A stretch of DNA of 9,200 bases from a virus (lineage: Duplodnaviria > Heunggongvirae > Uroviricota > Caudoviricetes). The stretch is from the IMG/VR virus record IMGVR_UViG_2850808358_000007, positions 1 to 9,200 of that record. The stretch is one strand, 5' to 3'. The translations under genes and the position numbers were made by a program. This document shows positions 1 to 9,200 of this stretch, piece by piece; within the stretch, counting starts at the first letter, position 1, and each line of letters begins with the position of its first letter. The notes beneath the pieces are model-generated. The model did no database searches and was not told the DNA's origin. It saw only the letters and a list, made by a program, of their open reading frames with translations.

Positions 1-819
1 TTAAGCAGCCATCTGATGATATTTTTCCCTGAAGGCTGCCGGGGAGATATTCCCCAGACGAGAGTGACGACGCTGACGATTGTAGAAAATCTCAATGTAT
101 TCCCGTATTACTGAGATGGCTTCATCCCGGTTATTAAAACGATAGTGGCTCAGGCTCTCATTTTTCAGCGTTCCCCAGAAGCTTTCCATCGGAGCGTTGT
201 CGTAACAGTTACCTTTACGCGACATTGATGTTTTCAGACCAAACTGCTCCTGTATGACCCGGTAATCGTATGCGCAGTACTGTGAACCTCGATCAGAGTG
301 GTGGATTAGCCCGGCAGGTGGGCGCTGGCTCCTGAGCGCCATAAACAGGGCTTTACCTGTCAGCTCTTTTGTCATGCGCTCTCCCATGGCGTAGCCGACA
401 ATTTCGCACGTATAAACATCTTTGATGCCAGCGAGGTACAACCATCCCTCCTGTGTGGCAACATACGTCAGGTCCGCCACCCAGACCTGATTTGGTGCTG
501 TAGGAGCGAACGTCTGGTTCAGCAGATTTGGCGCAACTGGCAGATTGTGGTTCGGGTTCGTAGTCGCTCTGAACTTGCGTTTCTGCTTACAGCGTAGCCT
601 TAGCTCCTTACGAAGACGTGCCAGTCGGTCACGACCAACGATGATGCCATTCTCTGCCAGCTCCGTCTGGAGCCGCCGGGTTCCATATGTTTCGCGAGTG
701 CGGATATGTGCCACCTTAATCTCCAGTTTTAGCCGCTCATCACTTTGTTTTCTGTCTGAGGGTTCATGCTGTACCCGGTTGTAATAACCGCTCCTGGATA
801 CACCAAATACCTGACACAT
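1..819 (-). CDS. IS3-family transposase OrfB (DDE catalytic domain)
   Basis: 272-aa ORF with integrase-like DDE-region motifs (HSDRGSQY, CYDNAPMESFWGTLK). It is in the -1 frame relative to orfA, and that frame is open with no stop from the slippery site (~906) down to the ATG at 819. Confidence 0.85.
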   Translation of the reverse strand: MCQVFGVSRSGYYNRVQHEPSDRKQSDERLKLEIKVAHIRTRETYGTRRLQTELAENGIIVGRDRLARLRKELRLRCKQKRKFRATTNPNHNLPVAPNLLNQTFAPTAPNQVWVADLTYVATQEGWLYLAGIKDVYTCEIVGYAMGERMTKELTGKALFMALRSQRPPAGLIHHSDRGSQYCAYDYRVIQEQFGLKTSMSRKGNCYDNAPMESFWGTLKNESLSHYRFNNRDEAISVIREYIEIFYNRQRRHSRLGNISPAAFREKYHQMAA

Positions 820-1157
820 CGCTTCAATGGGAAATTGTTGTCGCCATTGTTCGATTAACGCGTATTTTTCAGCGACTCCTGTGCAAAATACGCTGTTGCT
901 TTTTTTAATATATCTCGCTCAAGGCGAGCTTCATTTAACGCCTTACGCAGTTGCAGAATTTCAGATTCCAGTTCAGCCACCGTGCGGGAACCAGGAGTAC
1001 CGAGCCCTTTTCTGGCGGCGGTAACCCATTGTCCTAAAGTGCCTTCAGGAAGGGATAATCGGGAAGCGCCTTCACTGATCGAAAGTTGATTTTCAAGAAC
1101 CGTTCTGACAGCTTCGGCTTTGAACTCTTTAGAGTAACGTTGGGTTTTTCTGCTCAT
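1..1157 (-). CDS. OrfAB transframe transposase (predicted -1 programmed frameshift product)
   Basis: Slippery heptamer A_AAA_AAA (minus strand, 906..900) sits in the orfA zero frame at codons Leu-Lys-Lys. After a -1 slip the frame reads ...KKSNSVFCTGVAEKYALIEQWRQQFPIEAMCQVFG... without a stop into orfB (translated by hand from the sequence). Confidence 0.65.
855..1157 (-). CDS. IS3-family transposase OrfA (DNA-binding N-terminal part)
   Basis: 100-aa ORF beginning MSRKTQRYSKEFKAEAV, with a C-terminal leucine-heptad region (LESEILQLRKALNEARLERDILKKATAYFA) typical of IS3-family OrfA. A GGAG Shine-Dalgarno lies about 8 nt upstream on the minus strand (reverse complement of 1162-1175). Confidence 0.85.
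   Translation of the reverse strand: MSRKTQRYSKEFKAEAVRTVLENQLSISEGASRLSLPEGTLGQWVTAARKGLGTPGSRTVAELESEILQLRKALNEARLERDILKKATAYFAQESLKNTR
900..906 (-). other. -1 programmed ribosomal frameshift slippery site (A AAA AAA G) of the IS transposase
   Basis: A run of 7 T on the plus strand at 900-906, i.e. 7 A on the minus strand, positioned in the orfA frame as X_XXY_YYZ. Confidence 0.6.
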
Positions 1158-1221
1158 TATTAGCTCCTTCTGATGCCATTCTATTTCAGGAAGGAGTGTC
1201 CGTTAAACTCAGGCTACCTCA

Positions 1222-2175
1222 GTCGGCATGGTCTGCACGGCCAGCGATGCGGATGCGGAAACCTTTCCCCTCAATAAACCTGTGCTGATTACCAATGTGC
1301 AGAGCGCAATTGCAAAGGCCGGTAAAAAAGGCACGCTGGCGGCGTCGCTGCAGGCCATCGCCGACCAGTCAAAACCGGTCACCGTTGTTGTGCGCGTGGA
1401 AGACGGCACCGGCGACGACGAGGAAACGAAACTTGCGCAGACCGTTTCCAATATCATCGGCACCACCGACGAAAACGGTCAGTACACCGGACTGAAAGCC
1501 CTGCTGGCGGCGGAGTCAGTAACCGGTGTTAAACCGCGTATTCTCGGCGTGCCGGGACTGGACACCAAAGAGGTGGCTGTTGCACTGGCATCAGTCTGTC
1601 AGAAGCTGCGCGCTTTCGGGTATATCAGCGCATGGGGCTGTAAGACCATTTCCGAGGTGAAAGCCTACCGCCAGAATTTCAGCCAGCGTGAGCTGATGGT
1701 CATCTGGCCGGATTTCCTCGCATGGGATACGGTCACCAGTACCACCGCCACCGCGTATGCCACCGCCCGTGCGCTGGGTCTGCGTGCTAAAATCGACCAG
1801 GAGCAGGGCTGGCATAAAACGTTGTCCAACGTCGGGGTAAATGGTGTTACCGGCATCAGCGCATCTGTATTCTGGGATTTGCAGGAGTCCGGTACCGATG
1901 CTGACCTGCTTAACGAGTCAGGCGTCACTACGCTGATTCGCGACATCGTTGACGGCATCAATGCCAAATTTCGTGAGCTGAAAACAAACGGCTATATCGT
2001 GGATGCGACCTGCTGGTTCAGCGAAGAATCCAACGATGCGGAAACTCTTAAGGCCGGAAAACTGTATATCGACTACGACTATACCCCGGTTCCTCCTCTT
2101 GAAAACCTGACCCTGCGCCAGCGTATTACCGATAAATACCTGGCAAATCTGGTCACCTCGGTTAACAGCAATTAA
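1222..2175 (+). pseudogene. FI: P2-like tail sheath protein FI, 5'-truncated by the IS insertion (first in-frame ATG at 1228)
   Basis: The reading frame is open from the IS junction, and the protein ([27 protein letters not shown]...[12 protein letters not shown]) matches my recollection of P2 gpFI. About 317 codons remain versus the ~396 aa I recall for P2 FI. There is no native N-terminus or ribosome-binding site, and the gene sits immediately upstream of FII as in P2. Confidence 0.8.
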
Positions 2176-2187
2176 GGAGCCTGACCG

Positions 2188-2706
2188 ATGGCAATGCCGC
2201 GCAAACTCAAGTTAATGAACGTCTTTCTGAACGGCTACAGCTATCAGGGCGTTGCAAAGTCCGTCACGCTGCCAAAACTGACCCGTAAACTCGAAAACTA
2301 TCGCGGTGCGGGGATGAACGGAAGCGCACCGGTAGACCTCGGCCTTGATGACGATGCGCTGTCAATGGAGTGGTCGCTCGGGGGCTTCCCGGATTCGGTT
2401 ATCTGGGAGCTTTACGCCGCAACCGGTGTGGATGCCGTGCCGATTCGTTTTGCTGGCTCTTACCAGCGTGACGATACCGGCGAAACGGTGGCCGTAGAGG
2501 TGGTCATGCGTGGCCGTCAGAAAGAAATCGACACCGGCGAGGGTAAACAGGGAGAAGACACCGAGTCGAAAATCTCCGTGGTCTGCACCTATTTCCGGCT
2601 GACGATGGACGGTAAGGAGCTGGTCGAAATCGACACCATCAACATGATTGAGAAGGTGAACGGCGTCGACCGGCTGGAGCAACACCGCCGCAATATCGGC
2701 CTGTAA
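2188..2706 (+). CDS. FII: P2-like tail tube protein FII
   Basis: 172-aa ORF, the length I recall for P2 gpFII. AGGAG lies 8 nt upstream of the ATG. Position between FI and E is syntenic with P2. Confidence 0.88.
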   Translation: MAMPRKLKLMNVFLNGYSYQGVAKSVTLPKLTRKLENYRGAGMNGSAPVDLGLDDDALSMEWSLGGFPDSVIWELYAATGVDAVPIRFAGSYQRDDTGETVAVEVVMRGRQKEIDTGEGKQGEDTESKISVVCTYFRLTMDGKELVEIDTINMIEKVNGVDRLEQHRRNIGL

Positions 2707-2762
2707 TTTTCATCCGGTCAGCCTGCCTGACCGGTTAACACCGATTCAGAAGTGAGAAAACC

Positions 2763-3038
2763 ATGAACAAAGAAAATGTGATTACCCTGGACAATCCGGT
2801 CAAGCGTGGTGAGCAGGTTATCGAACAGGTCACGCTGATGAAACCCAGTGCGGGGACGCTGCGCGGTGTCAGTCTGGCTGCGGTCGCAAACTCAGAAGTC
2901 GATGCACTGATTAAGGTGCTGCCGCGCATGACGGCACCGATGCTGACCGAGCAGGAAGTCGCCGCGCTGGAACTGCCTGACCTTGTGGCGCTGGCTGGTA
3001 AGGTGGTCGGTTTTTTGTCGCCGAACTCGGTGCAGTAA
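2763..3038 (+). CDS. E: P2-like tail assembly chaperone gpE
   Basis: 91-aa ORF, the length I recall for P2 gpE, with the slippery heptamer T_TTT_TTG near its 3' end. Confidence 0.85.
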   Translation: MNKENVITLDNPVKRGEQVIEQVTLMKPSAGTLRGVSLAAVANSEVDALIKVLPRMTAPMLTEQEVAALELPDLVALAGKVVGFLSPNSVQ

Positions 3039-3190
3039 CGTTCCCGAAAAATCTGTCGGTCGATGACCTGATGGCGGATGTGGCAGTGATATTTCACTGG
3101 CCGCCATCAGAACTGTATCCCATGAGCCTGACCGAACTCATCACATGGCGCGAAAAGGCGCTCCGGCGAAGCGGAAACACAAATGAGTAA
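2763..3190 (+). CDS. E': gpE+E' transframe tail chaperone (predicted -1 frameshift at 3011-3017)
   Basis: T_TTT_TTG at 3011-3017 is in the E zero frame (codons Gly-Phe-Leu). By hand translation the -1 frame is then open to a TAA at 3188-3190, giving ~142 aa, the length I recall for P2 E+E'. Confidence 0.65.
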
Positions 3191-5609
3191 CAATGTAAAA
3201 TTACAGGTATTGCTCAGGGCTGTTGACCAGGCATCCCGCCCGTTTAAATCCATCCGCACAGCGAGTAAGTCGCTGTCGGGGATATCCGGGAAACACAAAA
3301 ATCACTGCGCGAGCTGAACGGTCACGCATCCCGTATTGAGGGATTCCGCAAGACCAGTGCACAGCTCGCCGTGACTGGTCATGCACTTGAAAAGGCACGG
3401 CAGGAGGCCGAAGCCCTTGCCACACAGTTTAAAAACACCGAACGTCCGACCCGTGCTCAGGCGAAAGTGCTGGAATCAGCAAAGCGAGCGGCGGAGGACT
3501 TACAGGCGAAATATAACCGCCTGACGGATTCCGTTAAACGCCAGCAGCGGGAACTGGCCGCTGTGGGAATTAATACCCGCAATCTTGCACATGATGAGCA
3601 GGGACTGAAAAACCGTATCAGTGAAACCACCGCACAGCTTAACCGACAACGTGACGCGCTGGCGCGTGTCAGTGCGCAACAGGCAAAACTTAACGCAGTA
3701 AAACAGCGTTATCAGGCAGGCAAGGAACTGGCCGGAAATATGGCCTCAGTGGGCGCTGCCGGTGTGGGGATTGCTGCTGCGGGAACAATGGCCGGAGTTA
3801 AGCTACTGATGCCCGGTTATGAGTTTGCGCAGAAAAACTCAGAATTGCAGGCCGTGCTCGGAGTGGCAAAAGACTCTGCCGAAATGGCTGCACTACGCAA
3901 GCAGGCGCGCCAGCTCGGCGGACGATGCAGCCGGTGCGCAGATTATCATTGCGAAAGCGGGTGGAGATGCTGCGGCTATTCAGGCGGCAACGCCGGTCAC
4001 GCTGAATATGGCACTGGCGAATCAGCGGACGATGGAAGAAAACGCGCAACTGTTGCTGGGGACTAAGGCATCCTTTCAACTGTCAAATGATGATGTCAGC
4101 CATGTGGGCGACGTGTTGTCAGCAACGATGAATAAGTCGGCGGCTGATTTTCAGGGACTCAGTGATGCACTGACTTACCTCGGTCCGGTTGCGAGGACGG
4201 CAGGTGTAAGTCTTGAGCAGGCAGCGGCCATGACAGGTGTGCTGCATGACAATAACATCAGGGGGTCAATGGCGGGTACGGGTAGTAGTGCCGTTGTCAC
4301 CCGATTACAGGCTCCGACAGGGAAAGCATGGGAAGCACTAAAAGAGCTTGGCGTTAAAACCTCGGACAAAAAGGGAAATATGCGTCCGTTGTTCACCATT
4401 CTGAAAGAGATTCAGGTCAGCTTTGATAAACACAAGCTGGGAACGTCTCAGAAGGGGGAATACCTTAAAACCATTTTTGGTGAGGAAGCCCTGAAATCAG
4501 CGAACGTTTTACTGGCAGCGGCTGCAAGCGGAAAACTGGATAAGCTGACCGCCACGCTGAAAGCCTCGGACGGTAAAACGGAAGAGCTGGTTAAAATCAT
4601 GCAGGACAACCTCGGCGGTGACTTTAAGGAGTTTCAGTCCGCTTATGAGGCGGTGGGGACTGACCTGTTTGACCAGCAGGAAGGCGCACTGCGTAATCTC
4701 ACGCAGACGGCCACAAAGTATGTGTTAAAACTCGACGGCTGGATCCAGAAAAACAAATCACTGGCGTCAACCATCGGCATCATTGTCGGTGGTGCACTGG
4801 CGCTGACTGGTGTCATCGGTGCCATTGGCCTCGTAGCCTGGCCGGTTATCACCGGCATCAATGCCATTATCGCGGCAGCAGGCGCAATGGGGGCAATCTT
4901 CACGACGGTTGGCAGTGCTGTTATGACGGCCATCGGGGCGATTAGCTGGCCGGTTGTGGCCGTGGTGGCTGCAATTGTCGCCGGGGCGTTGCTTATCCGT
5001 AAATACTGGGAGCCTGTCAGCGCATTCTTTGGCGGTGTGGTGGAAGGGCTGAAAGCGGCATTTGCGCCGGTGGGGGAACTGTTCGCGCCACTTAAGCCGG
5101 TGTTTGACTGGCTGGGTGAAAAGTTACAGGCCGCGTGGCAGTGGTTTAAAAACCTGATTGCCCCCGTCAAAGCCACCCAGGACACCCTGAACCGTTGCCG
5201 TGATACGGGCGTCATGTTCGGGCAGGCACTGGCTGACGCGCTGATGCTGCCGCTTAATGCGTTCAACAAACTGCGCAGCGGCATTGACTGGGTACTGGAA
5301 AAACTCGGTGTTATCAACAAAGAGTCAGACACACTTGACCAGACCGCCGCCAGAACTCATGCCGCCACGTATGGCAACGGTGGTTATATTCCGGCGACCA
5401 GCTCTTATGCAGGCTATCAGGCTTATCAGCCGGTCACGGTACCGGCTGGTCGCTCTTATGTGGACCAGAGTAAAAACGAATATCACATCAGCCTGACGGG
5501 TGGTACTGCGCCGGGGACACAGCTTGACCGCCAGTTACAGGATGCGCTCGAAAAATACGAGCGGGATAAACGTGCGCGCGCCCGTGCCAGCATGATGCAT
5601 GACGGTTAA
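3183..5609 (+). pseudogene. T: P2-like tail tape measure protein gpT, disrupted by two reading-frame changes
   Basis: Three colinear frame segments: ATG at 3183 (MSNNVKLQVLLRAVDQ...) stops at 3315-3317; a second frame is open from 3269 to 4066; a third runs 3819-5609. All read as continuous tape-measure-like sequence (coiled-coil N-terminus, Gly/Ala/Ile-rich hydrophobic segment, C-terminus ...YERDKRARARASMMHDG). The 2427-nt span is close to the 815 codons I recall for P2 gpT. Confidence 0.7.
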
Positions 5610-5623
5610 GGAGGTGACGAAAA

Positions 5624-6103
5624 GTGATGCTCGCGTTAGGTATGTTTGTTTTTATGCGCCAGACGCTGCCACACCAGACCATGCAGCGTGAATCAGATTA
5701 TCGCTGGCCGTCAAATTCCCGTATCGGTAAACGGGATGCCTACCAGTTTCTCGGTGTGGGTGAGGAAAACATGACGCTTGCCGGCGTGCTTTATCCCGAA
5801 CTGACCGGCGGGAAGCTGACGATGACCACGCTCAGGCTGATGGCAGAGGAAGGCCGGGCGTGGCCGTTGCTGGATGGCACTGGCATGATTTACGGCATGT
5901 ATATCGTCAGCAAGGTGAGTGAAACAGGGAGTATTTTCTTTGCAGACGGCACACCCCGGAAAATTGATTTTACGCTGTCACTCACCCGCGTTGATGAATC
6001 ACTGGCCGCGCTTTATGGCGATATCGGTAAACAGGCGGAATCGCTCATCGGTAAGGCTGGCAGTATGGCGACCAGATTCACGGGTATGACGGGGGCGGGA
6101 TAA
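5624..6103 (+). CDS. U: P2-like tail protein gpU
   Basis: 159-aa ORF, the length I recall for P2 gpU, starting at GTG 5624 followed by ATG 5627. GGAGGT at 5610-5615 is 8 nt upstream. Its stop overlaps the D start (TAATG). Confidence 0.85.
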   Translation: MMLALGMFVFMRQTLPHQTMQRESDYRWPSNSRIGKRDAYQFLGVGEENMTLAGVLYPELTGGKLTMTTLRLMAEEGRAWPLLDGTGMIYGMYIVSKVSETGSIFFADGTPRKIDFTLSLTRVDESLAALYGDIGKQAESLIGKAGSMATRFTGMTGAG

Positions 6104-7266
6104 TGCTGGATGCGCTGACATTTGATGCAGGCAGTACGCTGACGCCGGATTACATGCTGATGCTCGACAGCAGGGATATTACCGGCAATATCAGCGACCG
6201 TCTGATGAGCATGACCCTGACGGATAACCGGGGCTTTGAGGCTGACCAGCTTGATATTGAACTGAACGACGCCGACGGGCAGGTAGGGCTACCGGTTCGT
6301 GGCGCTGTCCTGACGGTGTATATCGGCTGGAAAGGTTTTGCCCTGGTATGCAAAGGGAAATTTACCGTTGATGAGGTTGAACACCGGGGCGCACCGGATG
6401 TGGTCACCATCCGCGCCCGGAGTGCAGATTTTCGCGGGACGCTCAATTCCCGCCGTGAAGGCTCCTGGCATGACACCACGCTCGGTGCGATTGTTGAGGC
6501 GATAGCCTCCCGTAACAGGCTGGAAGCCAGTGTCGCGCCGTCACTGGCAGGAATTAAAATCCCGCACATCGACCAGTCGCAGGAGTCTGATGCGAAATTC
6601 CTGACCCGCCTTGCTGAACGCAACGGCGGTGAGGTGTCGGTAAAAATGGGAAAACTGTTGTTTCTCAAAGCGGGGCAGGGGGTGACGGCCAGCGGTAAAA
6701 AAATCCCGCAGATTACCATCACCCGCAGCGACGGCGACCGTCATCATTTTGCGATTGCTGACCGTGGAGCTTACACCGGCGTAACGGCAAAGTGGTTACA
6801 CACCAAAGACCCGAAGCCGCAAAAGCAGAAGGTAAAACTGAAACGCAAAAAGAAAGAAAAACACCTGCGCGCACTGGAGCACCCGAAAGCGAAACCGGTC
6901 ACGCAGAAGAAAGCGCCAAAAGTACCGGAAGCGCGCGAAGGTGAATACATGGCCGGTGAAGCTGACAACGTTTTTGCCCTGACTACGGTATATGCCACGA
7001 AAGCACAGGCCATGCGCGCCGCTCAGGCGAAGTGGGATAAACTGCAACGGGGCGTTGCGGAGTTCTCCATCAGCCTTGCCACTGGTCGTGCTGATATTTA
7101 CACGGAAACACCGGTCAGAGTGTCAGGCTTTAAGCGCGTCATAGACGAGCAGGACTGGACAATCACTAAGGTGACACATTTTCTGAATAATAGCGGCTTC
7201 ACGACGTCCTTGGAGCTTGAGGTCAGGCTTTCTGATGTGGAGTACGAAACAGAAGATGATGAGTAA
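6103..7266 (+). CDS. D: P2-like tail protein gpD
   Basis: 387-aa ORF, the length I recall for P2 gpD. Start is translationally coupled to the U stop, and position is syntenic with P2. It contains an internal Lys-rich linker. Confidence 0.88.
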   Translation: MLDALTFDAGSTLTPDYMLMLDSRDITGNISDRLMSMTLTDNRGFEADQLDIELNDADGQVGLPVRGAVLTVYIGWKGFALVCKGKFTVDEVEHRGAPDVVTIRARSADFRGTLNSRREGSWHDTTLGAIVEAIASRNRLEASVAPSLAGIKIPHIDQSQESDAKFLTRLAERNGGEVSVKMGKLLFLKAGQGVTASGKKIPQITITRSDGDRHHFAIADRGAYTGVTAKWLHTKDPKPQKQKVKLKRKKKEKHLRALEHPKAKPVTQKKAPKVPEAREGEYMAGEADNVFALTTVYATKAQAMRAAQAKWDKLQRGVAEFSISLATGRADIYTETPVRVSGFKRVIDEQDWTITKVTHFLNNSGFTTSLELEVRLSDVEYETEDDE

Positions 7267-7347
7267 TGTTTTTATTTTATCTGTTTGTTTTATAAGGATA
7301 AATTAACTAAAATGGCACCGTCAACAAAACCGGAAGAGGTGCTCGCG

Positions 7348-7566
7348 ATGTTTCATTGTCCTTTATGCCAGCATGCCGCACATGCGCGTACAAGCCGCTA
7401 TATCACTGACACGACAAAAGAGCGTTATCACCAGTGTCAGAACGTGAATTGCAGCGCCACGTTCATCACTTATGAGTCGGTACAGCGATACATCGTGAAG
7501 CCGGGAGAAGTCCACGCCGTAAGACCGCACCCGTTGCCGTCAGGGCAGCAAATTATGTGGATGTAA
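7348..7566 (+). CDS. ogr: Ogr, zinc-finger late gene transcription activator
   Basis: 72-aa product MFHCPLCQHAAHARTSRYITDTTKERYHQCQNVNCSATF... with Cys at 4, 7, 30 and 35 (a Cys4 zinc finger), matching my recollection of P2 Ogr and E. coli K-12 OgrK. GAGG lies ~8 nt upstream of this ATG. The tracked ORF starts further upstream at 7285, but that extension has no ribosome-binding site support. Confidence 0.9.
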   Translation: MFHCPLCQHAAHARTSRYITDTTKERYHQCQNVNCSATFITYESVQRYIVKPGEVHAVRPHPLPSGQQIMWM

Positions 7567-7578
7567 TTACAAACAGGA

Positions 7579-7603
7579 AGCCCCTCAGTCGAGGGGCTTT
7601 TTT
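7579..7603 (+). terminator. Rho-independent terminator downstream of ogr
   Basis: GC-rich perfect inverted repeat GCCCCTC (7580-7586) / GAGGGGC (7591-7597) with a 4-nt loop, followed by a run of 6 T (7598-7603), 13 nt after the ogr stop. Confidence 0.75.
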
Positions 7604-7667
7604 GTCGATGTGGTCAATGTGTGGACGTGACCAGAAATAAATCCTTTTATTTCATTGTATTACGCGT

Positions 7668-7694
7668 AAAAAATAAGCCCGTGTAAGGGAGATT
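7668..7694 (+). other. Putative P2 attachment-site core (attR) marking the prophage/host boundary
   Basis: AAAAAATAAGCCCGTGTAAGGGAGATT matches my recollection of the 27-bp P2 att core. It lies immediately after ogr and its terminator, where attP sits in the P2 genome, and before host yegQ. Recollection only, unverified. Confidence 0.55.
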
Positions 7695-7838
7695 ACACAG
7701 GCTAAGGAGGTGGTTCCTGGTACAGCTAGCATTTTATGGGTTATGTTTTTCAGCGAAACGGATGATAACCTTAATAAATGCAGCTGTATGTGATCGGTTT
7801 CTAAGAATTTTCCATCCGGGAAAAATAATCGAAATTAA

Positions 7839-9200
7839 TCACTTACCGTGGGGGTTACGCGTGGTTTCCCCGGAGAAATTACGCATTAGCAGCGCGTAAT
7901 TTAGCTCAAGATCCTGCGGGACCGGGAGCCACACAGTATAACCATCGCCTGGTGCGACCGGCATAGCTTCGCCTTTGGCGTTTTCCATGTGCTCAAGGGT
8001 AAAGTTAATGTTGCCTTGCGGCGTCATCAGCTCAAGACTGTCGCCAACGGAGAATTTATTTTTCACCGCTACCGCTGCGAGGTCCCCCTTGCGCTCACCG
8101 GTAAACTCACCAACAAACTGCTGGCGGTCAGAAACTGAATAACCGTATTCGTAGTTCTGATAATCGTCGTGAGTATGACGACGCAGGAAACCTTCGGTAT
8201 AGCCACGATGCGCCAGACCTTCCAGAGTTTCCAGCAGGCTGGTATCGAACGGTTTTCCCGCAGCGGCGTCATCGATAGCTTTGCGGTAAACCTGTGCGGT
8301 GCGTGCGCAATAGTAGAAAGATTTGGTACGACCTTCGATTTTCAGCGAATGCACGCCCATTTTGGTCAGGCGTTCTACATGGGCGATGGCGCGCAGATCT
8401 TTCGAGTTCATGATGTAAGTGCCGTGCTCATCTTCAAACGCGGTCATATACTCGCCAGGACGCTGGGCCTCTTCGATCATAAACACTTTGTCGGTTGGCG
8501 CGCCGATACCCAGCGTCGGCTCAACATTTTGCACCGGAATCGGCTCGTACTTGTGTACGATGTTGCCAACGTCATCTTCTTTCCCTTCCTGGACGTTGTA
8601 CTCCCAGCGGCAGGCGTTGGTGCAGGTACCCTGGTTCGGATCGCGCTTGTTGATATAGCCAGAGAGCAGGCAGCGACCGGAGTAGGCCATGCACAGTGCG
8701 CCGTGAACGAAGATCTCGATCTCCATATCCGGCACCTGATTGCGGATCTCTTCAATCTCTTCAAGCGACAGCTCGCGAGAGAGGATCACGCGGGTCAGGC
8801 CCATTTGCTGCCAGAATTTCACCGTCGCCCAGTTTACGGCGTTAGCCTGCACCGAGAGGTGGATCGGCATTTCAGGGAAGTGCTCACGCACCAGCATAAT
8901 CAGCCCTGGATCGGACATAATCAGCGCATCCGGCCCCATTTCCACCACCGGTTTCAGGTCACAGATAAAGGTTTTCAGCTTGGCGTTGTGCGGTGCAATG
9001 TTGACCACGACATAAAACTTTTTCCCCAGCGCGTGGGCTTCATTGATGCCGAGCTGAAGATTTTCGTGGTTGAATTCGTTGTTGCGCACACGTAGGGAGT
9101 AACGCGGCTGGCCCGCATAAACAGCATCTGCGCCATAAGCGAAAGCGTAACGCATATTTTTCAGCGTTCCCGCCGGGGAAAGGAGTTCCGGTTTAAACAT
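7839..9200 (-). CDS. yegQ: Peptidase U32 family protein YegQ (TrhP, linked to tRNA U34 hydroxylation)
   Basis: 453-aa ORF, MFKPELLSPAGTLKNMRYAFAYGADAVYAGQPRYSLRVRNNEFNHENL..., matching the length and sequence I recall for E. coli YegQ. The start codon is at the last base of the window. A convergent ogrK lies next to yegQ in E. coli K-12. Confidence 0.9.
   Translation of the reverse strand: MFKPELLSPAGTLKNMRYAFAYGADAVYAGQPRYSLRVRNNEFNHENLQLGINEAHALGKKFYVVVNIAPHNAKLKTFICDLKPVVEMGPDALIMSDPGLIMLVREHFPEMPIHLSVQANAVNWATVKFWQQMGLTRVILSRELSLEEIEEIRNQVPDMEIEIFVHGALCMAYSGRCLLSGYINKRDPNQGTCTNACRWEYNVQEGKEDDVGNIVHKYEPIPVQNVEPTLGIGAPTDKVFMIEEAQRPGEYMTAFEDEHGTYIMNSKDLRAIAHVERLTKMGVHSLKIEGRTKSFYYCARTAQVYRKAIDDAAAGKPFDTSLLETLEGLAHRGYTEGFLRRHTHDDYQNYEYGYSVSDRQQFVGEFTGERKGDLAAVAVKNKFSVGDSLELMTPQGNINFTLEHMENAKGEAMPVAPGDGYTVWLPVPQDLELNYALLMRNFSGETTRNPHGK

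Follow-up and report, generated by a model that had tools for sequence, protein, structure and literature searches.

A P2-like prophage remnant in an E. coli/Shigella-type chromosome in which a single IS600 copy probably bridges both breaks of a ~25–26 kb interior deletion

In Escherichia coli K-12 the chromosomal interval between cyaR/yegQ and yegR carries a cryptic P2 remnant, PR-X, which consists of ogrK and the pseudogene yegZ; only about 0.6 kb remains there (ogr and a fragment of D), and its left edge carries no insertion sequence (IS). Elements of the IS3 family transpose by a copy-out-paste-in pathway with a circular intermediate, for which adjacent deletions are less typical, such deletions being better documented in other IS families. 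One member of this family, IS600 (IS3 group), is annotated in E. coli and Shigella as a 1264-bp element with TG...CA ends, the reading frames orfA and orfB, a −1 frameshift site of the A7G type and an rve DDE domain, and ordinary insertions of it carry a 3-bp target duplication. IS-mediated gene loss has been described in Shigella and EIEC, where IS600 is among the IS that have expanded (Hawkey et al., 2020, PMC7373316). In P2-like prophages an accessory hotspot has been described between gpA and gpQ, at old/tin (Rousset et al., 2022, PMC9122126).

The stretch of DNA analyzed here (the window) is 9,200 nucleotides long. In a first-pass annotation, an IS3-family element was reported to have inserted into the 5' end of the tail sheath gene FI of a P2-like prophage, separating everything to its left from the tail operon, and any cargo at the Z/fun hotspot was expected immediately left of the window, beyond the IS. 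In this study, an exact match of the protein from the truncated FI reading frame placed the window in GenBank record CP026877.1 (GCA_002950035.1), a 5.13-Mb chromosome, and the window was analyzed together with 10 kb on each side of it in this record (this region is referred to as L001, in which a coordinate equals the window position plus 8773). The results indicate that a P2-like prophage at the cyaR/yegQ–yegR site has very probably lost some 25–26 kb of its interior and that one intact IS600 bridges both breaks.

The IS3-family element is specifically IS600, which occupies positions 1–1221 of the window on the minus strand. This name is based on RefSeq-annotated copies in matching E. coli records, which carry the label ‘IS3-like element IS600 family transposase’ and match the window copy at 99% identity at least (99.0–99.4% among the matches listed, with 4760 matching E. 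coli records in total). The complete copy is 1264 bp in length (L001 8731–9994) and has TG...CA ends; the window contains positions 1–1221 of the element, and the last 43 bp of the latter, including the tip of IRR, fall just outside on the left (L001 8731–8773). The terminal inverted repeats are imperfect (IRL TGAGGTAGCCTGAG... and IRR TGAGGTGTACTGGC...). The terminus that the first-pass annotation had placed at about 1221 is exact at this position, as similarity to a plasmid copy of IS600 (L005) ceases after ...GGCTACCTCA and P2-like homology starts at 1222. Some IS600 matches seemingly reached window positions 1237–1251; these were rejected as chance similarity in unrelated flanks.

On the minus strand, orfA (855–1157) encodes 100 amino acids with an HTH_Tnp_1 domain and aligns to positions 1–86 of the NCBIfam IS3 transposase profile NF033516 (transpos_IS3), and the orfB frame (1–907), which encodes the rve DDE transposase, is open in the −1 frame from an A7G slippery run at 899–907 to a stop codon at 1–3 and scores 351.4 bits over profile positions 86–369, where the curated cut-off is 160 bits. 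The two frames overlap, and a programmed −1 frameshift is predicted at A7G; RefSeq annotates the same arrangement on the equivalent copy. The left end of the element (1158–1221, minus strand) comprises IRL and the 5' leader; a promoter-like site there (1206 to 1178) faces into the element. Since the reading frames and the frameshift site are intact, the element could be active, as far as can be judged from its sequence. Assignment to the IS3 family thus relies on the profile score, the frameshifted reading frames, a length within ~1.2–1.5 kb, the TG...CA ends and the near-identity to annotated copies. One feature of ordinary IS600 insertions is absent, however: a clean target duplication of 3 bp (GTA/GTA) borders the plasmid copy L005, whereas the window copy is flanked by TAC and GTC, a lack that is attributed to its position at a deletion or recombination junction. 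A target duplication is a property of the insertion event and has no bearing on family membership.

The right-hand junction of the IS, at 1221/1222, joins the IS600 terminus to nucleotide 82 of P2 FI and would represent the right edge of the ~25–26 kb prophage deletion. In all 15 phage records listed, P2-like homology begins at window position 1222 (query base 73 of window:1150–2800), and global alignment with P2 FI (L004 2420–3610) identifies this base as the first of codon 28. The ATG at 1228 corresponds to the internal Met30 of FI, and no Shine–Dalgarno-like sequence was found upstream of it. Furthermore, a scan of positions 900–2300 revealed no promoter-like site on the plus strand, including read-out from the IS into the truncated gene ('FI); the sole promoter-like site near the junction points into IS600, toward orfA. 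The first-pass annotation had described a reading frame continuing from 1222 in the absence of a native start codon or ribosome-binding site and had regarded the gene as inactivated. This is confirmed: FI is inactivated by the loss of codons 1–27, the start codon, the ribosome-binding site and the promoter.

What remains of FI is a sheath pseudogene comprising codons 28–396 (1222–2175, plus strand), in which the Pfam domains Gp18_domIII_N, Phage_sheath_1 and Phage_sheath_1C are recognized. It carries a second lesion, namely an in-frame deletion of 156 bp (52 codons, FI nucleotides 788–943) located between window positions 1927 and 1928. The deleted segment is flanked by 14-bp direct repeats, CAACGCTGATTCGC, a pattern typical of slipped-strand or short-homology deletion. 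The IS600/FI junction recurs in independent short-read assemblies, L002 (ERR200316, with the contig in four samples) and L003 (SRR1811640), and both contigs begin 27 bp inside the IS end. An exact search for this junction in the GTDB species-representative genomes gave no match.

The other end of the IS lies at L001 8731, and inspection of its outer flank contradicts the reading of a plain insertion into FI. The arrangement is ...GATAATAC–IS–GTCGGCATG..., with TAC on the left, GTC on the right and no target-site duplication; on its far side the IS borders the 3' end of the prophage gene int, which on the P2 map lies ~25 kb from FI. The left flank is 94.9% identical to the 3' end of P2 int with attP and 100% identical to Peduovirus P24C9 over 267 nt, and its minus-strand translation, IITLQRILGHTRIEQTMVYAHFAPEYLQDAISLNPLRGGTEAESVHTVSTVE followed by a stop codon, reproduces P2 Int residues 286–337 exactly, i.e. 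the C-terminal 52 residues. Proceeding leftwards from IS600, 161 nt of int (int'), a 27-nt att core (attL) and the host genes yegR, yegS, gatR and the gat operon follow in order. The statement that everything to the left is separated from the tail operon by the IS is therefore to be corrected, as the rest of the prophage is absent and the left side consists of these 161 nt, the att core and host genes of the yegR, yegS and gat loci. A set of 5,426 complete E. coli genomes contained neither the FI-side nor the int-side junction, and none of these genomes has IS600 at either site.

The boundaries of the element are defined by direct repeats of the att core, with int' beside attL and ogr beside attR. 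The attL core (L001 8464–8490) is identical over 27 nt to the attR core (L001 16441–16467), which is located at window positions 7668–7694 on the plus strand (AAAAAATAAGCCCGTGTAAGGGAGATT) and is recognized from the P2 attP annotation. The gene for the small RNA CyaR (RyeE) lies at 7671–7756 on the minus strand (Rfam RF00112, 100.7 bits, and K-12 annotation); its 3' end overlaps the att core, so integration of the P2 type regenerates the 3' end of the sRNA gene. The right-hand host flank is formed by yegQ/trhP, of the U32 peptidase family (7839–9200, minus strand; annotation and K-12 comparison). The locus spans about 8.0 kb from att core to att core, made up of 1.26 kb of IS600 and 6.7 kb of phage DNA. 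The host-side arm of attL (L001 8405–8463) resembles the P arm of the phage, as present at attR, with ~78% similarity, and K-12 has the same host-side sequence beside yegR (L008 5813–5989). This arm may have been left by an earlier lysogeny of the P2 type at the site.

The size of the loss was estimated from intact relatives. The prophage of E. coli DA33137 (L007; NZ_CP029579.1 4494400–4534400) has the same yegR–attL–int junction as L001, and the positions equivalent to the two breakpoints are 26,441 bp apart in it (L007 1515 and 27957). In the coordinates of P24C9, the missing part amounts to 25,260 of 32,150 bp. The left break is inside int, after nucleotide 853, which leaves only the last 161 nt of the gene (residues 286–337 and the stop codon), and the right break precedes FI codon 28. 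The segment between them contains int codons 1–285, C, cox, B, A, the old/tin hotspot and cos. It also takes in the genes for capsid, lysis, baseplate and fibres as well as the Z/fun hotspot, and it ends with the promoter of the F operon and FI codons 1–27. The intact DA33137 prophage is bordered by yegR on the left and by pflB–focA on the right, implying that the chromosome was rearranged between two P2 attachment sites or two prophages.

Intact relatives (L009–L029) differ greatly in the interval from the tail-fibre-assembly gene to FI. Products encoded there match the families SduA_C (Shedu), SIR2_2 with DUF6602, AbiGi, Peptidase_U49, NUDIX with HAD, DUF5677 and resolvase of the invertase type, and others have no Pfam match. 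The DA33137 prophage has a gene for a Shedu nuclease upstream of FI, and its gpA–gpQ hotspot is occupied by a gene for an ATP-dependent nuclease. The general idea of the first-pass annotation, that an accessory hotspot lies just upstream of FI, is therefore sound; its application to this locus is not, since both accessory hotspots fall inside the deletion and no cargo remains to the left of the window.

The surviving phage genes run 'FI–FII–E–T–U–D–ogr–attR, the order of the Peduovirus tail module, with high identity to P2. All of them lie on the plus strand. Intact genes are FII for the tail tube (2188–2706), whose protein is identical to a very widespread allele; the gene for the tail assembly chaperone gpE (2763–3038; PF10109); those for gpU (5624–6103; PF06995) and gpD (6103–7266), the latter protein being identical in many intact P2-like prophages; and the late-gene activator gene ogr (7348–7566; 72 amino acids), in a region that is 98.3% identical to the ogrK region of K-12. 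The tape-measure gene T (3183–5609) is a pseudogene. A frameshifting deletion of 20 bp near 3914, flanked by CTCGGCG repeats, also occurs in L002 and L003, which are short-read assemblies. A second difference, −1 in a G5 run at 3278, is confined to CP026877.1 and could be real or could be a homopolymer error of long-read sequencing.

Look-ups of exact proteins place these genes among their relatives. The broken T fragment was found in the same lineage only, and the gpFII and gpD proteins were found elsewhere in intact prophages only. Intact relatives with an identical gpD have an FI of 396 amino acids and a T of 815 amino acids and carry cargo genes in the interval from the fibre-assembly gene to FI, and the closest of the intact relatives, L020, shows 98.3–98.75% nucleotide identity. 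Because gpD and gpFII are identical to alleles in intact prophages, the sequences suggest to us that the decay is evolutionarily recent. A complete gene set is lacking, as the replication, capsid, lysis and baseplate genes are missing and 6.7 kb of phage DNA is left where an intact prophage has about 32–33 kb; the locus is a remnant, not a functional prophage. Whichever way the deletion arose, it is predicted to be a non-excisable, non-inducible fragment with promoterless tail genes, in which only ogr would retain its own promoter and terminator.

How the two breaks came to share one IS can be considered from the state of the junctions. The position of IS600 at a deletion junction is indicated by a single intact IS, by the absence of a duplication and by flanks ~25 kb apart on the prophage map. 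A simple insertion of IS600 into FI of an otherwise complete prophage would account for the IS end abutting FI in frame at codon 28, and the window alone holds nothing that contradicts it; however, int' (161 nt), attL and yegR follow directly past the IS, no 5' end of FI is present there and the flanking triplets differ (TAC versus GTC), so this explanation is very improbable. The possibility was also considered that the assembly has merged separate IS600 copies in int and FI into one and that the interior of the prophage is still present. The linkage of both IS ends is seen in one long assembly, CP026877.1, and the short-read contigs end inside the IS, which means that they confirm the FI-side junction alone; the homopolymer difference at 3278 between this record and the short-read contigs would also fit an artefact. 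Long reads normally span a 1.26-kb repeat, however, both junctions lie on one IS in the finished chromosome, and the lesions in FI and T that are common to the short-read assemblies show an element already in decay. An artefact of this kind is accordingly hardly credible. The insertion of an IS at the scar of a pre-existing deletion was rejected, as it would leave a 3-bp duplication.

Two routes lead to a true deletion with one IS600 at its scar. In the favoured and most likely one, a P2-like prophage would have integrated at the cyaR/yegQ–yegR attachment site, two copies of IS600 in the same orientation would then have inserted into int and FI, respectively, and homologous recombination between these copies would have removed the interval and left a single IS. 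A lone IS with each flank derived from a different target site would lack a duplication for this reason. The recombination route is supported by the IS-rich nature of the source region, which has two further transposase genes within 21 kb. Alternatively, a single IS600 inserted in int or in FI may have generated an adjacent deletion by means of its transposase, through one-ended or intramolecular transposition to a site ~25 kb away. The outcome would be the same (one intact IS, no target-site duplication and flanks from distant prophage sites), and the element, with its reading frames and frameshift site intact, could be active. Against this route, the copy-out circular intermediate of the IS3 family makes it less typical, and the many IS600 copies per genome make recombination between copies the simpler process. 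This property of copy-out-paste-in transposition is an argument for the recombination route, though not a proof, and we consider the adjacent deletion possible but doubtful. Among the 5,426 complete E. coli genomes, none showed an intermediate state that would separate the two routes. A broader proposal, that the 25-kb loss was an adjacent deletion by the IS600 transposase or that the ogr/tail fragment has been kept through a putative action of Ogr, for example in cross-talk with a P4-like satellite or an incoming P2-like phage, appears unlikely. If the adjacent deletion were true, the locus would provide a natural example for a copy-out-paste-in element of the IS3 family.

The locus is a case of ordinary IS-mediated prophage decay, in which a common element, IS600, and an ordinary P2-like Peduovirus take part in a well-known process. 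Its value for downstream work is that of a correction: no defence or cargo genes are hidden left of the window, and its tail genes are dead remains that belong to no inducible prophage. In addition, it shows at base resolution how prophages are eroded by expanding IS in IS-rich genomes of the E. coli/Shigella type.

In comparison with known systems, the IS itself agrees with annotated IS600 in every respect listed above except for the target duplication. The deletion resembles the IS-mediated losses of Shigella and EIEC (Hawkey et al., 2020, PMC7373316) in having a single IS at the deletion scar within a region that contains multiple IS. An IS transposase gene is present in the gatB/gatC region (L001 732–1481), where gatC is split into ORFs of 90 and 310 amino acids, and an element of the IS4 type lies between yegP and baeR (L001 18515–19843). 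These two additional IS genes are consistent with an IS-expanded, Shigella-like genome, and the IS content suggests that CP026877.1 belongs to Shigella or to an EIEC-type E. coli.

Intact Peduovirus genomes (P2, P24C9 and the prophages L007 and L020) share the tail module with the remnant at 97–99% nucleotide identity, as well as identical gpD and gpFII proteins and the same att core, whereas the remnant is missing ~79% of the genome, has an FI that is truncated at its 5' end and shortened by the 156-bp deletion, and has a frameshifted T. A further counterpart is PR-X of K-12, which occupies the same chromosomal site and is 98.3% identical over 651 nt at the right end (ogr, terminator, att core, cyaR and yegQ). 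In contrast to PR-X, the window remnant keeps 'FI–FII–E–T–U–D–ogr together with int' and attL and has IS600 at the break. It represents an intermediate stage of decay at a site where K-12 retains only ogrK and yegZ, being larger than PR-X and presumably younger.

What the first reader, a model, noticed from the sequence alone, without database searches (positions are those of the whole stretch)
3011..3190. Conserved E/E' programmed -1 frameshift, with E' terminating inside the start of T
T_TTT_TTG at 3011-3017 is in the correct register of the E frame. The -1 frame then runs open to TAA at 3188-3190, which overlaps the T start codon at 3183-3185 (AATGAGTAA). This reproduces the tail-chaperone frameshift of P2-like and lambda-like (G/GT) phages, indicating this part of the operon has kept its translational architecture despite decay elsewhere.
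Basis: partly seen in the sequence, partly recalled or inferred. Interest (0 to 1): 0.4.

Follow-up and report, generated by a model that had tools for sequence, protein, structure and literature searches.

The report
Phage P2 tail-chaperone frameshift site, intact
This is an intact copy of the already well-known programmed -1 ribosomal frameshift site of phage P2 tail genes E/E+E', sitting in a broken P2 prophage remnant; it is ordinary and probably no longer used.

Summary
E is 2763-3038. TTTTTTG at 3011-3017 is in X_XXY_YYZ register. The -1 frame is open to TAA 3188-3190, which overlaps the T start ATG 3183-3185.

The 91-aa E and the 142-aa frameshift fusion are residue-for-residue identical to phage P2 gpE and gpE+E' (NP_046780.1/O64312). 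All 11 nucleotide differences from P2 are synonymous.

In 16 diverse relatives, an in-register slippery heptamer (13x TTTTTTG) precedes a 51-71-codon -1 ORF carrying the GpE motif. Among 73 P2-type variants the heptamer is invariant, and third-codon-position polymorphism switches from the E frame to the -1 frame at the slip site.

The window comes from CP026877.1 and holds a P2 remnant next to yegQ:
- IS600 replaces everything left of FI codon 28, including promoter pF.
- FI has a 156-nt deletion.
- T is broken by 1-nt and 20-nt deletions.

Survival of E/E' needs no selection: the chance of no lesion in 428 nt is about 0.8, and the substitution pattern shows the decay is recent. The site is therefore a sequence-competent but probably silent fossil. 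Novelty: none. Interest: low.

The parts
2763..3038 (+). Gene E (tail assembly chaperone gpE, 91 aa), the zero-frame product
   Evidence: ORF. Pfam Phage_TAC_7 at 1.5e-12. The exact sequence equals TAP_BPP2.
3011..3017 (+). Slippery heptamer T_TTT_TTG, the site of the programmed -1 ribosomal frameshift
   Evidence: In register. Corresponds to the P2 heptamer, next to the site RefSeq marks as the -1 frameshift. Invariant in 73 of 73 P2-type variants. TTTTTTG is present at the equivalent place in 13 of 16 diverse relatives; the other 3 have other canonical heptamers.
3017..3190 (+). E' extension: 57 codons read in the -1 frame after the slip, ending at TAA 3188-3190. With 2763-3017 it forms the 142-aa gpE+E'.
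   Evidence: Translation. Pfam PF06528 at 1.2e-21 and PHROG 1756 covering fusion residues 82-142. The fusion equals NP_046780.1/O64312. Polymorphism falls on third positions of the -1 frame (13 of 19, p=0.002).
3183..3190 (+). ATGAGTAA: the T start codon (3183-3185) overlaps the E' stop (3188-3190)
   Evidence: The same overlap occurs in P2, 186, PSP3 and YenM_06.16-2. A short overlap (ATGA-type where read) occurs in five others.
3183..5609 (+). Gene T (tape measure), a pseudogene. It has a 1-nt deletion (G5 to G4) after 3277 and a 20-nt deletion after 3920.
   Evidence: Alignment to P2 and to an intact E. coli prophage. ORFs are split into 3183-3317, 3371-4066 and 3819-5609. Pfam PhageMin_Tail hits the last piece.
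2188..2706 (+). Gene FII (tail tube), intact, immediately upstream of E
   Evidence: Pfam Phage_tube at 2.3e-60. P2 annotation.
1222..2175 (+). Gene FI (tail sheath) remnant. It lacks its first 81 nt and promoter pF, and has an internal 156-nt in-frame deletion after 1929.
   Evidence: Pfam sheath domains.
1..1221 (-). IS600 (partial in the window), which replaces the rest of the prophage
   Evidence: 99.9% identical to copies annotated as IS3-like element IS600. rve transposase domains.
5624..7566 (+). Genes U (5624-6103), D (6103-7266) and ogr (7348-7566), all with intact reading frames
   Evidence: ORFs. ogr translation. Gene calls on the source contig.
7839..9200 (-). Host gene yegQ/trhP, marking the right-hand prophage/chromosome border
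   Evidence: Annotation of matching E. coli genomes. 98.4% identity.

Best explanation
The feature is the phage P2 gpE / gpE+E' tail-assembly-chaperone recoding cassette, preserved base-perfect in a defective P2-type prophage remnant.

**Mechanism** (established for P2, inferred here from sequence identity):
1. Ribosomes translating E reach GG-U UUU UUG, with tRNA-Phe on UUU (3012-3014) in the P site and tRNA-Leu on UUG (3015-3017) in the A site.
2. Most ribosomes continue for 7 more codons (3018-3038, including the stop) and release the 91-aa gpE.
3. A minority slip back one base, with both tRNAs re-pairing on UUU/UUU. They read GUC (3017-3019, Val) next and add 57 residues, giving the 142-aa gpE+E'.
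4. Those ribosomes stop at TAA 3188-3190, 3 nt after the ATG of the tape-measure gene T. This overlap probably couples T initiation to E' translation (inference).
5. The two proteins share the N-terminal domain; only the rare fusion carries the conserved GpE domain. This would set a fixed E:E+E' ratio for tail assembly, as with lambda G/GT.

**State in this genome.** The signal is intact but most likely a silent fossil. Promoter pF and the start of FI are replaced by IS600, T is frameshifted, and all head, baseplate and fibre genes are gone.
For: **Shown here**
- Register and open frame.
- 98% DNA identity to P2. All 11 differences in the 428 nt are synonymous in the frame being used.
- E and the Val-junction fusion are exact matches to P2 TAP_BPP2 and TAPFS_BPP2/NP_046780.1.
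- Pfam Phage_TAC_7 plus Phage_P2_GpE. PHROG 1756 spans the slip site.
- Of 418 phage records matching the fusion, 401 cover at least 80% of it, in two pieces, as expected for a product encoded in two reading frames.
- In 16 of 16 diverse relatives (31-74% E identity), an in-register heptamer lies 15-66 nt before the E stop, followed by a 51-71-codon -1 ORF with the DD.MADIA.IFHWPP...WRE.A..RSG motif.
- Four of those relatives have no ATG, GTG or TTG in the -1 frame between the slip site and the motif.
- Among 73 P2-type variants the heptamer is invariant. Polymorphism periodicity switches from the E frame (42 of 54 at third positions) to the -1 frame (13 of 19) at the slip site.

**From the literature**
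- In P2 the -1 shift at TTTTTTG yields the 91-aa E and the 142-aa E+E' (PMC3091744, citing Christie 2002 and Xu 2004).
- The RefSeq note reads 'essential tail protein; -1 frameshift'.

**Fossil status**
- IS600 junction and loss of pF.
- Deletions in FI and T.
- The same lesions occur in two independent assemblies.
Against: - No expression or frameshift measurement exists for this locus; function is inferred from identity with P2.
- U_UU.U_UU.G is not among the most efficient heptamers in E. coli (PMC4066793).
- No conserved downstream stimulatory structure was found.
- Whether the remnant is transcribed at all is unknown. pF is deleted and the IS600 transposase gene points away from the operon.
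- The original experimental paper (Christie 2002) could not be read here.
Confidence: 0.93

Rival explanations
1. E' is a separate small gene translated by its own initiation, from ATG 3071 (39 aa) or from the GTG that overlaps the E stop in P2. On this view it is not a frameshift fusion.
For: - Annotation pipelines call it that way. PGAP lists a 'GpE family phage tail protein' at L003 4970-5125, and there are 39-aa entries with about 200 cluster members.
- The Pfam PF06528 model starts exactly at that Met.
Against: - The P2 GTG (equivalent to 3035) is GTA in this window and in P24E6b.
- The Met is replaced by Ala, Trp or Ile in RSA1, MAR, Alfacinha3 and PHL101. These four have no start codon anywhere between the slip site and the motif.
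- The -1 frame is open back to the heptamer in all 16 relatives. In several it opens only 0-9 nt upstream of it.
- PHROG 1756 homology extends across the slip site.
- I saw no good Shine-Dalgarno sequence before 3071 on reading the sequence.
- P2 RefSeq and the literature describe a fusion (PMC3091744).
Confidence: 0.03
2. The frame change is made at the RNA level. RNA polymerase would slip on the T6 run and produce some transcripts with one extra U, whose standard translation gives E+E'.
For: - The site is a homopolymer run.
- A weak hairpin-plus-T-run 'terminator-like' pattern covers 2990-3011 plus the T run. It is at chance level: 1 found versus 0.9 expected.
Against: - Six T's is shorter than the runs known to give efficient transcriptional slippage (general knowledge; PMC5009743 reviews these).
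- Relatives use non-homopolymeric tandem-slippage heptamers at the same position: AAATTTT and GGGAAAG. These fit tRNA re-pairing, not polymerase slippage.
- The strict X_XXY_YYZ register is conserved in 16 of 16 relatives. Transcriptional slippage does not need a register.
Confidence: 0.03
3. The E/E' cassette, together with the intact FII, U, D and ogr, is being retained by selection because the host has co-opted it. On this view its intactness in a decayed prophage is meaningful.
For: - E/E', FII, U, D and ogr all keep open frames while FI and T are damaged.
- The same remnant is seen in three assemblies.
Against: - The chance of no lesion in 428 nt is 0.76-0.82 at the observed lesion density.
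- The syn:nonsyn ratio of window-specific changes (59:12) is the same as in intact phages, so the divergence predates inactivation.
- Only 2 window-specific changes fall in E/E', which gives no power to detect post-decay selection.
- Promoter pF is deleted, and the chaperone's client (T) is broken.
Confidence: 0.03
4. A chance heptamer and a chance open -1 frame, with no biological meaning.
For: A single in-register heptamer and a 57-codon open frame are individually not rare.
Against: - Identity to P2 E+E'.
- Pfam hit at E=1e-21.
- Conservation across 16 genera-level relatives.
- Switch of codon periodicity at the slip site.
Confidence: 0.005

Closest known systems
Bacteriophage P2 genes E and E+E' (programmed -1 frameshift in the FETUD tail operon; Christie et al. 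2002, J Bacteriol 184:6522; RefSeq NC_001895 P2p25/P2p26)
   Same: Everything that can be read from sequence is the same:
- proteins 100% identical;
- same TTTTTTG, with the same 18 nt to the E stop;
- same 57-codon extension;
- same ATGAGTAA overlap with T;
- same flanking genes FII and T.
   Different: - 11 synonymous nucleotide differences.
- The E stop is TAA instead of TGA. This removes the GTG that some annotators use as an E' start.
- The copy lies in a defective remnant lacking promoter pF and with T disrupted.
Phage 186 orf51/orf52 (gene H), PSP3 gp23/gp23.5 and other Peduoviridae E/E' homologues (e.g. Burkholderia KS5/KS14/KL3, PMC3091744)
   Same: - Same heptamer TTTTTTG in most.
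- Same position relative to the E stop.
- Same conserved E' motif.
- E' stop overlapping the tape-measure start.
   Different: - E proteins are 31-74% identical.
- E is longer at the N-terminus in many.
- Three relatives use other heptamers: AAATTTT, TTTTTTC and GGGAAAG.
Phage lambda G/GT tail assembly chaperone frameshift (Levin 1993; Xu, Hendrix & Duda 2004, 2013, 2014; reviewed in PMC5009743)
   Same: - Same logic: a gene between the major tail/tube gene and the tape measure.
- A low-level -1 slip near its 3' end makes a rare C-terminally extended fusion.
- Neither product is reported in lambda virions; the same is assumed for P2.
   Different: - No detectable sequence homology; Pfam gives only Phage_TAC_7 and Phage_P2_GpE.
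- Lambda uses G_GGA_AAG.
- P2 is a contractile-tail phage.

Membership tests
P2-type gpE / gpE+E' tail assembly chaperone with programmed -1 frameshift | Zero-frame ORF homologous to P2 gpE (Phage_TAC_7) | tested here: met
   Pfam at 1.5e-12. Exact match to TAP_BPP2.
P2-type gpE / gpE+E' tail assembly chaperone with programmed -1 frameshift | Located between the tail tube gene and the tape measure gene | tested here: met
   FII (Phage_tube) is at 2188-2706. T (PhageMin_Tail) starts at 3183.
P2-type gpE / gpE+E' tail assembly chaperone with programmed -1 frameshift | Slippery heptamer X_XXY_YYZ in the E register near the 3' end of E | tested here: met
   TTTTTTG at 3011-3017, in register, 18 nt before the E stop.
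P2-type gpE / gpE+E' tail assembly chaperone with programmed -1 frameshift | The -1 frame is open from the heptamer and encodes the GpE (PF06528) domain | tested here: met
   57 codons. PF06528 at 1.2e-21. PHROG 1756.
P2-type gpE / gpE+E' tail assembly chaperone with programmed -1 frameshift | E' stop overlaps or abuts the tape-measure start codon | tested here: met
   ATGAGTAA at 3183-3190.
P2-type gpE / gpE+E' tail assembly chaperone with programmed -1 frameshift | Ribosomes actually shift and both E and E+E' are made | not testable with these tools
   Established for P2, whose sequence is identical from 13 nt before the heptamer to 19 nt after it (RefSeq note; PMC3091744). No expression data exist for this locus.
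P2-type gpE / gpE+E' tail assembly chaperone with programmed -1 frameshift | Expressed as part of an Ogr-activated late operon from promoter pF, with functional partners | tested here: not met
   Homology to P2 starts at FI nucleotide 82. The pF start site and activator site (P2 17555-17628) are replaced by IS600. T is frameshifted. This concerns function in this host, not the identity of the element.
Lambda gpG/gpGT family | Sequence homology to lambda gpG/gpT | tested here: not met
   The Pfam scan returns only Phage_TAC_7 and Phage_P2_GpE. It is an analogue, not a family member.
Lambda gpG/gpGT family | [quoted passage not shown] | tested here: met
   Lambda description in PMC5009743.

The most novel reading that the evidence does not exclude
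The P2-type frameshift might be tuned by two elements that, as far as I could find, have not been described.

1. **A strong Shine-Dalgarno-like TAAGGTGGT (2999-3007), 3 nt upstream of the heptamer.** It is the strongest anti-SD binder in the whole E gene. An equivalent element is the gene-wide strongest in 6 of the 14 non-P2 relatives scored.
2. **A 10-bp hairpin at 3068-3077/3101-3110, 50 nt downstream.** It is kept 10 of 10 in the five enteric lineages (P2 type, 186, PSP3, YenM_06.16-2, Kp4886-2).

My tests weaken both. The SD-like signal is mostly explained by the conserved K/E-V-V residues (synonymous resampling, combined p=0.036, sequences not independent). The hairpin is lost in distant relatives and is broken in 5 of 73 P2-type variants.
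Probability: 0.05. Interest if true: 0.3.

Novelty: already known. Interest (0 to 1): 0.06.

Why it matters
It matters little beyond correct annotation. E' here should be annotated as the -1 frameshift extension of E (join 2763..3017, 3017..3190). It should not be left out or annotated as a free-standing 39-51-aa 'GpE family' ORF, as pipelines commonly do. The locus is also a clean example of a recoding signal outliving the operon it served. The survival is a matter of small target size and recent decay, not evidence of selection.

Tried and rejected
1. **Downstream stimulatory RNA structure.**
   - The 93 nt after the heptamer fold at -35.1 kcal/mol, z=-2.66.
   - A 13-genome alignment gives 0 conserved pairs.
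   - The main stem starts 50 nt downstream, too far for a classical stimulator. It is lost in distant relatives and broken in 5 of 73 close variants.
   - Rejected as a conserved stimulator.
2. **Upstream SD-like stimulator.** It looked striking at first, but synonymous-codon resampling shows it is mostly a by-product of the amino-acid sequence. Left as a weak lead.
3. **Rfam.** No family matched; the best E-value was 0.31.
4. **PDB.** No solved relative.
5. **Genome-contig scan for the T-deletion junction.** 0 hits. The source was found instead by exact-protein look-up.
6. **Reading Christie et al. 2002** (by DOI and as PMC135442). The paper is not held, so I relied on PMC3091744, PMC5009743 and the RefSeq annotation.
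7. **Related-loci searches.** The 15-sequence alignment was too divergent to seed the search. The 6-sequence alignment returned only 98-100% identical P2-type loci. I used those for the polymorphism test rather than for distant sampling.
8. **Apparent truncation of ogr.** This was a coordinate slip of my own, caused by T being 21 nt shorter. ogr is intact at 7348-7566.

Full report
**1. The observation**

The sequence was read directly and checked by script.
- Gene E is an ATG-started ORF at 2763-3038 (91 aa).
- TTTTTTG occupies 3011-3017. Because (3011-2763) mod 3 = 2, the codons are GG[T] TTT TTG, which is the X_XXY_YYZ register needed for tandem -1 tRNA slippage. It is the only such in-register heptamer in E.
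- The -1 frame carries TAA at 2999-3001. It is then open from 3002, and 57 sense codons run from 3017 to 3187 before TAA 3188-3190.
- The T start codon is ATG 3183-3185, so the E' stop lies 3 nt inside T (ATGAGTAA).

**2. What it is**

- Window 2700-3250 is 95-99% identical to 74 phage records. All are P2-type Peduoviruses.
- Aligned with the P2 reference (NC_001895), the region shows no indels. RefSeq annotates that region as E, and as E+E' ('shares amino terminus with gpE; -1 frameshift; essential tail protein').
- Of the 428 nt from the E start to the E' stop, 11 differ from P2. All 11 are synonymous in the frame in use.
- An exact-sequence look-up shows that the 91-aa E equals TAP_BPP2. 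The 142-aa fusion made by re-reading G3017 (junction ...GFL-VAE...) equals NP_046780.1/O64312, 'Tail assembly protein E'' of P2. A variant with Phe at the junction is not on record.
- Pfam places Phage_TAC_7 (tail assembly chaperone) on E and PF06528 Phage_P2_GpE (1.2e-21) on the extension. PHROG 1756 matches fusion residues 82-142, which runs across the slip site.
- Lynch et al. 2010 (PMC3091744) summarise the experimental work of Christie et al. 2002 and Xu et al. 2004: in P2 the -1 shift occurs at TTTTTTG and gives the 91-aa E and the 142-aa E+E'.

**3. Independent comparative tests**

*Breadth in phage records.* A tblastn search with the fusion found 418 phage records. Of these, 401 cover at least 80% of it, and the listed matches are in two pieces, as expected for a product encoded in two reading frames.

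*Sixteen diverse relatives.* I fetched 16 relatives whose E proteins are 31-74% identical to this one. Their hosts span Escherichia, Salmonella, Yersinia, Klebsiella, Burkholderia, Ralstonia, Pseudomonas, Aeromonas, Vibrio, Acidovorax and Mannheimia. Results:
- All 16 have an in-register slippery heptamer 15-66 nt before the E stop.
- Thirteen have TTTTTTG. The others have AAATTTT, TTTTTTC and GGGAAAG.
- In all 16 the -1 frame is open for 51-71 codons and carries the motif DD.MADIA.IFHWPP.E...L.EL..WRE.A..RSG.
- In several, the -1 frame opens only 0-9 nt before the heptamer.
- In nine of the 14 relatives with an annotated tape-measure start, the E' stop overlaps that start. In one more it directly abuts it.
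- In RSA1, MAR, Alfacinha3 and PHL101 there is no ATG, GTG or TTG in the -1 frame between the slip site and the motif. Independent initiation cannot explain the E' domain there.

*Start codons in this window.* The GTG that overlaps the E stop in P2, which PGAP uses to call a separate 'GpE family' ORF, is GTA here.

*Seventy-three P2-type variants.* These comprise 80 IMG/VR loci plus three references and the window.
- The heptamer is invariant and the whole architecture is intact in 73 of 73.
- Upstream of the heptamer, variable sites fall on third positions of the E frame (42 of 54, p=3e-11).
- Downstream of the E stop, they fall on third positions of the -1 frame (13 of 19, p=0.002; only 4 fall on E-frame third positions).
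- Protein-level selection therefore changes frame at the slip site.

**4. Mechanism**

Shown here: the sequence requirements for tandem slippage are present and are identical to P2.

Inferred from P2 and general knowledge of -1 programmed frameshifting (PMC4066793, PMC5009743):
1. With tRNA-Phe on UUU (3012-3014) and tRNA-Leu on UUG (3015-3017), a minority of ribosomes shift back one base and continue with GUC (Val).
2. The majority terminate seven codons later.
3. U_UU.U_UU.G is not among the most efficient E. coli motifs. This fits a low fusion:chaperone ratio.

Possible stimulators:
- No conserved downstream structure exists, in agreement with PMC3091744. Rfam has no matching family.
- An SD-like TAAGGTGGT lies 3 nt upstream and is the best anti-SD binder in the gene. 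Synonymous resampling shows this is largely a consequence of the conserved K/E-V-V residues.

The overlap of the E' stop with the T start suggests translational coupling of T to the rare -1 ribosomes. This is my inference and was not tested.

**5. Genomic context and 'decay'**

- The window is part of CP026877.1 (assembly GCA_002950035.1).
- It is a P2-type prophage remnant at the yegQ/trhP border.
- IS600 (99.9% identity) abuts FI nucleotide 82. On the other side of IS600 are the host genes yegR and yegS. Everything from the heads to the fibres, promoter pF and its Ogr-binding site are therefore gone.
- FI also carries a 156-nt in-frame deletion between two copies of ACGCTGATTCGC.
- T carries a 1-nt deletion (G5 to G4, after 3277) and a 20-nt deletion between CTCGGC repeats (after 3920).
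- FII, E/E', U, D and ogr keep open frames.
- Two independent short-read assemblies share the IS600 junction, the 315-aa FI protein (hence the FI deletion), the 20-nt T deletion and an identical E/E'. Both have G5, so the 1-nt deletion is strain-specific or a homopolymer sequencing error. T is broken either way.

**6. Is the preservation meaningful?**

- With 3-4 lesions in the 6345-nt remnant, a 428-nt segment stays untouched with probability 0.76-0.82.
- Window-specific codon changes are 59 synonymous to 12 non-synonymous. This is indistinguishable from three intact phages (35:11, 48:10, 61:11). Almost all divergence therefore accrued under purifying selection, before a recent inactivation.
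- Intactness of E/E' needs no special explanation. With no pF promoter and a broken client protein, the site is best seen as a competent but idle fossil.

**7. Comparison, novelty and verdict**

- The element is a member of the P2 E/E+E' family on every sequence-testable criterion. It is in fact identical at the protein level.
- It is a functional analogue of lambda G/GT, not a detectable homologue.
- Nothing about it is new.
- The only residual leads are the SD-like element and the distal hairpin. They are weak and concern P2 biology in general, not this locus.
- Interest is low (0.06). Novelty: already known.

Noticed in passing
window 1-1221 (- strand); L020 2671-5930: IS600 (99.9% identity) directly abuts FI nucleotide 82. 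On the source contig the host genes yegR and yegS lie on its other side. The IS therefore marks the deletion of the whole left part of the P2 prophage, including promoter pF. From memory, not tested here: E. coli K-12 carries a more reduced remnant (ogrK, yegZ) at this same yegQ-yegR locus.
   Followed up: partly
window 1918-1941: FI has a 156-nt in-frame deletion. Intact phages have two direct copies of ACGCTGATTCGC here; the window keeps one. This is a classic repeat-mediated deletion. The remaining 315-aa ORF still hits the sheath domains.
   Followed up: yes
window 3278-3281: The 1-nt deletion that first breaks T is a G5 to G4 change in a homopolymer. Two independent short-read assemblies of the same remnant (ERR200316, SRR1811640) have G5. 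It is either strain-specific or a sequencing error in CP026877.1. T remains broken by the 20-nt deletion either way.
   Followed up: yes
window 3913-3925: The 20-nt deletion in T lies between two CTCGGC repeats and is shared by all three assemblies. Together with the 1-nt deletion it restores the frame (21 nt), so in this assembly the codons from 3278 to 3920 are out of phase with the T start.
   Followed up: yes
window 2999-3007: TAAGGTGGT (8 of 9 matches to the Shine-Dalgarno consensus) lies 3 nt upstream of the slippery heptamer. It is the strongest anti-SD binder in gene E. An equivalent element is the gene-wide strongest in 6 of the 14 non-P2 relatives scored. Synonymous resampling (combined p=0.036, sequences not independent) shows it is mostly explained by the conserved K/E-V-V residues. 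The spacing is shorter than the roughly 10 nt known (from memory) to stimulate dnaX-type -1 shifts.
   Followed up: partly
window 3068-3110: A perfect 10-bp stem (CTGATGGCGG / CCGCCATCAG) lies inside the most conserved part of E', 50 nt after the slip site. It is kept 10 of 10 in 186, PSP3, YenM_06.16-2 and Kp4886-2, with one U-A to U-G change. It is lost in distant relatives and carries a mismatch in 5 of 73 P2-type variants. Function, if any, is unknown.
   Followed up: partly
window 2714-2734: An intergenic palindrome lies between FII and E: CCGGTCAG-CCTGC-CTGACCGG. It has no T-run after it. Phage 186 annotates a 'partial terminator tI' at the equivalent place (L004 275-301). It may lower expression of E-T-U-D relative to sheath and tube.
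   Followed up: no
L001 6872-6991; L003 4970-5125; several of L006-L018: Public annotations mostly list E' as a free-standing 29-51-aa ORF ('GpE family phage tail protein' or 'hypothetical protein') instead of a frameshift fusion. The Pfam PF06528 model begins exactly at the internal Met used by those calls. This is a systematic annotation artefact.
   Followed up: partly
window 5624-5626: The start codon of gene U is GTG here, but ATG in P2, P24E6b and the E. coli SBF45 prophage. This is a window-lineage-specific change. U also carries 2 more lineage-specific conservative amino-acid changes (V to I, I to V).
   Followed up: no
window 2990-3016: The terminator scan flags a weak G-U-rich hairpin (2990-3011) followed by the T-run, which is the slippery sequence itself. 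It is at chance level: 1 found versus 0.9 expected.
   Followed up: no

Follow-up and report, generated by a model that had tools for sequence, protein, structure and literature searches.

The GGGG run at positions 3278–3281 of the window (the whole 9,200-nt stretch of DNA that was analysed) is very probably an undercall (four G called where there are five) in the long-read consensus of the chromosome CP026877.1, as judged by sequence comparison. The run lies near the start of the tape measure gene T, in what is a decayed P2-like prophage remnant. The base differs from that in intact T genes, the difference is private to this assembly, and like changes are found at other G/C runs of the same chromosome. 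A technical cause, and an assembly built from PacBio reads only, are what we infer. The organism probably carries GGGGG at the run. With five G, T would read from ATG 3183 for 294 codons, and this reading would then be cut by a genuine 20-nt deletion that arose between two copies of CTCGGCG. The four-G break would have no function or mechanism in the cell, and the four-G run is most likely not a real biological feature.

The two gaps in T

The frame that starts at ATG 3183 comprises 44 codons and stops at TGA 3315–3317, as a preceding sequence-only reading of the window had it. Its first 32 codons are the genuine N-terminus of gpT, the last 12 are out of frame. In the −1 frame (relative to ATG 3183) the last stop lies at 3266–3268; from 3269 the frame stays open until the stop at 4064–4066 and reads VAVGDIRETQKSLRELNGHASRIEGF / GDIRETQKSLRELNGHASRIEGF. 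This stretch (3269–4066) corresponds to the T reading from residue ∼ 33 to just beyond the 20-nt deletion. The open adjacent frame and the switch at GGGG 3278–3281, both proposed in the sequence-only reading, are thus borne out by the sequence itself. Alignment of the start of T to P2-type homologues, which that reading had recommended, shows exactly one G missing at the run when the genes of P24C9 (L001) and Wphi are used (GTC-GGGGATATCC versus GTCGGGGGATATCC); intact Peduovirus T genes have GGGGG where the window has GGGG. None of the homologues has the two-frame arrangement; they are single-frame with five G.

Over its full length, the window's T has exactly two gaps relative to T of P24C9 and Wphi (815 aa), the single G and a 20-nt deletion near 3914–3920, so the G-run is indeed the first frame break in the gene. 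We repaired the gaps in silico. Addition of one G alone yields a 294-aa ORF, addition of the 20 nt alone leaves the ORF at 44 aa, and both changes together give an 815-aa ORF with 812/815 residues identical to P24C9 gpT. Loss of the G and the 20-nt deletion are therefore the sole lesions in T. The single-base loss from GGGGG to GGGG, suggested from the letters of the window, is established by the homologue alignment and this repair test. The exact 44-aa ORF has no match in the protein collection, which is uninformative.

The T pseudogene occupies 3183–5609 on the plus strand (2427 nt versus 2448 nt in intact genes). Its C-terminal part (ORF 3819–5609) contains the PF10145 domain (E = 3.2e-42), and positions 3000–5700, which cover E′, T and the start of U, matched 73 near-full-length phage records at up to 97.9% nucleotide identity. 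In the late tail operon the gene follows E/E′ and precedes U, with the synteny of Wphi and P24C9. Homology, synteny and PF10145 all agree with its naming as P2 T.

At ∼ 3914–3920 a single CTCGGCG is left, whereas intact genes have two copies that flank the lost segment (L001 4117–4143). The 20-nt deletion is common to short-read assemblies of the same lineage (see below) and is regarded as genuine because it is shared. This deletion between 7-nt direct repeats is the lesion that kills T. There is no uninterrupted ORF of ∼ 815 codons: the reading is broken at 3278–3281 in this record and at ∼ 3914–3920 in all members of the lineage. We hold with considerable confidence that T is a real pseudogene with one real frame break rather than two, a count that depends on the undercall reading of the G-run.

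CP026877.1 and short-read assemblies of its lineage

The source chromosome is CP026877.1 (assembly GCA_002950035.1, 5.13 Mb). We worked with its positions 1609743–1630690 (denoted L003), in which the window occupies 8774–17973. The host is apparently Shigella boydii ATCC 35964, judging by the adjoining accession CP026876.1, a plasmid of S. boydii ATCC 35964 on which an identical copy of IS600 is found; the sources of the window's exact yegQ protein also name Shigella boydii. Accession block CP0268xx and the neighbour CP026876.1 suggest PacBio as the platform of CP026877.1. Another member of the block, CP026832, is described as PacBio data of Kim et al. (2018). The literature searched yielded no mention of CP026877, GCA_002950035, ATCC 35964 or SRR1811640.

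The window's exact FI fragment occurs on two other contigs, both from Logan assemblies. One is an 8,558-nt contig of ERR200316 (L004, found in 4 runs), the short-read assembly of the S. boydii 16 reference strain NCDC 3610-54; the other, of 3,057 nt, is from SRR1811640 (L005). Aligned to the source chromosome, L004 shows 0 mismatches over 8,558 nt (of which 8,007 nt fall in the window) and one gap, the fifth G. L005 is likewise identical over its 3,057 nt apart from the extra G. On both contigs a 294-aa ORF is called from the position of ATG 3183, and each of the lineage's five short-read runs shows five G. The IS600 boundary, the 156-nt deletion in FI and the 20-nt deletion in T are all present in these assemblies, which therefore belong to the same lineage as CP026877.1. 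The 315-aa FI ORF recurs in them as well. The C-terminal T fragment that results from the 20-nt deletion has just two carriers, CP026877.1 and the ERR200316 contig. Every lesion is shared except the four-G run, which is private to the CP026877.1 record; the pattern is that of a long-read homopolymer error, confined to one assembly while short reads keep the ancestral length.

The sequence-only reading had left two causes side by side, a slipped-strand mutation or a sequencing error. With five G in assemblies of the same lineage, an error in sequencing or assembly is favoured and the biological slip disfavoured. Five G at this run had also been named in advance as the observation that would overturn a biological break, and it is what the short-read assemblies show, in a sequence otherwise identical over 8,558 nt. 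The short-read runs may stem from another isolate than ATCC 35964, a point that counts against the undercall reading and leaves some room for the alternative, a genuine and recent slipped-strand loss (G5 to G4) that hit an already dead gene in the sequenced ATCC 35964 stock alone. A homopolymer is a classic substrate for replication slippage; moreover, T had already been killed by the shared 20-nt deletion and the remnant is non-viable, so further lesions would be neutral. Nevertheless, we consider such a loss unlikely. The assemblies show 0 substitutions over 8,558 nt, which makes a real indel at one particular 5-nt run very improbable a priori; 3 further runs of five G or C are shortened to four in 6.5 kb of CP026877.1; and the four-G allele is a singleton in both E. 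coli lineages checked, one of them represented by a documented unpolished PacBio genome (see below).

The three further sites come from the left flank (L003 1950–8438), which was compared with two E. coli genomes from outside the lineage, ∼ 1.3% divergent. All 3 of the 3 1-nt deletions in this comparison are changes of G5 to G4 or C5 to C4: a G5 to G4 in gatC (L003 3135), a C5 to C4 in an ISEc60-like transposase (L003 3877) and a C5 to C4 in the spacer upstream of gatD (L003 4646). Apart from these, the comparison gave a single 1-nt indel, an inserted base in an AT-rich spacer. Counted over G/C runs of at least 5, 1/13 is shortened in the 8.5 kb covered by short reads and 3/7 in the left flank (4/20 in total). 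Like changes are thus present at other homopolymers of the record, as judged against E. coli references and with one possibly genuine site among them. That site is the C-run of the transposase. Its repair restores 396/396 aa identity to the E. coli copy, and a second copy of the ISEc60-like IS in CP026877.1 has its frameshift at another position (P0075); the same break is also seen in Logan assemblies of other lineages. The shortening may be genuine and cannot be counted as a certain error. For gatC, exact-protein look-up found the broken 310-aa fragment only on CP026877.1; the repaired 354-aa ORF has no exact match in the protein collection, probably owing to a different start call.

Homopolymer indel errors are well known in unpolished long-read assemblies, and the data suggest that CP026877.1 has many homopolymer undercalls. 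The rate is apparently ∼ 4 one-base shortenings of G/C runs of five in the 15 kb examined, which is a point of data quality only. Frameshifts and split genes from CP026877.1, or from similar unpolished long-read assemblies, need short-read support before they are called Shigella pseudogenes. No phage or host biology rests on the four-G run.

The four-G run in other genomes

A 38-nt probe that can seed only across the four-G run was used to search for the allele elsewhere. It was found in 4 of the ∼ 1,554 complete E. coli genomes that have the gene, namely 2013C-4225, 2015C-4136CT1, 2009C-4687 and RM8995-C1 (the four-G records are CP027577.1, CP027550.1, CP031355.1 and CP034799.1), and in 0/75 phage records. 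The five-G form is present at ∼ 1,770 places in E. coli, in 75 phage records and in 2 other Escherichia species, E. ruysiae and E. albertii, the only GTDB representatives that gave a match. No short-read assembly with four G was found. In the four E. coli genomes T measures 2447 nt and is annotated as 'frameshifted', and the other tail genes shown nearby are intact. As a side observation, E. coli MS20653 (NZ_CP082085.1, 2233771–2233808) matches the corresponding 38-nt six-G probe with 1 mismatch, which may represent a +1 allele or a +1 error.

For two of the four genomes, close relatives were compared. Across 20,038 nt, a single G separates RM8995-C1 from its siblings RM8843-C1 and RM8988-C1; between 2009C-4687 and at least 29 other O157:H7 genomes, the sole difference over 5,201 nt is one gap. 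In both lineages the four-G allele is private. A published table gives the genomic islands of RM8995-C1 as 1–7 nt shorter than those of the siblings. According to PMC7054288, 2009C-4687 was sequenced on the PacBio RSII, assembled with HGAP3 and Quiver, and is one of two genomes that did not receive Illumina correction. Accessions of the CP027xxx series are cited to Patel et al. (2018), who sequenced 77 STEC strains by PacBio; the two other CDC strains presumably belong to this set. All four E. coli calls of four G probably have the same artefactual origin.

These occurrences could also be read as biology. In one such reading the G5 run is a real and recurrent slippage hot spot, and the four-G alleles of S. 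boydii and of four unrelated E. coli are independent inactivations of T. We think this very unlikely: where several per cent of the runs in such assemblies are shortened, the same run can be hit repeatedly without any special biology. The stronger form, in which the G-run of P2-family T genes is hypermutable or phase-variable and repeatedly switches T off across lineages, appears more improbable still. It would account for four G in five independent backgrounds (Shigella and four E. coli) and for one six-G allele. However, the run is just five bases long and the five-G form prevails in E. coli, phages and the other two Escherichia species at the counts given above; wherever relatives were compared, a single assembly has four G; short-read counterparts were not found; and the 4/20 runs shortened in CP026877.1 suffice to explain recurrence by error alone. 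A phase-variable contingency locus was accordingly rejected, on the 5-nt length of the tract, the uniform five G of the lineage's short-read runs and the singleton status of four G elsewhere.

Least credible of all, to the point of being negligible, is that T stays translatable, either by a programmed −1 frameshift, for which a true −1 shift 270 nt upstream in E/E′ offers a precedent, or by compensation between the 1-nt and 20-nt deletions, which together remove 21 nt so that the frame past 3920 is again that of ATG 3183: the first is ruled out by the absence of an X XXY YYZ heptamer in the zero frame at 3270–3300, by single-frame intact homologues with five G and by the five G of same-lineage assemblies, the second by six stops in the ATG-3183 frame between the lesions (3315, 3372, 3522, 3606, 3699 and 3807).

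The prophage remnant and its known relatives

The probable undercall lies in a remnant whose order across the window is IS600 / FI′ FII E/E′ T′ U D ogr / CyaR / yegQ. IS600 (IS3 family; 1–1221, minus strand) comprises orfB (1–819, 272 aa) and orfA (855–1157, 100 aa) and shares 99.8–100% identity with plasmid copies. This element bounds the remnant on the left, and directly beyond it in L003 lie yegR and then yegS. The element meets FI at ∼ 1221, where everything upstream of FI codon 28 has been replaced. The tail sheath gene FI (1222–2175, plus strand) has thereby lost 81 nt at its 5′ end and retains the 315-aa ORF; it also has a 156-nt (52-codon) in-frame deletion with its junction at ∼ 1928–1941, between 14-nt direct repeats (CAACGCTGATTCGC in intact phages).

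Downstream, all on the plus strand, follow the intact tail tube gene FII (2188–2706, 172 aa) and the tail assembly chaperone genes E and E+E′ (2763–3190), which overlap the start of T (E′ ends at 3190, the ATG of T is at 3183). The programmed −1 slippery site of E/E′, T TTT TTG, conserved in P2, is intact at 3011–3017. Beyond T, the genes U (5624–6103), D (6103–7266) and ogr (∼ 7348–7566) are intact. The gene for the CyaR/RyeE sRNA (7671–7756, minus strand; Rfam, 100.7 bits) marks the junction of prophage and chromosome, with ogr on one side and yegQ on the other; the host gene yegQ/trhP (7839–9200, minus strand; peptidase U32 family) flanks the remnant. All P2 genes upstream of FI have been lost, and head, lysis, baseplate and fibre genes are missing. 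The remnant is non-viable. The D–ogrK–yegQ junction is present at ≥ 80% coverage in 1,113/5,426 E. coli genomes, and cyaR/yegQ is a common integration site of the P2 family.

Three known systems resemble what is seen here. The first is technical, the homopolymer indel errors of PacBio RSII assemblies made with HGAP/Quiver, which show the same 1-nt loss in G/C runs, private to one assembly, recurrent nearby and giving rise to a 'frameshifted' call. The unpolished PacBio genome 2009C-4687 has the identical call at the identical site; for CP026877.1 itself, platform and polishing history are presumed.

The second is the cryptic P2-family remnant at the E. coli ogrK locus, which has the same D–ogrK–CyaR–yegQ junction, with yegR/yegS on the opposite side. 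K-12 presumably retains just a D fragment and ogrK at this locus. What sets the window's remnant apart is how far it has decayed: only CP026877.1 and the matching Logan contigs have the IS600 truncation, the loss of 156 nt from FI and that of 20 nt from T.

The third is T of phage P2 and other Peduovirus members (gpT, 815 aa), to which the window's gene corresponds in nucleotide identity (96–98%), in the order FI FII E E′ T U D ogr and in PF10145. It differs from intact Peduovirus T by the 20-nt deletion and the missing G, and the remnant around it lacks the genes upstream of FI. The gene is an ordinary Peduovirus T homologue, and neither the decayed prophage around it nor its widely used integration site is unusual.

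Follow-up and report, generated by a model that had tools for sequence, protein, structure and literature searches.

The tail tape measure gene T of a P2-like (Peduovirus) prophage remnant has very probably been converted by a genuine 20-bp repeat-flanked deletion into a neutral, decaying pseudogene rather than a functional variant, in an element that was already non-viable. The gene lies in a 9,200-nt stretch of DNA (the window), which is an exact slice of the 5.13-Mb chromosome sequence NCBI CP026877.1. Shigella boydii ATCC 35964 is the most likely host, judging from the neighboring accession CP026876.1, which is a plasmid of that strain. The features of the window are as follows.

1..1221, minus strand: IS600 (IS3 family), with its start ~43 nt outside the window on the left; terminal inverted repeat up to 1221, abutting FI codon 28
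1222..2175, plus strand: FI (tail sheath), defective; the first 81 nt are gone at the IS600 junction (1221/1222), and homology starts at FI nucleotide 82
2188-2706, plus strand: FII (tail tube), intact
2763-3038, plus strand: E, intact
3017-3190, plus strand: E', open frame intact; conserved P2 programmed -1 slip at GGTTTTTTG (3010-3018); stop at 3188-3190, overlapping the start of T (3183)
3183..5609, plus strand: T (tail tape measure) pseudogene of a P2-like prophage, 2427 nt versus 2448 nt in intact relatives
3278..3281, plus strand: first frame break in T, at codon 32; GGGG versus GGGGG in intact relatives and in the ERR200316 assembly
3914..3920, plus strand: deletion junction, a single retained CTCGGCG (one copy of a 7-bp direct repeat), from alignment to intact T
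3921..4066, plus strand: out-of-frame read-through, 48 non-native residues (GRCSRC...VAGD), stop at 4064-4066
4008..5609, plus strand: C-terminal fragment of T starting at an internal ATG (533 aa), native T in the original frame, as called by gene finders in public assemblies
5624-6103, plus strand: U, intact
6103-7266, plus strand: D, intact
7348-7566, plus strand: ogr, intact; right end of the prophage
7671-7756, minus strand: CyaR/RyeE sRNA (Rfam RF00112, 100.7 bits)
7839-9200, minus strand: yegQ/trhP, host flank

The identity of the gene was examined by sequence, position, and reading frame. In BLAST searches, the T region was 96-98% identical to the closest phage T genes at 100% query coverage and 98.9% identical to T of the E. 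coli VG12A2 prophage. Each of the 73 phage matches covered 80% or more of the query, and the top matches listed, from phages and E. coli alike, spanned 2447-2449 nt; similarity to gpT ran along the full length of the gene. The position was also that of a P2-type T, with the E' end at 3190, the T start at 3183, and the U start at 5624, a layout shared by the loci of its relatives. P2 and other Peduovirus phages (P2_4C9, Wphi, and 10W/11W), together with P2-like prophages of E. coli, encode an 815-aa T, the tail length tape measure protein. The window gene resembles these in its nucleotide identity (96-99% over the whole gene), in the presence of the PhageMin_Tail domain (Pfam PF10145, found on the C-terminal T fragment), in its neighbors (FI-FII-E/E'-T-U-D-ogr), and in the overlap of the T start with the E' stop. 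It differs from them in having lost 20 nt (codons 245-251), which shifts the frame, and in this assembly 1 nt at codon 32 as well, and it is unable to encode the 815-aa protein. Because three frame segments with a stop at 4064-4066 take the place of one continuous frame of ~815 codons, the window T is a pseudogene of the P2-type T family and not a functional member.

The codon differences from intact genes were also counted. Compared with VG12A2, the window T carried one synonymous and four nonsynonymous differences, and compared with P2_4C9, 25 synonymous and three nonsynonymous, numbers too small to judge relaxed selection. Two substitutions, S290T and T739N, were found only in the window when compared with three intact T genes, and could have arisen before or after inactivation.

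Two overlapping open reading frames on the plus strand mark the break. The frame at 3371-4066 carried T residues ending in ...AEMAALRKQARQLG, followed by 48 non-T residues (GRCSRCADYHCESGWRCC...) up to the stop at 4066, while the frame at 3819-5609, in a different register, carried ...SADDAAGAQIIIAKAGGD... as far as the stop at 5609. This is the two-frame switch that an earlier note on this DNA had described. We then aligned the window (3183-5609) by MAFFT with three intact T genes, those of E. coli VG12A2, phage P2_4C9, and phage Wphi (each 2448 nt, 815 codons). The alignment contained exactly two gaps, one of 1 nt in the G run (3278-3281) and one of 20 nt after 3913. Since T with both gaps filled read as a single 815-codon frame with zero internal stops, the two-gap pattern is not due to chance. 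The earlier note had assumed an ancestor of 815 codons and estimated a net loss of ~21 nt, composed of 1 nt and a second, 3n+2 deletion of ~20 nt; the three intact genes and the two gaps agree with each of these figures. It had also proposed nucleotide alignment with intact P2-like T genes as the check on the second break, and this alignment sized the indel there at exactly 20 nt rather than returning an uninterrupted match.

The deletion left a simple scar. The intact gene reads CCAG-CTCGGCG-ACAACACCGCCGC-CTCGGCG-GACG, and the window reads CCAG-CTCGGCG-GACG; the sequence across the junction is CGCCAGCTCGGCGGACGATGC. Missing are one copy of CTCGGCG and the 13-nt spacer, which together correspond to codons 245-251 (LGDNTAA). 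Because one repeat copy was retained, the junction has no unique position and may lie anywhere between 3913/3914 and 3920/3921, an interval that includes the switch point near 3917-3921 given in the earlier note. In both VG12A2 and P2_4C9, the two closest intact relatives, two copies of CTCGGCG bracket the segment that is lost, and exactly one is left in the window. In these two genes, CTCGGCG is the only repeat of at least 6 bp at a lag of 20 nt, and the observed deletion is one of ~1,813 distinct 20-nt deletions that were possible; chance therefore does not account for its endpoints falling on the repeat.

This structure fits the classical scar of slipped-strand or microhomology-mediated deletion, as far as a mechanism can be read from the repeats. 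Short-range deletions between close direct repeats are classically ascribed to slippage. Starting from two CTCGGCG copies 20 bp apart in intact T, one copy and the 13-bp spacer would have been lost, most likely by slipped-strand mispairing during replication, a step suggested by the repeat structure. The same deletion, and the same pseudogene, could have arisen instead by microhomology-mediated repair of a double-strand break or by RecA-independent recombination, which we regard as possible but unlikely. A scar with one retained 7-bp copy is equally compatible with these routes, and the deletion in FI described below involves 12-bp repeats 156 nt apart, a distance open to several mechanisms. 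Against them stands the general attribution of close-repeat deletions to slippage; the sequence itself favors neither.

We next compared the window with independent sequencing data. The Logan short-read assembly of run ERR200316 contains an 8,558-nt contig that is present in four samples and for which a 533-aa C-terminal T product is on record. Over window positions 1195-9200 (8,006 nt), every base of this contig was identical except for the G run, which reads GGGGG, and the 20-nt junction was the same. The 20-nt deletion is therefore not an artefact of the assembly from which the window was taken. ERR200316 and the three other samples could represent the same strain or a close relative, and they constitute independent sequencing data rather than an independent lineage. 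The contig starts inside the IS600 end and stops within the ~70 nt between yegP and the IS4 gene.

It is accordingly very improbable that the real genome contains the 20 nt and that assembly or polishing dropped them. One observation leaves room for such errors in this gene, as the break at the G run (G4 versus G5) was absent from the independent assembly and could be a homopolymer error, which a strain-private slip would explain equally well. The 20-nt junction, by contrast, was identical in the ERR200316 contig, which otherwise matches throughout the shared 8,006 nt. A 7-bp repeat is far too short to cause assembly collapse, and to our knowledge deletions of 20 nt are not a typical error of any sequencing platform. 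The earlier note had called T a pseudogene unless both breaks were sequencing errors. Its main statement is borne out by the frameshift reproduced in ERR200316; the reservation falls away for the 20-nt break and still applies to the G run.

The G-run break is private to the CP026877.1 assembly, where it may reflect either a homopolymer error or a slip private to the strain. Because it was not reproduced in the independent assembly, the pseudogene status of T rests on the 20-nt deletion, which suffices for it. In the window's assembly, the G-run deletion ends translation still earlier, at 3315-3317. The two indels total 21 nt and restore the original frame for the third segment; the intervening 636 nt, however, are read in the wrong frame and include stops, so the first lesion is not rescued by the second.

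The distribution of the junction was then investigated. No match to the junction was found in 5,426 complete E. coli genomes or in 50,697 phage records, and in a search with a 100-nt junction query, every full-length match shown consisted of two pieces spanning 120 nt. Searches of GTDB species representatives with the junction 42-mer and a degenerate 24-mer gave no match; in that collection, Shigella is folded into a single E. coli representative, which makes this result uninformative. The degenerate 24-mer also gave no match in IMG/VR. Judging from the complete E. coli genomes and the phage records, the 20-nt deletion is a derived, lineage-private lesion. In JGI metagenomes the 24-mer gave one match, on contig Ga0185299_10032549 (3175-3198), which lies in an unrelated GC-rich gene without BLAST similarity to the window and was set aside as a chance match. 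The literature was also searched by accession and run number, and returned nothing.

Protein records were also searched. The T' product of ERR200316 is 294 aa long, with 246 native and 48 out-of-frame residues, and is on record on two contigs. Exact look-up of the 596-aa product of the frame at 3819-5609 and of the 44-aa first T fragment found neither on record. The 48-residue out-of-frame tail had no match among protein cluster representatives (90% identity), and its two known carriers sit in clusters whose representatives are normal T fragments. Records on 247 contigs, one of them a 5.2-Mb chromosome, list a different truncation of T (protein P0033, 336 aa, "TP901 family, core region," E. 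coli KTE6); the P2-like T may thus be broken or differently called in another widespread E. coli lineage.

With the 20-nt deletion alone, the predicted product comprises 246 native and 48 out-of-frame residues, 294 aa in place of 815. The loss of 3n+2 nt would put the ribosome out of frame after Gly246 and lead it to a stop 48 codons on. Translation from the T start would thus leave out the PhageMin_Tail core together with the entire C-terminal two thirds (564 residues) of the 815 aa. It is highly unlikely that programmed frameshifting joins the two frames or that each terminal fragment works as a protein of its own. Such an arrangement would have a precedent in the programmed -1 frameshift of the neighboring E/E' pair, and the C-terminal fragment does keep an intact PhageMin_Tail domain and an internal ATG. 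However, a continuous 815-codon frame crosses the break in all intact relatives examined, and the two-frame arrangement was found in none of the phage records or complete E. coli genomes searched. There is no slippery heptamer at CAG CTC GGC GGA CGA or elsewhere in 3905-3925, and the shift needed would be +1/-2; the window T thus has neither a conserved two-frame arrangement nor a slippery sequence at the switch. Moreover, with the sheath gene defective and all upstream of FI gone, a tape measure would have nothing to measure.

The element around T was examined as well. The IS600 in the window contains two reading frames on the minus strand, orfB (1-819) and orfA (855-1157), and is 100% identical to a copy on the plasmid of Shigella boydii ATCC 35964 (CP026876.1). 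The full copy is ~1264 bp long (locus L005 2588-3851), is bounded by the inverted repeats TGAGGTGTACTGGCAATAGCGGACACT and TGAGGTAGCCTGAGTTTAACGGACACT, and forms the left boundary of the remnant, where it adjoins yegR; the host genes yegR and yegS lie directly to its left. Nothing upstream of FI is left, the part that in P2-like prophages holds among others the integrase, head, baseplate, and fibre genes, and the element does not have the full set (integrase, regulatory, replication, head, lysis, baseplate, and fibre genes) of a complete or inducible P2-like prophage. The element is therefore a prophage remnant at the yegR/yegQ locus and not a prophage, and IS600 presumably mediated the loss of the rest. 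FI carries a second lesion: 156 nt have been lost, in frame, between two copies of a 12-bp direct repeat (ACGCTGATTCGC), one of which is kept at 1930-1941. The remnant thus contains a second repeat-mediated deletion. The lesion in T would thus have hit an element already made non-viable by the replacement of everything upstream of FI codon 28 with IS600 and bearing a second repeat-mediated deletion in FI. This context makes T a neutral, decaying pseudogene and not a functional variant. We consider it most doubtful that the T' N-terminal product or the 533-aa C-terminal fragment, expressed under Ogr control with FII, E/E', U, and D, is retained by the host as a dominant-negative decoy against tail assembly of superinfecting P2-like phages.

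On the right side of the remnant, CyaR sits between the prophage end (ogr terminator, ~7577-7605) and yegQ, which places the phage attachment site next to the sRNA gene. An IS4-family transposase gene lies just past yegP on this side (locus L005 12372-12696; locus L006 11735-13063), so that the region is bracketed by IS600 and IS4. In approximately 690 complete E. coli genomes, 80% or more of the window is covered at one place, and the top matches show an uninterrupted tail-gene cluster ending beside yegQ; the yegQ site looks like one commonly occupied by P2-like prophages.

Finally, the remnant was compared with known decaying elements. E. coli K-12 reportedly carries a cryptic P2-like remnant next to yegQ/cyaR, of which only ogrK and the D fragment yegZ are left. 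The element in the window resembles it in lying at the same site, between yegR and cyaR/yegQ, and in having kept the right end with ogr and lost the left part. It differs in its larger size (FI' to ogr, ~6.3 kb), in having IS600 as the left boundary, and in its additional small repeat-mediated deletions. In Shigella genomes, IS600 has expanded and pseudogenes, typically including many frameshifted ones, number in the hundreds (Hawkey et al. 2020, PMC7373316). The window shares with this genome degradation the flanking of the locus by IS600 and IS4 and inactivation by IS-associated truncation together with frameshifting indels, whereas here a prophage gene is hit and not a host metabolic gene, and no selective benefit is implied.

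These results indicate that the frameshift in T is ordinary prophage decay and nothing new in kind. T at the yegR/yegQ locus should be annotated as a frameshifted pseudogene in a defective P2-like remnant, and the public 231-aa, 294-aa, and 533-aa "proteins" as fragments of T, two of which bear the 48-residue nonsense tail. As a practical lesson, only the 20-nt break was reproduced independently, so the G-run break is best treated as a possible homopolymer error. Beyond correct annotation the significance is slight, and the junction sequence, being private, could be used to trace the lineage of the Shigella clone.

Follow-up and report, generated by a model that had tools for sequence, protein, structure and literature searches.

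The 9,200-nt window (the whole stretch of DNA that was analysed) contains the right-hand quarter of a defective P2-like prophage, located in locI, the classical P2 attachment site. A P2-like Peduovirus phage has very probably integrated at this site and decayed in place through an IS600-linked deletion and slippage, independently of the ogrK-D' remnant found in E. coli K-12. The source chromosome (GCA_002950035.1) is 100% identical to the window. P2-like phages align to positions 1222-7694 at 96.4-98.4% identity, a Pfam search assigned families to every ORF, and comparison with the annotated maps of Wphi and P2_4C9 reveals the P2-group tail gene order FI-FII-E/E'-T-U-D followed by ogr. The likeness to P2 genes is thus one of homology, and chance resemblance is rejected. 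Each of the features proposed from inspection of the letters (intact D, U, FII, E and ogr, with degraded T and FI) was located at or near its predicted position. The features of the window are as follows.

1-1221, minus strand: IS600 (IS3 family), 99% identity to annotated IS600 copies, with Pfam HTH_Tnp_1 and rve
1222-2175, plus strand: FI', tail-sheath pseudogene (sheath domains by Pfam; phage alignment)
2188-2706, plus strand: FII, tail tube gene, intact, 172 aa (phage comparison, Pfam)
2763-3038, plus strand: E, intact (phage comparison, Pfam)
2763-3190, plus strand: E+E' frameshift product, intact (T7G slippery site at 3011-3017, E' frame open to 3190)
3183-5609, plus strand: T, tape-measure pseudogene, broken by -1 and -20 lesions
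5624-6103, plus strand: U, tail gene, intact (phage comparison, Pfam)
6103-7266, plus strand: D (baseplate hub, 'late control D'), intact, 387 aa (Pfam Phage_GPD)
7348-7566, plus strand: ogr, intact, 72 aa (Pfam Ogr_Delta; protein identical to phage Ogr)
7578-7604, plus strand: intrinsic terminator of ogr, hairpin AAGCCCCTC-AGTC-GAGGGGCTT followed by a T run (read directly; the hairpin was flagged by a terminator scan)
7606-7667, no strand: phage P arm of attR, containing the repeats TGTGGTC and TGTGGAC
7668-7694, no strand: P2 att core AAAAAATAAGCCCGTGTAAGGGAGATT, 27 nt, at the attR junction (sequence comparison)
7671-7756, minus strand: cyaR (ryeE) sRNA gene (Rfam RF00112)
7839-9200, minus strand: yegQ/trhP, complete, 453 aa, convergent with ogr, 98.5% DNA identity to K-12 yegQ

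In the source chromosome, the order of elements is yegR, the attL core, the last 54 codons of int, IS600 and FI from codon 28 onwards. A total of 6.7 kb of P2 DNA plus the IS is kept between intact attL and attR sites. The int gene is thus reduced to 54 codons, and the prophage is considered defective because everything between this remnant and FI codon 27 is missing, as opposed to the complete genome of an inducible P2. Compared with the lysogen SBF45, in which the prophage measures 30,562 nt from core to core, 23,671 nt (~78%) have been lost. The original prediction held that the element was eroded by IS insertion and small indels, not by large deletion. An IS600 copy, a 156-nt deletion in FI and lesions in T are present (with the caveat that the 1-nt loss in T may be an assembly error). 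The absence of ~23.7 kb of a ~30.6-kb prophage, relative to an intact lysogen at the same site, contradicts the claim that no large deletion took place.

IS600 is a ~1.26 kb element encoding orfA and orfB that generates a 3-bp target duplication upon simple insertion. The window begins 42 nt inside the IS600 copy, with orfA located at 855-1157 and orfB at 1-819; the full copy of 1263 bp occupies 8732-9994 of the source-chromosome segment. The inverted-repeat ends could be read directly (terminal TGAGG...CCTCA), and the triplets bordering the element are unlike (TAC versus GTC). This lack of a target-site duplication contrasts with the GTA/GTA duplication around an IS600 found on a plasmid of E. 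coli, and suggests that IS600 here marks a rearrangement junction. It is from the missing duplication that we infer the order of IS insertion and deletion. As IS600 runs off the left end of the window, the window viewed alone is compatible with a simple insertion into a prophage that continues past the left edge, as was proposed earlier. However, in the source chromosome int', attL and yegR all lie no more than 500 nt beyond the far end of IS600, and this refutes simple insertion, leaving the proposal a vanishingly small probability. The IS600/FI junction was found in none of the GTDB species representatives, and a search of the E. coli complete genomes returned only eight plasmid records, matching at 80% coverage and 90% identity. 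Since the IS600 matches on these plasmids reach 30 nt beyond the IS end, a mobilised FI fragment was considered; direct comparison revealed the extra 30 nt to be chance similarity.

The FI reading frame starts at the IS600 junction, with codons 1-27 and the upstream late promoter gone. It also carries an in-frame deletion of 156 nt (codons 268-319) at 1941/1942, located between 12-nt direct repeats ACGCTGATTCGC. Among the matches listed in an E. coli search, none carried this deletion, the best span (276 nt in two pieces) corresponding to intact FI. The T gene has two lesions: one nucleotide is missing from a G5 run (3278-3282, codon 34), and at 3921 (codon 247) 20 nt have been deleted between 7-nt CTCGGCG repeats. 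The former may be an assembly error, given that two otherwise identical short-read assemblies do not have the G-run loss. The annotated ATG start of U is replaced by GTG, with an ATG at codon 2, and D has no internal stop.

Five tail ORFs remain open and are near-identical to those of functional phages, raising the question of whether the FII-E-U-D block has been selected as a tailocin-like or other host-beneficial device. When compared to the tailocin set of sheath, tube, tape measure, baseplate, fibres and promoter, the sheath gene has lost its start and an internal segment, the tape measure carries a frameshift, and nothing is left of the baseplate, spike and fibre genes or of the FI late promoter. 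Furthermore, the close identity to live phages points to recent acquisition rather than purifying selection, and the same architecture was found in 0 E. coli complete genomes. Such a role is hence very improbable. From its sequence, ogr, which has its own promoter and terminator, is predicted to be the sole gene of the remnant likely to function. The ogr product is a zinc-finger activator of P2 late promoters. Longer ogr ORFs starting at 7285 or 7312 were rejected as over-extensions.

The right end of the element could be placed precisely. Phage homology stops at 7694 and homology to the empty site starts at 7660-7668, the empty sites of other strains joining exactly at the core in alignments (including that of H10407). 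The same 27-nt core is present in attR, attL, the empty site and the lysogen, with the attL core located beyond the window at 8464-8490 of the source-chromosome segment, and it matches the published locI/attP core (PMC3931495). The CyaR model (Rfam RF00112) matches over positions 1-85 of 85 with 100.7 bits, compared to a gathering score of 47, and a terminator scan places the cyaR terminator hairpin (7676-7703) and its U tail at the att core. The integration site is therefore locI, corresponding to the 3' end of cyaR between yegR and yegQ. Because the phage and host cores are identical, an intact cyaR is rebuilt at attR. The original prediction was silent on this sRNA gene as the integration target, and cyaR is worth annotating in the window.

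The yegQ/trhP product is a tRNA U34 hydroxylase. In the source chromosome the gene lies between yegP/baeR and yegR/yegS, and these neighbours, together with the 98.5% DNA identity, confirm its orthology to K-12 yegQ. The notion that yegR could be a moron of an older prophage was rejected: a tblastn search of 50,697 phage records gave two near-identical matches, which are read as chromosomal flank. Several IS elements are located in the 21 kb around the remnant; the source record, a complete chromosome without a 100% match in the RefSeq E. coli collection, is conjecturally from Shigella.

It is possible that the 'empty' Escherichia locI site is itself a fossil attR, a proposal that we put forward tentatively and lean against. 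Homology between the chromosomal arm and the phage P arm extends over ~65-75 nt leftwards of the 27-nt core, with 65-68% identity in the long alleles (z = 6.5-7.5 versus shuffles); a TGTGGTC repeat and an A/T-rich element fall within it. The P2-like phage Wphi, whose core is different, retains these arm positions as well, an argument for the arm sequence being native to the phage. No such arm similarity was seen in the Kluyvera and Enterobacter flanks left of the identical core. If true, P2 relics at locI would be nested, from the complete prophage through the 6.7-kb element and the 0.64 kb of K-12 to a ~75-nt fossil under every 'empty' site, and the fossil arm could help account for the preference of P2 for locI. 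This possible fossil P arm is the only element described here that might be new.

The window was originally read as an earlier stage of decay of the K-12 remnant. Both the K-12 locus and P2-like phages are indeed homologous to the window: the K-12 remnant (a D' of 70 codons, ogrK and yegQ) aligns to 7054-9200 without gaps over 2,147 nt at 98.0% identity, its D' fragment corresponding to 7054-7266. The predicted collinearity, the retention of more genes in the window, the shared Peduovirus/P2 family and the shared locI position and orientation, convergent with yegQ, are all borne out. The same site, the same orientation and the gapless alignment could be explained by a single old P2-like lysogenisation at locI that was inherited by both lineages and decayed differently, in which case the window would be a sister of the K-12 remnant that has eroded less. 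The ogr dS of 0.046 and the single mismatch in 101 positions of the ogr-core spacer, no more diverged than yegQ (dS 0.064), are in keeping with this, and the ogr-attR segment alone is compatible with common ancestry followed by recombination in D.

For a shared insertion, phage divergence should not exceed that of the flank. In contrast, the D' dS of 0.243 is about four times that of yegQ (Fisher p = 8e-5). The window is furthermore identical to the independent phage genome P2_4C9 at 613 of the 614 positions in 7054-7667, the D'-ogr region, over which K-12 shows 21 differences from the window and 22 from P2_4C9. K-12 and SBF45 likewise have near-identical flanks (2/1506 differences) and unlike phage DNA (18/614). 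Finally, the deletion endpoints have nothing in common. The K-12 deletion runs from inside the attL core, of which 18/27 nt are kept, to D codon 318; this junction between attL core nt 18 and D codon 318 does not occur in the window, in which D is full-length, and attL is complete in the source genome. The deletions are thus taken to be independent of one another. Taken with a site that is occupied in only ~21% of genomes, and in several states, these data make a shared insertion improbable, and the notion of an earlier decay stage does not hold. Separate acquisition followed by decay in place is the reading we favour.

In the proposed history, a P2-like Peduovirus phage would have used its Int recombinase to integrate at locI, in the interval between yegR and yegQ, and the prophage would then have been inactivated in place through ordinary mutational decay. 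An IS600-associated deletion would have removed the ~23.7 kb that reach from int codon 283 to FI codon 27, and with them the genes for immunity, replication, head, lysis, baseplate and fibres along with the late promoter of FI. Slippage during replication, between short direct repeats, may have taken the 156 nt from FI and the 20 nt from T, and one G may also have been lost from the T G5 run. Both acquisition and decay would have followed a path independent of the K-12 ogrK-D' remnant. The site is used again and again, and the element is one of the many states in which it is occupied.

A survey of the yegQ-flanking region across the E. coli complete genomes revealed at least three structural states. 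The ogr-attR-cyaR arrangement is present in 1,130/5,426 genomes (~21% occupied), a full D lies beside yegQ in 727/5,426, and the K-12 junction occurs in 358/5,426 (the frequency figures for the set of 5,426 being 1,130, 727, 690 and 358). In a published table that covers E. coli W, K-12 and B, P2 prophages are entered at cyaR, as is the ogr-D' remnant of K-12 (PMC3032704), and the K-12 P2 remnant at locI goes back to Barreiro & Haggard-Ljungquist 1992, as cited in PMC3931495. Descriptions of locI, of the K-12 ogr-D' remnant and of P2 prophages at cyaR, whether full or defective, date back to 1992, and the original prediction was made unaware of this published series of elements (PMC3931495, PMC3032704). 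As phages and remnants of all sizes are common at locI and already described, the observation is correct but ordinary. Its discovery value is small; it offers a clean, fully resolved example of prophage grounding by IS-linked deletion and slippage deletions, and shows the independent re-use of a single att site.

Complete P2-like prophages at cyaR, such as those of E. coli SBF45 and Wphi2 of E. coli W, share the att site and the FI-to-ogr order with the window element at 97% identity. These prophages keep int, C, cox and the replication, head, lysis, baseplate and fibre genes, and the window element differs by the loss of 23.7 kb and by three further lesions. P2_4C9 (LR595883) is 98.4% identical to the window over 6.5 kb with identical D and Ogr proteins, and in contrast to the defective remnant, it and other Peduovirus are complete free phage genomes. 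The K-12 remnant shares the site, orientation, attR and cyaR/yegQ flank, with ogr intact in both. However, it keeps only 0.64 kb compared to 6.7 kb, its attL core is fused to D codon 318 where the window element has a whole attL, an int fragment and IS600 at the junction, and its D' is of a different phage lineage, 93.4% identical to that of the window. More generally, phages and islands inserted in the 3' ends of tRNA, tmRNA and sRNA genes likewise carry an attP core that duplicates the 3' end (terminator), so that the gene is rebuilt at one junction; unlike in tRNA-targeting elements, the target here is the terminator of an Hfq-dependent sRNA.

The defective P2-like prophage and its flank were mapped by combining an ORF listing with Pfam scans and alignment to the annotated P2-like phages Wphi and P2_4C9. 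The resulting features are as follows.

1-1221, minus strand: IS600
1222-2175, plus strand: FI'
2188-2706, plus strand: FII
2763-3038, plus strand: E, with a T7G slip site at 3011; E' open to 3190
3183-5609, plus strand: T
5624-6103, plus strand: U
6103-7266, plus strand: D
7348-7566, plus strand: ogr
7578-7604, plus strand: ogr hairpin terminator
7606-7667: phage P arm
7668-7694: 27-nt att core
7671-7756, minus strand: cyaR
7839-9200, minus strand: yegQ/trhP

Alignment of positions 1222-7694 to P2-group phages gives 96.4-98.4% identity. FII, E, U, D and Ogr all have phage lengths and differ from P2_4C9 by 0-1 residues, the D and Ogr proteins being identical to those of that phage. U begins with GTG (5624-5629) where the phages have ATG; given that codon 2 is ATG, the normal start is probably still retained. 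Scored against P2_4C9 and the intact lysogen E. coli SBF45, four lesions are present in the window, two each in FI and T. FI begins at codon 28, abutting the end of IS600, and carries a 156-nt in-frame deletion (codons 268-319) flanked by 12-nt repeats, ACGCTGATTCGC. T is one G short in its G5 run at 3278-3282 (codon 34), and at 3921 (codon 247) it has lost 20 nt between CTCGGCG repeats. Two independent short-read assemblies show 100% identity to the window elsewhere across 8.0 and 3.1 kb but read G5 at 3278-3282, and the -1 frameshift may thus be peculiar to this strain or an artefact of homopolymer assembly in CP026877.1. The 20-nt deletion by itself suffices to break T.

Matching the truncated FI protein exactly against database proteins led to the 5.13-Mb source chromosome (CP026877.1, GCA_002950035.1). 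The window corresponds at 100% identity to positions 8774-17973 of L004, a stretch of this chromosome, which reveals the left end of the element. To the left of IS600, the chromosome runs from yegS and yegR into an attL core that is complete (L004 8464-8490), then through the phage P' arm to the final 54 codons of int, which directly abut IS600 (L004 8732-9994). The triplets flanking IS600 differ (TAC vs GTC), whereas a copy on an E. coli plasmid is bounded by a GTA/GTA duplication. Hence, IS600 here marks a rearrangement junction, which could have arisen through an adjacent deletion caused by the IS or through recombination of two IS600 copies. The original prediction that the prophage was being eroded by IS insertion and small indels, and not by large deletion, is wrong on the latter point: the SBF45 prophage measures 30,562 nt core to core, and 23,671 nt of the equivalent is missing from the element, a loss invisible from the window alone. 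The remnant spans 7,977 nt, 1,263 nt of which are IS600. The source chromosome is IS-rich near the locus (L004 700-3200 and 18515-19843): gatC, which is fragmented (EIIC-GAT called as 90 + 310 aa), has a DDE transposase immediately upstream, and yegP and baeR are separated by an IS4-family element. Such a setting would suit a Shigella-like genome.

The remnant cannot produce particles: neither the sheath gene nor the tape measure gene is intact, the deletion has taken the baseplate, fibre, head, lysis and replication genes along with int and cox, and FI has lost its upstream late promoter. Its ogr is probably active, judging from the retention of its own upstream region, terminator and unchanged protein; the ogr copies of K-12 and B were reportedly found functional by Slettan et al. 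in 1992. With attL and attR both intact, the element should be excisable by Int and Cox provided in trans.

Positions 7668-7694 (AAAAAATAAGCCCGTGTAAGGGAGATT) match the attP/locI core of P2 as given in PMC3931495, a passage of which, citing Barreiro & Haggard-Ljungquist 1992, describes locI in K-12 as occupied by a P2 remnant. In the alignments phage homology stops at 7694, while empty-site homology starts at 7660-7668. An Rfam scan places a full-length CyaR/RyeE sRNA between ogr and yegQ (7671-7756, minus strand; 100.7 bits vs a gathering score of 47), and the att core constitutes the CyaR terminator hairpin (7676-7703) plus U tail. The target of P2 integration is therefore the cyaR 3' end, and the gene is rebuilt at attR. 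The element had rightly been assigned to the same site as the K-12 remnant, with cyaR overlooked as the target.

In K-12 MG1655 the order is yegR, a 70-codon D fragment, ogrK and yegQ. The stretch from the D fragment through yegQ gives a gap-free alignment to window 7054-9200 (98.0% identity), which bears out the earlier factual description. The left junctions differ: in K-12 the chromosomal arm and 18 of the 27 core nucleotides are joined to D codon 318 via ~2 nt of microhomology, so that the attL core is truncated, whereas that of the element is whole. The two deletions are thus independent. Illegitimate recombination or an aberrant Int event are possible origins of the K-12 junction (L001 3989-4004). 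Of the 614 positions in 7054-7667, the window shares all but 21 with K-12 and all but one with P2_4C9; K-12 and P2_4C9 differ at 22. Comparing window and K-12, dS is 0.243 for D' (the K-12-matching part of D), 0.046 for ogr and 0.064 for yegQ, and a Fisher test of the excess in D' relative to yegQ gives p = 8e-5. K-12 and SBF45 show 2 differences over 1,506 flank positions but 18 over 614 phage positions. The simplest reading is that one site has been lysogenised repeatedly and independently by related mosaic P2-like phages. Descent of both remnants from one ancestral insertion is very improbable, although the ogr-attR part taken alone is compatible with it. The shared P2 family and site therefore stand, but the element is very probably not an earlier stage of decay of the K-12 prophage.

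In Escherichia, at 'empty' sites as well as at attL, the chromosomal arm to the left of the core itself resembles the phage P arm (local score 37-38; shuffle controls 16.4-16.5 ± 2.1-2.4). Long alleles, from the source attL and Escherichia sp. MOD1-EC7003, show 65-68% global identity over ~75-80 nt (z = 6.5-7.5); the common E. coli allele has a 16-nt deletion inside this stretch. A TGTGGTC repeat lies within the shared arm stretch (window 7606-7667 vs L007 3940-4000, L004 8390-8463 and L022). The P arm of Wphi, a phage whose core differs, has the same organisation, with two copies of TGTGGAC, the P2 Int arm-type sites. Left of the identical core and cyaR, the similarity was not seen in five Kluyvera species or two E. 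hormaechei-labelled records, with one marginal exception among the latter (z = 2.6). Based on these alignments, the chromosomal arm may be a fossil of an older P2-like attR, even at the 'empty' site; the alternative is the opposite origin, with the phage having captured host DNA.

In the Kluyvera species (L012, L014, L015, L017, L021) the identical 27-nt core, cyaR and yegQ are conserved, with different DNA left of the core in each species and a P2-like P arm in K. intermedia. The 3' end of cyaR appears to be an integration hotspot across genera. In the E. hormaechei-titled records (L010, L016) the YegQ protein beside the core is 99.8-100% identical to that of E. coli, which may reflect mislabelling, contamination or recent transfer. 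SBF45 carries a ParE/ParD toxin-antitoxin pair between yegQ and yegP (L003 28259-28853), absent from K-12, H10407 and the source genome.

Among 5,426 complete E. coli genomes, yegQ is present in 5,424 and ogr-attR-cyaR is contiguous in 1,130 (21%); full D and ogr lie next to yegQ in 727, FI through yegQ is found in 690, and 358 have the K-12-type junction. The IS600/FI junction occurs in none of the 5,426. The observation behind the original prediction is confirmed and its interpretation partly supported. Both the type of element and its site are already known, and the range of occupancy states has been published: the genome paper on E. coli W lists, for the 'cyaR RNA' site, Wphi2 (P2) in W, 'ogr-D'' in K-12 and 'P2*B' in B (PMC3032704).

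Follow-up and report, generated by a model that had tools for sequence, protein, structure and literature searches.

P2 and related elements at the cyaR locus

The integrase of phage P2 is a heterobivalent tyrosine recombinase that binds both the core of the attachment site and arm-type repeats flanking it, with IHF bending the P arm. The locus at the 3′ end of the small RNA gene cyaR is the classical P2 site locI, and a remnant consisting of ogr and a fragment of gene D (D′) was reportedly described at locI in E. coli K-12 in the early 1990s. According to a table in Archer et al. 2011 (PMC3032704), the P2-type elements of strains W, K-12 (ogr-D′) and B are inserted at 'cyaR RNA', and this table is the only explicit statement about CyaR and P2 attachment that our literature searches returned.

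We have analyzed a stretch of 9,200 nucleotides (the window) that is identical to positions 8774–17973 of segment L006 of its source chromosome, CP026877.1 (assembly GCA_002950035.1), which was identified through an exact match to the truncated FI protein. Positions 7604–7694 of the window almost certainly constitute an attR (P arm and core) that arose when a P2-type phage (Peduovirus) integrated at locI, the 3′ end of cyaR, and nothing that we have found contradicts this identification. The junction itself is known biology, as P2 locI, the ogrK remnant of K-12 and the use of cyaR as a P2 target are all established. The window shares with P2 attP (AF063097) the core, the Int arm site, the spacing between elements and the order D, ogr, terminator, P arm, core; it differs in having five substitutions in the IHF region, in being a recombined junction of the form P-O-B′, and in lacking int and cox. 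The K-12 remnant, like that in the window, lies between yegR and cyaR-yegQ, has a base-identical attR, retains ogr and has no integrase, whereas it comprises only ~0.6 kb with a truncated attL core, compared with ~6.5 kb of tail genes, an IS600 element, and a complete attL core and P′ arm for the element described here.

A P2-type attR downstream of ogr

The features of the phage side of the junction are as follows.

7348–7566, plus strand: ogr, encoding a late-gene activator of 72 amino acids with a zinc finger, apparently intact (Pfam Ogr_Delta, E 2e-21; aligns with P2 ogr, 24036–24254)
7577–7600, plus strand: rho-independent terminator of ogr and the F operon (P2 'terminator', 24265–24288, with one mismatch; also found by a hairpin scan)
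7605–7632, plus strand: putative Int arm-type site of the P arm (28/28 identical to P2 'Int, P arm', 24293–24320)
7636–7669, plus strand: variant allele of the predicted IHF region in the P arm (P2 'IHF', 24324–24357)
7668–7694, plus strand: common core (O), 27 bp, of the P2-type attR junction (every base as in the P2 attP core; its minus strand is the last 27 nucleotides of cyaR)

The core reads AAAAAATAAGCCCGTGTAAGGGAGATT on the plus strand, and all 27 of its positions are identical to AF063097 24356–24382, which is annotated in the P2 genome as 'attP' and 'Int, attP core'. The initial annotation had recognized this 27-mer as the P2 att core, and the perfect alignment confirms it. The sequence occurs once in the window even when up to three mismatches are allowed, and not at all in 200 shuffles. 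It begins 101 nucleotides beyond the ogr stop codon (7566), the same spacing as in P2, and the pairwise alignment of the window with AF063097 from ogr to the core has a constant offset of −16688 and zero indels; the placement of the core to the right of ogr, as in P2 attP, is thus correct.

The interval 7604–7667 is AT-rich, with a G+C content of 39% compared with 53.6% for the whole window, and it had been proposed as the phage-side arm. Alignment with the P2 P arm bears this out, as there are just five mismatches and all of them lie within 7655–7664, in the IHF region; between the terminator and the core the only other departure from P2 is a single base within the ogr/F operon terminator, GAAGCCCCTCAGTCGAGGGGCTTTTTTG. 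The Int arm site contains two direct repeats 11 bp apart, TGTGGTCA (7609–7616) and TGTGGACG (7620–7627), both of which fit the published consensus for P2-type Int arm sites, tgTGGaCa (PMC3448106). From these matches we infer that the arm and the core would be bound by the same proteins as their P2 counterparts. Phage P24C9, which was sequenced as a phage, differs from the window by one base across the 75 nucleotides to the left of the core, outside the variable IHF stretch, and has an identical core and a P′ arm of the P2 type; in E. coli K-12 there is no difference from the window across the 75 nucleotides to the left of the core, the core itself, and the 75 nucleotides to the right. The IHF-region variant is no indication of decay, as P24C9 and K-12 carry the same allele as the window.

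Limits of phage and host sequence

The extent of phage sequence is seen directly in the breakpoints of homology. A megablast search of 7270–7840 against 50,697 phage records matched 76 of them, and the alignments to the best bona fide phage genomes, P2 included, all end at query base 425, corresponding to window position 7694; in the pairwise alignment, identity to P2 likewise collapses straight after the core. The interval 7560–7860 was matched by 5,424 of the 5,426 complete E. coli genomes, and the complete ogr/core/cyaR/yegQ junction is present in 1,273 of the 5,426 (23%), among them K-12 with its ogrK. In the sampled matches from the remaining E. coli genomes, homology begins either at query base 109 (window 7668), where the core starts, or at query base 101 (window 7660). 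There are two classes because some attB alleles have TTACGCGT to the left of the core, which extends the match to the phage P arm by eight bases, so that 35 bp (7660–7694) are common to the phage and these alleles. Two prophage-free E. coli sites (L004 and L005) have the order yegR, core, cyaR, yegQ.

Host sequence had been placed from about 7695 onward, and this agrees with both sets of alignments, as phage homology stops at 7694 and prophage-free E. coli matches continue from there; alignment to unoccupied sites, a check proposed at the outset, gave matches starting at 7668 or 7660. The right boundary is not, however, defined to the base, as had been claimed: 27 bp (35 bp for some attB alleles) are common to phage and host, and the exchange point thus falls somewhere inside the core. 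Phage-specific sequence extends to 7667 (or 7659) and host-specific sequence starts at 7695.

Natural core variants did not help to locate strand exchange within the core. The attL core of strain 4/1-1 (L003 35642–35668) has a C-to-T change at core position 13, with a canonical core at attR, and a scan of viral contigs for this variant returned two attL junctions (L032 and L033) from the same host type and no free attP; the variant is confined to attL junctions and is uninformative. We note that the attL core copy in 4/1-1 is outside the functional cyaR, and so may drift freely. A candidate core fragment in the B arm of L005, AAGGGAGATT, was also set aside, as the stretch differs among strains (AAGGGGGATT and AAGGAGGATT).

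The same locus recurs in viral sequence collections. Many predicted P2-like prophage contigs in IMG/VR (L034–L113) start or finish at yegR, and two INPHARED entries, 'Phage TP' (AY639599) and vB_EcoM-720R8 (ON470606), contain yegR and/or yegQ; the presence of these genes in phage records points to host flank at the cyaR locus having been deposited as phage sequence. A diverged P2-like P arm (GGAAGTGGTCAATGTGTGGACATTGAGAG...) stands next to the same exact core in Kluyvera intermedia and in a record designated E. coli ECDA1023 (L010 and L028), and cyaR is therefore a target of P2-like phages with other arms beyond E. coli as well. A number of the CP178xxx and CP182xxx assemblies seem rich in indels.

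Overlap of the core with cyaR

A single minus-strand gene, cyaR, is made up of the core together with the 'host sequence' adjoining it on the right, a point absent from the initial annotation. The host features are as follows.

7668–7756, minus strand: cyaR (ryeE), a host gene for an Hfq-type small RNA, its body being host DNA (7695–7756) and its 3′ end the att core
7676–7703, minus strand: intrinsic terminator hairpin of CyaR, with an 11-bp stem and a 6-nucleotide loop (terminator scan, RNA fold and Rfam structure line)
7839–9200, minus strand: yegQ/trhP, the host gene next to cyaR and a member of the peptidase U32 family (Pfam Peptidase_U32, E 1.4e-88; RefSeq annotation of matching genomes)

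Rfam family RF00112 (CyaR/RyeE) matches 7671–7756 on the minus strand at 100.7 bits, relative to a gathering threshold of 47 (E 9e-20), and the match is full length, covering model positions 1–85 of 85. The cyaR sequence is identical to those of K-12 and the empty-site strains. Its terminator folds at −20 kcal/mol (z −2.9), and the hairpin is followed by a U-tail, UAUUUUUU, that reaches 7668. Of this terminator, the final two bases of the 5′ stem arm, the loop, the entire 3′ arm and the U-tail thus all come from the core, with 7695–7703 being the host-only portion of the stem. The P arm is thereby bracketed by two convergent terminators, that of ogr at 7577–7600 and that of cyaR at 7703–7668. 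A search for a CRP-box pattern upstream of cyaR gave no match.

The cyaR-yegQ order is kept in 19 further occurrences in Escherichia, Shigella, Kluyvera and Enterobacter, and the exact 27-mer also terminates cyaR in Kluyvera spp., Enterobacter hormaechei and E. ruysiae. Overlap of the core with the 3′ end of cyaR explains why this site is both conserved and used. Recombination of the attP core with its 27-bp counterpart in the end of cyaR, identical in sequence, generates attL (B-O-P′) and attR (P-O-B′), and because the phage core is exactly the last 27 nucleotides of the gene, the phage-borne copy of the terminator loop, 3′ stem arm and U-tail restores an intact cyaR at attR. Phages that integrate at the 3′ ends of tRNA, tmRNA and sRNA genes likewise carry a replacement 3′ end for the RNA gene, and the arrangement here is in this respect nothing unusual.

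A truncated prophage at the cyaR locus

The remainder of the window is occupied by an insertion sequence and a series of P2-type tail genes.

1–1221, minus strand: IS600 (IS3 family), of which 1,221 of 1,264 bp are in the window, the whole element being L006 8731–9994
1222–2175, plus strand: FI, tail sheath gene, truncated and without codons 1–27 (tblastn matches residues 28–396 of an intact FI at 1222–2172; Phage_sheath domains)
2188–2706, plus strand: FII (Pfam Phage_tube)
2763–3038, plus strand: E (Pfam Phage_TAC_7), with the slippery sequence TTTTTTG at 3011–3017, near the end of the gene
3183–5609, plus strand: T, tape-measure gene, disrupted (three tblastn segments, in frames 3, 2 and 3)
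5624–6103, plus strand: U (Pfam Phage_P2_GpU)
6103–7266, plus strand: D (Pfam Phage_GPD)

In CP026877.1 the gene order is, from the left, the gat operon, gatR, yegS, yegR, attL (core, P′ arm and int stub) and IS600, followed by FI′, FII, E, T′, U, D, ogr, attR (P arm and core/cyaR), yegQ, yegP, IS4 and baeR. An attL core roughly a prophage length upstream had been predicted, and a search of the rest of the genome for the 27-mer does reveal an exact second copy at the other end of the element (L006 8464–8490), ~0.3 kb to the left of the window. The predicted distance does not hold, as the two cores are 7,977 bp apart, compared with 33,583 bp (~33 kb) in strain 4/1-1, where an intact prophage occupies this site between yegR and yegQ. 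The attL core is followed by 241 nucleotides that are 100% identical to P2 and contain the P′ arm, with its Cox region and Int P′ repeats, as well as ~160 nucleotides from the 3′ end of int, so that core, P′ arm and int 3′ end together form 268 nucleotides of complete identity.

The IS600 element lies between this int stub and codon 28 of FI. It is 1,264 bp long, with termini TGAGGT...ACCTCA that form imperfect terminal inverted repeats of the TG...CA type, encodes orfA (HTH_Tnp_1) and orfB (rve), and is 99% identical to annotated IS600 copies. We looked for a 3-bp target-site duplication at its ends and did not find one, the flanks being ATAC on the int side and GTCG on the FI side. The missing duplication is no argument against the IS600 identity; rather, because the duplication is missing and the two flanks are ~25 kb apart in an intact prophage, the arrangement indicates an IS-associated deletion and not a simple insertion, and it is likely that roughly 25 kb of prophage was lost in this manner. 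IS600-mediated prophage decay is typical of Shigella-like genomes, and the IS600 and IS4 content of the source chromosome hints that it may itself be of the Shigella type. The IS600/FI′ junction was found in none of the 5,426 complete E. coli genomes, where the best matches begin at 1222 with ~97% identity, and it was found only in CP026877.1 and a few Logan short-read assemblies.

The tail gene order FII-E-T-U-D is that of P2 and strain 4/1-1, and FII, E, U, D and ogr all look intact. Two deletions disrupt T, one of 20 nucleotides near 3919 and one of a single nucleotide in a G-run near 3278–3282; together they remove 21 nucleotides, and the reading frame is thus regained downstream. Two independent short-read assemblies share the 20-nucleotide deletion, and the single-nucleotide deletion is found just in CP026877.1, where it may be an assembly or homopolymer sequencing error. 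P2 makes E+E′ by a programmed −1 frameshift, and we note that the slippery TTTTTTG heptamer of gene E is conserved in the remnant.

The cognate module for integration and excision is absent: int is a ~160-nucleotide 3′ stub, cox is deleted, and IS600 comes next. With int reduced and cox lost, we infer that the element would be unable to excise by itself. It is a dead remnant of ~8 kb, and its attR is a relic attachment site rather than part of a working module. IS600 stands in place of everything between an internal point of int and FI codon 27, and T is broken, but both att junctions remain sequence-perfect.

Alternative explanations

The sequence-perfect attR, the intact appearance of ogr, D, U, FII and E, and the occurrence of the same junction in strains with intact prophages, such as 4/1-1, could be taken to mean that the window contains the right end of an intact, inducible P2 prophage of ~33 kb, with attL one prophage length upstream. 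We consider this very improbable, and for CP026877.1 it is refuted by the succession of yegR, attL, 160-nucleotide int stub, IS600 and FI′ within the 7,977 bp that separate the cores; IS600 abuts codon 28 of FI, and independent assemblies agree on the 20-nucleotide deletion in T. We give even less credence to the idea that the 27-mer is merely the terminator of host cyaR in an unoccupied attB, with its P2 match being uninformative about a prophage. It is true that cyaR has this 27-mer at its end in prophage-free E. coli also, that the Rfam match covers the core, and that Kluyvera and Enterobacter loci carry the 27-mer beside left flanks unlike the P2 P arm. However, the core in the window is immediately preceded by the P arm and by ogr with its terminator and the tail genes, which are 97–99.8% identical to phages, and empty sites differ from the window to the left of the core; the reading is refuted because 7270–7667 is phage DNA.

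It also seems highly unlikely that the element is the cryptic P2 remnant of K-12 (ogrK and the D′ pseudogene, yegZ), inherited vertically. The two have identical attR sequences (75 nucleotides of P arm, the core and cyaR), both are without int, and they occupy the same site, but K-12 keeps just the last ~70 codons of D together with ogr, and its left junction consists of the first ~19 nucleotides of the attL core fused to D′. The element in the window, unlike that of K-12, runs from FI′ through ogr and has a complete attL with its P′ arm as well as IS600. The two remnants thus represent different deletion events, and possibly different integration events. In the K-12 derivative JW5503 (L031, ~1975–2000), the ~19 nucleotides of attL core (AAAAAAATAAGCCCGTGTA) are fused directly to D′, and this deletion endpoint inside the core could reflect an aberrant Int-mediated event.

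A possible older relic around yegR

Beyond the attR of the IS600-truncated P2-type element, a comparison of the host flanks reveals a further resemblance to P2. In empty sites, the host sequence to the left of the core is similar to the P2 P arm, and so is that on the left side of attL in lysogens. In all six of the aligned sequences (6/6), TCGATGTGGTCAATG is invariant and is followed by G..GAC.GT.A.CAG; the similarity has z values of 7 to 11 relative to shuffles and amounts to 48 of 66 positions in L006, with the stretch being ~16 nucleotides shorter in L004 and L005. One perfect Int arm repeat, TCGATGTGGTCAATG, is thus retained in this P-arm-like stretch.

Kluyvera, Enterobacter and E. ruysiae are without yegR and the arm-like stretches, and in these yegS adjoins the core and cyaR, followed by yegQ; the gap between yegS and the core in E. 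ruysiae is less than 100 nucleotides. Next to yegS, the E. coli sequence can be aligned with the flank in E. ruysiae as far as the start of the core, at which point E. coli has AAAAAGTCAGTTCAAGTATGGAGGATT. This sequence matches the core at 18 of 27 positions, a match equalled anywhere in only 0.4% of shuffles of the 405-bp interval, and it is followed by a stretch resembling the P′ arm, for which z is 7.7 when the core is included and a marginal 4.2 without it. The resulting layout of E. coli and Shigella, a degenerate core (core*), P′-like stretch, yegR, P-like stretch and core, is the same in L003, L004, L005 and L006 (L006 7658–8463) and has the topology of a prophage, so that the E. coli 'attB' can be read as an older attR. 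We therefore lean towards the view that the 'unoccupied' locI of E. coli is itself the attR of an older P2-like prophage of ~0.8 kb that has decayed almost entirely, of which yegR is the only surviving gene.

YegR homologues in the phage collection are confined to two records, both of which contain host flank. There are 109 YegR relatives in IMG/VR, and the 80 of these 109 that were retained are 95–99% identical and mostly lie close to or at the termini of contigs predicted as prophage; they have the appearance of host sequence that prophage callers took in from the flank, and an origin of yegR as a cargo gene is supported neither way by them. A literature search for a yegR relic found no paper describing it, an absence that does not establish novelty.

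Implications

For annotation, these comparisons set the right limit of a P2-type remnant, identify the adjoining 'intergenic' DNA as cyaR, and indicate that the prophage is not inducible. The locus also illustrates clearly how a phage can bring with it a substitute for the 3′ end of an RNA gene. There is no new biology in the attR itself, and the sole point that is possibly new is the apparent fossil of an earlier P2-like integration at the E. coli attB flank that includes yegR. If that reading is correct, the genome from which the window derives has a tandem arrangement of P2-type remnants from two generations at cyaR, and the arm repeat kept next to attB might affect the efficiency of present-day P2 integration. 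It would also mean that one sRNA-gene hotspot has been subject to repeated use and decay, and would provide an origin for the orphan lipoprotein-like gene yegR.
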